Shown one piece after another: positions 1 to 64,000 of a stretch of DNA of 64,000 nt. Numbering within the stretch: position 1 is the stretch's first letter; every line of letters begins with the position of its first letter. The notes under the pieces are model-generated. The model searched no databases and was not told the DNA's origin. It saw only the letters and a program-made list of their open reading frames with translations. This DNA is from an uncultured Clostridia bacterium (lineage in GTDB: Bacteria; Bacillota; Clostridia; Oscillospirales; Ruminococcaceae), in contig CAMNXF010000014.1 of the NCBI GenBank assembly GCA_946567425.1, positions 11,883-75,882 on the forward strand. Direction: 5' to 3'. The position numbers and the translations under genes are program-made.

Positions 1-1050
1 TGAGCACGCGTTCACTGCGTTATCGAGGGCGTTCGCCAATGCCGCGGTAAAATCGTAAATGTCAACATCGGTATTTTCGGGCATCGCAAATTGTACCTCG
101 GTGCCGATACCCTTGCTTTCCGCACGTTCGATGTAGTATGCCAGAATTGCGTTCGCGGTGGAATTGGAACAGTATACCGTTTTTTTAGTGTCCTCAAGCC
201 TTTTTTCAACGTCGCCCAGATATACGAGCGCCTCCGAGTTGTTCCCCTCTCTGAGCATATCGGAAACAACTATTATATTGTACCGCAAATTATGACGAAT
301 TATTTTGATCTGTTCCTCAGTGGAATTGATCGCGTCAAGCTGTTTCTGAAAGGATTTGCTTTGAGACGTCAGTATGTTGTTTGTGTATTCGGAAAGCAGC
401 AAATCATACTGGCTTACCAGATTGTGGAAAATTATAACATAAACCAGCAGCATTACCATCGTAACAGCATATATGTAAACGGTATTTGAAAACGATTTCG
501 TATAATGCACCGGATACGTTCCTATAAGAAAAAGCAGCAACGTAAAGCATATTGGCACAAACGTAAGCGACTTCCAGCATTTATCGGGAAGATAATCGAG
601 CGTGGAAAATTTTTTCCTTAAAAATTTAAATTCAACAAAAATGCACAAGAAGTAGCTGGAAAGCCTTATAAGCAGATCCGCGATCTTTCCGCCGCCGACA
701 GCGGAAACGACAATAGTCTGGCTCATGGCGAGAATTATTGAAACGCTCAGCTGCATCGTATAGTTGAAAATCGCCTGCCACGGCGAATATGTCGAGATAA
801 AATAAAGGATAAGTATCGCGGGTACCGATACGGTAAGAATACAAAGCCGCAGCATAACGACAATGCCGAAGAGCTTAATTGCAACAAAGGTGAAAACGGC
901 AACCCACAATAAGTATATCACAAGCGTTACAAGAATTTTCTGGAACCCGTACTTTACTTTCATACAGGAAGACATCATGCCCAGAGTGCCGACCACGACG
1001 ATCAGCGCTTTTACAATGAAATACCCAACGTCGTTTTCAAACGTTATCAC
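1..1050 (-). CDS. Membrane sensor histidine kinase, AgrC/VirS-like GHKL type (runs off the window edge; partial)
   Basis: Not in ORF track. Hand translation from GTG at 1050 (overlaps regulator stop, GTGA) is open to position 1: MITFENDVGYFIVKALIVVVG..., several hydrophobic segments, H-box-like KIIRHNLRYN, then ...ANALDNAVNACS at the edge. Confidence 0.85.
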   Translation of the reverse strand, partial: MITFENDVGYFIVKALIVVVGTLGMMSSCMKVKYGFQKILVTLVIYLLWVAVFTFVAIKLFGIVVMLRLCILTVSVPAILILYFISTYSPWQAIFNYTMQLSVSIILAMSQTIVVSAVGGGKIADLLIRLSSYFLCIFVEFKFLRKKFSTLDYLPDKCWKSLTFVPICFTLLLFLIGTYPVHYTKSFSNTVYIYAVTMVMLLVYVIIFHNLVSQYDLLLSEYTNNILTSQSKSFQKQLDAINSTEEQIKIIRHNLRYNIIVVSDMLREGNNSEALVYLGDVEKRLEDTKKTVYCSNSTANAILAYYIERAESKGIGTEVQFAMPENTDVDIYDFTAALANALDNAVNACS

Positions 1051-1790
1051 AGCAAAACGCCTCCATTCAGCTCGTAATCTATGTATTTTTTTCTTGCGTC
1101 GACGTATTTGCGCGTGATCTTATATTTTGAGCCGTCGCACATAATAAAGTCGTCGGCTTTCACCTCCCGTATGTTCTGATAATTTACCAGATAGCTCGCG
1201 GAAACCTTTAAAAACACTCCCGTCTGCATTATTTCCTCCGCTTGAACGTCAAACGGCTGTCTGCGGCACGCGCTTTCGACTTTTTCATTTTTTACGAGAT
1301 GAAAGATCAATCGGTGATCAAGGTACTCCACCGCAACGATCTCCGATAACGCGATAAGCACAGTGCTGTCGGCGGTTTTCACCGACAGCTTTTGCGGCGC
1401 GTTCTCAATTCGGTCAAGACATTCGTCAAGCTCCGAAAACAACTTTTCACGGGAATACGGCTTTATCAGATAAGAAAAAGCCCGCACCGAAAACGCGTCG
1501 GGCGCGTACTCGCGCGAGGAGCTGATATAGATCACCACCGAGTTTTTATCGCGTCCGCGTATCCGTCTGCCGAGTGCAATGCCGTCAAGCCCCGGCATTA
1601 TAACATCGAGAAGATATACCGTAAAGCCGTCGGCGTTCAGCTCGGAAAACCGCAAAACCTCTTCGGGCGCGGAAAAGCGGAACGTTTCCCCACAAAACCC
1701 GCGTTGTTTTATATAATCGTCCGCCAGCCCGCGGAGCGTTTCCAGATCGGCAGCGTTGTCATCGCATAAAACAAGATTTACTTTAGTCAA
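1047..1790 (-). CDS. LytTR-family response regulator (REC + LytTR)
   Basis: N-terminal LCDD, YLLDVIMPGLDG, YLIKP receiver motifs; C-terminal LytTR-like FLKVSASYLVN...I region; coupled to the kinase. Confidence 0.92.
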   Translation of the reverse strand: MTKVNLVLCDDNAADLETLRGLADDYIKQRGFCGETFRFSAPEEVLRFSELNADGFTVYLLDVIMPGLDGIALGRRIRGRDKNSVVIYISSSREYAPDAFSVRAFSYLIKPYSREKLFSELDECLDRIENAPQKLSVKTADSTVLIALSEIVAVEYLDHRLIFHLVKNEKVESACRRQPFDVQAEEIMQTGVFLKVSASYLVNYQNIREVKADDFIMCDGSKYKITRKYVDARKKYIDYELNGGVLL

Positions 1791-1812
1791 TTTCTTTATT
1801 CCCCCCCGACTA

Positions 1813-1841
1813 ATTATATCATAAAAAAAAATTCATGTCAA
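1813..1841 (-). promoter_or_regulatory. SigA-type promoter of the LytTR/kinase operon
   Basis: Minus strand TTGACA(1841-1836)-17 nt-TATAAT(1818-1813) with TG extension. Confidence 0.85.
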
Positions 1842-1890
1842 CATTTATCGACAAACGGGAAATATCCAAAAACCCCGTTTCGATGTAAAT

Positions 1891-1952
1891 TAAGTGATTT
1901 TCCTGTCAATTAAGTGATCGCTATTGAAAAAATCGTCGTATTTTGTTAAACT
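1891..1952 (+). promoter_or_regulatory. Direct-repeat operator plus promoter of the MCP gene
   Basis: TAAGTGAT at 1891 and 1911, 5 nt, TTGAAA(1924)-17 nt-TAAACT(1947); same architecture recurs at 3993-4054. Confidence 0.7.
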
Positions 1953-1989
1953 TATATTTACAAATTTTCTAATTTGGGGAGAACGATCT

Positions 1990-3972
1990 ATGAAAAGAAA
2001 AAGTCTGCTCACAAGCATTTTGTTATCTTCTGCGGGAATGCTGGCGGCTGCGCTTGTCGCGGTCTGTTTGATTTTTTCCGTGAACGTAAATATCAGATAC
2101 ACGACCTCGATAAAGTCGGATCTGTATCATACCGTAGCGGCTGAATCCGCGAAAATGGACACATGGTTCACCAAGCACACGACCATAGCGGAAGATTTTG
2201 CCAAGTCCGCCGCGAAACAAAACCTTCACAATGAAACACTGCAAGAATATATGCTGGACGTTGTTCACACCACATCAGAAAGCATTATGAACGGGTATCT
2301 CGCGTGGGAGACCGATACGGTGGGAATGGTGTGCAGCGTTTACCCTGTAGATGAGGATTACGTCGCACAGGAGCGCGGCTGGTATCAAAGCGCCAAAAGC
2401 ACCCGCTCCACGATCGTTACCGACCCGTACATAGACGCGATCACGGGAAAAATCGTTATCACGGTTGCCAGTCCGCTGCTTTCGGGGAACGATGTGCTCG
2501 GCGTGTGCGGTCTGGATATCGAGATAAGCGAAATCGTTTCCATAAGTCAGGAACTTAAAGCTGACGAGGGAGGATATGCGGTTCTGGTTGACAGCTCCGA
2601 CAACATAGTAGCTCACGCCGAAAATCAGGAGTATTCGCACATGCTGCTTGAGGACGGCAAGACCGAAAAGGTCACAAAGCTCGTTGACATCGCGCCGATC
2701 TACAGCGAGGTCCTTGCGGCGGCGGGCAGCACGAACGTTGTTTCGGGAAAGGGCTACGACGGCTCTATGCGCTATTTTCCCGTTGTTCCTATCGGCGACA
2801 CGGGATGGAAGGTGCTTTACGCGGCGGATTACAACGAAGCGATGTCGCGGCTTAACAACATTATCATTCTGGCGGTGATCGTTTCGCTGGCGGCGATATT
2901 CGGCGGCGGTCTGTTCTTCTGGCTGAAATTCACAAAGCGCCTGAAACCGCTGTCGGAGATAGAGAATATCGTCACAAATATGTCGAACGGCGTTCTGGAA
3001 CACAACTACCCCAAAGCCGCAAACGACGAGATCGGCACAATCTGCGGAGCGCTTATGAGAACCAACGCTTCGCTGAAATCATATATTGACGGGATAGAAC
3101 AGATTCTTTCGGATATGGCGGACGGCAGGTTTGCGTACAACAGCAGCGTTCAATTCGTCGGGGAATTTACCGCTATGGAGAAGTCGATAAAGCATATCTG
3201 CGAGGCAATGACCTCGACGTTCGCGGAGCTTAACACGATCTCGGATCAGATATCGGGCGGCTCGCGCAGCGTGTCCGTCGGCGCGTCGGAGCTTGCCCGT
3301 GCCGTAAATGATGAAACGCGGCTTATCGTCGACGTTTCCGCCAGCTTCGGCGACATCAACAACAAAGTATCGCAGTCCGCGGAAAACGCGTTCTCGGTCA
3401 AGGAGAGGGCGCTTAAGGCAGCCGACGCGGTAAGCGCGGGCAACGATAAAATGCAGGACCTCGTAAACATTATGGACAGCATTTCGCGCTCCGCGGACGA
3501 GATAGTCAAGATCAACTCCACAATCGAGGACATAGCGTTCCAGACGAATATACTCGCGCTCAACGCGTCGATTGAAGCAGCGCGCGCGGGCGCGGCGGGC
3601 AAGGGCTTTGCCGTTGTCGCTGAAGAAGTGCGCAATCTCGCGGCAAAATCCTCAGATGCCTCAAAGATAACAGCGGAGCTTATCGAGCATACGGTAAAGG
3701 CTATCGAGAGCGGCACGGAGGCGGTAAACTCAACTGCTGAAATGCTGAGCGGCATAGTTCGCGAAACGGATTCGATAAGCGGCTCGGTATCGGAAATAGC
3801 CGACGTTTCCGAAGCGCAAAAGACTATGCTCGCAGGAATTTCGGAGAAACTCAGGGAGGTAGAAACTGTCATCGAAAAGACGGACTCTGCCGCGCAGAAT
3901 TCCGCTGCCGCAAGCGAGGAGCTTGACGGTCAGGCGGCTCTGCTTAAAGAGCACCTTGACCGTTTCGAGTGA
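1990..3972 (+). CDS. Methyl-accepting chemotaxis protein (TM-Cache-TM-HAMP-MCP)
   Basis: Two TM segments, Cache-like [17 protein letters not shown], signalling hairpin [37 protein letters not shown]; ATG 1990 after GGGGAG. Confidence 0.95.
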
Positions 3973-3992
3973 GATATTGCGTTTGTGTCAAA

Positions 3993-4054
3993 TAAGTGAT
4001 TTTTCCGTCGTATAAGTGATGAATGTTGAAAATCTAACAAAATCGTGCTATAAT
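3993..4054 (+). promoter_or_regulatory. Second copy of direct-repeat operator plus SigA promoter
   Basis: TAAGTGAT at 3993 and 4013, 5 nt, TTGAAA(4026)-17 nt-TATAAT(4049) with TG extension. Confidence 0.75.
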
Positions 4055-4141
4055 ATAAAGGCGGAGGAACGGTATTGTGAACCAAAATAAGCGGCCTCAT
4101 ATCCTCTTACCGAATTGCCGTTCCGATGCAGAATACCTTGG

Positions 4142-4165
4142 GTCCCGGCGTATGCCGGGACTTTC
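4142..4165 (+). terminator. GC-rich hairpin, probable intrinsic terminator
   Basis: GTCCCGGC-GTAT-GCCGGGAC followed by TTTC; lies between the 4026 promoter and the apbE stop. Confidence 0.6.
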
Positions 4166-4199
4166 AAGATTTATGAGAAGAACGGTTCCGCGAGAAAGT

Positions 4200-5207
4200 T
4201 CACTCAACAACCTTAACAATGAAGTCCTTATGAGCCTCATCAAGCGTGAATTTGTCAGCGATTCCCTTGGTTATCAGCACTTCGGCGTTATCCGTTATCA
4301 GGATAACGTCGAAGTTTTTATTTTCGCGCCAAAAATCCGTCGCACCTTTTTCGCCCATAACAAAAAGAGCCGTCGACAGCGCGTCGCACAGCTTTCCCTC
4401 GGAGGCAACCACCGTTGAGGAAAGAAGTCCGTTATCGACGGGATAGCCGTTCGCAGGGTCTATGATATGTCCGTAGACAGTGCCGTCCTCGGCGGTGAAG
4501 CACCGCTCGTAGTTACCGGATGTAACGACCGCACAGTCCGAGACAGTCAGCACCCCGATGTTCCCCGCGCCCGTCGGGTCTTTAAGCCCGAGCCGCCAAT
4601 CGCCGCCGTCGGGCTTTGTTCCGATAAGCTGAACGTTTCCTCCAAGGTTGACAAGTGCGGAGGAAACGCCGTGTTCACGGAGTATGCGCACTGTTTCGTC
4701 GCCTGCGTATCCCTTGGCGACCGCGCCCGTATCGAGCATCATACCCTCGCCGAGCGTAACGGAGTTTCCGTTCACGGTGACGCGTCCGAAGCCGACGTTT
4801 TCCAGCAGCTTTGTGATCTCGTCGTCGGAGGGAACGCGCTTATTATCAGCGGTAAAGCCCCACCCGTTAAGTATGGGATATATTGTCGGGTCGAGAGCGC
4901 CGTTTGTTTTGTCTGCGATTTCCAGCGCGAACGAGATCAGCTCCGCCGTTCCGGGGCTTACGGAGGAAGCGCCAAGGTGATTGACGGCGTAGATCTCGCT
5001 GTTTTCGTCGGTGACGGACAGCAGCCCTTCAAGCTCGTTAATGCGCCGCGCCGCCGCTTTAACACCCTCCTCCGCGCTGCCGCCACAGGCGTTTATGCTC
5101 ATGACCGTATCCATTGCAAAAAAATCATATGAGTACTCCGCATCTGAATTGGCGGAGCAGGCGGTCAGCATAATACATATTATAATAAGCAGTATCTTCA
5201 GTTTCAT
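4200..5207 (-). CDS. apbE: FAD:protein FMN transferase lipoprotein
   Basis: Lipobox LTAC; AMDT, GALDPTI, DTGAVAKGY, VTSGNYER, GHIIDP, DALST motifs. Confidence 0.93.
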   Translation of the reverse strand: MKLKILLIIICIMLTACSANSDAEYSYDFFAMDTVMSINACGGSAEEGVKAAARRINELEGLLSVTDENSEIYAVNHLGASSVSPGTAELISFALEIADKTNGALDPTIYPILNGWGFTADNKRVPSDDEITKLLENVGFGRVTVNGNSVTLGEGMMLDTGAVAKGYAGDETVRILREHGVSSALVNLGGNVQLIGTKPDGGDWRLGLKDPTGAGNIGVLTVSDCAVVTSGNYERCFTAEDGTVYGHIIDPANGYPVDNGLLSSTVVASEGKLCDALSTALFVMGEKGATDFWRENKNFDVILITDNAEVLITKGIADKFTLDEAHKDFIVKVVE

Positions 5208-5426
5208 TTCGATTCTCCAAACAGCATGATAGGTAATTTAATTTTACCACCACACTGAAGAAATGTCAAGCGCTGTACCGGACGCAGCATATTTAACAGT
5301 TCTATGTGAGAAAATTTTCACATTTTTCATTTTACCCCTTTTTTTTTTTTCAAATATATGTTATAATATAATAGTATACAATGAAAAGTTGTATAGATTT
5401 GGAAATAATTGGAAAGAGGTGCCGAA

Positions 5427-6296
5427 ATGGCTTTCTGTGATTTAAAGCCCGTGTGCGTGACCGACGAGGACATCGGACATACATATATAATCGGAAGCGT
5501 CTTTGCAGTCTACGGGATAGTGGGCGCAGAACCGCCGACGGTTTACAGTTGGGATATGATCCGCACTGTCACGGTAACGCGCAAAGGGATAACGCTGGAG
5601 ACCGCGAACAAGAAATTTTCAATCACGAAAAAAGTGTTAACGGAGTCCGAGGAACTGTTGCGTATGATCGCAATTATCGAGTGCAGACAAAAGGAATACG
5701 GTTTCGGATATCAGCACGAGTTGCGTATGTTCCCGCTTAAATCCATGTATGTTGAGTGCTCTCCCGGCAAGGAAACGTATACGGGCGAGGGAATGCTCGA
5801 CGACGGTGAGACTGCTTCTGCGTTTATTATGCTGTTGAACTTTAAATTGGTGAAGTTTCTGTGGCTTATCGCGCTGCTTATTATGTTTGTGACGTTCGGG
5901 GTGCTGCATTGGCTTATCGGCATAAACCGCAGCAATATTCTGTATTTCGTGCCTATTTCTGCCGCAGCGGGAGGAATTTCCGCACTGTTGGTGTATATTA
6001 TAACACACGCCGTAGCGCGCGCGAAGTTCAGGAAAATGGCGGATATGGATCCCGCGACAAGACAGCCCATTACGTTTGTGGTCAGCAGAGCGGGCTTTGC
6101 CGCTTGCGAGAGCTGCACCTATGAGAGCCGCGACCTTGTGCCGTGGAGTGAGATGGACTACTTTATTGAATCGGATAAAATGTTTATCCTGTACAAGAAC
6201 AACACGGCGGCAGCCTATATCCCCAAAAAGGCGTTCGAGAAAAAGTGCATCGGCGGCATAGCGGATATAATCGCGTTGAGCCTGGAGCAAAGATAA
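5427..6296 (+). CDS. Membrane protein with C-terminal YcxB-like domain
   Basis: Two central TM helices; C-terminal W..MDYFIES..MFILY....AAYIPKKAF resembles YcxB; ATG after GAGGTG. Confidence 0.6.
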   Translation: MAFCDLKPVCVTDEDIGHTYIIGSVFAVYGIVGAEPPTVYSWDMIRTVTVTRKGITLETANKKFSITKKVLTESEELLRMIAIIECRQKEYGFGYQHELRMFPLKSMYVECSPGKETYTGEGMLDDGETASAFIMLLNFKLVKFLWLIALLIMFVTFGVLHWLIGINRSNILYFVPISAAAGGISALLVYIITHAVARAKFRKMADMDPATRQPITFVVSRAGFAACESCTYESRDLVPWSEMDYFIESDKMFILYKNNTAAAYIPKKAFEKKCIGGIADIIALSLEQR

Positions 6297-6378
6297 AATA
6301 TCAGCGCGCGGCAGTTTCATATATTATTAAGAGGACAATTTCAGAAGTGCCGCGCGTTCAATATAAGGAGTGAGAACA

Positions 6379-7818
6379 ATGAGCGCTGAAATAAAATCGG
6401 AAACAGTCGATATTAACGGGAAGAGTGTACTGTTGGTTTCCGTAAAGGACGGAGAGGCGGCGATAGGCACTTGCTCTGCGGGGCATACCGACCACAACGG
6501 TAGCGCAAGCTCGCAGACGCGGCTGTTCTACATCGGCGGCGACCCGGTTATCAACCTTATCTGCCCTAATCGGGGAAATAAGTACAACGACAAGCTGGTT
6601 TCGTTCTGCCCGGGATTTCAGGGTCATGAGCCGAAAATTCACGACGCGCTTGGCAACAGCTTTAAGAAGCTGAATAACGGTGACTCGCTTGAGGCTGGAC
6701 TTCACGACTTGTTCACTCTGCTTGAGGACGGCGTGTATGCGGTGTATTTGAACGATTATTATCCGACCGACGGAAACGGGATATTCTTCTGGGGCGGCTA
6801 TAACATCTCACACGAGGTGCACGGAACTGCCGAGCGCAGCCGCGTTATCGGTGATCGCACGTTTAAACCGTGTTTTCTTATTCCGACCGAGCCGCTGGAC
6901 TATTACGCCGCGAAAACAAGAGTCAACATCGACGAGCAGGTAAAGCGCCGCCGCGTTCAGGGAATAGTGTATCACCTTACGGGATTGTATTCCGTAGTGC
7001 TTAAAGGTCATCATGGCTCGGTTTGCTGCGTGGACAAGGATATTCCCTACAACTGCGCGGTGATTGAGAAGATAAGCGAGCCGTATACCGACAGAATAGT
7101 TCCTCAGGCGCCCGACGTTGTCTCCGAGCCTATGCCCGAGGATCCCGTGGCAGTACCCGCAGACGGCGAGGAGGTTCAGGAGACTCCCGCGCCCGCGCCT
7201 ATTCAGCCTGTCGCACCGCCGGTGTTTATTCCCGAGGGCATTACGGGTTTCAGAAGTCCTTCTGTAAAGATACCGCTGGAACTTTTCCCGAAAGAAATGC
7301 TGCGTCTGATTATCGAGGGCAGACCCGAGTACAAGCCGAGACAGTTCGGTTTGCTGTCGGCTAAACTGAACACTGCCAAGCGTAAATCTGTAAGCAACAA
7401 TGTTTTGCCGTTCTCGATACTCGAGAAGTCCGAACAGATGCCCGACGTTGAGATGATAGAATCGGCATACGCTATCGATCAGCTTTCCGACGAACAGCTT
7501 AACTGTCTGCTTCGCGGAGACGTGGAGTGCAACGGCGAGGTCATAGTTTCACCAAATTTCTATTCGAGCATTGTGACCGCGTGCAATTTTCTGCAATTCA
7601 GCAATATGCAGCGGTTTATCGACTTCTCGATAGCGATAATGGATAATCCCGAGTTATCCGCGACGCACGAATATGTCGCTCACCGTGCGGCGGGGCAGCT
7701 TTCAAGCAGAAAGCTGTTCAACTTCTTCAAGAGCGCGGTCGACAGCAAGGACGCAAAGTACGAAAAGATACTTCCCGCAGCACAGGTATTTGTAAACAGA
7801 TATAACGAAAAGGCTTGA
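6379..7818 (+). CDS. Hypothetical protein with central Pro/Ala/Glu-rich linker
   Basis: Long ORF, AAGGAG RBS 8 nt before ATG, host-like codon usage; no family recognised. Confidence 0.8.
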   Translation: MSAEIKSETVDINGKSVLLVSVKDGEAAIGTCSAGHTDHNGSASSQTRLFYIGGDPVINLICPNRGNKYNDKLVSFCPGFQGHEPKIHDALGNSFKKLNNGDSLEAGLHDLFTLLEDGVYAVYLNDYYPTDGNGIFFWGGYNISHEVHGTAERSRVIGDRTFKPCFLIPTEPLDYYAAKTRVNIDEQVKRRRVQGIVYHLTGLYSVVLKGHHGSVCCVDKDIPYNCAVIEKISEPYTDRIVPQAPDVVSEPMPEDPVAVPADGEEVQETPAPAPIQPVAPPVFIPEGITGFRSPSVKIPLELFPKEMLRLIIEGRPEYKPRQFGLLSAKLNTAKRKSVSNNVLPFSILEKSEQMPDVEMIESAYAIDQLSDEQLNCLLRGDVECNGEVIVSPNFYSSIVTACNFLQFSNMQRFIDFSIAIMDNPELSATHEYVAHRAAGQLSSRKLFNFFKSAVDSKDAKYEKILPAAQVFVNRYNEKA

Positions 7819-7840
7819 CCGTACAAAAGAGGTGAACGTC

Positions 7841-8809
7841 ATGAGCCGAGTGATCGTCTGGAGGATAACGCAAAGCTGTAATATGAAATGCCGTTTCTGT
7901 TCGTACAGTACGCAGGTCGAGCGTCTGCGCAGCGACGCGGACGAAACGGAGATCGAAAGACTGTGTACAGTGCTCGGCGAATACCGCAGGCAGATAGGCG
8001 GGAAAATTCTGGTGAGCTGGATAGGCGGCGAGCCGTTTCTATGGAAGAACATTATCCCGTTTTCGGAAAAGCTGCACGGCTCCGGCATTGACGTAAGTGC
8101 GACTACGAACGGTCTGCTGTTCAATAAAAAGGAACTGCAAAAGGGCGTTCTTGATAACTTTTCGGAGCTGGTGTTCAGTCTGGACGGTTTTGACGAGTGC
8201 GACGACGCGGTGCGGCAGTATTACGGGCATTTCGACGCGGTGTCGAAAAACATCAGAGTGCTCGCCGAAATGCGCGATAACTGCATGAGTGATATGAAAA
8301 TCAAGGTCAACACCATTCTCATGCGGCGGAATATTCCGCAGTTTGAGGAGTTTTGCGAGTATCTGCTGTGGCTGGGCGTCGACGAGGTGACATTCAATCA
8401 GCTTGGCGGTTTCGACAGACCCGAGTTTTTCGAGGAGAACCGAATTACTGCGGAACAGGCGGATGCGTTCTGCAAGCGTTTGCCGACCTTACAAAAGGAT
8501 TTTGCGGAAAGAGGACTGGTCATTCACGGCAGCAAAAGGTATCTCGACAGGATACTCAAGTCGTCGAGGAACGAGGTAAACCCTATCGGGGAGTGCAACC
8601 CCGGGTCACAGTTCTGGTTCATCAACGAGAACGGCTTTATCAGCCCGTGCAGCTACACGTCTTACGAGTACAAGCTAGACACAAAGGAAATAAAGAGCGC
8701 GGAGGACTTCGTCAAAGCCGAGGAGTTTTTCCGCAAATGCAGAAGCGAGCGACGTTCAAAGTGGTGCAGCGACTGCTATTGCACTCAGGTTTACGATAAG
8801 TTTGAATAA
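7841..8809 (+). CDS. Radical SAM protein with C-terminal Cys-rich (SPASM/twitch-like) extension
   Basis: CNMKCRFC (CxxxCxxC), GGEPFL, TTNG, SLDG motifs; C-terminal C..PC...CSDCYC. Confidence 0.9.
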   Translation: MSRVIVWRITQSCNMKCRFCSYSTQVERLRSDADETEIERLCTVLGEYRRQIGGKILVSWIGGEPFLWKNIIPFSEKLHGSGIDVSATTNGLLFNKKELQKGVLDNFSELVFSLDGFDECDDAVRQYYGHFDAVSKNIRVLAEMRDNCMSDMKIKVNTILMRRNIPQFEEFCEYLLWLGVDEVTFNQLGGFDRPEFFEENRITAEQADAFCKRLPTLQKDFAERGLVIHGSKRYLDRILKSSRNEVNPIGECNPGSQFWFINENGFISPCSYTSYEYKLDTKEIKSAEDFVKAEEFFRKCRSERRSKWCSDCYCTQVYDKFE

Positions 8810-8836
8810 ACCGCGCAGATCACTCCGCGCGGTTTT
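8808..8836 (+). terminator. Hairpin between radical SAM and GH9 genes
   Basis: AAACCGCGC-10 nt-GCGCGGTTTT. Confidence 0.55.
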
Positions 8837-8854
8837 GCGGTAATCGAGGAGGAA

Positions 8855-19372: not shown

Positions 19373-19402
19373 AGTAAAAAATCTTTTTGGTCAGCGTTTC
19401 AC
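19373..19402 (+). repeat. Island boundary repeat 2, copy A (candidate att site)
   Basis: AGTAAAAAATCTTTTTGGTcagcgtttcac matches 22368-22397 and, inverted, 12028-12041. Confidence 0.6.
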
Positions 19403-19518
19403 AAGTTGAAAGCTACATTTTTGGTGCAAAATGCACAAAAATGTAGTTTTTCTTTTTATACAATTACAAACCGTCGGTTGTAAAGACAATCGGCGGTTTT
19501 CTGTTGGAGGTGATCTTA

Positions 19519-20373
19519 ATGAGCAAACTTAAAGTGGCAGCCTACTGTCGAGTCAGTACTAATCATGAGTAACAGGAGTCGAGTCTTGAAACTCAAGTTT
19601 CCTATTATGGGAAGCTAATTGCGGAGCATAAGGATTGGCAACTGGTAAAAATATATGCCGAGCGTGCTTCGGGAACTCAGATGAAGAAACGCCCCGAGTT
19701 TATGAAAATACTCAAAGCGTGCAAACAAGGCAAGATAGACCTGATACTAACGAAGTCGATAAGCCGTTTCGGAAGAAACACATTGGACACGTTAAAAACA
19801 CTATATGAACTTTTCAATTTAGGTGTTAAAGTCTATTTTGAAAAGGAAAATCTAAACAACTATGACAAGGAGATGCGAACAATGATGGGAATTTATGCGG
19901 GATTTGCACAGGAAGAAAGCAAGAACATGAGTGACAATATCAAGTGGGGCATTCGCGAGAGAATGCGTGAGGGTAAAGTCTGCCTTAATTGTACACGGTT
20001 CTTGGGATACGACAAAGATAAAAATGGCAGGTTAGTGGTCGTGGAATCCGAAGCGGTTATCGTCAGAAAGATATTTGAGTTGTATCTGAACGGTTGGGGA
20101 GTTCGTAAAATCAAGAAATATCTTGAAGAAAATGGAATCAAAACTGTTACAGGCAAGGACGTTTGGAGTACCTCGACGATTGACCGTATTCTCTCCAATG
20201 AAAAATATGTCGGTGATGTGCTTATGCAAAAGAGCTTTACGGAAGACTTCCTAACAGGAAAGCGCAAGAAGAATGAGGGGGAGTTGGATATGTACTTCAT
20301 TGAGAATGACCACGAAGCGATTGTTAGTAGAAATACGTTTACAATGGTACAGGAAAAGAAAAACAAGAAGTAA
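19519..20373 (+). pseudogene. Large serine recombinase (resolvase + recombinase domains) with nonsense codon 18
   Basis: ATG 19519 after GGAGGTG: MSKLKVAAYCRVSTNHE* (TAA 19570), same frame continues QESSLETQ..RPEF..KSISRFGRN..LSNEKYVG..HEAIV. Confidence 0.9.
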
Positions 20374-20501
20374 ATGAGAATCGAACAATTTTCGGGAAAC
20401 GTAAATGTCTATGAGATTGAAAATGATATATTAAGCCTCACGGTGTTCCGATTGTCACTTTATCTTTTGCAGCATATTATGTAGGTAAGGGGGCATAGCT
20501 T

Positions 20502-21416
20502 ATGAATAATAACAGAAATCACTGCGGCGATCCCGCAAATTGCACGCCGAAAATCTCCTGCATGAAAATGCCGGACACATTTCCGCCGCAGCACCAGAAC
20601 AGACAACCTGGTCTGGAATATTTAATGAAACCTGTTCCGATTTCCGAATGCGGCAAACCGTGCCGAAAGCTGGAAGGGAAAATCGCCCTCATAACGGGCG
20701 GTGACAGCGGCATAGGGCGCGCCGTTGCTTACGACTTCGTGAAAGAGGGCGCGTCGGTCGTGATCGTTTATTACGACGAGGACAAGGACGCGGAGGACAC
20801 AGCGGAAAGAATAAGACAACTCGGCGGATGCTGTCTGCTGATAAAGGGCGACCTGAAAAATCCCGAATTCGCACGGGATTGCGTCCAAAAAACAATAGAA
20901 CGCTTCGGCGGATTAGACATCCTCGTAAATAACCACGCATTTCAGTTCGTTCAGAGAAGCATATCGGACATCTCTCACAAGCAGCTTGAATTTATATTCC
21001 GAAACAATGTGTTCTCGTTTTTTTATATGATACAGTACGCTCTGCCATATATGAAAAAAGGCGGCAGCATAATAAATACAGCGTCCGTAACGGCGTTTCA
21101 AGGCAACAAAGACCTTATAGATTACAGCGCGACAAAGGGAGCGATAGTCGCGCTTACGAGATCTCTTTCGTTGTCGCTTGCCGATAAAGGTATCAGAGTG
21201 AACGCGGTCGCTCCCGGTCCGATCTGGACGCCTCTCATTCCCGCCTCTTTTTCAGCCGAGGAGGTTGCGGGCTTTGGCTCGGAAACGTCCTCCGTGCCTA
21301 TGATGAGAGCAGGGCAGCCCTGCGAGGTGTCGCCGTGTTACGTCTTTCTCGCTTCCTGCGACAGCAGCTACATGACCGGACAGGTGCTTAATCCCAACGG
21401 CGGAACGATCGTATAG
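20502..21416 (+). CDS. Short-chain dehydrogenase/reductase (YhdF/YhxC-like)
   Basis: ITGGDSGIGRA, YSATKGAI (YxxxK), RVNAVAPGPIWTPLIP. Confidence 0.93.
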   Translation: MNNNRNHCGDPANCTPKISCMKMPDTFPPQHQNRQPGLEYLMKPVPISECGKPCRKLEGKIALITGGDSGIGRAVAYDFVKEGASVVIVYYDEDKDAEDTAERIRQLGGCCLLIKGDLKNPEFARDCVQKTIERFGGLDILVNNHAFQFVQRSISDISHKQLEFIFRNNVFSFFYMIQYALPYMKKGGSIINTASVTAFQGNKDLIDYSATKGAIVALTRSLSLSLADKGIRVNAVAPGPIWTPLIPASFSAEEVAGFGSETSSVPMMRAGQPCEVSPCYVFLASCDSSYMTGQVLNPNGGTIV

Positions 21417-21470
21417 GGAATAATCGTGTTAAAAAAGGAAACAATAGCTCCCAAAGGGAGGAATGTTTCT

Positions 21471-22160
21471 ATGTTTAAACACGAAAAGCAGTTATTTCAC
21501 CCCGTAGGCGTTGAAAAAGCGAATCCGCAATATGCGGCACTGCTTCAGGAACAACTTGGCGGAGCGAACGGAGAGCTTAAGGCGGCAATGCAGTATATGT
21601 CGCAAAGCTTCAGGATCAAGGATCAGTCTATCAAGGATCTGTTTCTTGATATTGCCGCGGAGGAGCTCGGGCATATGGAGATGGTGGCTCAGACTATCAA
21701 TCTCTTGAACGGTCACGATGTTGACGCTTCAACAGTACCCGCAGGAGAAATCGAATCACACGTTCTGCTTGGATTGAACCCGGGACTTATAAACGCATCC
21801 GGGTATTCATGGACGGGCGATTATGTTACCGTAACGGGAGACCTTTGCGCCGATCTTCTGTCAAATATAGCCTCGGAGCAAAGAGCAAAAGTCGTATACG
21901 AATACCTTTATCGTCAGATCAACGATAACAAGGTGCGGGAGACCATCGATTTTCTGCTGAACCGCGAGGAAGCCCACAACGCTATGTTCCGCGAGGCGTT
22001 CAACAAGGTTCAGAACACGGGCTCGAACCGCGATTTCGGAACGACAAGAGCCGCAAAAATGTATTTCAGTATGTCGGAGCCGTCGCCCGTAGACAGCCCG
22101 TTCCCGAACGTGAACGCAGCTCCGCCGTCGTTCGATAATAACCGTCCTATGGCTCAATAA
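21471..22160 (+). CDS. Manganese catalase family protein
   Basis: EQLGGANGELKAAMQY, DIAAEELGHMEM, NIASEQRAKVVYE, REEAH. Confidence 0.93.
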   Translation: MFKHEKQLFHPVGVEKANPQYAALLQEQLGGANGELKAAMQYMSQSFRIKDQSIKDLFLDIAAEELGHMEMVAQTINLLNGHDVDASTVPAGEIESHVLLGLNPGLINASGYSWTGDYVTVTGDLCADLLSNIASEQRAKVVYEYLYRQINDNKVRETIDFLLNREEAHNAMFREAFNKVQNTGSNRDFGTTRAAKMYFSMSEPSPVDSPFPNVNAAPPSFDNNRPMAQ

Positions 22161-22170
22161 AATTTTAATT

Positions 22171-22330
22171 ACCTGTCAATACCGACTCCATGGGTCGGAC
22201 AATGGCAGGTGTTTTGTTATGATCTCTTTTTCAATAAGGTTTTACTGCAGATCGGTATCAAGCTGAAAGCGAAAAAGGGACGGACTCCGAACTCCGAAGT
22301 CCTATTGAGATGTCCGTGGGGCGATATATT
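22171..22330 (+). repeat. Island boundary repeat 1, copy B
   Basis: ACCTGTCA..TGGCAGGT-GTTTT hairpin and tail homologous to 15585-15790. Confidence 0.75.
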
Positions 22331-22367
22331 ATAAAATAATTAAAGCTGCAGAGCAGTTTTTGAGTGA

Positions 22368-22397
22368 GTAAAAAAATCTTTTTGGTAACGATGTCAC
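22368..22397 (+). repeat. Island boundary repeat 2, copy B
   Basis: AGTAAAAAATCTTTTTTGGTaacgatgtcac followed by a strong hairpin, as in copy A. Confidence 0.6.
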
Positions 22398-22505
22398 AGC
22401 AAAAACGACAGTTTTCGAGAGGAAACTGTCGTTTTTACTTTTTAAAAGAGCTCTTGACAAATGCATAAAATCATGATAAAAATACGATATGAAAAGGAGC
22501 TATAT

Positions 22506-22870
22506 ATGATCCAAATCATACCCGTATCCGATTTAAGAAATAAGTTCATGGAAATCAAAGCCGTTGTAAACAATTGTCAACCCGTATATCTTACAAAAAC
22601 GGCTATGGTATAATGGTAGTTATGAGTATATAGCAATATTCAAGATTGCTCGGAAACATTGATGCAAGACTGGATGAAGCGGACATGGAAGCCTGGAAAC
22701 AGATAAACGCCTATCTCATGACAACATTTTTGACAACGTCCGCAGGAGGCTGACAGAATAAATGTTTATTACGAATATACATCGGAAAATTTTTTTCGTG
22801 GTTATAGACGATATAGTGGAGGCAAGGCGCTCTTTATACAGCGAACGTGTATTTGACAGGCTGCTGTAAA
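22506..22870 (+). pseudogene. Decayed type II toxin-antitoxin pair (Phd/YefM antitoxin plus RelE/ParE-like toxin tail)
   Basis: MIQIIPVSDLRNKF..PVYLTK.GYG..VVMSI* ..LDEAD; toxin-like tail VIDDIVEARRSLYS; multiple frameshifts/stops. Confidence 0.7.
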
Positions 22871-23190
22871 AAAATCATTCTAAAAAATTCTTTTTTGTCT
22901 GTGTTTTTTAGATTAGAGCTGCCGATGCCGGCTGTGTTTGCACAGCCCATACCACATATTGGGGAAAACCAATGCAAAATTACTATATTTTAATATGTAT
23001 AAAAAACGCATAAATTCGCATTGGAGAATTTGTGCGGCTTTTCAAAATACTTCTCCTTTTTCAAATTAGGGTTTCTATTGTTCTGATTTTTAAATTCATC
23101 GTCAAAGCGTCGGAACAGGCACCTATCTATAAATGGATAGCAGCCCGATAAACTGAAAGTTATCAAATTGTATACAAGCGCTATCAAATT

Positions 23191-23733
23191 CTATTTAAGC
23201 ATAAAATCCGCCCACGCACACTGATAATCACTTAAATGTTCATTCCAGTACATTATTTTTTCAATGTATTGCTGTTTTCGTTGCTCCACGGCTTCTCTAC
23301 AATTTTCAATTCCATATTTATATATAATCGCGGTAAGGTCATATATCGGATAACCTATTGCATGTCCGGCAGTATGCACGACTGCACATGCTTGTCCTAT
23401 GGAATGACAGATGGCAATATCTTCTTTATTATCAATTTCTTTTGCAAATGCGTGGCAATCTAATATTTTTCGTTGTGCTAAGCGCATTTTAATTTTTCCG
23501 GATGCCCAAGCTTTGACCGCTTCCAATGCTTCTCGCGGGCGCTTTTCTTCTGGATACTTTTCTTCAAGTTTCGCAATGGACTCAGATGCAAAATCAAATG
23601 CCCACAAAGCCAAAACACGATGGTTTTGAGTTTCAAATAGCATAATTAAATCTTGTATAGACTCTGATTTTTTGGTAAATAGCACTTGATTTTTCTTTTT
23701 AAGTTTTACAGACACTTCATCTATCCAATTCAT
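23191..23733 (-). CDS. Imm5-like putative immunity protein
   Basis: LALWA..A..........RPREALEA..AW..G.....A.......HA.A......AI..SIGQA.AVVH...HA pattern; GGAGG RBS. Confidence 0.65.
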   Translation of the reverse strand: MNWIDEVSVKLKKKNQVLFTKKSESIQDLIMLFETQNHRVLALWAFDFASESIAKLEEKYPEEKRPREALEAVKAWASGKIKMRLAQRKILDCHAFAKEIDNKEDIAICHSIGQACAVVHTAGHAIGYPIYDLTAIIYKYGIENCREAVEQRKQQYIEKIMYWNEHLSDYQCAWADFMLK

Positions 23734-23857
23734 TTTCTGCCTCCATATATAGGTTTGTTTCTCAAATGTATCATAAGCATTCAGCAAATTCAATGTGGAC
23801 CGATGAAATCACCCGAATCAAATCCCGGCAACCATTATCTTAAAAGGGACAAATATT

Positions 23858-24334
23858 TTACTTTATGATCGCGGACAGATTGAAGCCGTCAAAAAACTTA
23901 TCGTTGAAACGTTTTTCATACGGACGTACAAAACATATTTTGTATTCGCGGAGACTTGCTTTCGGCGCGCCCGCAATCTCCGGAAGCGCGTGAACCGCGT
24001 CGATAAGCGCACAGGCTTGTTCGGCGTTGTTTGCTGCGAGAAGCTCCTCCGCCCTGTCGCACGCGGCGGAGATAAGCTGCCCGAGTGCCGAATACCCGTC
24101 GGGTAATTCTGCGGCAGCCAAACGAACTTCAATCAAACGCTCCGCAAAACCCTCCGAACAGCCGAGCAGTGCGGCACGGAATTTTATCAGCGCTAAGGAC
24201 AAATTATTCAGCGGCTCGCTTAAAATATACTTTCCGAAACGCTTTTCCTGCCGCTTGTTAAGCGCGGTGCGGGTTTTCTTGGCTCGGATAATGCCTTTAA
24301 GCCGCTTGATATCGCCCGATAATTCCATGTTCAT
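23858..24334 (-). CDS. Hypothetical protein
   Basis: ORF starts 2 nt after the moxR stop; host-like codons. Confidence 0.7.
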   Translation of the reverse strand: MNMELSGDIKRLKGIIRAKKTRTALNKRQEKRFGKYILSEPLNNLSLALIKFRAALLGCSEGFAERLIEVRLAAAELPDGYSALGQLISAACDRAEELLAANNAEQACALIDAVHALPEIAGAPKASLREYKICFVRPYEKRFNDKFFDGFNLSAIIK

Positions 24335-24335
24335 C

Positions 24336-25250
24336 TTAAACCGGAACTACCGTTTCCGTAAGTATCCGTTGGATTATCTCCTCGGACGACAGATATTCGC
24401 TCTGCCCCGCCGCGAGAATTACCCTATGACCGAGAACAGACGAAGCCATGGTCTTCACGTCGTCGGGTGTGGCAAACGCGCGGTTGTTTATCAGTGCCAT
24501 TGCCTGCGCGGCTCTGAAAAGGGCGATAGAGGCTCTTGGCGACGCGCCGAGCTTTATTTCCTGCTTGTTTCGGGTCGCCCCGACGATCATCAGAATGTAT
24601 GCCTTGACCTGTTCCGACACGGAAACGCGCGACGCCATTTCACGCAAGGAAATTACTTCCTCCAGCGTCATAACGGGCTGAACCTCGATGTTGTGCGGCA
24701 TTTTTTCAAGCATCTTCATTTCGGCGGCGCGGTCAGGATAGCCTATCGACAGGCGCATTAAAAAGCGGTCGAGCTGCGCCTCGGGAAGGTGATATGTTCC
24801 GTAGGTCTCGATCGGGTTCTGGGTCGCCAAGGTCATAAACGGCACGGGGAGCTTGTGCGTAACGCCGTCAACGGATATTTGCAGCTCCTCCATTGCCTCC
24901 AGCAGCGAGGACTGCACTTTCGGAGAGGTTCGGTTTATTTCGTCCGCGAGCAGAAAGTTGCACATCGCCGCACCAGCGCGGTACTCCACCGCGCCCGTTT
25001 TTTGGTCTATGACCGTGTAGCCGATAACGTCCGACGGCATAAGGTCGGGCGTGAACTGAATTCGCCCGAAGCTCCCCGACACGGACTTCGCCAGTGTTTC
25101 CGCAAGCAGCGTCTTCCCCACTCCGGGAACGTCCTCGATAAGCACGTGTCCGCCCGCTATCATCGCGCAGATTATCTTTACGATAACGTCGTGCTTGCCT
25201 ATAATTACGTTTTCAATATTTTTGATGAGCTGTTCAATTCTCGGGTTCAT
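24336..25250 (-). CDS. moxR: MoxR-family AAA+ ATPase
   Basis: HVLIEDVPGVGKT, RIQFTPDLMPSD, LLADEINR, ATQNPIE.YGTY.LPEAQLDRF. Confidence 0.95.
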   Translation of the reverse strand: MNPRIEQLIKNIENVIIGKHDVIVKIICAMIAGGHVLIEDVPGVGKTLLAETLAKSVSGSFGRIQFTPDLMPSDVIGYTVIDQKTGAVEYRAGAAMCNFLLADEINRTSPKVQSSLLEAMEELQISVDGVTHKLPVPFMTLATQNPIETYGTYHLPEAQLDRFLMRLSIGYPDRAAEMKMLEKMPHNIEVQPVMTLEEVISLREMASRVSVSEQVKAYILMIVGATRNKQEIKLGASPRASIALFRAAQAMALINNRAFATPDDVKTMASSVLGHRVILAAGQSEYLSSEEIIQRILTETVVPV

Positions 25251-25292
25251 ATCGTGTCACCTTTTTCTTTATCATTTCGTTTTGATTTTTCC

Positions 25293-25751
25293 TCAAAACG
25301 GCAGCCGTGCTGCAAGCCGAGAGCAAAATAATTGCCAAAGTTTTTTCATGATTGTTCTCCTTGCCCTAAAAGTTATCGCTCCACCATTTTTGAGCCTGCC
25401 TTTATTATAGGTCAGTTCCGATACGGTAAATGCCGCCGCTGCGGCCGCAGTGGAAGTCGCCAACGGAAGAACATTCTGCACGCTATCGTGATAATATATC
25501 AACAGCACCGCCATAAATATGACCGAGGGAAACTGCGCACAAAGAATGAACGCTACATCGTTTACGATACCCGACAATTTCCAAGAGGCAAGGTTGAGCA
25601 GCGCGGTAACCGCCGCCAAGGCAGCAAGCCATATCAGCAGCATACCGAATACGTGCATATCCCATGTGAAAAACGATAACCCGATTCCGATAAACCCATT
25701 GATAATTATGCCGGATATCAGCGTAAGAGCGATTGTCAAAGCCTTTTTCAC
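25293..25751 (-). CDS. Hypothetical multi-pass membrane protein
   Basis: GTG start after GGAGG, about four hydrophobic segments. Confidence 0.65.
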   Translation of the reverse strand: MKKALTIALTLISGIIINGFIGIGLSFFTWDMHVFGMLLIWLAALAAVTALLNLASWKLSGIVNDVAFILCAQFPSVIFMAVLLIYYHDSVQNVLPLATSTAAAAAAFTVSELTYNKGRLKNGGAITFRARRTIMKKLWQLFCSRLAARLPF

Positions 25752-26041
25752 AGCGTACCTCCGTTCGGTCTGCGTTTAACAAAAAGAAATACCACAGCAG
25801 CGCCCATACCGCGGGAACGGCTAAGTACGCAAGAAGTCCGAGTACGGTAAGAACGAATAAAAAAACAACGCACTCAAACCCGATACCGCAAAGTTGTACA
25901 CAAGTCCGAATACCACAAGCCGAACTATTGCAAAAGTTTTTTTCATAGCGACATTTCCTAACTATCTTAAAACGTCGGTTGTAATCATATTAAAATGGCG
26001 CGGCTAAAACAGCCGCGCCGCAAATGTGCTTATGAATTAAA

Positions 26042-27184
26042 TCAGTTAAGCAGGCTGTGCTCGTCACCCGGATCAAACAGGTGGATCTTGTTCGGGTCAA
26101 GCGCAAGTCTGATAGTGTCCTGAGGACGTGCGGTACATCTGGGAGATACGCGCGCGGTGAGCGGCATACCCTCGCAGGTGAGGTACAGATATGTCTCCGC
26201 ACCGAGCATTTCGGTTACGTCTACGGTAGCCTCGATAATACCGGTCTTAGCAGCGGAGAGGAACATCTCCTCGTCGTGAATGTTCTCGGGACGGATACCC
26301 AGAACAACTTCCTTGTCTACATAGTACTTCAGCGCGTCGGTATCAGCCTTTGCGGAAGGAAGCTCTACATAGAACTTGCGTCCTCTCGAGGTCTTGGTGT
26401 CCTCGGAGCCGAACTCTACGGTGTACTTGCCGTCCTGCATAATGAGCTTCGCATTGATGAAGTTCATCTGCGGAGAGCCGATAAAGCCTGCTACGAACTT
26501 GTTTACGGGCTGCTCGTACAGATTGATAGGAGAATCTATCTGCTGAACATAACCGTCCTTCATAACGACAATTCTGTCGCCCATGGTCATAGCCTCGGTC
26601 TGGTCGTGCGTTACGTAAATGAACGTAGTACCCAGTTTCTTATGCAGCTTGGAAAGCTCGGTTCTCATCTGCGCACGGAGCTTTGCGTCCAGGTTGGACA
26701 GCGGCTCGTCGAGCAGGAAGACCTGAGGATCGCGGACGATAGCACGACCAAGCGCAACACGCTGTCTCTGACCGCCGGACAAAGCCTTCGGCTTTCTGTC
26801 AAGCAGATGAGCGATGTCGAGTATCTTCGCAGCCTCTTCAACGAGCTTCTTGATCTCGTCCTTGGGAACCTTGCGGAGCTTCAGACCGAACGCCATATTA
26901 TCAAATACGGTCATGTGAGGATACAGAGCGTAGTTTTGGAAAACCATCGCGATATCTCTGTCCTTGGGGGCAACGTCGTTTACAAGACGGTCGCCGATGA
27001 ACAGCTCGCCCTCGGAGATTTCCTCCAGACCAGCGATCATACGAAGAGTGGTAGACTTACCGCATCCGGAAGGACCTACCAATACGATAAACTCCTTGTC
27101 CTTGATGTTCATGGTGAAGTCCGAAACAGCTACGACACCGCCGGCATAGCGCTTGTAAATTCCTCTTGCCGATAAACTTGCCAT
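26042..27184 (-). CDS. msmX: Sugar ABC transporter ATP-binding protein (MsmX/MalK/UgpC type)
   Basis: [49 protein letters not shown]-terminal TOBE-like region; no adjacent permeases. Confidence 0.93.
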
Positions 27185-27585
27185 AATATATAACCTCCTA
27201 TAATGTAAATGTAACAAAAATAAAAGTATTTATTTCGCTAATAATATAATACCAAAACCGCAAAAAAAAATAAAGAGCCTAAACTAACAAATATTTCAAC
27301 ATTCGTTTATATACTTTCACTAACGTTTACAAATTTTCCCCAAATTTCTCGGCGGTTGATTGTCACATTGCACAAAAAAACGCCCGAATTTGCTCTAACG
27401 CCAATGACAGAGCCGAATTTTTGGCATTTCACACAAAGAACCCGAACGGAATTTGGTTATATTGGCACAAGATATTGTATATTTTGTGAAAAGCTATGCC
27501 TATCTTTTAATGGGGAATACGGGTATAATCAAGGTACAAGGCACATAGTTATTAAGAAAAAGCGTATTTTTACGGGGAGGTAAAT

Positions 27586-28035
27586 ATGTCGGCGAGAAAA
27601 CCGCGTTCGGGAAGAACGGTACTTATAGGTGTTATCCTTATAATAGCGGCGGCGGTCTGGGCTGTCGTCCGCTTTACGGCGGGCAGCGCCCCGAAGATAT
27701 CGGGTGCGACCAACGCGGAGCGCGTGGAGTACATAGAGTCGTTCGGCTGGGATTCCGACACCGTGCCCTCGGGCATGGAGGAAGTCCGCATTCCCTCGCG
27801 TTTCGACGAGGCTTACGAGCAATACAACGCTCTGCAGAAGGAACAGGGCTTCGACCTGCGGAAATACCGCGCCTGTTATGCGAAAAAGTACACCTATCCT
27901 ATAAGGAACTTTGACGGAGCTGACCCCGCTGTCCCGATCTGCGCGAACATACTGGTGATTGACGGCGAGATCGTCGGCGCGGACATATCCTCCGCCGAAG
28001 CAAACGGGCTTGTCACGGTTCTGGCGAAAAAGTAA
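27586..28035 (+). CDS. DUF4830-like membrane-anchored protein
   Basis: N-terminal TM; IP..FDEAYEQYN.LQK.QGFDL..Y....K.YTY.I.N pattern. Confidence 0.7.
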   Translation: MSARKPRSGRTVLIGVILIIAAAVWAVVRFTAGSAPKISGATNAERVEYIESFGWDSDTVPSGMEEVRIPSRFDEAYEQYNALQKEQGFDLRKYRACYAKKYTYPIRNFDGADPAVPICANILVIDGEIVGADISSAEANGLVTVLAKK

Positions 28036-28885
28036 CGCCGTTATCTTCCGCATTGTATATCTTGTCCATAAACTTGTTATACGCCGCCTTGTCCTGCTCA
28101 ATAAGCAGTTCAACCGCTCTGACCGCGCACTTTATGCCGCGTGTGGAATCGTTCGTGATCGTGTCGGGCATATTGCGTTTTGAGCGCTCGGCATTCCAGA
28201 GCGCTGTCAGTACGCCGCCGCAGCGTATTTTTTTCGGGAACACGCTTCTCGCCAATCCGACCGCGTAGATTGCCGCGCACTCCATTTCAGAAGTAAGGCA
28301 GCCGCACTTGACGTAGCTTTCCCAGCGGGATTTGATATTCTCGCTGACCGCCGAGCCGTCGGGGTTCACCTCACCGTAGAAGCTGTCCTTCGAGTGTACT
28401 ACGCCGACATGGTAATGCTGCCCCGGCTCTGTTCCCGAAAGCTCCTTTGCCGCTTGTACAAGCGCAGTCGTAACGTCAAAATCCGCGACCGACGGATAGC
28501 CTTGAGGAAGATACTCGTAGCTCGTGCCCTCCGCGCGGATAGCTGCCTCGGCAATTATCAAATCGCCGCCGAACACGGTCAAGTCTATGCCGCCGCTCGT
28601 TCCCACGCGGATAAACGTATCCGCGCCGCTGTCAATAAGCTCCTCCACCGCGATTGCCGCCGACGGTCCGCCTATGCCCGTCGAGCATACGCTAACCTTT
28701 TCTCCGTTCAGATAACCCGTGTACACGTTATACTCGCGGTTCTGCGCGATCTGCACCGCGCCGTCCAGATACTCCGCGATCCTCGGAACGCGCCCCGGGT
28801 CGCCGGGAAGAATGACATATCTTCCGACGTCGCCGTTCTTTATTTTCAAATGAAAACGTACATTTTCGTCCATTATAGTACCCAT
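28013..28885 (-). CDS. udp: Uridine phosphorylase
   Basis: ILPGDPGRV, STGIGGPSAAIAVEEL, IRVGTSG, SKDSFYG, EMECA. Confidence 0.9.
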   Translation of the reverse strand: MGTIMDENVRFHLKIKNGDVGRYVILPGDPGRVPRIAEYLDGAVQIAQNREYNVYTGYLNGEKVSVCSTGIGGPSAAIAVEELIDSGADTFIRVGTSGGIDLTVFGGDLIIAEAAIRAEGTSYEYLPQGYPSVADFDVTTALVQAAKELSGTEPGQHYHVGVVHSKDSFYGEVNPDGSAVSENIKSRWESYVKCGCLTSEMECAAIYAVGLARSVFPKKIRCGGVLTALWNAERSKRNMPDTITNDSTRGIKCAVRAVELLIEQDKAAYNKFMDKIYNAEDNGVTFSPEP

Positions 28886-28898
28886 ATTAACGCTCCTT

Positions 28899-29447
28899 TT
28901 ATAAACGGCGCTGATCGCCGTCCTGATCTTCGCCGGCTTCGAATAAGCCTTTCATTTCGCCGAGAAAATCCTCGTTATATATTTTGGGATAAAACCCGAA
29001 AACCAGATCATAGAACTGCTTATCGGACAGCGACTCAAATTCTCCGAAAAGATAACCCGGATAACTCTTCATTGCGTCGCACATTGTCTCCACACGGTCG
29101 CGCCGACCATCAACGACCTTTGCGCAAATCTTGTCGTTCCCGAGAATTATCGCGGGAATATGCTTTACCGCTTTGTCGAAATCGTAATCGGGCGTGGGGT
29201 ATATCTTTGAAAAATACAGCTTAACGTCAGCGAAAAACGCCTTGTTTTTCGTTCTTATATCGCGCTTAAGACTGCCCATAAGCTTCGAAATCGGCTTTTT
29301 CGGGTCGTTGATATGCGACAGCACCGCCGACAGTCCGTCCAGCAGCGCGGCAGCGTTATCCACCCGCCCTCCGTCGCGAACGGCAAGATACGCCTCACGC
29401 GAAATAAGCAGCACACGCCCAAGCGCGTTTTTCTCCGAAACCGACAT
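28899..29447 (-). CDS. Hypothetical protein
   Basis: ORF between hpf and udp in the same orientation. Confidence 0.65.
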   Translation of the reverse strand: MSVSEKNALGRVLLISREAYLAVRDGGRVDNAAALLDGLSAVLSHINDPKKPISKLMGSLKRDIRTKNKAFFADVKLYFSKIYPTPDYDFDKAVKHIPAIILGNDKICAKVVDGRRDRVETMCDAMKSYPGYLFGEFESLSDKQFYDLVFGFYPKIYNEDFLGEMKGLFEAGEDQDGDQRRL

Positions 29448-29525
29448 AACCACCCCTCGCAAAAATCCCCCGCTCCAAGGCAGCCGCCGACGGAACAGGG
29501 GAAACCGTTCAAACGATCATCAGAC

Positions 29526-30044
29526 CTATTCTTCGGGAACAAGCACCGCGTAGTTGCCCTCGTCGCGCTTGTACACAACGTTTACGGCGCCCGTCTCGGC
29601 GTTCTTGAACATAAAGAACGTATGATCCAGCAAATTCATCTGCAAAATTGCCTCGTCCACCGACATGGGACGGAGCTGAAAAGTCTTGTAGCGAATGACC
29701 TCGAAGCTGTCCTCCTCGACGTCGGGAGCAAGCCCCGCGAACGCGTCGGCGCGCAGGTTCCTTTCAATCTTCGTTTTCTGCTTTCTGATCTGACGGATAA
29801 TGCGGTCGACGGTCACGTCAAGCGCATCGTTTTTATCCTTTGCGGTCTGCTCCGCGCGGCAGATAAAGCCGTTATATTTTACGGTAAGCTCCAGTATGAT
29901 CATATCGCGGCGTTCTGCCAAGGTGATCTTTGCCTCCGCTTCCTCCGGGAAAAATCTGTCCAGCTTTGCGTTCAGCTTCTTCTCCGCATAGTCCGTAAAC
30001 GACTGCGAGATATTGAGCTTCTTTGCGGTAATGGTAACTTTCAT
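29526..30044 (-). CDS. hpf: Ribosome hibernation promoting factor (long HPF/RaiA)
   Basis: RQIRKQKTK, C-terminal PMSVDEAILQMNLLDH.FFMF.N..TG.VNVVYKR..G.Y. Confidence 0.93.
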   Translation of the reverse strand: MKVTITAKKLNISQSFTDYAEKKLNAKLDRFFPEEAEAKITLAERRDMIILELTVKYNGFICRAEQTAKDKNDALDVTVDRIIRQIRKQKTKIERNLRADAFAGLAPDVEEDSFEVIRYKTFQLRPMSVDEAILQMNLLDHTFFMFKNAETGAVNVVYKRDEGNYAVLVPEE

Positions 30045-30197
30045 GCAACTCATTCCTTCCGTTAGTTAGAGTGAGGCTTTCGCCCCTTGATTTATTTTAG
30101 CATATTATTGCAAAGTTTGCAAGTGGGCGAAATAAATTTTATATAATTTTCACAAATTCAACTGTAAAATTATGTTACAATTAAAAGTACTTTTTGC

Positions 30198-30989
30198 TTA
30201 AAATTTAACAAACTCCGCTCTGCGCCCCCTGAATACCGTGTAGCCGTCAAATCCCGCCGCTTCGAGAGCCTCCTGAGCCTTATCGAAATGGGCTGCAATT
30301 CGGCTGCGGTCGTGAGCGTCCGAGCCTATTGTGACCATTTTGCCGCCAAGCTCCTTAAACCGCCGAAGTATAAACGCGTTCGGATGAGGATAGCCCATTC
30401 CGCTCGCAACACCCGCCGTATTCACCTCTATGCCCTTGCCGCGTGCAATAAGCTCCTTTAATATTCCGTCGATGATCTCCCGATGATCAAGCGGCTCATA
30501 GCTCTTCTCGGGAGAATACCGCACGACGTAATCAAGATGTCCGTAAACGTCGAACTCGTCAAAAGCGCGGATATTCGCGAGAATACTCTCGAAATAACGT
30601 AGAATGCCGTTTCTGCTCCCCAGCTCTTCAAAATACTCGGGATAATACGGGTCTTTCCCGTCAACCAGATGTGACGATCCTATTATAAAATCAAAATCCC
30701 ACGCTGCCGCGAATTCGTTCAGACGCGGCGCGAGATAGTCCATTATCCCCAGCTCCACCCCGAACAGCACCTCGACCTTGTCCGCATACTCCGCCTTAAC
30801 TTGCATAAGCTCCGCACGGTAGGCGGCGGTATCAAGCAGAAACACCCCTCCTGGATAATCGAAATCCAGATGCTCCGTAAGGCATATCGTCTGCAAGCCC
30901 TTTTCGGCAGCGGACTTCGCCATTTCATAAAGCGGCTCGGCGCTGTCGGAGGAAAAAGATGAATGTGTGTGAAAATCCGCAAAGATCAT
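30198..30989 (-). CDS. PHP-family histidinol-phosphatase (HisJ-like)
   Basis: DFHTHS, TEHLD, GSSH, GHLDY, IEVNT, GSDAH. Confidence 0.88.
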   Translation of the reverse strand: MIFADFHTHSSFSSDSAEPLYEMAKSAAEKGLQTICLTEHLDFDYPGGVFLLDTAAYRAELMQVKAEYADKVEVLFGVELGIMDYLAPRLNEFAAAWDFDFIIGSSHLVDGKDPYYPEYFEELGSRNGILRYFESILANIRAFDEFDVYGHLDYVVRYSPEKSYEPLDHREIIDGILKELIARGKGIEVNTAGVASGMGYPHPNAFILRRFKELGGKMVTIGSDAHDRSRIAAHFDKAQEALEAAGFDGYTVFRGRRAEFVKF

Positions 30990-31008
30990 ATTAACTCCTT
31001 ATTTAAAA

Positions 31009-31119
31009 AGCAAAAGCTCGCACCGCGCAGCTTCGCCGCGCTAGCCGAGTCGTATCTTCTTCGCTCCGCTCGCTTTGCTCACTACGCTGCGGCAACACGT
31101 CTCGCTTGCGACTTTTGCT
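31009..31119. repeat. Palindromic REP/MITE-like element A
   Basis: Ends AGCAAAAGCTCGCA / TGCGACTTTTGCT, interior rich in CTTCGC/CGCTCCGC; related copy at 37624-37784. Confidence 0.65.
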
Positions 31120-31234
31120 CCTGCTGCTTTATATAGTTGTTGATTTTACCAAAAATTACTACCACCATTGTAACACACTTTCAAGAATTTTGCAACGATT
31201 TTTTCAAATAATAACCGCGAAAGGGAGTGTTTTT

Positions 31235-31414
31235 ATGGACAACTACATCTGCCCGTGCGGCTATGTGTACAGCGAGGAGCGCGGCTGCCCATCAATGGGT
31301 ATCGCTGCCGGAACAAAATTTGAGGATCTGCCGGACGACTGGGTATGCCCCGCCTGTGGTCTCACCAAGGACAACTTCGGCTCGCGAAACGAGGTCATAG
31401 ACGCCGTAAAATAA
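31235..31414 (+). CDS. Rubredoxin
   Basis: [12 protein letters not shown]...[14 protein letters not shown]; GGGAG RBS. Confidence 0.93.
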
Positions 31415-31456
31415 GCGGAACGTCCGTCCCCGAATTTGCGGGACGGACGTCACTTT

Positions 31457-31744
31457 AGGCAACACCCCATAATTATTGTCGAGCGGTTGCGCAGACAGAT
31501 TTTTCGTCAGATTGTACAATGAGGACGACGCAAGGCTGTATGCCTTGCTAGGACAAATTGTGCACGAATTGACCAAAGGTCAACCCTATGACGGAAATAG
31601 CGTTTTGCGCGAAGCACATAATGCGTGCAAGCAAACGCCGACAACATGACGTTGTCGCAAGATTGCCAAGAGGCGGCAAGGACGCCGCCAACAAAGCAAT
31701 CTGGGCGACAAAGCGCGTAGCGCGGTAATTGTGTGGTGTTGCCT
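31457..31744. mobile_element. MITE-like non-autonomous element (~290 bp)
   Basis: Terminal inverted repeats AGGCAACACC/GGTGTTGCCT (extend to 14/18), internal hairpins, no ORF, abuts a TAA stop. Confidence 0.65.
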
Positions 31745-32900
31745 TTACTTTAAAAGTGCGAAATAATCTCTGAACTCCGCGTAATTCGCGTGATGATTTG
31801 CCGCGAAATATTCCGCGCCGATATCAAAATACCTGTAGCCTATGCCGCCGTTGCTGTATTCGCCGTCACGACTAAGCGTGCAATACGAATCCCAACACGC
31901 GTCCAACCAGATAATACGCCCGTCGACCTCAGCGAAGTTCCATTCATGATATACGCCGTCGTCGCTTAGTGCGAAGGTTCTTCCGTTCGTAATCGCCGAC
32001 CCGTGAACGTTCCAACACTTTATGCCCTGCGCCGCGCAAAGTGCCGATACCATATTTGAATAACCGCCGCAAACGCTGCTGTGATTATCGAGAATATATC
32101 TTAGTGAGAGCGTTTCGGCGGGGATACCCATATCGTAGGCGGGATAATCGTAATAAACGTTCGCCGCGACCCAGCGCTCTATCGCGCGCAGCCTGTCATA
32201 GTCGTTGTTGATGCCGCCGCATATCTCGTCCGAGAGTTCTTGTATCTCGTCCATTACCTTACGTATTTCTTTTGCGTCTCCGCCCTTGACTATATACTCG
32301 GCGACTTGAGTTTCCGGCTGGGGGAGCGTTTTCTCCGTTGCTGTTATGTTGTCCTCTGTTATGTTGGAAAGATCGTACAGCTCAAAGCCGTTCTCTCCGA
32401 TTTTAAAATAGACCGTTTCGGAAGTGCCGTCGTCATATCCGAAAGTTATATTGACGCTGTCATACGACGGGTCGGAAAGCCTGATTACGGCTGTAAAGCC
32501 GTTCGCGTTCAGACGAATATCAACAGTCACGCACTTTTCGGACGCATATATGTTTTCAATGGAATTGTCAGAGGTCCTGGCGGTGACCGTCATCACGTCT
32601 CCGTCGATCTCAATGCTTTTCTCGTTTATCGGATCGTGTGAAAGCACCAGCGTCCTCGGTTCGTTAATCATGGGAGCAGACGAGCTTGTTTCGGACGTGT
32701 CCGACGTTTCGCTTGTCTCGGAATGCGGTTCCGTATCGCCCGCAGAGCTTGTGCTGCCGGAGGTTGCCGGTTTACTTGCGGAAGAGGAGCTGCTTCTCGG
32801 TTCAAACGAAAACGACGGTATATCCGAAGCTCCGTTTCTGCCGCACCCCGTAAGCAGCAGCGCCGCCGCGCAAATCAAAGATATGAGCTTTTTTATACAT
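31745..32900 (-). CDS. Transglutaminase-like lipoprotein; frameshifted (+1 A) in an A6 tract right after the ATG
   Basis: Lipobox LTGC, VCGGYS (Cys), HEWN (His), WLDACW (Asp). ATG 32900 with GGGGGG RBS is out of frame unless A6 (32889-32894) is A5. Confidence 0.8.
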
Positions 32901-33052
32901 ATCCCCCCAACATAACATTTTATACGAATATACGTCAATTATACAACAAAAAAACGGGATTGTCAAGCCGTCGATCATTATAAATATAAACGCAAAAACC
33001 GATCTGCAATATTATCGCAAATTCCTCTTTTGAGAAAAAGTACAAAAACCCC

Positions 33053-33081
33053 TTGATTTTTTTGTGGAAATGTTGTATAAT
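33053..33081 (+). promoter_or_regulatory. SigA promoter of SRP RNA-dnaX
   Basis: TTGATT-17 nt-TATAAT with TG extension. Confidence 0.75.
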
Positions 33082-33110
33082 ATTATGAGATATTTAAAAA
33101 ATGCTTTCGA

Positions 33111-33218
33111 TTATGGGGGCAGACCCTGTGCAATGGGGTGCCGCGAACCATGTCAGGCGGTGACCCGAGCAGCATTAAGCGGATTTCCCCGTGTGCCGCA
33201 GCAAGTCTGTTCCCATAA
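33111..33218 (+). ncRNA. ffs: Signal recognition particle RNA (small form)
   Basis: Closing stem TTATGGGGGCAGAC/GTCTGTTCCCATAA; helix-8 core GAACCATGTCAGG-CGG-TGAC-CCG-AGCAGCATTAAG; conserved position upstream of dnaX. Confidence 0.9.
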
Positions 33219-33252
33219 TCGAGAGCATTTTGGCCGTAATGGAGGTGAGCGT

Positions 33253-35145
33253 TTGTATCTGGCACTGTACAGAAAATACCGTCCGAGAACGTTTGACGAC
33301 GTTATTTCTCAGGAACATATCACGACAACACTCAAAAACCAGATAATAAACGGCTCTGCGGCACATGCCTACCTTTTTACCGGCTCGCGCGGAACGGGCA
33401 AGACCACTTGTGCGAAGATACTTGCCATGGCGGTAAATTGCCTTGACCCTAAGGACGGCAGCCCTTGCCTTGAATGTGAGCGCTGCAAGGAAATTCTCGA
33501 CGGCACGACCACGGATATCGTCGAAATGGACGCGGCTTCCAATAACGGCGTCGACGACGTAAGACAGCTGCGTGACGAGGTCGCGTACACGCCGGTAAGC
33601 TGCAAATACCGCGTTTACATTATCGACGAGGTGCATATGCTGTCTATCGCGGCGTTCAACGCGCTGCTGAAAACGCTCGAAGAGCCGCCGCCCCATGTCA
33701 AGTTTATTCTCGCGACTACGGAGCTGCATAAGGTTCCTGCGACTATTTCCTCGCGGTGCCAGCGCTTTGAGTTTCGGAGAGTGGATATCGCCGACAGCGC
33801 GGAACGGCTGCTTGCGGTCGCGGAGAACGAGGGCGTTTCTCTTGAACGCGACGCGGCGGAGCTTATCTCGCGGCTGTCCGACGGCGGAATGAGAGACGCG
33901 CTTTCGATACTCGACCGCTGTATTTCCGCGGACAAGCACATCACCTCGGAGGTCGTGCGTTCCTGTGCGGGAGTTGCGGATCGGAAACACCTTTTCGCGT
34001 TTTCGGAAATGATCGCGCGCAGAGATACCGCAGGTTGTATCAGACTGCTCGGCGAGCTGCACAAGGGCTCTAAGGACATCGCGCTCATAGTGGACGAGCT
34101 TTCGGGGCAGTTCCGCGATCTGATGCTGTGCAAGACCGCGCCCGACGACAAAGACTTACTGACGGCGCTTCCCGACGAATACGGCGCGCTCGCGGAGATC
34201 GCCGATTTGTACTCGCTCGGGGATATTCTCCGTTGTCTGATGCTGCTTCAGCGCTGTGCGGACGGCATCGGCAAGGTCAAGCAAAGAAAGACGCTCGCTG
34301 AAATGTGCTTTGTGAGAATGTGCAGCGGAGAGCAAACCGACGCGTCCGTGCAGGGTTCTGCGTCCAAAGCGGTTTCCACCGCGCCGGGTACTCCAATTTT
34401 CGAGATAAAGGAAATTCCCGAGGATAGACCCGCTCCCAAACCCGTGGAACAGATGTCTCAATCGGAACGCATAAACGCGATGAAAACGCGCGCGCTGCTT
34501 GAAGAAACGGCAAAGCTGTCGGAAACGTCCGCGTCCGTTCCTCCAAAGCCGCAGACGCCGCCTGTTGCGGCAGTCAAAGAGCCTGCCGCACCGGCAAAAG
34601 CGGCGGAGCTTCCCGAATATCCTCCGTTTGACGAGGGCTATATACCCCCCGCCGACGATAACGGTGTATACTACGACGCTCCCGCGGCAAAACCCGAAAA
34701 ACCGTTAAGCGCTCCCGTTTCTCCGACTTCTGCGGATACGACTGGTGAAAAGGCGGTCTCCGCTCCCAAAAAGTCGAAAAAAACCGAGACGGAAAAGGCG
34801 GACAAAAAAGCCCCGCTCCCCGAGATCACTCACGAGGAATGGTCGGCGGCTGTCGACAAGCTGGCGGAAGAGGATCTGGCTCTGAACGCGCTGCTGCATG
34901 GCTCGACCGCAAAAACCGAAGGTGGAGAGCTTGTTATACGCTCGTCGAACTCGCTTCTACTGAACAATGTTAAAGGGGACGAGGCGATACGCGTTGAAAA
35001 GCTGATCTCCGACGCGTTCGGGTTTCCCGTGCACATCAGACTTGAAGCGGAGGCAGCAGCCGAGGACGAAACGGGGCATTCCAAGGTTGAGACGCTGCTG
35101 AACAAAGCGCGTCAGCTCGGAATTGAAGTTAATGTAAAAAACTGA
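33253..35145 (+). CDS. dnaX: DNA polymerase III subunit gamma/tau
   Basis: TTG after GGAGGTG; ALYRKYRP, GSRGTGKTT, EMDAASNNGVDD, IIDEVHML, KTLEEPP, SRCQRF. Confidence 0.97.
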   Translation: MYLALYRKYRPRTFDDVISQEHITTTLKNQIINGSAAHAYLFTGSRGTGKTTCAKILAMAVNCLDPKDGSPCLECERCKEILDGTTTDIVEMDAASNNGVDDVRQLRDEVAYTPVSCKYRVYIIDEVHMLSIAAFNALLKTLEEPPPHVKFILATTELHKVPATISSRCQRFEFRRVDIADSAERLLAVAENEGVSLERDAAELISRLSDGGMRDALSILDRCISADKHITSEVVRSCAGVADRKHLFAFSEMIARRDTAGCIRLLGELHKGSKDIALIVDELSGQFRDLMLCKTAPDDKDLLTALPDEYGALAEIADLYSLGDILRCLMLLQRCADGIGKVKQRKTLAEMCFVRMCSGEQTDASVQGSASKAVSTAPGTPIFEIKEIPEDRPAPKPVEQMSQSERINAMKTRALLEETAKLSETSASVPPKPQTPPVAAVKEPAAPAKAAELPEYPPFDEGYIPPADDNGVYYDAPAAKPEKPLSAPVSPTSADTTGEKAVSAPKKSKKTETEKADKKAPLPEITHEEWSAAVDKLAEEDLALNALLHGSTAKTEGGELVIRSSNSLLLNNVKGDEAIRVEKLISDAFGFPVHIRLEAEAAAEDETGHSKVETLLNKARQLGIEVNVKN

Positions 35146-35179
35146 CATTTATACGATTACAAATGAGAGGAGATTTTCT

Positions 35180-35527
35180 ATGAAATCAAGACTTCCCAAG
35201 GAGTATCAGAGCGGAAACGCCAATATGAACCAGATGGTAAGAAAGGCTCAGAAAATGCAGGAGGACATCACCCGTGTTCAGGAGGAGCTGGAGCAGAGAG
35301 AGTTCACCAAACAGGTGGGCGGCGGAGCGCTGGAGCTTGTAATGACGGGCGACAAGAAGCTCAAATCCGTTACGCTCAAGCCCGAAGTCGTTGACAGGGA
35401 CGACATCGAAATGCTGCAAGACCTTATCATCAGCGGAGTCAACGAGATCATTCAAGAGATCGACGATATCGGCGCTGCCGAAATGGAAAAGGTCACGGGC
35501 GGAGTTTCGCTCCCCGGATTATTCTGA
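35180..35527 (+). CDS. ybaB: YbaB/EbfC nucleoid-associated protein
   Basis: KAQKMQE..Q, GGG.....MTG, DIEMLQDLII, TGG..LPGLF; follows dnaX. Confidence 0.93.
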   Translation: MKSRLPKEYQSGNANMNQMVRKAQKMQEDITRVQEELEQREFTKQVGGGALELVMTGDKKLKSVTLKPEVVDRDDIEMLQDLIISGVNEIIQEIDDIGAAEMEKVTGGVSLPGLF

Positions 35528-35535
35528 GATCGGCG

Positions 35536-37566
35536 TTGGACAAAAACAACAGGGCATTGCTTGAACTTCCGCTTGTACGGTTTGCGCCGTTTATGGTGGC
35601 GGGAATGCTTACAGCTTATTTCGGCGGCGGCTTGGTTTGCGGGATAGTTTCCGCGGCGGCTGCCGCCGTTGCAGTTTTATTCACGGTGAAGAAAAAACGC
35701 GCCGTGATCTGCGCGGTCGGGCTGCTGTGGGGAATAGTTGTAATGAGCGCCTATGTACGGCTGTACTGCGAACCGATAAAGCAATTCGGTGGTAAGACGA
35801 TACAGGCGGAGATCAAGGTCAACAAGATATCTTATATCGGCTCGGGCACTCGGGAATACCTTGTTGAAATGAACCTTTCAGGGCGAAAGACCAACGTGCG
35901 CGTTACCGGTGGCGGCTTTGCGGACGCGGGAGTTCGGGCGGTCGTGGTCGCGGAGCTTGCCGAACCCGACAGCGAATACGAACTTCAAAACCTCGCCGAC
36001 GGCATTCTGTTGGAGGGCGTTATCACCGAGGTGAAAAGCACTGCCGCAGCAAGCCTCGATGTAACTGCACCGCTCAGACGGCTACGCGAGGTTATGATCG
36101 GACAACTGAGCGCGAACGTTTTCGGGGAACGCGCCGAGCTTGCTTTGTCAATGCTGTTGGGCGAGGACGACGGGCTTTCTCCCGTGCTCCGCGAAAAGCT
36201 GAAAATATGCGGTGCGGCGCATTATACGGCAGTCTCGGGCTCGCACTTCGCGATATTCGCGTCGGTCATTCTGGGAATGATCTCCGACAGGCGCAGGCGG
36301 GTAAAGCAGGTCGTTTCAGTTTTGTTTGCGCCTGCGGCTCTGGTGTTCTTCGGGGTAATGCCGTCGGTGGCAAGAGCCGCCGTGATGTTCCTTTTGTACA
36401 GCTTGGCGTCGCTTATTTTGCGAAAGGCAGAAACGCTGAACTCTCTGTGCCTTGCCGTTGCGGTCATCTGCACGTTCTCGCCAGGAACGGTGCTCGACCT
36501 CGGCTTTGCAATGTCGGTGCTCGGTGTGTTCGGCGCGGGCGTTGTCGGCGTAAATGCGGCAAAGAAACTGTGCGGGCTTATCCCCGAAAAGGCGCAGAAG
36601 CCGCTCACCCCTGTTGTTACAGCGCTTTCGGTTTCGATTTGCGCGGTGGTCTGCACGTCTCCCGTGAGCGTTTTCGCTTTTAGGGGAGTATCGCTCGGCG
36701 GCGCGTTCGTGTCCGTTCTCCTTATGCCGCTTCTGGCGGTGAGTATGAGCTGCATGGTTTTGCTGAGCTTGCTGCGGATCAATCTGCTCGCACTGCCGAT
36801 AGACCTTTCAATGGGTCTCGCAAAGGCAATAATTGACGGGCTTGGAAATATCCGCGGAATGTGGCTTACGCTGGATTTTAAACACGCGTGGCTGTTGGCG
36901 GCGGTATGCGCCGTCGCGGTAACGTTCGCGGCATTCGGGGATATGAGAGCGTTTTGGCGTTACGGGAAATTCGCGGCGGTTTTGGTGCTGTGCACGCTTT
37001 TGTTCGGGCAGTATGTCAACGGACAGCGCAGCGAAGTGAGGTTTACGGGAAATTCCACAACAGCCGCTGCGGTAATTATCGAGAACAACGAGGCGGTCGT
37101 GTTTGTTTCGGGGAGCGGCGTGGGTCTGGCGACAAGCGTTTCGCGGATTATGCGCGAACACGGCGCGGTGAAGATTGCCTGTATTGCGGCGTTTGACGCG
37201 GATTACAGCGGGGCGCTCGCAATTCGTGAGCTGTCGCGAATGACGGAGATCAACGCGGTATATTCAAACGAGCTTGCTGAAGGTCTGCTTTCGGAGCTTA
37301 ACGTGACGGCGGTTCCCGAGGGCGCGCGGCTTTCGGCGTCGGGTATCGTTTTTGATTCGGCAAAGCCGTCGGACAAGAACGTTTCCGCAAACATCGTTCT
37401 GTATAACGGGAGATTTACGAAAACGCCCGAAAGCAGCGCGGAATATGCGGTGTACTTCTCAAGCGCCGAAAAGGAACTTCCCGAAAACTGGCACAACGCG
37501 CGACGCGATAAAGAGTTTTACATAAAATTGGAAAAGGGTACAAAGAATATTTCCGTTGTGAAATGA
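35536..37566 (+). CDS. comEC: ComEC/Rec2 competence DNA-uptake membrane protein
   Basis: GAAHYTAVSGSH, PSVARAAVM, LGFAMS, many TM segments. Confidence 0.85.
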   Translation: MDKNNRALLELPLVRFAPFMVAGMLTAYFGGGLVCGIVSAAAAAVAVLFTVKKKRAVICAVGLLWGIVVMSAYVRLYCEPIKQFGGKTIQAEIKVNKISYIGSGTREYLVEMNLSGRKTNVRVTGGGFADAGVRAVVVAELAEPDSEYELQNLADGILLEGVITEVKSTAAASLDVTAPLRRLREVMIGQLSANVFGERAELALSMLLGEDDGLSPVLREKLKICGAAHYTAVSGSHFAIFASVILGMISDRRRRVKQVVSVLFAPAALVFFGVMPSVARAAVMFLLYSLASLILRKAETLNSLCLAVAVICTFSPGTVLDLGFAMSVLGVFGAGVVGVNAAKKLCGLIPEKAQKPLTPVVTALSVSICAVVCTSPVSVFAFRGVSLGGAFVSVLLMPLLAVSMSCMVLLSLLRINLLALPIDLSMGLAKAIIDGLGNIRGMWLTLDFKHAWLLAAVCAVAVTFAAFGDMRAFWRYGKFAAVLVLCTLLFGQYVNGQRSEVRFTGNSTTAAAVIIENNEAVVFVSGSGVGLATSVSRIMREHGAVKIACIAAFDADYSGALAIRELSRMTEINAVYSNELAEGLLSELNVTAVPEGARLSASGIVFDSAKPSDKNVSANIVLYNGRFTKTPESSAEYAVYFSSAEKELPENWHNARRDKEFYIKLEKGTKNISVVK

Positions 37567-37623
37567 CCGTGTGCACGGCGCGTTTTAAATTAAAACAATA
37601 AGCGACCAACCATTGCCATTAAG

Positions 37624-37784
37624 ACAAAAGGCGCAAACCGTCGTCGCAGCGGCAAAAGGCGCCGAAGCGATAAATCGCACCTACAACGGTGACGACGTAG
37701 CGGAACGAAGTGAAGCGGAGGAGTTGCCGTTGGCCAGGGCGGCGAAAGCCGCCCAGTGCGAGCTTTTGCTATTTAAATAAGGAG
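37624..37784. repeat. Palindromic REP/MITE-like element B ending in the recR RBS
   Basis: CAAAAGGCGCA...TGCGAGCTTTTGC ends, GGGCGGC-GAAA-GCCGCCC hairpin; 37756-37784 is 28/29 identical to the reverse complement of 30995-31023. Confidence 0.65.
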
Positions 37785-37789
37785 AAAAA

Positions 37790-38386
37790 ATGTCGGAATA
37801 TGTATCATTGCCGCTTACGCTGGCGGCGGAGCAGTTTGCGAAGCTGCCCGGAATAGGCATTAAGACGGCTCAGCGGCTGGCTTATTATATGCTCAACTTG
37901 CCCGTTGAGGATGTCGAGGAATTCGCGGAGAATATCGTCAAGGCACGGCGAAGCGTGCAGCTTTGCAAGTGCTGCCAGAATTTCACCGAGCGCGAGATAT
38001 GCGAGTTGTGCGCCGACGACGACCGCGACAGGAGCGTGGTGTGCGTCGTCGAGTCGCCAAAGGACGTTTCGGCTTTTGAACGGGCAGGCGGCTACGACGG
38101 ACTTTATCATGTGCTGCACGGACTGCTTTCGCCTATGGACGGCATCGGCGCGGAGGATATAAAGATCAAGGAGCTTATTGCGAGGCTCGGCGATGTGAAA
38201 GAGGTCATTATGGCGACCAATCCCACGGTCGAGGGCGAGGCTACCGCAATGTATATCGGACGTCTGATAAAGCCTATGGGCATCAAGGTAACGCGGCTGG
38301 CTTACGGACTGCCCGCGGGCTCGGCGCTGGAATTCGCCGACGACGTTACGTTGGTAAAGGCTCTGGAGAACCGCAACGAGCTGTAA
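37790..38386 (+). CDS. recR: Recombination mediator RecR
   Basis: LPGIGIKTAQRLA, C..C.NF.....C..C, CVVESPKD, YHVLHG..SP, ATNPTVEGEATA. Confidence 0.97.
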   Translation: MSEYVSLPLTLAAEQFAKLPGIGIKTAQRLAYYMLNLPVEDVEEFAENIVKARRSVQLCKCCQNFTEREICELCADDDRDRSVVCVVESPKDVSAFERAGGYDGLYHVLHGLLSPMDGIGAEDIKIKELIARLGDVKEVIMATNPTVEGEATAMYIGRLIKPMGIKVTRLAYGLPAGSALEFADDVTLVKALENRNEL

Positions 38387-38393
38387 ATGCACA

Positions 38394-38426
38394 AAAAAAC
38401 GCCCTCCGTAGGCAGGGGGCGTTTTG
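38394..38426. terminator. Bidirectional terminator between recR and fsa
   Basis: AAAAAAACGCCCTCC..GGGGGCGTTTT. Confidence 0.7.
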
Positions 38427-38433
38427 ATATTGT

Positions 38434-39072
38434 TTAAAGACCTTTCCAGTCGTTGAGGAAGCGCTCTATCCCGATGTCGGTGAGCGGGTGCTTTATCATC
38501 TGGCAGATGACCTTATACGGCACGGTCGCGATATCGCAGCCCGCGCGCGCCGCTTCGGTAACGTGAATGGGATTGCGCACCGACGCGGCGATTATCTCCG
38601 TTTCAATGCCCTGAACCGCGAATATGTCCGATATTTCGCGGATAAGGTCCATTCCGCACATTCCTACGTCGTCAAGTCTGCCGAGGAACGGCGATACGTA
38701 AGCAGCTCCCGCATTCGCCGCGAGAATAGCCTGCGCCGCCGAGAAAATCAGCGTTACATTCGTCTTTATGCCCTTTGCGGAAAGGCGCTTGCAGGCTTTC
38801 AGACCCTCCGCGCACATCGGCAGCTTAATGACGATATTCGGGTTGATCTGCGCAAGCGGCAGAGCCTCCTCGACCATTTTGTCCGCTTCAAGCGAAATAA
38901 CCTCCGCGGAGATAGGACCGTCGACAATCTCCGCGATCTCCTTTACGACCTCCTCAAATACGCGGTGCTCCTTTGCGATAAGCGACGGGTTCGTGGTAAC
39001 TCCGCAGATGACGCCGAGTTCGTTCGCCTCGCGTATCTCATCAACGTTCGCGGTATCTATAAACAGCTTCAT
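38434..39072 (-). CDS. fsa: Fructose-6-phosphate aldolase/transaldolase
   Basis: [44 protein letters not shown]. Confidence 0.95.
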
Positions 39073-39227
39073 AAGACATTTTCCTTTCGTTTTTCGTTTT
39101 TTTGCGGAAACGGATATCCGCTCTTTATTTAATAATAGCATATTTCTTTGAAAATTTCAATACAAAATGACGGGAAATTTTAATATATCACCAATTATAT
39201 CATCGACGGCGCAAGTCCGTTTCCCCC

Positions 39228-39256
39228 TTGACATAAAAATGTATAAGTGCTATAAT
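39228..39256 (+). promoter_or_regulatory. Consensus SigA promoter of trkAH
   Basis: TTGACA-17 nt-TATAAT. Confidence 0.85.
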
Positions 39257-39301
39257 ATATAAGAATGAAAAAGCCCGAACGGGAATTTAAGGAAAAAGAT
39301 T

Positions 39302-40657
39302 ATGAAAATGGTAATAATTGGCAACGGCAAGGCGGGAAGCAGTCTGGCTTCAATGCTTTCGCATGAGGGGCACGACGTTACGGTCATCGACATTAACGGC
39401 GCAGCTCTGGAGAAAACCCAGAACACCGAGGACGTTATGTGCATAGAGGGAAACGGCATTGACGCGGATGTTCAGAGCGACGCGGCGGTGAACAAGGCGG
39501 GCATCGTCATTGCGACAACGCATTATGACGAGGTGAATCTGCTGTGCTGCCTTATCGCGAAAAAGCTCGGCGCAAAAAGAACTATCGCCAGAGTGCGCAA
39601 CCCCGAATACTATAAACAGATAGACTTTATAAGAGAGGACCTCGGGCTTTCAATGGTGATCAATCCCGAGGCAATTACCGCCGACGAGATACTTCGTGTT
39701 TTGATAACGCCCGCCGCCGCAAAGGTCGAGGTGTTTGAAAAAGGCAAAATGGAACTGGTGGAGTACAAGATACCCGACAATTCCGAAATACTCGATTGCA
39801 GTCTGCTTGAGATTTACAAAAAGACGGGCATTAAGCTGCTGATATGCGCGGTTCAGCGCGACTCCGAGATATACATACCCGGCGGTAATTTCGTGCTCCG
39901 CTCGGGCGACAGGATAAGCATCGCGGCGACACATAAGGACATTGAGCGTTTTTTCAAGATATGCGGCTCTATCAAGGATAAAGTAAAGTCATGTATTATC
40001 GTGGGCGCGGGCAGAATAAGCTACTACCTGACAAGAAGTCTGCTGGGAATGGGTATGCACGTTAAAATAATCGAGAAGGATCTCGACAAGTGCAAACGGT
40101 TCGCACAGATCTTCCCGAAAGCCTCCGTTATACACGGCGACGGCACCGATCAGGACATGCTCGCCGAGGAGGGCATACACGACGCGGACGCGTTCGTCGC
40201 GGTCACGGGAATCGACGAGGAAAACATCATTATGTCGCTCTACGCCAAAAACAACTCCAACGCTAAAGTTGTCACCAAAATAAACCGCGAGAGCTATGTC
40301 GGACTGACGGGGCAGATAGGGCTTGACTGCATAATCTCTCCGAAATTCCTTGCAACAAGTTCGGTGCTTACTTATGTTCGAAGCCTTGACAACACCGAGA
40401 GCAGCATCGAATCCATTTATCACATTGTTGACAACCGCGTAGAGGCGGCAGAGTTCAAGATAACTGAAAAAATACCGCAGCTTATCGGTGTACCGCTCAA
40501 GGAGCTGAAGCTCAAAAAGAACATTCTTATATGCTCGGTGGTGAGAGGTCGGCAGGTCATTATACCGGACGGCAACACGATCATAGAAGCGGGAGATTCG
40601 GTGGTGGTGGTCTCCAAGGAACACCGCTTCTCCGATATACGGGAAATTTTATTGTAA
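39302..40657 (+). CDS. trkA: Trk potassium uptake regulatory subunit
   Basis: Two RCK units: IIGNGKAG, DEVNLLCC..AK, IVGAGRI, DEENI, C-terminal PDG...IEAGD. Confidence 0.95.
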   Translation: MKMVIIGNGKAGSSLASMLSHEGHDVTVIDINGAALEKTQNTEDVMCIEGNGIDADVQSDAAVNKAGIVIATTHYDEVNLLCCLIAKKLGAKRTIARVRNPEYYKQIDFIREDLGLSMVINPEAITADEILRVLITPAAAKVEVFEKGKMELVEYKIPDNSEILDCSLLEIYKKTGIKLLICAVQRDSEIYIPGGNFVLRSGDRISIAATHKDIERFFKICGSIKDKVKSCIIVGAGRISYYLTRSLLGMGMHVKIIEKDLDKCKRFAQIFPKASVIHGDGTDQDMLAEEGIHDADAFVAVTGIDEENIIMSLYAKNNSNAKVVTKINRESYVGLTGQIGLDCIISPKFLATSSVLTYVRSLDNTESSIESIYHIVDNRVEAAEFKITEKIPQLIGVPLKELKLKKNILICSVVRGRQVIIPDGNTIIEAGDSVVVVSKEHRFSDIREILL

Positions 40658-40719
40658 ACGATTGAGGTGAAAACGTCCAAACGGCTTCGGCTGCAAATTT
40701 TGTGACAATTTAAAAAGAA

Positions 40720-42165
40720 ATGAACAAAACGTTAGTTTTCCATTATTTGTCAAAGATGACGCTTACGGGTTCGGCGCTGTTTCTTCTGCCCGCGATAGTA
40801 AGTCTTTGCTACAGCGAGTTTGAGACCGTGCCCGTTTTTCTGCTTACGGGAGCGGGTCTTGCGGCGCTCTCGCTGCCCATGACTCTGATAAAGCCCAAAA
40901 CCAAGGATATGTACACCAAGGAGAGCCTTGTTATAGTAGCCATGCTCTGGATAGTGTTTCCGCTTGCGGGGGCTATGCCGTTCTTTATCAGCGGCGAGAT
41001 ACCGCGTTTTGTCGACGCTGTTTTCGAGAGCGTTTCGGGCTTTACGACAACAGGCTCGACGATACTTACCAACGTGGAGAGTCTGTCGCACGGAATGCTG
41101 TTCTGGCGCAGTTTCACGCACTGGATAGGCGGAATGGGCATTCTTGTGTTCGCGCTGGCGGTCTTTCCGTCGTCCAAAGACTCTATGTATTTAATGAGGG
41201 CGGAGTGCCCCGGTCCGCAGGTCGGGAAGTTCGTTCCCAAGGGAAAAAACACCGCAATGTATATGTACGCAATGTACGGTGTGCTTACCGTTGTGACGGT
41301 GGTACTGCTGTGTGCGGGAGGAATGCCGCTGTTTGACAGCCTTTGCCACGCAATGGGCACGGCGGGAACGGGCGGTTTCGGGATTAAAAACGCAGGCGTG
41401 GCGTTTTACAATTCGGCGTATATCGACGGCGTTATTACGGTGATGATGATACTGTTCGGCGTAAACTTCAACATTTTCTACTTTATGCTGATAAAACGCT
41501 TCAAGGACGTCGCCAAAAACCTCGAGCTGCGGGTGTATCTGATTATTTTAGCCGTCTCGACGCTGCTTATCGGCGCGAATATTTTCCCGATCTACAAATC
41601 GTTTGGCGAGAGTTTCCGTTACGCTGTTTTTCAGGTCGCGTCGATTATGACTACGACGGGCTTCGCGACGGCGGACTATAATCTGTGGCCCTCGTTTTCG
41701 CAGATGATATTGGTGCTGCTTATGCTTGTCGGAGCGTGCGCGGGGTCTACGGGCGGCGGATTTAAGGTGCAGCGGCTTATCATCGTGTTCAAGAATACGG
41801 CGAAGTTCTTCAAAAAGCTGCTCCATCCGAAGTCGGTCAATCTGGTCACAAGCGAGGACAAGGCAATGGACGCGGACACCGTTCACGGAGTACACTGCTA
41901 CCTCGGGATATGCCTGTTCCTGATGCTGGGGTCGATGCTGCTGGTGTCGCTCGACAATCAGGATTTCGCGACGTCGTTCACCTCGGTGGCGGCTTGCTTC
42001 AACAACATAGGCCCAGGAATTAACAAGGTCGGTCCTATGGAGAATTTCTCGTTTTTCTCCGATTTTTCGAAATGCGTTCTGTCGCTGGATATGCTGCTGG
42101 GGAGACTTGAGTGTCTGCCGATAATGATGCTTTGCGTCCCTGCCGTGTGGAAGAAGAAATTCTGA
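40720..42165 (+). CDS. trkH: Trk potassium uptake membrane subunit
   Basis: FESVSGFTTTG, WIGGMG, GTGGF, TTTGF, GSTGGG, NNIGPG, MLLGRLE. Confidence 0.95.
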   Translation: MNKTLVFHYLSKMTLTGSALFLLPAIVSLCYSEFETVPVFLLTGAGLAALSLPMTLIKPKTKDMYTKESLVIVAMLWIVFPLAGAMPFFISGEIPRFVDAVFESVSGFTTTGSTILTNVESLSHGMLFWRSFTHWIGGMGILVFALAVFPSSKDSMYLMRAECPGPQVGKFVPKGKNTAMYMYAMYGVLTVVTVVLLCAGGMPLFDSLCHAMGTAGTGGFGIKNAGVAFYNSAYIDGVITVMMILFGVNFNIFYFMLIKRFKDVAKNLELRVYLIILAVSTLLIGANIFPIYKSFGESFRYAVFQVASIMTTTGFATADYNLWPSFSQMILVLLMLVGACAGSTGGGFKVQRLIIVFKNTAKFFKKLLHPKSVNLVTSEDKAMDADTVHGVHCYLGICLFLMLGSMLLVSLDNQDFATSFTSVAACFNNIGPGINKVGPMENFSFFSDFSKCVLSLDMLLGRLECLPIMMLCVPAVWKKKF

Positions 42166-42331
42166 TATGTGAATATTTTGTCAATTCCCATTCGCTTAAC
42201 AGTGAGTGGGAATTTTCTTAAAAGTCTAAATTGTCCATATTGAAATCGCTTTTTTTGCTTGCGATGACAGGCGATTGTGTTGTATAATCAAATTAAAGAA
42301 ATCGTATACATTTTACAGGGAGGAACTTATT

Positions 42332-43558
42332 ATGGCACTCGGCAATGTAATTGTAGGACAATCAGGCGGCCCAACCTCGGTTATTAACTCCAGTCTCGTC
42401 GGTGTATTTAAGACCGCTAAAGATGCGGGTTGTCCTCATGTCTACGGAATGAGAAACGGTATTGAGGGATTTTTACAAGAGCGTTACATCGATTTGTCAG
42501 ATTATATAAGGAACGATCTGGATATCGAGCTGCTCAAGCGCACACCGTCGTCATTTCTGGGAACGTGCCGTTACAAGCTCCCTGATTTCTCCAAGGACGA
42601 AGCCGTGTACAAAAAAATATTTGAGATACTGAAGAAAATGGATATCAAGCACTTCTTCTATATCGGCGGAAACGACTCAATGGATACTATTGACAAGCTG
42701 TCGAAATACGCCGAGGTAATAAAGAGCGATATCACGTTTATCGGTATACCCAAGACTATCGACAACGACCTTGCGATGACCGACCACACTCCCGGATACG
42801 GCAGCGCGGCGAAATATATCGCCTCCGCGATGAAAGAGATAATCCGCGACGCGAACACCTACCCCAATGAGTCGGTAAATATCGTCGAGATAATGGGACG
42901 TGACGCGGGCTGGCTGACGTGCGCCGCTACGCTTTCGCGCTCGGAGGACTGCGCGGGTCCCGATATTATTTGCCTGCCCGAGACGGTTTTCGATTATAAT
43001 AACTTCATTAATAAAATAAACGAAGCGCGTTCGCGGAAAAAGGTCATTACGATCGCAGTTTCCGAGGGTATCAAGACCGCCGACGGCAAGTACGTCTGCG
43101 AAGCGAACAAGCGCGCAATGAACGAGGACGCGTTCGGACATAAGGCGCTGGGCGGTACGGCGCTCTACCTCGCGGACTTTATTGGCGCGGAGCTCGGGAT
43201 AAAGAACAGAGGTATCGTGTTCTCGACGCTCCAGAGATGCGCGTCGCATATCGTTTCGCGCCGCGATATTACGGAGGCGTTCACTGCGGGCGCGGACGGA
43301 GTTCAGCTCGCACTCAACGGCGAAACGGGAAAAATGATAATCTTCGAGAGAATTTCCAATAACCCCTATCAGCTTAAGACCGCGTCATGCCCCGCTTCTG
43401 CAGTAGCAAACGTTGAAAAACTCGTTCCCAAGGAGTGGATAATCAGCGACGGCACTTACGTTTCAAAGGAGTTCTTCGAGTACGCGCGGCCGCTGATAAT
43501 CGGTGAGCTGTCGCCGTTTATGGTGGACGGTCTGCCGCGACATCTGTTTATTGACTAA
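42332..43558 (+). CDS. pfp: 6-phosphofructokinase, PPi-dependent type
   Basis: GQSGGPTSVIN, IGGNDS (Asp at the PPi-specificity position), PKTIDND, EIMGRDAGW. Confidence 0.85.
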   Translation: MALGNVIVGQSGGPTSVINSSLVGVFKTAKDAGCPHVYGMRNGIEGFLQERYIDLSDYIRNDLDIELLKRTPSSFLGTCRYKLPDFSKDEAVYKKIFEILKKMDIKHFFYIGGNDSMDTIDKLSKYAEVIKSDITFIGIPKTIDNDLAMTDHTPGYGSAAKYIASAMKEIIRDANTYPNESVNIVEIMGRDAGWLTCAATLSRSEDCAGPDIICLPETVFDYNNFINKINEARSRKKVITIAVSEGIKTADGKYVCEANKRAMNEDAFGHKALGGTALYLADFIGAELGIKNRGIVFSTLQRCASHIVSRRDITEAFTAGADGVQLALNGETGKMIIFERISNNPYQLKTASCPASAVANVEKLVPKEWIISDGTYVSKEFFEYARPLIIGELSPFMVDGLPRHLFID

Positions 43559-43690
43559 TTGGATTCCTCCCAATTAACAATACTTTTTACATTGAAGGGC
43601 CGCGCTTATGGGCGCGGCTTTTCATTTTCATTTACAATACAAGAAGGCCGCAGAAATTATCCGCAGCCTTCTTGTATTTTGAGATCAGTT

Positions 43691-44905
43691 TTATTTTTCC
43701 ATATATTCCATCATGGCACGCGCGGTCTTTTTCGCGTCCTCTACCGCGTGTACTACGGTGAGCGGTCCGGTGATAACGTCGCCCGCCGCGAACACTCCCT
43801 CGCGCGTGGTCATATTGTTTTCGTCGACCATAAGCAGACCCTTTGCCGTACCCGCGAGATGAGCGGTCGAAAGTATCAGCTTATCCTTGGGACGCTGGCT
43901 CACCGCGATAATTACGGAGTCTGCGGGAACCAATTCCTCACCGTCCTCATAGCCCGCGATTTTCCCCTCCTCGTTGATTATTGAGGTCTTGAACACGGGA
44001 CCCTCGGGGGTAATGCGCGTTATTTGTTTGCCGAAAATAAACTCCGCGCCGTCGAGCTTTGCGTAGCTCATTTCGTGAGAGCTCGCCGAGGCGTGTATTC
44101 CGCGCGAGAACAGCATTACGCGCTGCGCTCCGTAGCGAAAAGCCGTCCGCGCAACGTCCATAGCGACGTTGCCCATACCGATAACGGCGACCGTTTCGCC
44201 AAGCTCGTGATGAGCGGGATTTTCAAGATAGGAAATGCCGAAGTGAACGTTCGCGAGACATTCGCCCTCGATATTGAGCGTTCTCGGACGCCACGCTCCC
44301 GTGCCGATGAAAACCGAGTTGTAGCCGTCGCGGAAGAGATCGTCTATCTTCAGCGCGCCGCCTATCGTCGTATTCAGTCTTATCTGAACGCCCAACTTGT
44401 CAAGCAGCTGCTTGTAGCGGTCGATTACGGTGTTCGACAAGCGGAACTCGGGAATGCCGTAGCGCAGCATTCCGCCGATGTCGTTCTTGCGCTCGAAAAT
44501 GGTAACGCTGTAGCCGTTCTTCGCGAGTATCACGGCGACGGTAATTCCCGCGGGACCCGAGCCGATTACCGCGACGCGCTTGCCGTTGCTTGGCGCGCAT
44601 TCGGGACGAATACGGCTGAGATATGCGTCCGAGACAAAGCGCTCGATATCGTAAAACTGCACGGGCGTATCCTTTTTTCCGAGAACGCAGTGACCCGCGC
44701 ACTGCGCTTCGTGATTGCAAACGGTGGCGCATACGACGCTCAGCGGATTGTTCTCAAACAGCTCCGCGCCCGCCTCCATGACCTTGTTGTCCTTAAATTT
44801 CTGAATGATTTTCGGGATAGGCGTGTGCACGGGGCAGTACTCCATACACTGTGGCTTTTTGCAGTTAAGGCAGCGGTTGGCTTCGGTCTCTATTCTTAAT
44901 GACAT
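43691..44905 (-). CDS. GltD/NfnB-like NAD(P)-dependent Fe-S flavo-oxidoreductase
   Basis: RCLNC..P.C...CP, VC.HE.QC..HC, IGSGPAG, GGMLRYGIPEFRL, GMGNVAMDVAR, FAAGD. Confidence 0.9.
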   Translation of the reverse strand: MSLRIETEANRCLNCKKPQCMEYCPVHTPIPKIIQKFKDNKVMEAGAELFENNPLSVVCATVCNHEAQCAGHCVLGKKDTPVQFYDIERFVSDAYLSRIRPECAPSNGKRVAVIGSGPAGITVAVILAKNGYSVTIFERKNDIGGMLRYGIPEFRLSNTVIDRYKQLLDKLGVQIRLNTTIGGALKIDDLFRDGYNSVFIGTGAWRPRTLNIEGECLANVHFGISYLENPAHHELGETVAVIGMGNVAMDVARTAFRYGAQRVMLFSRGIHASASSHEMSYAKLDGAEFIFGKQITRITPEGPVFKTSIINEEGKIAGYEDGEELVPADSVIIAVSQRPKDKLILSTAHLAGTAKGLLMVDENNMTTREGVFAAGDVITGPLTVVHAVEDAKKTARAMMEYMEK

Positions 44906-45046
44906 AGTTCAATTCTCCTTGTACAAACGGTATACGATTACATACTGTAAATATAACACATTCCCGTAAATTTGTCAACAGATTTATGTCGAATTAAAAA
45001 CAAAACCCCGAAAATGGTTTGTTTTTGTCCGTTTTGGAAATAACGG

Positions 45047-45235
45047 AAAAAGGAGACCGCTATCGATCTCCCGTGCTTTTCAATACAGTACCGCCTTGCC
45101 GTAAGATGCAATATAAAACCCGCTTCTGGCAGGGTGGGTAAGATCGCCCGACGTTTTCACGCTCCCGCCAACCGTAAGCCGAGGCTTACGAGAGGTCTGC
45201 AATCCGCCGCCGGAGCCGAAATCCCGTTTACAATG
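45047..45235 (-). ncRNA. ssrS: Probable 6S RNA
   Basis: ~190 nt between TATAAT (45247-45242) and terminator GGAGATCG..CGGTCTCC-TTTTT; long irregular rod with central bubble; GGGAGC and CCCACCCTGC..AGCGGGTT resemble Firmicute 6S as recalled; not model-tested. Confidence 0.6.
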
Positions 45236-45311
45236 TGTTGGATTATAGTAGCACACATTCGCGAGTAAGGCAGTAGTATAAACAATATTATTCTTTCCGC
45301 AGCTGCTGAAA

Positions 45312-45647
45312 TTATTCGTTCACGCCGTCAAACTTCTCCAGATCTTCAATATCCAACTCGGGAAGCTCCGCAAAACGCTTCAGGAACATTTCGCCCGCCG
45401 CGTTGTATTCCGCGTCGTCATCCACGGTCGCGAGCATCGGCTCTCCGTCCGTTACAATCTCCTTGAGTACGACAAATTCCGACGCGCCCTCTTCTTCATC
45501 GTAGTCGGCGGGGATAAGCGCGTAATATACTGCGCCGTCCAACTCCGCGCGGTCTACAAACTCAAACCGCGTTACGTTTCCTTCCTCGTCCTCAAGCTCG
45601 ATAATTCCTTCGTCCTCGTCAAGGAAAGCCTCTTCATTTTCAGCCAT
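45312..45647 (-). CDS. DUF1292 family acidic protein
   Basis: IIELEDEEG..RFEFVD.....G.YYAL, DD.EY....F pattern. Confidence 0.85.
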   Translation of the reverse strand: MAENEEAFLDEDEGIIELEDEEGNVTRFEFVDRAELDGAVYYALIPADYDEEEGASEFVVLKEIVTDGEPMLATVDDDAEYNAAGEMFLKRFAELPELDIEDLEKFDGVNE

Positions 45648-45851
45648 ATCCCGCCGCCTTTCTTTGCATGAAATTTTCTTTTAAAAAGAACCACGCTTGT
45701 GCTTATATTTTACACTAACAGCGGGCTGTTGTCAAGAGGAAATTTCGGGAAACGCGCGTTTTTCACGTTATTTACATAATAATCATTACTTTCAACAAAA
45801 CAGATAGTAAAAATATATACAAAACGCCTATGGAAAAATTGAAAATTTCTA

Positions 45852-46518
45852 TTGACTTTTAACAAAAAATATGGTATCATTATATCAAGGAAAGAGAGAA
45901 CCCGAAGACAAGCCGAGAGGTCGGTACGGGGTCTCCTTTAAATACACCGAAAGGAGTTCAGTCCAATGGAAAGCTGAGTTTAAGGCAGTAAGGTGAAGGC
46001 TTGGTAGAGTCTAGCCGCTACTTTGAAAGGAGTTACTCCAATGGCTTGATGAACTTGCAGAGGGAAAAAATTTCAGCTTTAAGCAGAAAGGAAGCGAGTC
46101 CGATGGAAACAATTGAAAAACCTTTTGATCTGTCTGCGGAGTCGCAACCCGCCGACCGCTGAGGTTAAATATATGGCGAAGATTTGCGCGGGATAATCTC
46201 CCGAAAACGCAAAAACCGCCGCGACAACGGTGTTTTACCGAATTACAAACCGCAGAGGTTTCAGGCAGTCCGCAGATATTTTCAACCGCGTTAAGCGTTT
46301 ACATAGATAAGCCGAATCGAAAGTGGTGATTGCGATGTGCGCTTTAATCGAAGGGGAACGAAAATATTAGCTCGCGGAGCTTAACGAAAGGATTGAGTCC
46401 GATGTCCGATAAAATTTGCTCAACGATCAAATTTTAATAAGGAGTACGGTCCGATGTAATATCAAATTTAACAATTGAATATTTTGAGTCCCCGTGAGAA
46501 ACGGGGACTCATTTGTTT
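45852..46518 (+). other. Promoter-to-terminator unit without a long ORF: array of SD-hairpin-ATG minigenes or structured ncRNA
   Basis: TTGACT-17-TATCAT; five AAGGA-N5/6-TCC-R-ATG units; terminator GAGTCCCCGT-GAGAA-ACGGGGACTC-ATTTGTTT. Confidence 0.65.
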
Positions 46519-46568
46519 ACGCCGCTATAACGGATAAGCGGAGAGCCGCTAAGCTCTCCGCTTTTTTA

Positions 46569-47408
46569 TTATCCGTTGAAGAAGATAACCGTGCCCGCGT
46601 TTCGGGTCTCGTCTATCGCATTCTGCATACGGTCGAACAATTCGGCAAAACGCATACTGTGAATGCTTGCGGAGAGCCTTATTGCCCCCACGCGCATCGT
46701 AAGCGGGATACCTCTGCCGTTGAAATCGACGGGCTGCCCGTTCAGGTCGATCACCTTTCGGGCGGTCTGCTCGGCGGCGGTCTTGTCGTCCGTTCCCGTT
46801 ACCACGGCGAACTCGTCACCGCCTATACGGAACGCCGCCATTGTGTCGCCTGCCGCCGCGTCTACACGGTGGAAAGCCTCGCGGATGACCACGTCGCCCG
46901 CGTCTCTGCCGATGTTTTTATTGACCTCCGTGAAATTCACAATGTCAAAGCAAAGCACCCAATTGTCGCGCTCCGTCGGTCTGAGTTCGTTGTAAAGCTC
47001 GGTAATATCTACTCGTCTGCCCATATAAATTCCTCCTTTAAACGTGCGTTCGTCGGGGATTATCCGCGGAAATATCCCCGTAGAATGCCATTCCGTTCTG
47101 AATTTTGATGGAGAAACGCCCCACAGCTTGCGGAAAGCTCTTGTGAAAACCTCAGGGGAATTGTAGCAGTATTTCATTGCGATCTCGGTCAGCGTCATAT
47201 CGGTATGCGCGATGTCCTCCGCGCTTCTCGTAAGCCGGCGTTTGGCGATGTATTCCTTGAGGCTCGTGTGTGTGCAGTAACGCCACACCTTTTGCAGCGC
47301 CGACAGCGAACAAAAGCACGCCGCCGCGACATCCTCCTGCGTTATGCCGTTGCACAAATTATCCTCAATGTAATTCACCGCGTCCGCAAAAATACAGAAA
47401 TTCTTCAT
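46569..47408 (-). CDS. AraC-family HTH fused to GGDEF domain
   Basis: Double HTH (LTEIAMKYCYNSPEVFTRAFRKLWGVSPS); FDIVNFTEVN..GRDAGD, FRIGGDEF. Confidence 0.88.
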   Translation of the reverse strand: MKNFCIFADAVNYIEDNLCNGITQEDVAAACFCSLSALQKVWRYCTHTSLKEYIAKRRLTRSAEDIAHTDMTLTEIAMKYCYNSPEVFTRAFRKLWGVSPSKFRTEWHSTGIFPRIIPDERTFKGGIYMGRRVDITELYNELRPTERDNWVLCFDIVNFTEVNKNIGRDAGDVVIREAFHRVDAAAGDTMAAFRIGGDEFAVVTGTDDKTAAEQTARKVIDLNGQPVDFNGRGIPLTMRVGAIRLSASIHSMRFAELFDRMQNAIDETRNAGTVIFFNG

Positions 47409-47541
47409 TGCTCCACCTCCGTTACAGACAGCGCTTATCTGTGATTATATTGTAGCATACTTTTTCTTTTCTGTCTTGATTTTTTGAGCATATTTTCGCG
47501 AAAAAAACTCTCCGAAAAACGGGGAGTTTTCGTTTAAATAA

Positions 47542-47898
47542 AGTGACTTTATCGATAAGCCGAGTTCTGTCGTGTATGATCATCTATCTAGCCCCGCCGT
47601 CGCCGACGGGATCAAGCCACCTTTCAACGGGGCGCGCCGAGCAGACGCGTTATCCCCCGCACCAATCGGTGTTGCATCGGATAGGGTTTACATGGCAGTA
47701 CGCTCTCGCGCACTCCGGTGAGCTCTTACCTCGCCTTTCCATCCTTACCGTTTTCCCTTTTCAAGGGTTGCGGCGGTATATCTCTGTTGCACTTGCCCTA
47801 AGGTCGCCCTCGGCTGACGTTATCAGCTACCCTGCTCTGTGATGCTCGGACTTTCCTCATTGCGCTCTCACGCACCGCGATCATATAATAAAGTCACT
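47542..47898 (-). ncRNA. rnpB: RNase P RNA (type A)
   Basis: GAGGAAAGTCC, AGTGCAACAGA, GTAAACCC, ACAGAACTCGGCTTA; P1 AGTGACTTTAT/ATAAAGTCACT. Confidence 0.97.
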
Positions 47899-47998
47899 GT
47901 TAGATTATAGCATATTTTTGCAGAATTGTCAAGAGCGCAGAATTGCAGTTTTTTGCAGCACTCCCCGTGATATTATAAATTCGGAAGGAGGAATGCTT

Positions 47999-48265
47999 AT
48001 GAAGGACTACGGGACTGTTCGTTCGACCGTGCGCCCCGAGACGTTCAGGGTCGACGAGTACAGCGTCTGGAAGTGCTCGGATATACGTGAGGTTTCCGAG
48101 AATGTCGGCGAGGAAAATGAGTTTGTCGGCTGGGAATATGAAATGGCGCGGTACGACAAAAACGAATTCATCAAAATGCAGATATCCGAGAGCGCGGATC
48201 TTTCGGAACAGATAACCAACACGCAGCTTGCCTTGTGCGAGCTTTGCGAAGATATGGAGGTATAA
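47999..48265 (+). CDS. Phage-like hypothetical protein (tail/lysis-region type)
   Basis: AAGGAGG RBS; acidic, ends QITNTQLALCEL.E as in XkdW-like tail-end genes. Confidence 0.6.
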   Translation: MKDYGTVRSTVRPETFRVDEYSVWKCSDIREVSENVGEENEFVGWEYEMARYDKNEFIKMQISESADLSEQITNTQLALCELCEDMEV

Positions 48266-48266
48266 T

Positions 48267-48374
48267 ATGGTAAAGGTTTACGTTAAGCTGATACGCCAAG
48301 GGCTGAAGACCCTTGACAACGTTCCGCCAAAATGGCGCGATAAGGTCGCCCGCGAATTGGAAGCGGGTGATTGA
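48267..48374 (+). CDS. Small phage protein (CD1375/XkdX-like, 35 aa)
   Basis: Hand translation MVKVYVKLIRQGLKTLDNVPPKWRDKVARELEAGD; GGAGG RBS. Confidence 0.75.
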   Translation: MVKVYVKLIRQGLKTLDNVPPKWRDKVARELEAGD

Positions 48375-48376
48375 AT

Positions 48377-48604
48377 ATGGACGTTACGGCAATTATAGTC
48401 GCCGTTCTTTCGCTTATGGGAACGCTCGGCGGATCGCTGGGCGGCATCGTCGTAAGCAGCAAGCTGACGGCGTATCGGATACAGCAGCTCGAGGAAAAGG
48501 TCGCCGAGCACAACAATTTTGCGCGGCGTATGCCCGTTATTGAAGAGCGCATTGAGCAAATGGAAAAGCGTTTTAACAGAATGGAGGAACATAATGAAAA
48601 TTGA
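48377..48604 (+). CDS. Phage lysis-region membrane protein (single TM + coiled coil)
   Basis: MDVTAIIVAVLSL.GT..G, YRIQQLEEKV..HNN..R. Confidence 0.75.
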   Translation: MDVTAIIVAVLSLMGTLGGSLGGIVVSSKLTAYRIQQLEEKVAEHNNFARRMPVIEERIEQMEKRFNRMEEHNEN

Positions 48605-48803
48605 CTGGCAGAGAAAATTGACGAGCCGCAAGCTGTGGGTGAGCGTCGCGGGATTTATCGCGGGAGTTATCGTTCTTGCAAACGGTTCGCAGGAGACCGC
48701 CGATAAAATTTCGGGAGCGATACTCTCGGGAGCGGCGGTCGTCGGCTACGTCCTCGGGGAGGGCTTGGCGGACAGCAATCAGAAGGAGGACGGGGACAGA
48801 TGA
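48594..48803 (+). CDS. Phage holin
   Basis: MKIDWQRKLTSRKLW.SVAGF, two TM segments, Y.LGEGLAD, charged tail. Confidence 0.8.
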   Translation: MKIDWQRKLTSRKLWVSVAGFIAGVIVLANGSQETADKISGAILSGAAVVGYVLGEGLADSNQKEDGDR

Positions 48804-49522
48804 GTATGACATTCAGCGCAATAGCGACTTTTTCGGACTGCTTTAAGCAGAATCGCAAAATGCCCAACGGCTTCCCCGAAGGCATAATCGTTCACTCCAC
48901 GGGCGCGGATAATCCTACGCTAAAGCGTTACGTCAACGCGCCCGACATTTGCGGAGTAAATTCCAATAAAAACTATTTCGGCGGCGAAAACTCAAATGAC
49001 GTAACTCCGCACGGCGTTATCGGAAAGGACAAGGACGGAGCGGTCAGGGCGGCGCAGATACTCCCTTACAATATATGCTGCTGGGGCTGCGGAACGGGAA
49101 AAAACGGCTCGTACAACTACAAGCCCGCATACATTCAGTTTGAGATCGCCGAGGATTCACTGAACGACAAGACGTACTTCGAGCAGGCGTTTGAGCTTAT
49201 GGCAAAGGTATGCGCGGAGCTTATGGAGCAATTCCCGACAATAAGGCTCGAGAATGTGATCTCCCATAAGGAGGCGTGTGCGCGCGGCTACGCGAGCAAT
49301 CACGGCGACCCTGAGAACTGGCTCTCGAAATTCGGCAGGGATATGAACTGGTTTCGTGACAAGGTCAAGGACTACATAAATACCCCGAACGCCGCGCCTG
49401 TTCCCGACGGCACGCTTTACCGCGTGCAGATAGGCGCATTCAGAAGCAGACAGAACGCCGAGAATTATCTCAAGGAAGCAAAGGCAAAGGGCTTTGACGG
49501 ATTTATTGTCAAAGCGGGTTAA
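48800..49522 (+). CDS. N-acetylmuramoyl-L-alanine amidase (Amidase_2) with SPOR domain, endolysin-like
   Basis: IIVHSTG, IQFEIAED, VISHKE..SNHGDP; C-terminal LYRVQIGAFRSRQNAE. Confidence 0.9.
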   Translation: MSMTFSAIATFSDCFKQNRKMPNGFPEGIIVHSTGADNPTLKRYVNAPDICGVNSNKNYFGGENSNDVTPHGVIGKDKDGAVRAAQILPYNICCWGCGTGKNGSYNYKPAYIQFEIAEDSLNDKTYFEQAFELMAKVCAELMEQFPTIRLENVISHKEACARGYASNHGDPENWLSKFGRDMNWFRDKVKDYINTPNAAPVPDGTLYRVQIGAFRSRQNAENYLKEAKAKGFDGFIVKAG

Positions 49523-49525
49523 CAC

Positions 49526-49559
49526 AAAAACAGCCCTTGACCGCGGTCAAGGGCTGTTG
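49526..49559. terminator. Bidirectional terminator
   Basis: AACAGCCCTTGACC-GC-GGTCAAGGGCTGTT. Confidence 0.8.
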
Positions 49560-49638
49560 AGCATAAAAAAATCCCCGGGACGAGGGGCGTCCCGGGAAAA
49601 CACAGAAAGGAGGTAAAATGAAAAACATTGAGATTGTC

Positions 49639-50754
49639 TTAAACTACGCCGCCCTTGTTGATATAAACGGGGAAGTCGGCGGAACCTGTGATCGTGCGGT
49701 TTTTCGTGATAGTAACGTCCTTGTCCGCGATTGCGTTGATGAACGTTGCCTTCTCCTCGATAACCGCGCCCTGCATTACGATACTGTCCTTGATAACCGC
49801 GCCCTTGCCTACCTTAACGCCGCGGAACAGAACGGAGTTCTCGACAATGCCGTCGATAATGCAGCCGTCCGCGATAAGCGATGATTTGACGGAGCAATCA
49901 ATACCGTACTTCGCGGGAGCGACGTCGCGCACCTTGGTGTAGATCGGCGTATCGAGCGAGAATACCTCGCGCGATATTTCGCGGTTCTTCATATCCATAG
50001 TCGCCTTGTAGTAGGTCTTCATTGAGTCGATTATCTCGAAATACTTGTCGTACTTGTAGCCCATTATCTTGAAATCGTGCAGCTTGTGCTGGAGGATATC
50101 CGTTTCAAAGCTGTACAGGCTGCGGCATTCGCTCTCGCGGATAAGACCGTCGAGGAACGCTCTGCGCATAACGTAAACGTTTAGCGCGACGTTCATTTCG
50201 CCGCTGATAGCGGGTCTTGCCAGCACGTCGTAAACAACATTGTCCTCGTTGACGCAGAGAACGGTCTGTGTGAGCGCTCTCTCAACGGAGTAAACTCCGC
50301 TGCCGTAAACGCAGGTGATATCCGCGCCGTTCTTCTCATGGAAGTCAACGATAGGGCGCAAATCCATATTCGCGATAACGTTGCTGTCCGCCATAACGAC
50401 GTATTCCGCGTTGCTCTCGCGGATAAACTCCGCCGAGCCCGCAAGCGCCTCAAGTCTGCCGCGGTAAATACCCGTACCCTCTCTTCCGTAGGGCGGGAGA
50501 ATATGCAGACCGCCCGTCTTTCTCGCAAGATCCCACTCCGAGCCCATGCCGAGGTGGTTCATCAGCGAATAGTAATTCTGTTTAGTGATAATGCCGACCT
50601 GTGTAATGCCCGAGTTTACCATACCCGACAGCGGAAAATCCACCAGACGGTATTTGCTTCCGAACGGAACGCTTGCCATCGCTCTCGCCTTGGTCAATTC
50701 GGGAAGGGTTTGTTCGTGCATATTAGCAAAAATCAAGCCCAGAACTTTAGCCAT
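49639..50754 (-). CDS. glgD: Glucose-1-phosphate adenylyltransferase regulatory subunit
   Basis: SVPFGSKYRLVDFPLS, WDLARK.GGL.ILPP, PIYTKVRD.AP; follows glgC. Confidence 0.93.
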   Translation of the reverse strand: MAKVLGLIFANMHEQTLPELTKARAMASVPFGSKYRLVDFPLSGMVNSGITQVGIITKQNYYSLMNHLGMGSEWDLARKTGGLHILPPYGREGTGIYRGRLEALAGSAEFIRESNAEYVVMADSNVIANMDLRPIVDFHEKNGADITCVYGSGVYSVERALTQTVLCVNEDNVVYDVLARPAISGEMNVALNVYVMRRAFLDGLIRESECRSLYSFETDILQHKLHDFKIMGYKYDKYFEIIDSMKTYYKATMDMKNREISREVFSLDTPIYTKVRDVAPAKYGIDCSVKSSLIADGCIIDGIVENSVLFRGVKVGKGAVIKDSIVMQGAVIEEKATFINAIADKDVTITKNRTITGSADFPVYINKGGVV

Positions 50755-50782
50755 ACTTGCCATATCAAACGATCCTCCTATA

Positions 50783-51988
50783 TTATATATCCTTAGAAAT
50801 CATAGCCTTAGGCGGCGCGACCGCTTTGTCCGAAACGCTTACGCGGTGTCCGATAACCGCAACGCCCCACTGCGATTTATCCTCGATAAGCTCGGGACGC
50901 TCGCCGATATGCGCGCCCTCACCAATAACGCAGTCCTCGCCGACGATAGCGTACTCGATAACCGCACCCTTCTTGATAACGGAATTCGGCATTATAATGG
51001 AGTCGCGCACGATAGCGCCCTCCTCGACGGTAACGCCCGCGAACAGCACCGAGAAATCGATCATACCGTTGATATCGCAGCCCTCCGCGATCATCGAGTT
51101 CTCAATTCTCGACTGCGGACCTGCGTAGTGCGGCGGCATAACGGGGTTACGCGAGTAAATTTTCCAGCTGTCGTCCAGCAGGTCGAGCGGAACGTTCGGG
51201 TCGAGAACGTCCATATTTGCCTCCCAAAGAGAGTCGATAGTGCCGACGTCTTTCCAGTAGCCGTCGAAATGGTAAGCGACCATTTTCTCCTTGTTCTCCA
51301 GCATTGCGGGGATTATGTTTTTGCCGAAGTCCTTGGTCGCGCCCTCGTCGTTTTCGTTGTCGATGAGGTACTTGCGCAGTTTTGACCATGTAAACACGTA
51401 AACGCCCATTGACGCGAGATTCGATTTCGGCTCTTTCGGCTTCTCCGCGAACTCGTAGATAACGTCGTCATCGTCCACGCTCATGATACCGAAACGCGGA
51501 GCCTCCTCCCACGGCACTTCAAGAACGGCGATAGTAGCGTCCGCATTGTGCTGCTTGTGGAAATCGACCATCTTGGAGTAATTCATCTTGTAAATGTGGT
51601 CTCCCGAGAGTATAGCCACATATTCGGGATTGTATCTGTCAATAAAGCTGATATTCTGGTAAATGGCGTTCGCCGTACCCGAATACCATGACTTGCCCGC
51701 CGCTGTCTCGTAAGGCGGCAGAACGTGCACGCCGCCGTGCGCGCGGTCGAGACCCCAAGGCTGACCGTTGCCGATATACTCATTGAGCACCATCGGCTGA
51801 TACTGTGTCAGCACGCCGACCGTGTCGATACCCGAGTTTACGCAGTTTGACAGCGGGAAATCAATAATTCTGTATTTTCCGCCGTAAGGAACGGCGGGCT
51901 TTGCCATGTCCTGAGTAAGCGCGTAGAGACGGCTGCCTTGTCCGCCCGCCAGCAACATAGCGACGCACTCTTTTTTAATGTGGTTCAT
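50783..51988 (-). CDS. glgC: Glucose-1-phosphate adenylyltransferase
   Basis: [41 protein letters not shown]. Confidence 0.97.
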
Positions 51989-52006
51989 AAAGTTTCCTCC
52001 CAAAAA

Positions 52007-54097
52007 TTATTTGCCGTTATTTTTTGCCTTTTCCGTTTTCTCGGTATCGGGCTTTGTTTCCTTAGCTTCGGGCTTTTCAGCCGCTGCGGTTTTTTCAGGC
52101 ATTTCAGCCTTTTCGGTTTTCTCCGTTTTCGCGGACTTTTCTCCCTTTTCAGACTTATTGTCTGTGTGAGGGTGAACGAGCGTTTCCGTAAACTCCGCGT
52201 CTACCGCTTCGGGGTCGCGGATATTGACAGGCTTGAGGTACATTACCGACATAGGCGGAATGTCAAGCGATATCCTGTACTGCTCGCTGTGCATAGGCTC
52301 TTTTTTCGCAGTAACGGTTTTGTTGGTAATGCCGCTGCCGCCAAACTTTACATCGTCCGAATTGAATATCTCTTCATAGTCCGCAAAGTACGGAACGCCT
52401 ATTTCGTAGACCTCATGGCGCACAGGCTGGAAGTTGCACACGACGATGATCTCGTCCTTGTTCTTGGCGATACGCCTGAACGCGATAACGGAGTTCTGGT
52501 TGTCCTCCGCCGATATCCAGTGGAAGCCCTCCCAACTCGTATCGCACTCCCACAGCGCGGGAGTTTCCTTGTACAGCTTGTTGATAGCCTTTACATACTC
52601 GTGATACTTGTAGTGCGGTTCAAATTCCAGAACCTCCCAATCGAGCTGCGACTGGAAATTCCACTCCTTGTACTGAGCAAACTCCTGTCCCATAAACATC
52701 AGCTTTTTGCCGGGGTGAGCCATCATATAGCCGAGGAATGTCCTCATCGAATGGAAACGGTACTCGCGCGGTCCGCCCATTTTGTCGAGCATAGAGCACT
52801 TTCCGTAAACCACCTCGTCGTGGCTTATCGGGAGCACATAGTTCTCGGAGAATGCGTAGTAGAACGAGAAAGTAACCAGATTGTGGTTGTATGGTCTGCC
52901 GAGCGGATCCATGCTCATATAGCGGAGCATATCATTCATCCAGCCCATATTCCACTTAAAGTTGAAGCCCAATCCGCCGATGTCAGCGGGCTTTGTTACC
53001 ATAGGCCAAGCGGTCGATTCCTCCGCGATCATAAGGATATTCGGGTGCTCCTTAAATACCGCCGCGTTTAGCTTCTGCAGAAACGCGATGGCCTCGATAT
53101 TCTCCTTGCCGCCCTGCTTGTTCGGGCGCCACTCGCCCTGTCTGCGGTCATAATCGAGATAAAGCATCGAAGCCACTGCGTCCACGCGCAGCCCGTCGAT
53201 GTGGTACTTCTCTATCCAGTAATTCGCGTTGGAAACAAGATATGACTGAACCTCAGGCTTTCCCCAATCGAATATATGAGTGCCCCAGTTTTTATGCTCG
53301 CGCTTGAGCGGATCGACATACTCGTAGCAGCTCTCGCCGTCCCATTCGTACAAGCCCGCTGCGTCCTTAGGAAAATGTGCCGGAACCCAGTCCACGATAA
53401 CGCCGATACCCGCCTGATGGCATTTATCAATAAACGCCATAAAGTCGTGCGGCGTACCGAAACGCGAGGTAGGCGCGAAATAGCCGATCTGCTGATATCC
53501 CCACGAGCCGTCAAACGGATATTCGCCGATAGGCATAAGCTCGACGTGAGTGTAGCCCATTTCCTTGACATAAGGAATAAGCGCATCGGCAAGCATTTTA
53601 TAGCTGAGATAGTTCTCACCGGATTTTCTCCACGAGCCGATATTTACCTCGTAAATGTTTATCGGGCTTTCATAGACATTGGTCTTTGAAAGCGTGTCCA
53701 TATACTTCTTGTCTTTCCATGCGTATCCCTCGATATCGAAGAACTTTGTAGCCGTGTTCGGACGCAGTTCCATGTGATACCCGTAGGGATCTGCCTTGAG
53801 CTTAATAAGCCCGTCTGGAGCTTCCACGCTGTACTTGTAGTTGTCGAATTGCTTAATGCCCTCGACATAAAGCTCCCAGATACCGCCGTCGCTGATCTTA
53901 TTCATATAGTTCAGCGTTCTGTCCCAATGGTTGAAATCGCCGACTATACTTACCGACTTTGCATGAGGTGCCCAACATCTGAAAACAACGCCGTTCTTTT
54001 CCTTATGCGAGCCGAAAAAATCATAAGCGTGCGCATTCTCTCCCTGGTGGAACAAATGCAGCGGTACATTGTATTGCTCGGGAACAACAATTGCCAT
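52007..54097 (-). CDS. glgB: 1,4-alpha-glucan branching enzyme (GH13)
   Basis: FRCWAPHA, YEVNIGSW, WGYQ, DWVPAHF, LRVDAVASMLY, IAEEST, SHDEVV. Confidence 0.97.
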   Translation of the reverse strand: MAIVVPEQYNVPLHLFHQGENAHAYDFFGSHKEKNGVVFRCWAPHAKSVSIVGDFNHWDRTLNYMNKISDGGIWELYVEGIKQFDNYKYSVEAPDGLIKLKADPYGYHMELRPNTATKFFDIEGYAWKDKKYMDTLSKTNVYESPINIYEVNIGSWRKSGENYLSYKMLADALIPYVKEMGYTHVELMPIGEYPFDGSWGYQQIGYFAPTSRFGTPHDFMAFIDKCHQAGIGVIVDWVPAHFPKDAAGLYEWDGESCYEYVDPLKREHKNWGTHIFDWGKPEVQSYLVSNANYWIEKYHIDGLRVDAVASMLYLDYDRRQGEWRPNKQGGKENIEAIAFLQKLNAAVFKEHPNILMIAEESTAWPMVTKPADIGGLGFNFKWNMGWMNDMLRYMSMDPLGRPYNHNLVTFSFYYAFSENYVLPISHDEVVYGKCSMLDKMGGPREYRFHSMRTFLGYMMAHPGKKLMFMGQEFAQYKEWNFQSQLDWEVLEFEPHYKYHEYVKAINKLYKETPALWECDTSWEGFHWISAEDNQNSVIAFRRIAKNKDEIIVVCNFQPVRHEVYEIGVPYFADYEEIFNSDDVKFGGSGITNKTVTAKKEPMHSEQYRISLDIPPMSVMYLKPVNIRDPEAVDAEFTETLVHPHTDNKSEKGEKSAKTEKTEKAEMPEKTAAAEKPEAKETKPDTEKTEKAKNNGK

Positions 54098-54219
54098 GTT
54101 ATCAATACCTCCCTTTGGAGCCTGTTCCTGTCAAGCTCCGTTCTCTGTAAAAACGCGTCACACCCGATTTGATTATTTTCACCAAAAACCAAACCAAAGC
54201 GCCGTGTTTCTTTATTACT

Positions 54220-54248
54220 ATTGTAGCATATTTGCTAAAATTTTGCAA
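54220..54248 (-). promoter_or_regulatory. SigA promoter of glgBCD
   Basis: Minus strand TTGCAA-17 nt-TACAAT with TG extension. Confidence 0.75.
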
Positions 54249-54330
54249 GTGTTTTGTTAATTTTTATGGAATTTAACATTTTCTTGTTAATTTTTTGGCA
54301 ATTTTACACAACAAAAAAATGAAAATTGAT

Positions 54331-54344
54331 TGAAAACGTTTTCA
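54331..54344. promoter_or_regulatory. cre-like/LacI-family operator
   Basis: Perfect palindrome TGAAAACGTTTTCA fits TGWNANCGNTNWCA. Confidence 0.65.
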
Positions 54345-54974
54345 TTGTTAATTTATCAAGAATTTTTTGCTGTATTTGCCAATATCTGGTAGAGATGAGA
54401 GTAAGGCACGGTGAACGCTGCCTTTACGGCAAGAGGTTTATTCTTTGAGGTGTGGGCATTTGGATTGGGCTACCTGTCCGTTTGAACTTTTCTCCCACGC
54501 ACAGCTTCTCTCTCCATTGCCGCACTTTTCCCCCGCTGTTTTGTAACGGAAAACAAACACAAAAACGTTAAAAATCTTTACACTGTGACACTCAAAAACA
54601 CAGAAACCCCTATCGGCTGGATTAGTAAGCAGACAGGTGGCAACATTCAAACCCATAGAAAAGGTAATATCGCCCTAAATTCAAAATCATTGGAAAATAT
54701 GGAAAGGGGAGAGGGCGAATTGACGCAAACGTCAAACCTGGAGAGCGCGAGAGGAAACCCATAGGGGAGGGGGAACTACGCATTTTTGTCGGATTTTGTT
54801 GTTAGGATCAATGAAGCTGATCCGCCCTCCCCGAAAGGTTTCCTCTCGCAACCGTACGCCAACACATAAAAATGAAACGAAACTACAACAAAACACAAAT
54901 AGGCTTTTGCCGCCACAAAACAACATTGAAATTAAGATGCTCGCGGCAAGCGCAGTGTTATCCCCAAATAATGT

Positions 54975-57236
54975 TTAACTTCCTACGGCTACGGCTATAA
55001 CGCTTATATCGTCGTCGCGTCCGTTTTCGGCAGCACGTGCCGCCTTAGCTATCCGTTCGGAGAGTTCGCACGGCTCAACGCGCTGCGACAGCTCCCTTGA
55101 AAGCCACTTTTCGTCCAGAACCGCGCCGTCGGTCGTCATTACAATAACGTCGCCGACCCCGATGGTGAACCTTTGCGCAGGTACGGTGAGCTTACCGCCC
55201 AGCCCCGCGGGCGGCGAGGACAGCGCTGCTCTGATGAGTTTATTCGCCGACTTTATATATGTAGTCGCCGCGCCCGCCTTGTATACGGCGCATTCGCCGC
55301 TGTTCAGGTCTATACGGCAGATGTCGAGCGTGGCAAAGCTCTCGTCCGCGCTCTTCACCATAAGCACCGTGTTTACCGTTTCAAGAGCGGCAGGCAGAGA
55401 TATTCCGCCTTTCAGCAGCTTTGACAGCACGGAACACGCCATTGCCGAATCGACCCGTGCGCGGCTGCCCGTTCCCATGCCGTCCGAGAGAATAACATAC
55501 AGCGCTCCCGAAGCGTCGGTGAACGTGTCATAACAATCGCCGCAGACATTGTTCTGTCCGCGCGGAAGCTGATACGCGCCTATCTTTGCGGAAAGCGCGG
55601 TGCGTTCGTTCGCGGTTATGCGGTAGCGTCCGCTGCTGCCCGTTATCTCGGGGAGCTCCAGATCGCGTCCTAACGCCTTGATGAGCAGCGTTCCAAGATA
55701 TTCCTTGGTAACGCGCGGCTCGGTCGTGCCGTATGCCTCGAATTTCAGCTTGCCGCGCTTGTCAAACATCACGAATGCCTGCGGCAGCTCCACGCCGTTC
55801 TCGCGGAGTATCTTCTCGGCGCGTTTTTCCGACGGCCTCGCGCGGTTCGCCGACTTCACCTCCGATTTAAGACTGCCCAAATCACGCAGAATATCGCGCA
55901 AGCCCTCCAGCTGATCGACATAAATTCTCCGCAGCTCGCGAACGCGGCGCTCGTCCGACGCCGCCGAAAGGAAACGTGAATACTCGGATGTGATTGCGCG
56001 CATAACTCCGCCCTTATTGACGCACTCCTCCGCGCACTCGGGCGACATGGAAAATTCGGTAAGTTCAAATCCCGTGCGAAGCTGCATTACCAGCCGCGAA
56101 AATTCCTTGCGGAACTGTTCGTATTTTTTCCCCCAGCATATCATGGAATTCGGACAGCTGCGGCACGCCTTGTCCGCGGCGCGTTCGGCTACCTGCTCGG
56201 GGCTCAGTGAGTATTTGCGGTCAAGAGTGTCCGCCGCCGCGTTTATTCCCGAGCCGATACCGCCTATCGCGTCCGCCGCGAAATTAAGACGTTCGCGCAG
56301 CATAAGCGCGACGGTGCTGTCCGAAAAATCGCTCTCGGGCACTTTGATCTTCTCAATAGGTATGCAGATAAACGCCGCCGCGGAGACCACCGCCTCGACA
56401 AGTATCTTCCAAGAATCCTCGCCTATACCGAGTACCGGAATACCTGCGGCACAAAAAAACACAAACCCCACTGACCGCGCTATTTTTCCGTATTTCGTGA
56501 ACGCACAGCTCGCCGCCGCCGAAAATGCGATAAGCGCCGCGTTCGTCACAGCCGTAATACCGTTTGCGCAAAAACCGAGAAGAGCGGGTACGGCGATGAC
56601 CGCATACCACGCCAGTCCCCTCCGCGCGGTCACGACAAGCAGAACAAAGCCGAGTATAAGACCGCCGATATTCGCGAACGGATAGTCCAGCGCGCCCAGC
56701 GAGATAAAACCGAGCGCCGCCGCAATTCCGCATAACGTGCAATCGCGCGGCTCGGAAACGTCTATCCCGCGCACCTTTTCCGTATCGCACAACAGGCACA
56801 CGCAAAGCGCAAGCACTCCCGAAACGAGCGCCGACACTATCACGCGCAGAAGTTCCGAGGTATCACCCGTCTCGGATATTCTCGCGAAAAACACCGCGAA
56901 CGCAGCTGCGAAAAAGCGCTCCCCCGCGCGTAATTTCGCGTTGTTAAGGTCGGGAATGACCCGTGCCGCCAGCACGATCGCGATCGCCGCCAAGCTCAAT
57001 AGCGCAGTCGGAAAGCCGCGCAGCAGCGCTCCCAACGCGCCGCCGAGCGCCGCGCAGACACAGCGTTTTCCCGACAGACCCGCGACCAGAGCCGCCGCTG
57101 CGGGAGCCGCAGTAAGTCCGGACGAGCCGAGTTCCGCCCCCAGACCCAGAACCGCCCAGACCGCGTTCTCCTTTAAAAAATCCCCCCAGTGCGAGAAGTC
57201 CGTTTCCCGCTTAAATAATGCCGCTTTGTCAGTCAT
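54975..57236 (-). CDS. spoIIE: Stage II sporulation protein E (membrane PP2C phosphatase)
   Basis: TM N-terminus, C..C.....CW region, VCGD, ILSDGMGTG, ESFATLD, KAGAA, VM.TDG, DDISV; true start ATG 57236. Confidence 0.9.
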   Translation of the reverse strand: MTDKAALFKRETDFSHWGDFLKENAVWAVLGLGAELGSSGLTAAPAAAALVAGLSGKRCVCAALGGALGALLRGFPTALLSLAAIAIVLAARVIPDLNNAKLRAGERFFAAAFAVFFARISETGDTSELLRVIVSALVSGVLALCVCLLCDTEKVRGIDVSEPRDCTLCGIAAALGFISLGALDYPFANIGGLILGFVLLVVTARRGLAWYAVIAVPALLGFCANGITAVTNAALIAFSAAASCAFTKYGKIARSVGFVFFCAAGIPVLGIGEDSWKILVEAVVSAAAFICIPIEKIKVPESDFSDSTVALMLRERLNFAADAIGGIGSGINAAADTLDRKYSLSPEQVAERAADKACRSCPNSMICWGKKYEQFRKEFSRLVMQLRTGFELTEFSMSPECAEECVNKGGVMRAITSEYSRFLSAASDERRVRELRRIYVDQLEGLRDILRDLGSLKSEVKSANRARPSEKRAEKILRENGVELPQAFVMFDKRGKLKFEAYGTTEPRVTKEYLGTLLIKALGRDLELPEITGSSGRYRITANERTALSAKIGAYQLPRGQNNVCGDCYDTFTDASGALYVILSDGMGTGSRARVDSAMACSVLSKLLKGGISLPAALETVNTVLMVKSADESFATLDICRIDLNSGECAVYKAGAATTYIKSANKLIRAALSSPPAGLGGKLTVPAQRFTIGVGDVIVMTTDGAVLDEKWLSRELSQRVEPCELSERIAKAARAAENGRDDDISVIAVAVGS

Positions 57237-57462
57237 TTTCTCTAACGTCCTTTCGATTGATTTTCCCCAAATTACAATTCGGTTATTATATAATATCACC
57301 GAGACTCTGAAAATGCTGTCATAAACGGTTGTTGAAAACGGAGCGTTTTTGAGGGCTTTGCGCGGATTTTTCGGGATAGCGGATATATTCGGCGGCAAAC
57401 AAAAAATCCCCCCGAATTTCTTCGGGGGAATATGCCGTTTCAGGGAATTGCGTGATATTCGC

Positions 57463-57903
57463 TTACACGCCGCCATTCTCGGTAGAGTAGACCACGCTGT
57501 CTCCGTCAAGTATCTCAAAGCCGCCGTTGTCGCCCTCAATGACGATCCCGCAGCCGTTAGGAGCGCCGTCATCGGGCAGGTCGATCTCGACCATTTGAGC
57601 CTTGCCGTCGTCGCCGACAGTGTATTCCGTGACGGTGCCCTGTACCTCCTTGCCGTTTACAAAGAAGCTGAACGTCTTTGTGATATTGTCCATAACAGCA
57701 CCGTCGGTTGCCGCGTTTGCGGTAACGAGCGACAGAGCGCCCGTTGCGGTTATGGCGGCAGCGATAAGCAGCGGTTTAATATTAAAGTGTTTCATTGGTT
57801 TATCCTCCTCGATACGCGACAAAACGGCAGTCTTGATTTTCTCGGCGCTTTTGTCGGCAGCCGTTTCCTCGTCAAAGCATTTTTTCAGCAGTTCTTCAAG
57901 CAT
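57463..57903 (-). CDS. Single-TM putative anti-sigma factor
   Basis: Overlaps ECF sigma stop; soluble N-terminus, one TM, short extracellular part. Confidence 0.6.
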   Translation of the reverse strand: MLEELLKKCFDEETAADKSAEKIKTAVLSRIEEDKPMKHFNIKPLLIAAAITATGALSLVTANAATDGAVMDNITKTFSFFVNGKEVQGTVTEYTVGDDGKAQMVEIDLPDDGAPNGCGIVIEGDNGGFEILDGDSVVYSTENGGV

Positions 57904-58450
57904 GATCAAAACCCCTTTTCGTCAGATATTCTTTAAGTTTATTTCGTGTTCGGGAGAGCACAGAGCGGATCGAGCCTTCCGATATATTCATCCGTTCAGC
58001 TATCTCGGGAGTACTCTCGCCGTAGAAGTAATATCTCGCGAACACCTCGCGTTCTTTCTCCTGCAATTGCTCAAGCCCCTTGTCAAGACATCGCAGCATA
58101 TCGTGCAGCCGCGCCGCGTCCTCAACGGAAAATTCGCTTGGTATCTCAAGCTCCGAAATATCCTCGCACGGCGGTTTCACGGATTTGAAACGATCCTTGA
58201 CCGCGTTCCTCGCCATCGCCGAAAGATACGAACGGAAACCCGTTTTCGTGTCGAGATTTTCCCTATGCTGCCAAAGCGAAAAGAAAACGTCCGAGCAAAG
58301 CTCGTCAATATCCTGCTCCGAAAACGTTCCGCGCGAAAAATTGCGGATAACGGTGCGGACGTATCCCGTATAGCAGTCGATAATCTCTTTCAATGCAGCC
58401 GTATCGCCTTTTCTCAGCTTTACGGCAAGCGTTTTTTCCTTTGTCTGCAT
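57896..58450 (-). CDS. ECF RNA polymerase sigma factor
   Basis: DELCSDVFFSLW, SYLSAMARN, region 4 EIAERMNISEGSIRSVLSRTR. Confidence 0.93.
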   Translation of the reverse strand: MQTKEKTLAVKLRKGDTAALKEIIDCYTGYVRTVIRNFSRGTFSEQDIDELCSDVFFSLWQHRENLDTKTGFRSYLSAMARNAVKDRFKSVKPPCEDISELEIPSEFSVEDAARLHDMLRCLDKGLEQLQEKEREVFARYYFYGESTPEIAERMNISEGSIRSVLSRTRNKLKEYLTKRGFDHA

Positions 58451-58799
58451 ATCCTCACGACCTCCAAGCGAAATGCTGCGCAGCAATCGTTTTTTGCCCT
58501 CTCACTATTATATACGACCCGTTTTTAAAAACGCGGCAAAATCTTTTGTATTTTCTTATTTGCTGTGCTTACATTGCTGCCAACACTATATTATAATGTA
58601 TCATCAAAAAAGCATTGCACTGAATGGGGATTTTTTACACAAGTGTTTAATATTTTCCTTCATATCAAATTTGATATTGTATTATTTAACAAATAAATTG
58701 TGCAAAATCCACAAAAATCAAACTTTATATTGCAAATTTTTTCGGAGAATGCTATAATTTTATTATAGCAACAGTTCTTCTTTGACAAGGAGTTTTAAT

Positions 58800-60779
58800 A
58801 TGAAAAATAATTCGATCAAGCAGAAAACCTCAATCAGAACACAGATGATTCTGATCGTGAGCCTTGTGTTTACGCTGCTGATAATCGGCACGGTCACGGC
58901 GGGTATAATCTCCGGCTACGTAAGTATCGAGAATACCGTAAACGCCGATCTCGTCACTATTCAGCAGTTCTCCGACCACACATTCGCGACTGCCCTCAAA
59001 CAGGCTAAGACGGAGGCGACAAAGCCCGCTGCCGAGTTTGACAGAACCTGTGCGCTAGGCATAAACAACGGTATCAAATACGCGGACAGAATGCTGGAGG
59101 GAACCGTTTTTTCGGAGTGTGCGCTTGTGGATACCAACGGAAGTGTCCGCACGACCTACGAGCTTTTTGACGATAAGCTCGCGTCGCTTGAAAGCGTTCA
59201 GAGATCTATGGAAAGCAGCGAGCCTCAGATCTCGTCTACTGTCGATTTTAACGGAAATTTGCGCTTCGTCATTTCGGTAAAGTGCAAAATGGGCGCGTTT
59301 ATCGTAACTATGGACGGCTCGTATTTCAGTGACCTTATCGCGGATAAAGCGGTAGCCGATACAGGTAGCGTTTTCCTTATCGACAACAACGGCAAGATGA
59401 TTGCCAACGCCGACCCCTCCGTCGTTCAATCACAAGTCAACTACATAGATATGGCAGAAAAGGACGCTTCTCACAAATCGACCGCCGAGCTTTTCCAAAA
59501 GATGACGGGCGGCGAAACAGGCGTTTCAGGTTTTACCTTCAACGGCGTGAAGAACATCTGCGCTTACGGCACCGTTGACGGCTCGGACGGCTGGGCATAC
59601 GGCGTTACCGCGCCCGAAAGCGAAATGCTGTCAGCTATGTATATGATAATCGTCGCGCTAGTGATATGTTCGCTTGTATTTCTCGCGGGTGGTATCGTCG
59701 CTATTGCCGCATACGCAAACAGAATTTCCAAGCCTATCAAGGGAATGTCGCACCGTATGACGCTTATGGCTCGCGGAGATCTGTACACGCCTGTTGATAT
59801 TGTCAACCGCTCGGACGAAATAGGCGTTCTGGCGTATGAATTCGGCGGGACTCTGGTATCGCTGAAGTCCTATATCCGCGATATTGACGAGGTGCTTCAC
59901 GAGATGTCGCGCGGCAATATGCTGGCAAGACCGCAGATACAGTATGACGGAGATTTCAGCACTATCGAGAAATCGCTGAAAAAGATACGCAAGTCCTTAA
60001 ACGCCACCTTTAACGCAATAAATAAATCCGCGAACAGCGTCGCCGAGGGTGCGGGCAGCGTTGCCAAGAGCGCACAGACACTGGCAAAAGGCGCAGCGGA
60101 GCAGTCACGCGTAATATCAGAGCTTATGGACACGCTCGCGAATATCTCCGCAGCTTCCACCGAGAACTCCAAGACCACCAAGAACGCCGAGCAGAACGCC
60201 GTAAAGGCGGGCGAACAGGTCAAGTTCTGCAACGAAAGAATGCAGAGCGCGGCAGACGCAATGGCGGAGATCACCGATTCCGCTTTGCAGATCGAAAAGA
60301 TAATTGCGACTATCGAGGACATCGCATACCAGACAAATATCCTCGCGCTCAACGCCGAGATAGAGGCAGCTGCGGCGGGTTCCGCCGGCAAAGGCTTTGC
60401 GGTCGTTGCCGACGAAGTGCGCAACCTCGCCAACAAATCCGACAAGGCGGCAAAGGCAACAAAGCAGCTTATCGACAAGTCGCTCGAGTCGGTAAACCGC
60501 GGCACGGAGGTGGTCGGTTCAGTATCCGAGCAGCTCAATCTCTCCACCGAGATAGTTCTCCATGCCGTTGACGATATGAAAACAGTTAACGTCGCCGTTC
60601 AGGAGGAAGAGGAGAGCATACGCAACATCGCCTCCAGCATTGAACGGATCAACCGCGTAGTTCAGTCCAACACTGCCAACTCCACCGAGAGCGCCGAAAC
60701 GAGCCATGCGCTTTCCGTTCAGGCAGATAACCTTAAGTCACTTATGGCAAACTTCCAATGCGAAAATTCCGATGAATAA
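58800..60779 (+). CDS. Methyl-accepting chemotaxis protein (Cache-HAMP-MCP)
   Basis: Two TM, HAMP ..[43 protein letters not shown]. Confidence 0.95.
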   Translation: MKNNSIKQKTSIRTQMILIVSLVFTLLIIGTVTAGIISGYVSIENTVNADLVTIQQFSDHTFATALKQAKTEATKPAAEFDRTCALGINNGIKYADRMLEGTVFSECALVDTNGSVRTTYELFDDKLASLESVQRSMESSEPQISSTVDFNGNLRFVISVKCKMGAFIVTMDGSYFSDLIADKAVADTGSVFLIDNNGKMIANADPSVVQSQVNYIDMAEKDASHKSTAELFQKMTGGETGVSGFTFNGVKNICAYGTVDGSDGWAYGVTAPESEMLSAMYMIIVALVICSLVFLAGGIVAIAAYANRISKPIKGMSHRMTLMARGDLYTPVDIVNRSDEIGVLAYEFGGTLVSLKSYIRDIDEVLHEMSRGNMLARPQIQYDGDFSTIEKSLKKIRKSLNATFNAINKSANSVAEGAGSVAKSAQTLAKGAAEQSRVISELMDTLANISAASTENSKTTKNAEQNAVKAGEQVKFCNERMQSAADAMAEITDSALQIEKIIATIEDIAYQTNILALNAEIEAAAAGSAGKGFAVVADEVRNLANKSDKAAKATKQLIDKSLESVNRGTEVVGSVSEQLNLSTEIVLHAVDDMKTVNVAVQEEEESIRNIASSIERINRVVQSNTANSTESAETSHALSVQADNLKSLMANFQCENSDE

Positions 60780-60819
60780 AACAGAATGGGACAGCTTGAA
60801 CGCTGCCCCGTTTTTTCTG

Positions 60820-61407
60820 TCATCTTGTCATCTCGAATTTTTTCTTGTAGAACCACGCGCCGAAACCCAATCCTGAAACTCCGCCGCAGATATGTCCGAA
60901 ATGCGAAACGTTATCGTTGACCGCGATACCCGAATATATCTCCTGTCCCAAGTAGATAGCCGCGATTATTATCAGCGTAAGCGGAATCTCGCCTTTTTTC
61001 ATATTCGTAAACGCGCTGAGGATTATCAGCATAAACACGATGCCCGACGCGCCGAGTATTCCCGTGTTGAAAAACAACATATTGAGTATGCCGCCCGCGA
61101 GCGCAGTCACGCCCATCATTATACACAGGTTCCAGCTGCCGTAGCGCTCCTCGACGATAGGTCCGATGAGCAGGAGCATTGTCATATTCCCCGCGAAGTG
61201 TGAAAAGTTCGCGTGTCCGAAAACGTAGCTGAACGCGCGAAGGTAGGTCAGCGGATCGAGCAGGCTTGCGTGTCCGTAGCAGACGAACATTAGCCGGTTA
61301 GTGAAGCCCTTAGTTATCCAATCGAGTATCAGCGTCACAAGGCAGACCGCTGCGAACGTCAGTATCACGGGGGAATTGTAGCTCAGCTTTAGTTTTTTGC
61401 CGCTCAT
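60820..61407 (-). CDS. Rhomboid intramembrane serine protease
   Basis: HANFSHFAGNM, GASG, SHFGHICG. Confidence 0.92.
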   Translation of the reverse strand: MSGKKLKLSYNSPVILTFAAVCLVTLILDWITKGFTNRLMFVCYGHASLLDPLTYLRAFSYVFGHANFSHFAGNMTMLLLIGPIVEERYGSWNLCIMMGVTALAGGILNMLFFNTGILGASGIVFMLIILSAFTNMKKGEIPLTLIIIAAIYLGQEIYSGIAVNDNVSHFGHICGGVSGLGFGAWFYKKKFEMTR

Positions 61408-61419
61408 AGTTTATCCTTT

Positions 61420-61902
61420 CTAAAGAGGTTTTTTCATGAAAATGCAGTGGAACGTCAAATACGCGTCACATTCGCCCGATTTTGTGAAGCCGTAGCTTTC
61501 GTACCAGCTCTTTACGCGCTTGTTCGCGTCCACAACGCCGATAGTTATTTCCGTGAAACCAAGCTCGCGCGCTATGTCGAACGAATGGCACATAAGGCTC
61601 TCGCCGATTTTATTGTGACGAAACTCGGGTAGGGTGCTCAGATTTGAAAGCTCGATCTCGCCGCCGTTGATATGCAGCGAGTAATACCCCGCGATCTTTC
61701 CGTCGACAAAGTACGCGTACATCGGGCGGTGTTCGTTAAACATATGCCAACGCAGCCGTTCCTCCGTTGTGGCGTAAGATGTGAATTTCGGGTCTTTTTC
61801 CGGGGTGAAGCCGAACTCGTCCGCGACGGTCTGAAAGCTGCGCCGTATTACCTGTACGCATTCGGGAATATCGTTTTCCGTGACTTTTCTTATCTCCCGC
61901 AT
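61420..61902 (-). CDS. GNAT N-acetyltransferase
   Basis: LSTLPEFRHNKIG, WYESYGF. Confidence 0.88.
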   Translation of the reverse strand: MREIRKVTENDIPECVQVIRRSFQTVADEFGFTPEKDPKFTSYATTEERLRWHMFNEHRPMYAYFVDGKIAGYYSLHINGGEIELSNLSTLPEFRHNKIGESLMCHSFDIARELGFTEITIGVVDANKRVKSWYESYGFTKSGECDAYLTFHCIFMKKPL

Positions 61903-61915
61903 TGTTCTCTCCTTG

Positions 61916-62449
61916 TCACCTGTTGTCTATCCAATACCGTCTTATCGTTTCGTTTTTATCGTCGGGGTCCGTAACGGTATTTTCAAGAACTCCGCCGCAG
62001 CTTTCTATCACTTTAGCGGAGCCGATATTTGAGGAGTGGCAGCCCATCAGCACCTTATGAATTTTCATGAATTTAGCTTCCTCTAATGTCATTTTGAGTA
62101 TATTCGTTCCGTGACCCTTCAGCCTTTCGGAAGGTCTTACCCCGTAGCCTATATGTCCCCATGTACTGAAGCCGTCTGCGGTCAGGTAATGTCGCAGGGA
62201 CGCCGCTCCTATCAGTCTGCCGTTTTCGTCTGTTACAAAATAAGAGGTAGTCGAGGCGTATTTTTTGTCAAGATTACCGCGCTCGCAGTTATCCAGCATT
62301 TGAATAAATTCCGCAAAATCCTCTATATTCTCAAACGGTTTATCCAGAAACCATGGAGCGATCTGCGTGCCGCTTGTCTGCCATTCCGTCATCATCTCAT
62401 TATATTGTCCGAAAAAATACAGGTCAGGCTTTGTCAAATATATTCTCAT
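61916..62449 (-). CDS. GNAT N-acetyltransferase
   Basis: GHIGYGVRPSERLKG, SNIGSAKVIE.CGG. Confidence 0.88.
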   Translation of the reverse strand: MRIYLTKPDLYFFGQYNEMMTEWQTSGTQIAPWFLDKPFENIEDFAEFIQMLDNCERGNLDKKYASTTSYFVTDENGRLIGAASLRHYLTADGFSTWGHIGYGVRPSERLKGHGTNILKMTLEEAKFMKIHKVLMGCHSSNIGSAKVIESCGGVLENTVTDPDDKNETIRRYWIDNR

Positions 62450-62997
62450 ATTCGCCCCCTAAGTACTCGCGCAAGTCTGCCGACAGGCAAGCCCATTACA
62501 TTATAGAAATCGCCGACTATGCCCTTGATGTTCGCTGCACCCTTTTCCTGTATACCGTAAGCGCCCGCCTTATCCATGGGATCGCCCGTGGCTATGTAAT
62601 CGGCTATTTCACGTTCGGTGAGGGGATAAAACTCCACACGGGTTCCCTCACAAAACAATTCCGTTTCGCCATTCTTAAAAATTACGCATACACCCGTGTA
62701 GACGTTGTGAACGTTCCCCGAAAGCATTCTCAGCATATTGGCGGCGTGCTCCTTGTTGTGCGGTTTTCCGAGAATTACGCCGTCTAACGATACAACGGTA
62801 TCGGCGGCTATAATAATCTCGCCCATGTGTTCCGCGAAGATCTCCTGCGCCTTTTGCAGGGCGAGTATCTTTACAGCCTGTTCGGGAGCTGCGTTTTCCG
62901 GAATTATTTCCTCCCCTTTTGCGGGGATTATCTTAAAATCCTTTGTTATATAGCCTAACAGCTCTTTTCTGCGCGGACTTTGACTTGCAAGTATCAT
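62446..62997 (-). CDS. maf: Maf-family nucleoside triphosphate pyrophosphatase
   Basis: ILASQSPRRKELL, IAADTVV, ILGKP, DKAGAYGIQ, NVMGLP. Confidence 0.95.
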   Translation of the reverse strand: MILASQSPRRKELLGYITKDFKIIPAKGEEIIPENAAPEQAVKILALQKAQEIFAEHMGEIIIAADTVVSLDGVILGKPHNKEHAANMLRMLSGNVHNVYTGVCVIFKNGETELFCEGTRVEFYPLTEREIADYIATGDPMDKAGAYGIQEKGAANIKGIVGDFYNVMGLPVGRLARVLRGRI

Positions 62998-63569
62998 TTC
63001 TTCTCCTTGCTCGTTTTATGCTCGGGTATGAACGGGTGATCGGGCGCGTAAATTTCATTGTAATTGTCAATGCACTGTTTAATGACCTCTATCGCCTTTT
63101 TCTGCCCCTGTACCTCGTCGACCGCGGTCGCCTTGTCCTCGAGCTGCTTGTATACCGAGAAGAAGTGGCGCATTTCCTGAAATATGTGCGAGGGCAGAGC
63201 TTCAATTCCGCGGTAGGCGTTGAACGTCGGGTCCTCAAACGGAATTGCAATTATTTTTTCGTCGTTGCGCCCGTTGTCGAGCATGGTGATAACGCCTATC
63301 GGGTAGCACTGCACGAGCACCAGCGGGTCGATAGGCTCGTTGCAGAGGATAAGCACGTCGAGCGGGTCGCCGTCGTCCGCGAGCGTGCGCGGGATAAAGC
63401 CGTAGTTCGCGGGATAGTGTGTCGAGGTGTAGAGAATGCGGTCGAGGATTATCAAGCCCGTCTGCTTGTCGAGCTCGTATTTCTTCTTGCTGCCCTTTTC
63501 AATCTCGACAACTGCGAGGAAGTCATTGGGGGTTATTCTTGCAGGGTTTACGTCATGCCAAACGTTCAT
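62994..63569 (-). CDS. ppa: Soluble inorganic pyrophosphatase (family I)
   Basis: KKYELDK, DRIL, YPANYGFIP.TL.DDGDPLD, DEKII, FF.VYK.LE. Confidence 0.95.
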   Translation of the reverse strand: MNVWHDVNPARITPNDFLAVVEIEKGSKKKYELDKQTGLIILDRILYTSTHYPANYGFIPRTLADDGDPLDVLILCNEPIDPLVLVQCYPIGVITMLDNGRNDEKIIAIPFEDPTFNAYRGIEALPSHIFQEMRHFFSVYKQLEDKATAVDEVQGQKKAIEVIKQCIDNYNEIYAPDHPFIPEHKTSKEKK

Positions 63570-63750
63570 GGTTTTATTTCCTTTCACATTGTTAAATTTA
63601 TTATTTGTTAATATTATACAACATTCAAAGGATAAAATCAAGAGGAAAAACAAAAAAGCGCGCCGCACTGCATTGGCAGCGTTTGTAAACATATTGACAT
63701 TTTGTGAGAATTTTGTTATAATAAAAACAGAGTTTAACGGGGAGGTAATT

Positions 63751-64000
63751 ATGGCAATCTTTAAATGCAAAGCGTGCAACGGAAACCTCGACGTCGAGGA
63801 GGGAATGACGATCTGCGAGTGCGGATACTGCGGCACAAGGCAGACCGTTCCGCTTTCGGACAACAACGAGAAAAAGGTGAACCTGTTTAACCGCGCGAAC
63901 AGGCTGAGAAGCGGCTGCGATTTCGACAAGGCAGCGGGCGTCTACGAGAGCATAGTCGCTGAGTTTCCCGAGGAAGCGGAGGCGTACTGGGGCTTGTGCC
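63751..64000 (+). CDS. Zn-ribbon + TPR-like N-terminus (partial, runs off the window)
   Basis: Hand translation MAIFKCKACNG...CECGYCG..Q, then ...FDKAAGVYESIV..FPEEAEAYWG; GGGAGG RBS. Confidence 0.8.
   Translation, partial: MAIFKCKACNGNLDVEEGMTICECGYCGTRQTVPLSDNNEKKVNLFNRANRLRSGCDFDKAAGVYESIVAEFPEEAEAYWGLC

Follow-up and report, generated by a model that had tools for sequence, protein, structure and literature searches.

Positions 19404-22398 of the window (the whole 64-kb stretch of clostridial DNA that we analysed) form one discrete integrative unit. We give a probability of roughly 70% to the reading that this 3-kb unit is an inactive copy from a family of site-specific integrative elements of very small size, found in gut Clostridia, in which a short serine recombinase (SR) and a variable cargo are carried between a left end (LE) and a right-end arm (RE, identical with the sequence designated repeat 2). 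The window copy is a fossil: its cargo is retained, with only synonymous differences from its twin at a locus in another genome (L024; L numbers denote loci of relatives, G numbers genomes of the same genus, and C numbers contigs of the window's own genome), and its recombinase is dead. The gene and repeat order that a preliminary description had read from the letters alone (repeat 2A, two hairpins, serine recombinase, SDR, Mn-catalase, repeat 1B, repeat 2B) is correct, as is the order it gave upstream (GH5 cellulase, repeat 1A, IS3, ADP-ribosyltransferase-like gene, 483-aa ORF, repeat 2A; Table 1).

The boundaries of the unit are evident from its occurrence in a second context. A block of 3,025 bp (19379-22401) is 98.1% identical to L024, with the identity beginning inside the preceding RE and ending 3 nt past the unit's own RE, and with unrelated flanks beyond. 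The 3-kb block is, as suggested earlier, a self-contained unit of recombinase and cargo. The SDR gene and the Mn-catalase gene differ from their L024 copies at three positions each, all of them synonymous.

Both repeats proposed in the preliminary description are real. Repeats 2A and 2B are identical at 23 of 28 positions and share an exact core of 16 nt, a 16-mer with only four occurrences in the 2.9-Mb genome. A weight matrix derived from 28 related REs gave scores of 30 bits for repeat 2A and 44.7 bits for repeat 2B; the scan returned no further RE site of 10 bits or more in the 64-kb window and no match in five shuffles. A third candidate for repeat 2, at 22883-22910, scored below 10 bits and is treated as unproven. 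Repeat 1 is an 80-nt sequence whose two copies (15606-15685 and 22189-22268) are 74% identical. Repeat 2 does mark unit boundaries, as had been supposed; its copies are, however, not an attL/attR pair arising by duplication, both being right (P-type) arm half-sites that end in CA. Excision by recombination between them would be possible in principle, in line with the earlier proposal.

Both ends of the unit are conserved beyond the arms. An alignment of 21 LE copies shows next to no variation in the first 19 nt, and the consensus fold contains 25 pairs, six of them with compensatory changes that lie mostly in hairpin 2. The right-end module, which closes with the terminal CA of the unit at 22397-22398, is conserved at L001, L003, L005, L008, L012, L024 and L027, in G006 and on C23, and continues into an RE at L003, L005, L024 and L027. 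A search of Rfam at the gathering threshold returned only tRNAs, RNase P and SRP RNA, with no match for the hairpins or for repeat 1.

Table 1. Features of the tRNA-Gln island and of the 3-kb unit within it (positions in the window)
Feature	Positions	Strand	Description
tRNA-Gln(UUG)	11945-12020	+	ARAGORN, Rfam; terminal CA (12019-12020) is the island junction
A-type left end	12021-12430	+	arm ACTAATTGTTACCAAAAAGATATT at 12021-12044, then ~400 nt of conserved non-coding DNA
A-type body, decayed	12431-19375	+	LysR, aldo-keto reductase and flavodoxin gene fragments; ORFs and Pfam
GH5 cellulase	14386-15582	+	in the decayed A-type body; ORFs and Pfam
Right-end-module copy 1A	~15585-15823	+	module alignment; cut by IS3
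IS3	~15824-16991 (ORF 15826-16944)	+	single-copy; ends and copy number determined
ADP-ribosyltransferase-like (ART-like) gene	17100-17714	+	in the decayed A-type body
483-aa ORF	17869-19320	+	between the ART-like gene and repeat 2A
Repeat 2A	19376-19403	+	AAAAAATCTTTTTGGTCAGCGTTTCACA; RE of the upstream A-type element, ends in CACA
Unit LE	19404-19518	+	AGTTGAAAGCTACATTTTT...; hairpins 1 and 2, T-run, RBS
Hairpin 1 of LE	~19408-19451	+	nearly invariant (alignment of 21 copies)
Hairpin 2 of LE	~19470-19497	+	followed by T-run, then RBS
SR pseudogene	19519-20373	+	284 codons; TAA at codon 18 (19570-19572)
SDR, cargo gene 1	20502-21416	+	304 aa, intact; Pfam PF13561, 6.6e-58
Mn-catalase family, cargo gene 2	21426-22160	+	244 aa, intact; Pfam PF05067, 8e-54
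Right-end module, non-coding	22166-22398	+	terminator-like hairpin and tail (repeat 1B, 22189-22268), leading into RE
Repeat 2B	22371-22398	+	AAAAAATCTTTTTGGTAACGATGTCACA; RE of the 3-kb unit, ends in ...GTCACA
Right flank	22399-22436	+	first DNA beyond the unit; strong terminator hairpin 22401-22436

The unit has numerous relatives. An SR with 68% or more identity to that of the window is encoded at 27 loci, spread over about 27 other genomes. L001-L013 come from rabbit and mouse gut samples, and the isolate Ruminococcus sp. Marseille-P6503 (L023) has an intact SR with 74% identity. At these loci the LE lies ~112 nt upstream of the SR, and an RE was found 1.1-5.0 kb downstream of it at L010, L036, L022, L004, L019/20, L024, L025 and L005. 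Each unit has one SR, the only gene common to all of them, followed either by cargo or directly by the RE; the 1.1-kb unit at L010 has no other gene, and the unit at L005 is directly followed by a second LE, giving two units in tandem. The cargo of the relatives is varied and mostly anti-phage (IetAS, TIR-TM, AbiLi and PtuA-like defence genes). Units occur in metagenome-assembled genomes (MAGs) labelled as several families, and of the 151 genomes sampled from the order the window's own is the only one with a close SR copy; the family is thus scattered and not ubiquitous. No relatives above 55% identity were found in plasmid, phage and IMG/VR collections, and literature searches returned no description of a short-SR element family.

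Insertion takes place strictly behind the CCA of a tRNA gene or the CACA of an RE, always in the same orientation. The isoacceptors whose CCA is joined directly to the LE number at least 12 (Arg-ACG, Arg-CCG, Gln-CUG, Gln-UUG, Leu-CAG, Leu-GAG, Leu-UAA, Met, Pro, Ser-CGA, Thr-CGU and Thr-GGU); in ~15 cases the LE adjoins the CACA of an RE instead. The dinucleotide CA is the only sequence common to all left flanks of the LE, and all four bases occur after REs. Units that sit directly on a tRNA gene have no left repeat, just the shared CA.

The translation of the SR consists of a resolvase catalytic domain (PF00239, 2.2e-31, residues 6-153), in which Y9, R11, S13, R83 and R86 are invariant across 22 SR sequences, and a 'Recombinase' domain (RD; PF07508, 5.4e-25, residues 177-283) that covers the whole profile. 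The protein ends where the RD ends and has neither the zinc-ribbon/coiled-coil nor the length of ~400-700 aa of the large serine recombinases (LSRs). An AlphaFold model (pLDDT 77) shows a helix at 117-150 and then the RD; its top fold matches are 9dxh, 4bqq and 9iu2, and it matches the N-terminal and recombinase domains of the SPbeta, phiC31 and Bxb1 integrases. The SR aligns to residues 57-293 of the 545 of the SPbeta integrase. Homologues at 42-52% identity are LSRs of 465-548 aa. We nevertheless rejected the reading of the 284-aa ORF as a truncated LSR, and with it the earlier notion of a damaged LSR in need of repair, because the relatives are consistently 283-290 aa long with a common end point. 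Among the best 120 matches in a collection search, ~110 protein clusters of 283-299 aa contain only PF00239 and PF07508, and the median dN/dS of the SR over 44 pairs is 0.045. The SR family is naturally 283-290 aa long, comprises a catalytic and a recombinase domain, and is under strong purifying selection. The window copy is dead, and its sole lesion is the nonsense codon at codon 18, where intact relatives have Glu.

Other classes of serine recombinase fit the protein poorly. Small resolvases and invertases (Tn3, gamma-delta, Hin) are ~180-200 aa long, with a helix-turn-helix directly after alpha-E, whereas the C-terminal half of the SR is an LSR-type RD. In the serine transposases of the IS607 type an N-terminal MerR-like DNA-binding domain precedes a C-terminal catalytic domain; the catalytic domain of the SR is N-terminal, and IS607-type TnpA matches it weakly, in the catalytic core only.

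The 3-kb unit is the distal member of a stack on tRNA-Gln, the last gene in a Gly-Arg-His-Gln cluster, whose terminal CA is the anchor, i.e. the left arm of attB. From 12000 to ~24000 the G+C content is 34-49%, compared with 50-62% on both sides. Directly after the CCA of tRNA-Gln comes an inverted copy of the repeat 2 motif, and this arm is the true left end of the island. The A-type left end that it opens contains hairpins and, at 12274-12290, another arm-like motif. In the window's own genome, which has 11 A-type copies, at least 10 different tRNA genes have this same left end immediately behind their CCA. Of 41 genomes of the genus, 20 contain it; outside the genus it was seen only at L024. 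The stretch 12021-19403 belongs, in decayed form, to an ICE-like family with the same right-arm motif, and is not the small cassette that the preliminary description had assumed. Its 483-aa ORF, previously labelled a nuclease, gave no match in Pfam or PADLOC.

Repeat 2A is the right end of this decayed element and lies outside the 3-kb unit; it was probably the landing site of the unit and would constitute the B arm of the unit's attL. RE-LE junctions of the same type recur at L005, L008, L013, L021, L024, L025, L027 and L056 and on C13 and C23. Repeat 2A matches a second subtype of A-type left arm (TGAAACACTGACAAAAAAGAT) in inverted orientation at 19 of 21 positions, and repeat 2B together with an A-type left arm forms the palindrome GGTAAC-N7-[CA]-N7-GTTACC, symmetric at 20 of 30 positions and centred exactly on CA. 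On contig C29 an RE and an A-type left end adjoin directly. The genes adjoining the REs on the own-genome contigs C13, C23 and C29 are not recombinases, and the LSRs on contigs C28, C37 and C39 are unrelated (25-48% identity).

Together, these features suggest how such units might move. An element comprises a 115-nt LE, an SR of 283-290 aa, zero to few cargo genes and the right-end module closed by the RE, an arm of 25-28 nt ending in CA. The excised circle would carry an attP of the form RE-[CA]-LE, and the short SR would be the catalyst, exchanging strands at the CA dinucleotide. For the left half of the target, a tRNA gene would supply its 3' end (...CCA) or a resident element its RE (...CACA), and almost any sequence could serve as the right half; the predicted junctions are tRNA...CCA followed by AGTTGAAAG on the left and ...GTCACA followed by flanking DNA on the right. 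Because each insertion would bring a new RE, the landing site would always be regenerated and stacks would grow. That a 283-aa SR without a zinc-ribbon/coiled-coil might by itself suffice to integrate and excise DNA at the CCA of essentially any tRNA or tmRNA gene is a tentative extension of this model, to which we give somewhat less than an even chance.

As for the order of insertion, we infer that the first arrival at the CCA of tRNA-Gln was an ICE-like element of the A type, which has the same RE and, as its left arm, a palindromic partner, that this element decayed, that the SDR/Mn-catalase unit landed later on repeat 2A, and that the SR subsequently gained its nonsense codon, which would have fixed the cargo. 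This order is based on the proximal element being heavily decayed and sharing its left end with G009, and on the distal unit being 98-99.6% identical to a copy elsewhere.

Several observations weigh against this explanation. To our knowledge, all characterised LSRs need the zinc-ribbon/coiled-coil for reading att sites and for direction. The SR is broken in 10 of the 27 close copies, and the window's own genome contains no intact one. Two terminator-like hairpins stand upstream of the SR start, and no convincing promoter site was found for the gene. The unit's own LE arm is, unlike the A-type arm, only weakly symmetric with the RE. Finally, a search of G049 for the right end that should close a complete A-type element found no RE within 80 kb.

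It is conceivable, if rather improbable, that the units are non-autonomous and that co-resident LSRs of A-type elements recognise the shared RE and move them; the short SR would then be unable to find its sites alone or would act as an accessory subunit, with parallels in cis/trans-mobilisable elements or in pairs of the CcrA/CcrB type. The RE is indeed common to small units and A-type elements, the A-type left arm is its true palindromic partner, and the short SR has no zinc-ribbon/coiled-coil. Moreover, the A-type element of G049 has three tandem SR-family genes (458, 180 and 556 aa) at 45-49 kb from its left end, the 556-aa LSR being the closest full-length relative found (48.6% identity). 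Against such dependence, the SR is the one gene that every unit has, down to the 1.1-kb unit at L010, and its low dN/dS indicates strong purifying selection; the units also occur in MAGs of several families, whereas the A-type left end is confined to the genus and L024.

Much less probable is that repeat 2 and its inverted partners are the terminal inverted repeats of a DDE transposon with a 2-bp (CA) target duplication, with the SR as a passenger. The A-type ends do resemble terminal inverted repeats of 14-20 bp and both junctions carry CA, but a 2-bp shared core is what serine recombinases leave, the units contain no conserved transposase (the sole DDE gene belongs to the unrelated single-copy IS3, which has its own ends), and insertion is restricted to one orientation behind tRNA CCA or RE CACA. 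That the repeats are no more than common regulatory or AT-rich intergenic sequences, or products of faulty assembly, and the unit a mere patch of genes acquired horizontally without defined ends, is hardly credible: the region is AT-rich and the draft genome is in 40 contigs broken by related repeats, but the core motif is rare, the shuffles gave no matches, the same ends occur in dozens of independent assemblies, and the exact ends of the L024 block contradict it.

The closest published analogues of the short-SR elements are the ssrA islands of Dehalococcoides and SCC. The Dehalococcoides islands (DsiB/DsiA; McMurdie et al. 2011, PMC3146451) form tandem stacks at the 3' end of a tRNA-like gene, include recombinase-less units between att copies and are non-conjugative, so that they are presumably mobilised by other means. 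They are of the 10-kb scale, use ssrA as the single target with a crossover in the T-loop and a duplicated repeat of 20 bp, and carry a recombinase of ~530 aa (CcrB-like gene of ~1,600 bp) and a second, smaller serine recombinase in a 6-gene integration module (PMC3146451). The short-SR elements are likewise non-conjugative serine-recombinase elements at the 3' end of a conserved, tRNA-type gene, with tandem units of variable content between att copies (in the window, two REs in direct orientation), some of them lacking a recombinase. Unlike the Dehalococcoides islands, they have their junction at the CA of CCA, use at least 12 tRNA types, measure 1.1-5 kb and have a single 283-aa SR with only CA shared, instead of a CcrA/B- or DsiA/B-like pair and a target duplication of 15-20 bp.

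SCC cassettes (20-60 kb) target the 3' end of rlmH (orfX), and their Ccr proteins, of 450-560 aa, are longer than the short SR, have full C-terminal domains and usually act as a pair. Like the units described here, these cassettes (SCCmec/ACME; CcrAB/CcrC) stack at one site with a repeated att at each junction, a likeness drawn in part from the discussion in PMC3146451. Tn4451 differs from the short-SR units in having a mobilisation gene and an oriT, no tRNA targeting and no stacks. Its recombinase TnpX is ~700 aa long with full C-terminal domains, and its crossover dinucleotide is GA, in loosely specific sites. Tn4451/Tn4453 are nevertheless small clostridial elements with a single serine recombinase, a circular intermediate, a 2-bp crossover and no directionality factor (PMC5704250).

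Integrons share with these stacks a platform that gathers small, often promoter-less cassettes in one orientation with a conserved site at each end. They differ in using a tyrosine recombinase on folded single-stranded attC, with the integrase in the platform, whereas here a serine-type recombinase travels in the mobile unit; no tyrosine recombinase was found in or beside the stack, and the junction arms are of the serine type, centred on a 2-bp core, unlike attC hairpin sites. The tycheposons of Prochlorococcus also carry cargo, integrate at tRNA genes, line up in tandem arrays and remodel islands, and 27 of 937 carry a large serine recombinase (10.1101/2020.12.28.424599). They differ in having mostly tyrosine recombinases, each for one tRNA, in leaving partial tRNA repeats and in being larger, often with replication genes.

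If our explanation is true, defence and stress genes would be traded among gut Firmicutes in compact form without phage or plasmid backbones, and one class of tRNA-gene islands lacking a tyrosine integrase would be accounted for. Should the short SR also suffice by itself, the 1.1-kb SR-only unit would be the smallest autonomous site-specific integrative element known and, since every unit brings its own tRNA-end-like arm, the family would be a counterpart of the integron that works with a serine recombinase and gathers anti-phage and stress genes behind tRNA genes in gut Clostridia. A serine integrase working without a zinc-ribbon/coiled-coil would call into question the structural account of att recognition and directionality, and a 283-aa enzyme for the universal, multi-copy, safe-harbour-like ends of tRNA genes would be an attractive tool for genome engineering.

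The tandem stack on tRNA-Gln, anticipated in the preliminary description, agrees with the occupancy of the same site within the genus. The site is empty in G012, G005 and G001, where unrelated terminators follow the tRNA. In G006 a mini-unit of 95 nt closed by an RE follows it, and in G009, the closest relative, an A-type end does. A clean ancestral empty site for exactly this stack was not found, the contig of G009 ending after the A-type end. The right flank of the window matches instead the flank of tRNA-Arg(CCU) in G009, and we propose that flanks may have been exchanged between the stacks on these two tRNA genes. Empty tRNA sites likewise show, immediately behind CCA, a terminator hairpin like the one in the first DNA beyond the unit.

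The window, contig C14:11883-75882, comes from a 2.9-Mb, 40-contig draft assembly of a cellulolytic clostridial organism; between the end of the tRNA cluster (12020) and about 24000 its G+C content drops from 50-62% to 34-49%. Every feature named in the preliminary description of this region (repeats 1 and 2, the hairpins, the ORFs and the order of the upstream block) was found in its place (table). The 16-nt core of repeat 2 occurs only four times in the 2.9-Mb genome, and a weight matrix built from related ends matched repeats 2A and 2B alone in the window and nothing in shuffled sequence; repeat 2 is therefore not a chance match.

Features of the tRNA-Gln region and of the 3-kb unit, in window positions
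Feature	Position	Remark
GH9-CBM3 cellulase gene		immediately before the tRNA cluster
tRNA cluster Gly-Arg-His-Gln	ends at 12020	
Upstream block		order: GH5 gene, repeat 1A, IS3, ADP-ribosyltransferase-like gene, 483-aa ORF, repeat 2A
Repeat 1A	15606-15685	
Repeat 2A	19376-19403	
Two hairpins, serine-recombinase ORF, SDR gene, Mn-catalase gene		all between repeats 2A and 2B
Serine-recombinase ORF	19519-20373	in-frame TAA at 19570-19572
Repeat 1B	22189-22268	
Repeat 2B	22371-22398	

A scan of one genome per species retrieved 74 loci encoding relatives of the short serine recombinase (SR) of the 3-kb unit, 27 of them with at least 68% identity. All 27 have, in front of the SR gene, the 115-nt leader seen here after repeat 2A (AGTTGAAAGCTACATTTTT..., with two hairpins). 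On its left this leader adjoins either a tRNA gene at its CCA (ARAGORN named 12 or more isoacceptors) or the CACA of a right-end arm (RE) of the repeat-2 type (about 15 cases, including contigs C13 and C23 of the same genome). An RE was found downstream of SR wherever the contig extends far enough. The distance from left end (LE) to RE ranges from 1.1 kb in L010, which carries the recombinase only, through 2.3 (L036), 2.5 (L022), 2.6 (L004), 2.7 (L019/L020), 3.0 (L024) and 3.4 kb (L025) to 5.0 kb in L005, where a second left end follows directly. CA are the sole bases shared by all left junctions, and any base occurs downstream of the REs.

One of these loci, L024, is 98.1% identical to the window over 3,025 bp within unrelated flanks, and its unit is the same element; the identity starts inside the preceding RE and stops 3 nt past the unit's own RE. 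Taken together, the family ends and this identity block place the unit at 19404-22398. Of the two repeat-2 copies, 2B is the unit's own right end, and 2A is that of the upstream neighbour on which the unit presumably landed. The unit represents a second element type, much smaller than the ICE-like A-type elements at tRNA ends. Its prevalence is low: sampling 151 genomes of the order gave a close copy in 1, and no close relatives were found on plasmid, phage or IMG/VR records. We also observed short arrays of RE arms with a spacing of 88-170 nt, each arm followed by a small hairpin (L002:385-915; L056:7596-7886 and 10811-11157), and, in the same-genus genome G006, a mini-unit of 95 nt that lies immediately behind tRNA-Gln and ends in an RE (L095, 524-618). 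Empty cassettes, scars of deletions and non-autonomous units of the MITE kind are possible readings of them.

A conserved non-coding right-end module, about 250-340 nt long, begins with repeat 1, a hairpin with a tail; the hairpin is terminator-like and the tail contains repeated GAATCTGAAC/GATTTGAAAT-like words. The module lies between the last cargo gene and RE in L003, L005, L024 and L027 and is also present in L001, L008, L012, G006 and contig C23. Since it occupies this place in many units, repeat 1B belongs to the 3-kb unit. Repeat 1A marks the former right-end module of the GH5 cassette, and this module is interrupted by a single-copy IS3 (~15824-16991). The ~65 nt that immediately precede repeat 2A are similar to the distal module part in L019. 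The IS3-family element has a 372-aa fused transposase ORF and imperfect terminal repeats TGTCAC..TTTT..CGTTC. The ADP-ribosyltransferase-like gene (PF03496, 2.8e-12) and the 483-aa ORF, which together span 17100-19320 between IS3 and repeat 2A, lie within a formerly single right-end module; PADLOC gave no match for either and Pfam none for the 483-aa ORF.

The window SR ORF encodes a resolvase catalytic domain and the 'Recombinase' domain of large serine recombinases (LSRs), and its end coincides with that of the second domain. The 16 intact genes with at least 68% identity have 283-290 codons from the conserved start, the L026 protein (55% identity) has 301, and among the best 120 matches in a large collection about 110 protein clusters of 283-299 aa have no Pfam domains besides these two. 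At 42-52% identity, the homologues are conventional LSRs, 465-548 aa long. SR aligns with positions 57-293 of SPbeta integrase (545 aa), and its AlphaFold model (pLDDT 77; catalytic domain, long helix 117-150, recombinase domain) matches the SPbeta, phiC31 and Bxb1 integrases only over these three parts. About 283 aa is thus the natural length of the family. Intact SR genes, with a median dN/dS of 0.045 at saturating dS, are under strong purifying selection. Among the 27 close copies ten are broken, no two of them at the same point: in this draft assembly the window TAA occupies the site of a Glu in relatives, and a 2-nt insertion falls near codon 113 of the L024 twin. No intact copy was found in the window's genome, only relics on C13 (88 codons), C23 and C34.

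The cargo of the window unit, SDR and Mn-catalase, is intact. Relatives carry a MatE efflux pump, IetA/IetS, TIR-TM, AbiLi, a PtuA/AriA-like ATPase with an FRG-domain protein, a ParA-like ATPase or, in L036, a candidate small toxin-antitoxin pair judged from ORFs alone. Between the window (19376-22401) and L024 (167-3194) the cargo genes differ at 0.33-0.41 positions per 100 nt, all synonymous, whereas for the recombinase the figure is 4.1 per 100 nt, with 20 codons changed synonymously and 11 non-synonymously, so the halves of the unit differ in history. Relaxed selection on the SR pseudogene might contribute; the pattern points to module exchange between units beyond it and suggests that the cargo/right-end half was recently exchanged.

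The ~400 nt after the tRNA-Gln CCA (12021-12430), the A-type left end, recur directly 3' of CCA at at least 10 different tRNA genes of the same genome, often at contig ends. Of 41 genomes of the genus, 20 contain this left end; the window's genome has 11 copies, among them those on C2, C8, C9, C12, C15, C18 (two), C19 and C29 and in the window, and each follows a different tRNA CCA. Its first 24 nt come in two variants, ACTAATTGTTACCAAAAAGATATT and TGAAACACTGACAAAAAAGATATT; when inverted, these correspond to the variants of repeat 2, GGTAACGATGTCA-CA (2B) and GGTCAGCGTTTCA-CA (2A); by direct reading, the latter matches the second left-arm variant in inverted orientation at 19 of 21 positions. 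Juxtaposing repeat 2B with the tRNA-Gln-side arm gives GGTAAC-N7-[CA]-N7-GTTACC, in which 20 of 30 positions are symmetric about a centre that coincides exactly with the terminal CA of repeat 2B and of tRNA-Gln, and on contig C29 a repeat-2 copy directly adjoins an A-type left arm. This layout is that of a serine-recombinase attachment site, with inverted half-sites around a 2-bp crossover. In G049, another genome of the genus, the A-type left end heads an ICE-like element of >45 kb. Besides pilus/secretion-like genes and one for a methylase, this element has, in tandem, three genes of the serine-recombinase family (458, 180 and 556 aa); the 556-aa product is 48.6% identical to the short SR. 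A search for the right end of the element found none. A second arm motif, CTGACAAAAAAGATATC, lies at 12274-12290, ~250 nt inside the A-type left end and oriented as the terminal arm, and each of the three G049 copies (L099-L101) has a counterpart about 260-340 nt away from the tRNA. A role as accessory binding site is possible. At L024:5799-5900 an A-type left end adjoins ...GGTTCCACCA, which looks like the 3' end of a tmRNA gene; ARAGORN was run for tRNA only. If this candidate is correct, tmRNA ends would be used as well as tRNA ends.

On this basis, which like that for the element itself is entirely comparative, a circle would carry RE-[CA]-LE and recombine with a target X-[CA]-anything, where X stands for the 3' end of a tRNA gene or for an RE. 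With strands exchanged at CA, the products would be X-CA-LE... and ...RE-CA-flank. The same reaction run backwards between the junctions 19402/19404 and 22397/22399 would excise the window unit, formally equal to the recombination between repeat-2 copies proposed initially. The unit's own left arm is only weakly symmetric with RE, two terminator-like hairpins stand upstream of SR, and SR is without zinc-ribbon/coiled-coil. Cell-to-cell transfer by hitch-hiking, through co-excision with an adjacent ICE-like element, is plausible.

A full-text literature search returned no description of this short-SR family, and a 2017 review of IMEs lists no recombinases other than tyrosine recombinases at tRNA 3' ends (PMC5704250). 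The nearest published systems, the Dehalococcoides ssrA islands (PMC3146451), SCC, Tn4451 (PMC5704250) and tycheposons (10.1101/2020.12.28.424599), have the stacking logic in common with the small units, which differ from all four in enzyme architecture, generic CCA target and tiny size.

At the tRNA-Gln hotspot, the A-type copy (12021-19403) is a wreck of gene fragments and later arrivals. In the same genus, tRNA-Gln is followed by native terminators in G012, G005 and G001 and by an A-type end in G009, the closest relative. The proximal element is decayed, with a left end common to G009, and the distal unit is 98-99.6% identical to a copy elsewhere; the A-type element is thus old and the 3-kb unit young. 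Because of these ages, the unit is better read as having landed on repeat 2A than as having been displaced from the tRNA by an element inserted there afterwards. On the right flank, the G009 homologue of window 22984-23042 and 23882-25258, including a MoxR gene, follows an empty tRNA-Arg(CCU) (L085, L093); the window genome's own tRNA-Arg(CCU), on C15 (C15:20073-35033), is followed by an A-type left end. It therefore seems that two tRNA-anchored stacks have swapped flanks, with a rearrangement between elements as the likelier cause and misassembly as the less likely one. A degenerate repeat-2-like stretch at 22883-22910 was not significant. Window 22399-23800 is also foreign relative to G009 and contains a terminator, a promoter-like site, fragments resembling a broken Phd/YefM-type antitoxin ORF (22507-22613) and an Imm5-like immunity gene on the minus strand (23191-23793).

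Follow-up and report, generated by a model that had tools for sequence, protein, structure and literature searches.

Why would a bacterial chromosome keep a gene whose conserved content is a series of sites for starting translation, with almost nothing to translate behind them? The question is raised by one interval of the window analyzed here (64,000 nt, positions 11,883 to 75,882 of contig CAMNXF010000014.1 in assembly GCA_946567425.1, from an uncultured Clostridia bacterium of the Ruminococcaceae). Few large ornate bacterial RNAs of unknown function are known, and each opened new biology. The present locus offers an unusually explicit clue: a conserved core of complete ribosome start sites, almost without coding content, lying beside 6S RNA. 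A preliminary description, made from this DNA alone, had drawn attention to the repeated start sites and had offered several readings for them (a ribosome sponge or translation-sensing device, a sponge for the GGA-binding protein CsrA, a peptide-signal array, a decayed array of type I toxin-like genes). Here we establish the gene, its conservation and structure, the geometry of its sites, the frame-specificity of its stops and the non-conservation of its peptides, and from these we infer ribosome binding and its consequence.

A stand-alone RNA gene in uncultured gut Clostridia

A consensus scan and homologues together define 45852–46518 (+) as a stand-alone structured RNA gene of ~630 nt with its own promoter and terminator (Table 1). 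The previously proposed SigA promoter (TTGACT-17-TATCAT) scores 10 of 12 consensus matches in that scan and has an extended −10 (TG-N-TATCAT, with TG at 45872–45873). An A/T-rich conserved block, ATATATACAAAA, lies upstream of it, and CTATTGACTT together with the −10 is nearly invariant, among 20 and then among 46 homologues. The strong terminator proposed with it was also recovered by the scan, each of its stem pairs occurring as several pair types across species, and both signals are conserved in the 46 near-full-length homologues. The earlier view of a single transcription unit that is not a conventional coding gene is borne out.

Table 1. Features of the RNA gene and of its immediate neighbors (positions in the window).
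Feature	Position	Strand	Description
6S RNA gene	45084–45279	−	Full-length match of 38.6 bits (E = 2e-6), short of the Rfam gathering score
DUF1292 gene	45312–45647	−	Pfam DUF1292, E = 1.5e-14; divergent from the RNA
Promoter, sigma-A type	45852–45880	+	TTGACT (45852–45857), 17-nt spacer, TATCAT (45875–45880)
5′ leader hairpin	45888–45939	+	Length variable; replaced by larger inserts in some species
Unit 1	45949–45977	+	GAAAGGAGTTCAGTCCAATG at 45949–45968; GAAAGGAG-N9-AUG and mini-ORF AUG GAA AGC UGA
Unit 2	46025–46049	+	GAAAGGAGTTACTCCAATG at 46025–46043; GAAAGGAG-N8-AUG and mini-ORF AUG GCU UGA
Unit 3 region	46074–46162	+	Small hairpin C-AGC/GCA-G, then AGAAAGGAAGCGAGUCCGAUG and 19-codon frame; GAAAGGAAGCGAGTCCGATG at 46086–46105
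Central multi-helix domain	46132–46277	+	Closed by long-range helix GUCUGCGGA (46132–46140)/UCCGCAGAU (46269–46277)
Block GCGUUUACAUAGAU	46295–46308	+	Nearly invariant; most columns invariant in alignments A1 and A2
Unit 3b	46319–46370	+	GAAAGUGGUGAUUGCGAUG at 46319–46337; GAAAGUGGUGAU-N4-AUG and 11-codon frame
Unit 4	46386–46437	+	GAAAGGAUUGAGUCCGAUG and 11-codon frame; GAAAGGATTGAGTCCGATG at 46386–46404
Unit 5	46438–46459	+	TAAGGAGTACGGTCCGATG at 46438–46456; UAAGGAG-N9-AUG-UAA, a start-stop element
Invariant block ACAAUUGAAUA	46471–46481	+	Just 5′ of the terminator; invariant in the 20-sequence alignment
Intrinsic terminator	46485–46518	+	11-bp GC-rich stem, 5-nt loop, T run; stem-loop 46485–46511

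Homologues were recovered from 50 species, all within a single genus-level clade of uncultured gut bacteria of the Oscillospiraceae type; 46 are near full length, and in most of these the promoter, the 5′ start CAAGGAAA, the units, GCGUUUACAUAGAU, ACAAUUGAAUA and the terminator occupy the same places. Of 37 genomes of this genus that were searched at the DNA level, 33 contain the element; in 24 other families the search gave essentially nothing. An exact-pattern scan (one genome per GTDB species) placed the most conserved unit in 46 species, all of them uncultured Oscillospiraceae, Ruminococcaceae or Clostridia gut MAGs (e.g., Eubacterium sp. CAG:786). Every genome used here is an uncultured MAG. 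Rfam 15 gave no match at gathering score in 45650–46620; at E up to 10 it returned chance matches to the terminator only (rteR, 24.7 bits vs. 72; RsaJ, 21.9 vs. 100). A literature search found no description of such an RNA. The RNA is a family absent from Rfam and previously undescribed, which agrees with the initial impression that no named element resembles it.

Six conserved initiation units

Five near-identical initiation units (starting at 45949, 46025, 46086, 46386 and 46438) had been described, and all five are present, sharing the form GAAAGGA-N5-6-(G)UCC-R-AUG. Two looser units had been added to them, with different outcomes: conservation across species makes that at 46335 (MCALIEGERKY*) a genuine sixth unit, 3b, whereas the one at 46173 (MAKICAG*) is dropped, its AUG being ACG in relatives. 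When the strict motif GA[AG]AGG-N4-9-[CT]CC[ACG]ATG was scanned on both strands of the 2.9-Mb genome, eight matches were found, about the number estimated from base frequencies. Because four of these eight copies fall within 450 nt at this locus, where a looser pattern gives five matches, their clustering here exceeds chance. A copy upstream of csrA lies inside the fliW coding sequence and was set aside as a chance copy.

The units are conserved to different degrees. Units 1 and 2 are degenerate in one clade, and units 3, 4 and 5 are kept in all 46 species. At unit 1 an AUG is found in 41 of the 46, at an aligned spacing of 8–9 nt from the Shine–Dalgarno (SD) sequence, and at unit 2 in 37 (spacing 7–8 nt). 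Unit 3 is the most conserved block of the RNA (92–97% identity over 46070–46116 in distant species), with a start 8 nt away that is AUG in 36 species and GUG in one clade of 10. Units 3b and 4 form a direct repeat (D2). Unit 3b, in which GGUGAUU is nearly invariant, begins with AUG or GUG in 42/46 species, and 36 of the 41 in which its aligned spacing was scored have 8 nt; its SD, GGUGAU, is a different part of the Firmicute extended Shine–Dalgarno from that used by the other units. Units 4 and 5 have AUG in 46/46 species each, and CCRAUGUAAUA at unit 5 is nearly invariant.

The source MAG contains no 16S gene; the 3′ tail (5′-GGAUCACCUCCUUUCU-3′) was taken from relatives of the same order, and units were scored against its complement, AGAAAGGAGGUGAUCC. 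The longest exact match is 7–8 nt in units 1–4, mostly 6–7 nt in unit 3b (range 5–7) and 4–7 nt in unit 5, and the aligned distance from SD to start is 7–9 nt in nearly all of the 46 species for all six units, including 3b. In RNAduplex the units pair with the tail in two parts (CCUCCUUUC pairs with the SD tract, and the GGA of the tail base with the downstream UCC) at −14 to −17 kcal/mol, vs. −6 to −10 for shuffled units. Judged against the relatives' tail, the units have the geometry of ribosome-binding sites of the Firmicute type, with tail complementarity and a start codon at an aligned 7–9 nt. They also include the arrangement of minigenes and start-stop elements, in which SD and AUG are followed by an in-frame stop within ~3 codons.

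The preliminary description had also paired the GGA of each SD with the TCC just before the ATG. Such pairing is possible, GGA forming the 5′ strand of the sole local stem in the unit, but the hairpins are weak, at 2–4 bp and −1 to −4 kcal/mol, and the third of their pairs is often not retained by units 1 and 5. Unit 2 has a fourth pair, which is seen as GC, AU, UA and CG, with about half of the sequences unpaired there. To our knowledge, the conserved positions of the unit fit none of the kink-turn, sarcin-ricin, loop E, 11-nt tetraloop receptor or T-loop motifs. An inter-unit duplex (CCRAUGG/CCRAUGG, units 1–2), suggested by averaged pair probabilities, was rejected, as one clade has lost the G's that flank it and units 4 and 5 lack them too.

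An A(A)GGA in each unit is also what a CsrA-titrating RNA of the CsrB/RsmZ kind would display, and the source genome has both csrA and fliW, together with a flagellin leader that contains two CAAGGA sites. The distribution of the RNA already contradicts this reading, however: four genomes without csrA that are 97–99% complete (G003, G008, G011 and G015) keep the RNA with four intact units, and related arrays occur in csrA-less families (e.g., G042 and G049). Furthermore, the hairpin has its GGA at the base of the stem and not in a loop or single strand, and the conserved AUG, spacing and stops would be irrelevant to CsrA. Taken together, titration of CsrA is scarcely tenable as an account of the units.

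Frame-specific stops and unconserved peptides

The ultra-short ORFs reported earlier (MES*, MA*, METIEKPFDLSAESQPADR*, MSDKICSTIKF* and M*) read exactly as given. What is conserved in them is brevity in one frame: in counts across species that share ancestry and are not phylogenetically independent, an in-frame ORF of ≤4 codons follows unit 1 in 37/41 species (12/41 and 13/41 in the other frames), unit 2 in 34/37 (4/37 and 1/37) and unit 5, where it has 1–3 codons, in 46/46 (14/46 and 4/46). The stop itself changes position and identity among clades (AUG-UAA; AUG-AAC-UAG; AUG-UAC-UGA; AUG-AAC-CAG-UAA), a pattern that, for species that are not independent samples, looks like maintenance by selection. 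The resulting peptides are 1–3 codons long and clade-dependent, being MES, MGC or MN after unit 1, MA or MHL after unit 2, and M, MN or MY after unit 5.

The longer frames tell a similar story. The unit-3 frame always has 17–23 codons, with ME..E....SAES..A.R common to most species; in four species (L012, L027, L053 and L055) it is shifted, with the nucleotides GUCUGCGGAGUCGC invariant there. This frame crosses the 5′ strand of the long-range helix described below, and SAES is encoded by that helix's invariant strand. The unit-4 frame has 11–12 codons in 29 species and only 3 in 13, so the unit-4 peptide is not conserved, and compensatory changes in the hairpin within it alter the residues of the frame that runs over it. 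Its stop lies 16 nt before the unit-5 AUG here (i.e., at the unit-5 SD) and 13–16 nt before it in 28/46 species. Across the 46 near-full-length homologues, the small ORFs do not behave as coding sequence, in which frame and residues would be conserved and substitutions would gather at synonymous sites.

These data bear directly on the idea of a small-peptide operon, in which units 3, 3b and 4, with frames of 19, 11 and 11 residues, would encode functional micropeptides or signaling peptides, much as the peptide-signal array of the preliminary description would have it. The frames do have good ribosome sites, and the steady length and shared residues of the unit-3 frame speak for it. Against it stand the shift of that frame over unchanged nucleotides, the origin of SAES in an invariant helix strand, the three-codon version of the unit-4 frame, the residues altered by compensatory base changes, and the 0–3 residues that half of the units would yield. 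We consider functional peptides highly improbable. The units are kept in most of the 46 species as their peptides vary, one part of a check that had been proposed at the outset. The frames do not resemble a type I toxin–antitoxin system, as there is neither a hydrophobic ORF nor a conserved antisense promoter–terminator pair at the locus.

A covarying structure between the units

Invariant blocks stay at fixed places in the alignment, and lineage-specific hairpins of 20–150 nt are inserted between them, a pattern typical of structured RNA. The single-sequence fold is also more stable than those of shuffled sequences (z = −3.0). Because of these inserts, RNAalifold found almost no consensus either on the whole 1,200-column alignment or on its 3′ part, and in a naive helix search the compatible pairings were lost in noise from U-rich stretches and G-U pairs. 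The near-absence of an RNAalifold consensus led us to align by segment, to average pair probabilities and to assemble a structure by hand.

The central domain, assembled by hand as 38 pairs on the 45-sequence alignment A1, contains nested helices (46175–46193/46199–46220) and a hairpin (46229–46231/46237–46239) within its long-range closing helix, the outer pair of which is G-C in 20 species, A-U in 15 and G-U in 9. Compensatory double changes occur at 19 of the 38 tested pairs, and 91% of cells are paired; none of 500 shuffles reached the observed values, and sliding the 3′ partners by 1–3 columns reduced pairing to 26–44%. The block GCGUUUACAUAGAU may pair with 46335–46344, to judge from the candidate pairs seen. 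Compensatory changes are likewise found in the hairpin of the unit-4 frame, AAAAUUUGC/(G)CAAAUUUU (e.g., L008 vs. L001), as well as in the terminator and the 5′ hairpin. In the latter, which corresponds to the structured 5′ leader proposed previously, the inner stem (45913–45916/45921–45924) is formed by CG, UA, AU and GC pairs across species, and two homologues (L006 and L050) have an insertion of ~150 nt in the leader. In the 5′ and 3′ thirds of the RNA the fold was resolved in part.

Strong purifying selection in 50 species, together with this base-pair covariation, speaks against the suggestion that the locus is a decayed array of type I toxin-like genes. The covarying, multi-helix RNA between the units had gone unremarked in the preliminary description.

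A wider class of arrays in the order

A sequence-only profile of the 3′ part, searched against 400 genomes of the order, gave weak matches in 49 genomes of 32 genera. Many of these, viewed by eye and with a unit-level HMM, are stand-alone transcripts with promoter and terminator and 3–11 units of the consensus RRGGRG-UGAGUCC-R-AUG-NAC-NNN-UAA, so that arrays occur in other genera and families of the same order. As the sister genus (L074 and L076) has a promoter and 5′ start, CAAGGAAA, identical to those here, at least those copies are homologous; sister genera also have a similar pre-terminator block, ACAATTGAATACGATAGAT. The arrays of other genera have no Rfam matches. Outside the order, a strict two-unit pattern gave nothing convincing, with matches in 2 of ~385 genomes vs. 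4 control matches.

Twenty-four arrays of other genera contain 98 distinct units. An AUG or GUG is present in 66 of these, and in 48 of the 66 the frame it opens is 2–3 codons long with the start codon included (23 and 11 in the other frames), ending at UAA in 46/66. The remaining 32 units have AAG, ACA, ACC or other triplets in place of AUG, often with the downstream UAA kept in register. Not every unit can therefore start translation, and both AUG and UAA might belong to a motif with a structural or protein-binding role. Apart from one extra G, the core AGGUGA-G-UCC is complementary to 16S GGAUCACCU, and its spacer, (U)GAGUCC, is 83–100% conserved per position across families.

Such features favor an alternative in which a large ribonucleoprotein uses the units as structural or protein-binding modules, for instance as hairpins that resemble an SD:anti-SD duplex and are bound by bS21 or some other protein of the small subunit. 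Their likeness to ribosome sites would then be a by-product, and the early stops would be kept only against accidental translation that unfolds the RNA. The spacer is conserved beyond what ordinary ribosome sites need, units without AUG keep the remaining motif, GGA and UCC can pair (the varied fourth pair of unit 2 included), the RNA is heavily structured, and bS21 binds such a mimic in OLE RNA (PMC12054373). On the other hand, the hairpins span only 2–4 bp, of which units 1 and 5 have lost the third in many species, and the alternative explains neither the change of AUG to GUG nor why unit 3b, with a different SD segment, keeps the same aligned AUG spacing. We find it rather doubtful, both that the units are such modules and that their likeness to start sites is incidental.

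Genomic neighborhood

Upstream of the RNA, and divergent from it, lies a DUF1292 gene with a 6S RNA gene directly downstream of it; the pair spans 45084–45647 (−), and 6S RNA is 570 nt from the RNA. DUF1292 is a neighbor in 37 of 50 species, mostly at the same distance, and arrays in other genera and in a second family likewise have 6S and/or DUF1292 next to them. In one clade of the genus a tRNA is found upstream instead, and an AraC-GGDEF gene is a further neighbor of the RNA. Neither the adjacency to 6S RNA nor the order-wide extent of the arrays figured in the preliminary description.

A candidate ribosome-engaging RNA

Among the readings offered at the outset, a ribosome sponge or translation-sensing device fits best, in view of the match to the 16S tail, the 7–9 nt spacing and the early stops; our own best reading of the locus, which we put at a probability of roughly 0.55, is a structured RNA that engages ribosomes. 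Its functional core would be an array of six complete translation-initiation sites, and since stops follow these almost at once, the RNA probably acts by engaging ribosomes rather than by encoding protein. Specifically, each site would offer a purine tract to the 16S tail, with a downstream UCC that can also pair with the GGA at the tail base, and a start codon at the optimal aligned distance of 7–9 nt, and at three sites a stop would be reached after 0–3 sense codons. Ribosomes, as 30S subunits or 70S, would bind there and be held by the very long SD pairing, and frames of one to three codons would allow termination without the SD being left. The RNA would in this manner occupy, store or sense ribosomes, no functional protein being made. 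Covarying helices between the sites may set which sites are exposed, and a ribosome translating the unit-3 frame would need to open the long-range closing helix of the central domain. The outcome may be that idle ribosomes are sequestered, stored or protected, or that ribosome capacity is read out.

The change of AUG to GUG at unit 3 in the clade of 10 species, which keeps a start codon, counts for ribosome engagement. Counting against it are the 32 of 98 units of other genera that have no AUG and often keep UAA, a spacer (UGAGUCC) far more conserved than ordinary ribosome sites require, a pairing with 16S that needs a bulged G and the opening of the helix 45 base, and the partial sequestration of the SD by UCC.

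The same purine tracts could instead serve as decoys for a C-rich regulatory small RNA that pairs with the Shine–Dalgarno regions of its target mRNAs. Several G-rich, SD-like sites on one RNA follow the known logic of Firmicutes RNA sponges, such as RosA, which acts as a sponge for RoxS in Bacillus subtilis. A genome scan for CAUYGGAYY with a C-rich tract, however, returned only the antisense of the units and scattered matches in coding sequence, and a sponge of this kind gives no reason for the conserved AUG, spacing and in-frame stops; we judge it very unlikely.

Ribosome engagement can be carried one step further, to a ribosome-directed counterpart of 6S RNA in the Oscillospirales. On this more tentative proposal, which we regard as possible and advance with reserve, an abundant RNA encoded beside 6S would imitate mRNA start sites by pairing with the whole free 3′ tail of 16S rRNA, and its "super" SD start-stop sites would hold, store or protect idle 30S or 70S ribosomes or gauge free ribosome capacity.

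If ribosomes do bind, the RNA would be the first known in bacteria that is dedicated to regulating or storing ribosomes through mimicry of mRNA start sites, and it would give minigene and start-stop elements a natural function; if the parallel with 6S holds, it would represent a riboregulator class with the ribosome itself as target. Across the order, the family is restricted to gut Clostridia that are abundant and for the most part uncultured, and its recognition points to a gene, unannotated and probably highly expressed, in many gut genomes from humans and animals.

Comparison with known systems

Phage lambda bar minigenes and bacterial start-stop elements consist of an SD, an AUG, zero to two codons and a stop, and their products are not functional peptides; their effects arise from the fate of ribosomes and tRNAs. 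They share with the present units the SD, the AUG and the quick stop. Those elements, however, are single and lie inside other transcripts or phage regions, whereas here a class of arrays of 3–11 sites, with a conserved spacer, forms a dedicated, conserved and structured chromosomal RNA. The STAB-SD sequences of Bacillus mRNAs are SD-like and bind 30S without productive translation; each is a single 5′ element that protects the mRNA downstream, whereas the sites described here are spread over the whole RNA and precede no downstream gene. Sponges of the CsrB/RsmZ type resemble this RNA in carrying many short purine (GGA) repeats on one non-coding molecule, but the present RNA persists without csrA, and its motif is ~20 nt long, includes the AUG and has a fixed SD–AUG geometry.

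The likeness to 6S RNA (RF00013) is one of principle and of place: both would be abundant regulatory RNAs that imitate the substrate of a core machine (open promoter DNA for RNA polymerase, in the case of 6S), and the 6S gene adjoins this RNA as well as the arrays of other genera. The two have no structural similarity, and the target proposed here is the ribosome rather than RNA polymerase.

The closest experimental precedent is OLE RNA (RF01071), the P6 stem of which mimics the SD:anti-SD duplex and binds the ribosomal protein bS21 (PMC12054373), a precedent that also keeps the ribonucleoprotein alternative alive. No match to OLE was found here in sequence or structure, even at E up to 10, and the neighbors seen at this locus were DUF1292 and 6S RNA rather than its associates oapA, oapB and oapC. 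OLE has one mimic duplex and no start codon, in contrast to the six sites with AUG and stops, and a weak hairpin, seen here. Yet both are structured RNAs of ~600 nt from anaerobic Firmicutes with many invariant nucleotides, and in each an element imitates some part of the apparatus for initiating translation.

Related arrays and unit-like ribosome sites

Stand-alone RNAs carrying 3–11 of the SD–AUG units are also found elsewhere in the same order, in further genera and in other families (related-array loci L072, L074, L076, L077, L080–L083, L086, L089–L091, L095, L097, L100, L102, L105–L109, and L113). Their units take the form RRGGRG-UGAGUCC-R-AUG followed by one or two codons and UAA—though in roughly a third of them AAG, ACA, or ACC stands in place of the AUG. 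One of these arrays, L089, holds four nearly identical copies of a tandem unit of ~135 nt (GGGAGUGAGUCCGACAGGUAAUUAAGCUUUACCG), and the likeness of these copies suggests that recent tandem duplication is how arrays grow.

Outside the arrays, the form GAAAGGA-NUGAUUCC-R-AUG serves as the ribosome site of some ordinary genes in the order (gene starts at L115, L117, L122, and L078), where complementarity to the 16S tail reaches, as in the units, the GGA at its base and includes a single bulged base. The genome holding the window (G000) also contains an isolated, intergenic copy of the strict unit (GAAAGGAGATGGAGTCCAATG), which is followed by a 20-codon frame rich in lysine and arginine.

Genomic neighborhood

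RNA genes are unusually abundant in the window (RNase P RNA, SRP RNA, four tRNAs, 6S RNA, and the new RNA). The full-length 6S RNA gene scores 38.6 bits (E 2e-6), below the Rfam gathering score of 46.4, and sits immediately downstream of DUF1292, so that standard annotation would miss it. DUF1292 and 6S RNA likewise adjoin several related arrays of other genera or families. On the 3′ side, the new RNA's terminator is separated from the convergent AraC-GGDEF gene by a second terminator-like hairpin, which is probably the terminator of that gene.

Features of the window, of G000, and of array L089
Feature	Position	Strand
Four tRNA genes	window 11610–12017	+
SRP RNA	window 33117–33215	+
6S RNA gene	window 45084–45279	-
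Second hairpin	window 46536–46563	
AraC-GGDEF gene	window 46569–47408	-
RNase P RNA	window 47540–47896	-
Flagellin leader	C1:15040–15165 (outside window)	
fliW-csrA operon	C1:126548–127230 (outside window)	
Isolated strict unit	C18:11075–11095 (outside window)	-
L089 tandem copies	about 1570–1990	-

CsrA and the flagellin leader

Within the genus, csrA has been lost from four species. In G000, the flagellin leader combines a sigma-D-like promoter with two CAAGGA sites, one overlying the SD; together with fliW-csrA, these features constitute the classic Firmicute CsrA–hag arrangement.

Follow-up and report, generated by a model that had tools for sequence, protein, structure and literature searches.

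A stand-alone phage-type lysis cassette as candidate lysis operon of a GTA-like particle system in an Oscillospiraceae genus

Phage lysis genes that stand alone on a bacterial chromosome raise the question of what they are kept for. We addressed this question for five genes between rnpB and glgD in a 64,000-nucleotide stretch of DNA (the window) from an uncultured Clostridia bacterium. Comparison of sequences across the genus leads us to regard the cassette as probably (about 0.6) the lysis operon of a GTA-like particle system that is phage-derived, dispersed over several loci and vertically inherited in an Oscillospiraceae genus.

Five intact lysis-type genes between rnpB and glgD

ORF and profile analysis of the window identified five intact, tightly packed ORFs in the rnpB–glgD interval, all on the plus strand, whose neighbours abut or overlap by 4–11 nt. 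The GC content of the cassette (0.49–0.54) is like that of its flanks. Both observations agree with the initial annotation, which had described intact, tightly coupled genes of host-like GC. The features are as follows.

47540-47896, minus strand: rnpB, left flank, outside the cassette (Rfam RF00010, 263 bits)
47932..47904, minus strand: rnpB promoter, consensus sigma-70 (TTGACA-17-TATAAT with TG)
47944..47958, plus strand: upstream promoter element TGCAGTTTTTTGCAG, a direct repeat TGCAG-N5-TGCAG
47968..47976, plus strand: extended -10 element TGATATTAT, exactly 12 nt past the upstream element
47999-48265, plus strand: orf1, 88 aa, phrog_18126 (PHROG E 5e-33)
48267-48374, plus strand: orf2, 35 aa, XkdX-like, phrog_1382 (PHROG E 1e-8)
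48377-48604, plus strand: orf3, 75 aa, N-terminal TM segment and coiled coil, phrog_1863 (E 2e-12)
48594-48803, plus strand: orf4, 69 aa, holin, two hydrophobic/TM segments and a charged C-terminus
48800-49522, plus strand: orf5, 240 aa, endolysin, Amidase_2 (E 1e-9), SPOR (E 6e-9), phrog_15001 (E 1e-44)
49529-49558, no strand: perfect 15+15 palindrome between orf5 and glgD, candidate bidirectional terminator
49639-50763, minus strand: glgD, right flank, outside the cassette, followed by glgC and glgB

The cassette had been taken to begin at 47918, but the TTG at that position lies inside the opposite-strand sigma-70 promoter of rnpB. The true start of orf1 is the ATG at 47999, which is preceded by GGAAGGAGG and is the residue at which both the PHROG and the orthologue alignments start. 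A terminator had also been claimed for the cassette. The palindrome exists, but the terminator scan assigns it to the minus strand, that is, to glgD; its T-run is strong on the minus strand and weak on the plus strand, making it at best bidirectional.

The AF2 model of orf1 shows a β-sheet head and a 33-residue helix (pLDDT 91). It had no match in the PDB at E<=0.001 and matched only uncharacterised phage proteins in BFVD; given so confident a model, we rejected an assignment to XkdW. In prophages, homologues of orf1 are placed after tail-fibre genes. A tblastn search of the INPHARED phage collection with orf1 returned no match, and scans of IMG/VR and of genomes with the orf1 alignment recovered phage and prophage copies that are only ~50% identical. 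The label XkdX-like for orf2 rests on size, position and the initial annotation; the protein matches phrog_1382 but had no match to the Pfam XkdX model at E<=1. The usual place of orf1 and orf2 in phages is between the tail-fibre and lysis genes, and we infer that the cassette has kept them as accessory factors in fibre assembly or lysis.

The remaining three genes form the lysis module proper. The orf3 family, phrog_1863, carries a PHROG annotation without function, and orf3 had no match to Pfam XhlA (PF10779), its Pfam matches at E<=1 being chance coiled-coil ones; it occupies the holin-accessory position, as XhlA does in PBSX, and we do not file it as XhlA. The identification of orf4 as a holin was upheld by its two hydrophobic segments and charged tail, but its match to the phrog_297 holin is weak (E 1e-3, with 8.5e-6 for the prophage paralogue). 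It is a small multi-TM protein encoded directly upstream of the endolysin gene, which it overlaps by 4 nt. The proposed amidase-SPOR architecture of orf5 was confirmed: the protein is an N-acetylmuramoyl-L-alanine amidase (Amidase_2) with a C-terminal SPOR domain that aligns with the Bacillus subtilis CwlC repeat (PDB 1X60, E 3e-11). Its sequence has no signal peptide or N-terminal hydrophobic signal, as in a cytoplasmic endolysin composed of a catalytic and a wall-binding domain.

The cassette is maintained by selection at two or more chromosomal sites

All five genes are found in 6 of the 7 species of one subclade, at two or more (probably three) chromosomal sites, and this five-gene form, orf2 included in all 6 copies, is confined to these species. 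A full prophage at the site, or a missing cassette, in relatives would have spoken against domestication; in the two closest species (G096 and G009), rnpB and glgD likewise enclose the five genes and no prophage is present, and the glgD, glgC, glgB flank there is syntenic and 96–99.7% identical. Three further species carry all five genes elsewhere. Housekeeping genes flank the cassette in G097 and G079 (valS through to an HD-domain gene on one side, XRE on the other), and the valS–HD site of G000 holds no trace of a cassette. In G065 the cassette lies 384 nt from a contig end, leaving only the downstream side readable, with an IS200-like fragment and gal genes. The one subclade species lacking the cassette, G045, has rnpB and glgBCD arranged differently.

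In G097 and G079, PHROG matches suggested tail genes ahead of the cassette. We rejected this reading: the 877-aa match to phrog_12710 is ValRS, and its neighbours are TrmK, NIF3 and RqcH. PHROG matches alone can thus mislead.

Around the cassette in the window we found no integrase, capsid or tail genes, other phage structural genes or debris, in keeping with the initial annotation, and its borders have no flanking, att-type or transposition repeats and no recombinase. Nor is there a conserved adjacent cargo gene of the T10SS kind; the flanks differ between sites. Synonymous divergence of the cassette (dS 0.40–0.74) compares with 0.48–0.83 for flanking host genes, and dN/dS is 0.06–0.17 across all five genes (0.14, 0.17, 0.09, 0.10 and 0.06 for orf1 to orf5, respectively). 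Pseudogenes, traces of integrase or att sites, relaxed selection and patchy presence in close relatives, the marks of a decaying prophage, were all absent. The host-like dS and low dN/dS, together with retention of the five genes in six species, indicate domestication rather than decay, as had been proposed.

A rare promoter architecture links the cassette to particle genes

Every copy of the five-gene cassette starts with TGCAGTTTTTTGCAG-N12-TAnnAT, which is invariant in 6/6 despite the differing flanks. Exact copies of TGCAGTTTTTTGCAG occur only three times in the 2.9-Mb genome: at the cassette, at the portal cluster and at one MGE rep gene. The looser pattern TGCAG-N5-TGCAG occurs at 12 sites (5 for the reversed-pattern control), seven of which have TAnnAT at the fixed +12 spacing; the housekeeping form TTGACA-N17-TAnnAT occurs 299 times. 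Three of the seven promoters of this architecture serve the cassette, a TerS-like/TerL pair and a portal-scaffold-capsid-adaptor-tail cluster, and the other four lie upstream of mobile-element or host genes. Across species, the upstream element precedes the portal cluster in 21/21 and the TerL loci in about 24/30, and TG-n-TAnnAT, the extended -10 that usually goes with this architecture at the three loci, is conserved across the cassette, portal and TerL promoters.

Common regulation of the three loci is suggested in silico by this shared rare architecture, which also occurs at MGE genes. Because the motif is also found in front of a radical-SAM gene and of mobile-element genes for replication initiators and excisionase-like proteins, it may represent a general MGE/host promoter class instead of a dedicated regulon. 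In one species (G085) it has been amplified to 160 copies, in 21-bp arrays. A motif-linked DnaD-like gene (G000:C2) was considered as the regulator and rejected as an MGE gene, as no more than 39/101 species have it and its identity among them is patchy. None of the orf1 homologues in phage contigs, nor that of the resident prophage, has the motif upstream, and the five-gene promoter unit thus seems not to have pre-existed in known phages.

Terminase and head-tail loci are conserved across the genus

The terminase locus (G000:C10) is a stand-alone pair comprising an 84-aa TerS-like gene (p84; no Pfam match) and TerL, flanked by the gene for the CCA-adding enzyme and by surface-protein genes. 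The TerL gene follows directly behind a motif copy, and about 86/101 species have the TerL orthologue together with the upstream p84 gene. The head-tail locus (G000:C20) encodes, by PHROG and Pfam annotation, portal, scaffold, major capsid, two adaptors, p139 and a tail protein, and has RpiR on one side and a hydrolase/PhoH/YbeY block on the other in 20/20 species sampled. A capsid orthologue (>=64% identity) is present in 88/101 species, any match at E<=1e-10 in 94/101, and capsid identity tracks ValRS identity across species. Elsewhere in the order, capsid homologues are sporadic; relatives in another family (f13) are 35–41% identical and stand in a different gene order.

In about 85–90 of the 101 species, synteny of both the TerL and the head locus is preserved, and both are intact and evolve under purifying selection, with dN/dS of 0.02–0.27 for their parts and dS like that of host genes. 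Packaging and head genes are thus conserved and vertically inherited in the host lineage, and the three loci have host genes on both sides and contain no integrase, replication or lysogeny genes, as expected of a GTA. The tail module is minimal; with only one or two tail proteins, infective delivery by the particles is uncertain.

Loss of one of these two loci tends to go with loss of the other. Capsid and TerL are both missing from 10 species, and another 8 have one without the other (Fisher 4e-8, a value for related species that are not independent). Co-loss involving the cassette itself amounts to one event: G045 has no cassette and no TerL orthologue, and its head cluster has been deleted, leaving a degenerate motif, a p139 fragment and p60.

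Homologues of the orf4 holin occur in 90/101 species, directly upstream of an endolysin at every locus read. In at least 10 other species we found motif-driven, stand-alone three-gene cassettes (orf3-like, holin, endolysin) in which the orf3 homologue is the first gene; in five species they neighbour Rrf2-cysK. Across the genus, such motif-driven stand-alone lysis cassettes are found at several places in the chromosome. Among species with the system, 17/37 have the motif ahead of the holin, compared with 0/9 species without it, a difference that is suggestive at most because only 1–2 of 8 extra control loci had the motif. It is by this motif only that lysis cassettes elsewhere in the genus appear linked to the particle loci.

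Alternative explanations

Gene order gives some reason to see the cassette as a non-functional right-end prophage remnant that has not decayed yet. The right end of the prophage on contig C11 reads the same way (tail protein, phrog_18126, XkdX-like, phrog_1863, holin, endolysin), and the genome's other endolysin copy, on C13, is a pseudogene. This explanation is very unlikely and largely refuted: every gene is intact in six species at dS of 0.4–2 between copies and dN/dS of 0.06–0.2, debris, integrase and att-like repeats are missing at the borders, and copies at unrelated sites have identical boundaries, each with its own conserved promoter. It is improbable, too, that prophages, ICEs or satellites with the same promoter code activate the cassette in trans and that it is kept for their benefit rather than that of the host. 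Such a role would fit the motif copies found in several genomes ahead of MGE replication and xis-like genes, a holin family common to prophages of the genus and the different sites of the cassette in different species. However, the full resident prophage on C11 encodes lysis genes itself, neither its orf1 homologue nor those in phage contigs are preceded by the motif, the cassette borders have no repeats or recombinase, and the cassette has diverged in step with its hosts, at host-like dS.

Another reading, which has some chance of being correct although we consider it unlikely, is that the cassette is domesticated but autonomous: it would serve the host in a role that has nothing to do with the capsid and terminase loci and share their promoter only because that promoter type is generic. 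Candidate functions are mother-cell lysis after sporulation, release of membrane vesicles or eDNA, and release of protein cargo. Purifying selection and the stand-alone context are compatible with it, as is the fact that the motif drives non-particle genes too. Sporulation is plausible, as Spo0A is present, and the SPOR domain is similar to the one in CwlC, a mother-cell lysin; PBSX-type lysis genes, for their part, reportedly drive vesicle formation. Yet the promoter does not resemble the consensus for sigma-E or sigma-K, and its rare architecture recurs genus-wide at the TerL and portal promoters. Moreover, no neighbouring cargo is conserved, with flanks differing between sites, and G045 lost the cassette along with its capsid and TerL loci. 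Among the functions listed in the initial annotation, DNA release would come closest: the rare promoter common to the cassette, terminase and head-tail loci points to release of GTA-like particles rather than to mother-cell lysis.

Proposed mechanism and significance

For the lysis operon of a GTA-like system, we propose the following sequence of events. A regulator or sigma factor reading the TGCAG repeats would switch on the three loci in a subpopulation of cells, and the terminase would fill small, short-tailed capsids with DNA. The holin, aided by the XhlA-position protein orf3, would permeabilise the membrane, giving the cytoplasmic Amidase_2-SPOR endolysin access to cut peptidoglycan, with the SPOR domain targeting septal or denuded glycan. 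Lysis of the producer cell would then release the particles.

We tentatively go further, at somewhat under even odds, in proposing that the cassette, the TerS-like/TerL pair and the portal-capsid-tail cluster constitute an undescribed three-locus GTA that is native to the genus (about 100 species) and wired by a dedicated promoter code, TGCAG-N5-TGCAG-N12-TAnnAT. Its lysis module would be exchangeable and relocating; five-gene, three-gene, amidase and lysozyme versions are found at different sites. If so, phrog_18126 and XkdX-like proteins would act without a long tail, in lysis or in fibre maturation.

For a long time, nearly all GTAs known were alphaproteobacterial; FpGTA of Faecalibacterium prausnitzii (Nat Commun 2026, PMC12946183) was the first from a gut Firmicute. 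Its authors point out that GTA loci are hard to distinguish from prophage debris and that GTA-like packaging also seen in Oscillospiraceae has no loci assigned to it. These precedents for packaging come from related families. The three-locus set gives a concrete candidate for a system that carries out packaging of this sort in a further lineage of Oscillospirales. The shared promoter provides a sequence signature that links dispersed loci and could help to find the remaining parts and the regulator. The cassette is also a natural experiment on which of the small 'tail-end' phage genes stay when only lysis is needed. If functional, the system would constitute a route of gene flow and a form of programmed lysis in abundant, uncultured gut anaerobes.

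Comparison with known systems

Hosts are known to keep phage holin and endolysin genes outside prophages in cargo-linked lysis cassettes, such as those of type 10 secretion (Serratia ChiWXYZ) and the Clostridioides difficile TcdE/TcdL pair. These sit next to their cargo, whereas no neighbour of the present cassette is conserved between sites. The late lysis genes of PBSX (xkdX ... xhlA-xhlB-xlyA), a defective, phage-like Firmicute element that packages host DNA in Bacillus subtilis, share with the cassette the order of a small XkdX-type gene, a membrane/coiled-coil accessory, a holin and an amidase. The PBSX genes, however, lie together in a single 28-kb element that has a contractile tail, whereas the cassette stands alone, its orf2 and orf3 fall below the Pfam XkdX and XhlA models, and the orf1 fold is unmatched to XkdW or the PDB.

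The RcGTA of Rhodobacter capsulatus has its head-tail cluster, lysis and accessory genes at different loci, co-regulated and vertically inherited, and its release needs holin and endolysin. It is alphaproteobacterial and siphovirus-like, with a long tail, and is regulated by GafA/CtrA. Its lysis genes form a separate locus of a multilocus 'genome' (PMC5026251). The candidate system described here resembles it in layout, with vertically inherited head-tail and lysis genes at different chromosomal loci; RcGTA differs in its alphaproteobacterial host, long tail and known regulator.

Within the GTA-like reading, the cassette is probably the analogue of operon II of FpGTA. FpGTA has one operon for packaging and head proteins and encodes its fibre, holin and endolysin in another (PMC12946183). 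This comparison is one of gene content and layout. Both systems belong to Gram-positive gut Oscillospirales hosts and are split over separate chromosomal operons (PMC12946183). Both combine a small TerS without recognisable DNA-binding domain with TerL, portal, scaffold and capsid in a short-tail (podovirus-like) gene content, and encode holin and endolysin apart from the head genes. The present system differs in having three loci, with TerS/TerL also separate from the portal, in a lysis operon that has two small tail-end genes in place of baseplate, fibre and RBP genes, and in the shared promoter motif identified here.

A five-gene lysis cassette among host genes

The rnpB–glgD gap in the window spans 1.74 kb and is filled by five plus-strand ORFs:

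47540-47896, minus strand: rnpB (Rfam, 263 bits)
orf1, plus strand, from ATG 47999: 88 aa, phrog_18126 (E 5e-33)
orf2, plus strand: 35 aa, phrog_1382
orf3, plus strand: N-terminal TM segment and coiled coil, phrog_1863
orf4, plus strand: 69 aa, two TM segments, weak holin match (phrog_297)
orf5, plus strand: Amidase_2 + SPOR endolysin (Pfam E 1e-9 and 6e-9; phrog_15001, E 1e-44)
49639-50763, minus strand: glgD (ORF call)

ORF calls, PHROG and Pfam matches and Rfam confirmed the five genes that the initial annotation had placed between rnpB and glgD. Its start at 47918 had to be corrected: that position is a TTG within the perfect rnpB promoter on the opposite strand, and orf1 really begins at the ATG preceded by GGAAGGAGG. 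Pfam recognized none of orf1 to orf4, and the names XkdX-like and XhlA-like denote position and shape only, not family membership. Nothing phage-like and no integrase surrounds the cassette, and its GC equals that of the surroundings; a search for flanking repeats found none.

A complete prophage of siphovirus type lies in the same genome (G000; C11:~26000-46500; L008, L009); it encodes major head, tape measure and tail proteins and carries a paralogous tail-end/lysis module. Its right end reads tail protein, phrog_18126, XkdX-like, phrog_1863, an extra ORF, holin and endolysin, which is the order of the cassette; its phrog_18126 protein is 50% identical to orf1, and its 492-aa endolysin is 68% identical to orf5 over the amidase. 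The shared order shows that the source of the cassette was the tail-end/lysis module found in phages of this host group. Other phage-related items in the genome are an endolysin pseudogene interrupted by 5 stops (C13:15451-15771; L004), a third endolysin, intact and 44% identical, whose contig also has a terminase match (C28:13987-14652; L003), and a phage-like contig (C31) with paralogues of TerL (51%) and capsid (46%).

Inheritance and relocation of the cassette

We compared the cassette across a genus of 101 species. Its genomes are MAGs of uncultured organisms, labelled variously as Oscillospiraceae, Ruminococcus or Clostridia, with mouse gut among their sources. orf1 was present in 6/101 species, and all five genes were intact and ordered in 6/6. 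Together with G045, these species form a tight subclade (ValRS identity 96-97% within it, at most 92% to all others). In G096 and G009 the cassette again lies at the rnpB|glgD site, and its flanks are syntenic throughout. In G097 and G079 it follows a housekeeping block (TrmK, NIF3, RqcH, ValRS, ..., HD-domain protein) and precedes an XRE gene. G065 has it in a third context, where the contig ends 384 nt upstream and the cassette is followed by an IS200-like fragment and gal genes. The 1.6-kb unit sits at these different sites with identical boundaries, and no repeats or recombinase to account for relocation were found at its borders.

Between G000 and G009, cassette dS (0.40-0.74) was equal to the dS of ten host genes in the flanks (0.48-0.83). 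Cassette dN/dS was 0.06-0.17 for this pair; against G097 and G079, dN/dS was still 0.07-0.2 in four of the five genes. We conclude from the host-like dS and low dN/dS that the cassette is vertically inherited under purifying selection, so the main inference of the initial annotation, a domesticated module rather than a decaying prophage, holds.

Some copies have features of their own. In G065 (C34; L061:~12100-12330), the fragment directly 3′ of the cassette is an IS200/IS605-type TnpA, and the adjoining galactose-utilisation genes include a split galT. The G009 copy has ~150 bp with a 34-aa ORF inserted between holin and endolysin (C29:23146-23299; L011:~15146-15300), and the C-terminus of its holin differs. 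In G079 (C6:113500-127633), the cassette lies only ~7 kb from the head–tail cluster described below, convergent with it on one contig, which may be the ancestral neighbourhood.

A promoter motif shared with phage-type loci

Homology between cassette copies at unrelated sites starts at an invariant 15-mer, TGCAGTTTTTTGCAG, a form of the element TGCAG-N5-TGCAG; 12 nt past it stands TAnnAT, preceded by TG (window 47944-47976). The exact 15-mer has 3 copies in the 2.9-Mb genome and the relaxed element 12 sites, against 5 for a reversed control; the ordinary TTGACA-N17-TAnnAT form occurs 299 times. Seven of the 12 relaxed sites have the -10 at exactly +12 nt and are located before genes:

The window: lysis cassette
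C20: before the portal cluster
C10: before an 84-aa ORF and a Terminase_6N large terminase
C12:8917 and C2 (minus strand), two sites: mobile-element replication genes
C2, divergent partner of the other C2 site (the pair at C2:11890/11915): no clear ORF behind
C5:14352: radical-SAM (YgiQ-like) gene, 613 aa

Replication-initiator and xis-like genes of mobile elements are also preceded by the motif, and a DnaD-like replication gene outside the seven (C9:45274) has a one-mismatch copy of the 15-mer. A DnaD-like protein encoded by the motif-linked gene at C2, the one candidate tested as reader of the motif, was rejected because it is not conserved. In G085 the 15-mer reaches ~160 copies (83 forward, 77 reverse; control 0), often in tandem arrays of 21-bp period (for example C2:4437-4592, C78:2095-2151 and C91:108014-108070), compared with 3-9 copies in other genomes of the genus; the G085 copies could represent a repeat or binding-site family that has expanded. 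Since it stands at mobile-element genes and is amplified in G085, the motif may represent a wider class of phage-inherited promoters rather than a private regulon.

The holin family occurs in 90/101 species, often in several copies, prophages included. Among the 30 best holin loci, the motif lies ~650-690 nt upstream of the holin in the six five-gene cassettes. In ten other species it immediately precedes an orf3-like gene, ~270-400 nt upstream of the holin. The latter arrangement is a three-gene form that comprises an orf3-like or XhlA-like gene, holin and endolysin (an amidase or lysozyme, often with the same SPOR tail); it stands beside Rrf2-cysK, one conserved host site, in five species and at a different host site in two others. 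Stand-alone lysis cassettes behind the motif are thus a feature of the genus, exchangeable in content and in position.

Genus-wide head–tail and terminase loci

Two further loci in G000 carry the motif:

C20:31991-37638 (L079): head–tail cluster, portal-scaffold-capsid-adaptor-adaptor-p139-tail
C10:18727-20523 (L199/L202): TerL pair, 84-aa TerS-like gene (p84) and large terminase, behind the same promoter

The cluster encodes a portal (phrog_533, SPP1-type), scaffold, major head protein (phrog_422), two head–tail adaptors, phrog_1194 and a 451-aa tail protein. The cluster was syntenic in 20 of 20 species sampled across the genus, flanked by an RpiR regulator on one side and a hydrolase/PhoH/YbeY block on the other; it has the motif upstream of the portal in 21/21 and is intact in about 85-90% of the 101 species. 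The capsid had an orthologue-level match (at least 64% identity) in 88/101 species and any match at E<=1e-10 in 94/101, and its identity declines in step with ValRS (99, 98, 95, 94, 94, 89, then 80-70%). This genus-wide cluster is a finding in its own right. A second gene of ~435-470 aa, with no Pfam match, follows the tail protein in many species (L121:11134-12453 in G084; G003, G014, G015, G053, G057, G109); it is absent from G085, G022 and the G000 subclade, the group with orf1 and orf2 in the lysis cassette. In G088, G101, G049, G089, G021, G061, G099, G080 and G093, the capsid match is limited to residues 1-246 and contains an in-frame stop, and a different contig carries the final 60 residues. 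In this subclade, the gene may have been interrupted or be in decay.

The TerL pair stands alone, flanked by the gene for a CCA-adding enzyme on one side and by surface-protein genes on the other. Its orthologue class is clearly separate (66-98% identity, versus ~50% for prophage terminases) and was found in ~86/101 species, always with p84 upstream, and with the motif at ~24 of 30 TerL loci. An extra 255-nt gap separates the two genes in G000, G096 and G009. All genes of both partner loci had dN/dS of 0.02-0.27; both loci are genus-wide and domesticated.

Of the 101 species, 83 have both capsid and TerL, 10 have neither and 8 lack one of the two (Fisher 4e-8; the species are related and so not independent, and several of the genomes are incomplete). 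In G045, the only subclade member without the cassette, all that remains beside RpiR is a degenerate motif, a p139 fragment and p60, and there is no TerL orthologue: cassette, head–tail and TerL loci are gone together. A sister genus (L258 = G185:C112; L259 = G333:C6) has a contiguous p84-TerL-portal-capsid-...-p139-tail protein block, 47-64% identical and with extra tail genes. Such a block indicates that the ancestral order was unsplit, and represents either an unsplit relative or the phage type from which the system came.

A probable dispersed system resembling a gene transfer agent

The terminase pair, the head/short-tail cluster and the lysis operon each lie amid host genes, are each selected, each stand behind the same unusual promoter and are lost together. 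With these shared traits, the three loci have the in silico profile of a gene transfer agent (GTA) with a multilocus 'genome', and the cassette is read as the putative lysis locus of such a dispersed GTA-like element. The shared promoter would allow co-expression of the three loci, and their products would yield DNA-filled particles released by lysis. A role linked to sporulation is possible on gene content, Spo0A being present, but the promoter evidence argues against it. The domesticated lysis module proposed initially is thereby supported and sharpened, and the three-locus system with its promoter signature is a more interesting result than the cassette itself.

On the multilocus profile and the precedent of the Faecalibacterium GTA (FpGTA), we consider the cassette to be probably the exit module of a GTA-like system (probability roughly 0.6). 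FpGTA particles are ~40 nm, apparently tail-less and contain ~8.5 kb of host DNA (PMC12946183). GTA-like packaging was also observed in Oscillospiraceae, where the loci were not identified (PMC12946183). In FpGTA, one operon consists of TerS (with no DNA-binding domain)-TerL-portal-scaffold-capsid and another, 5.5 kb long, carries the fibre/RBP, holin and endolysin genes (PMC12946183); FpGTA is a direct precedent for a head/packaging operon separate from the holin–endolysin operon.
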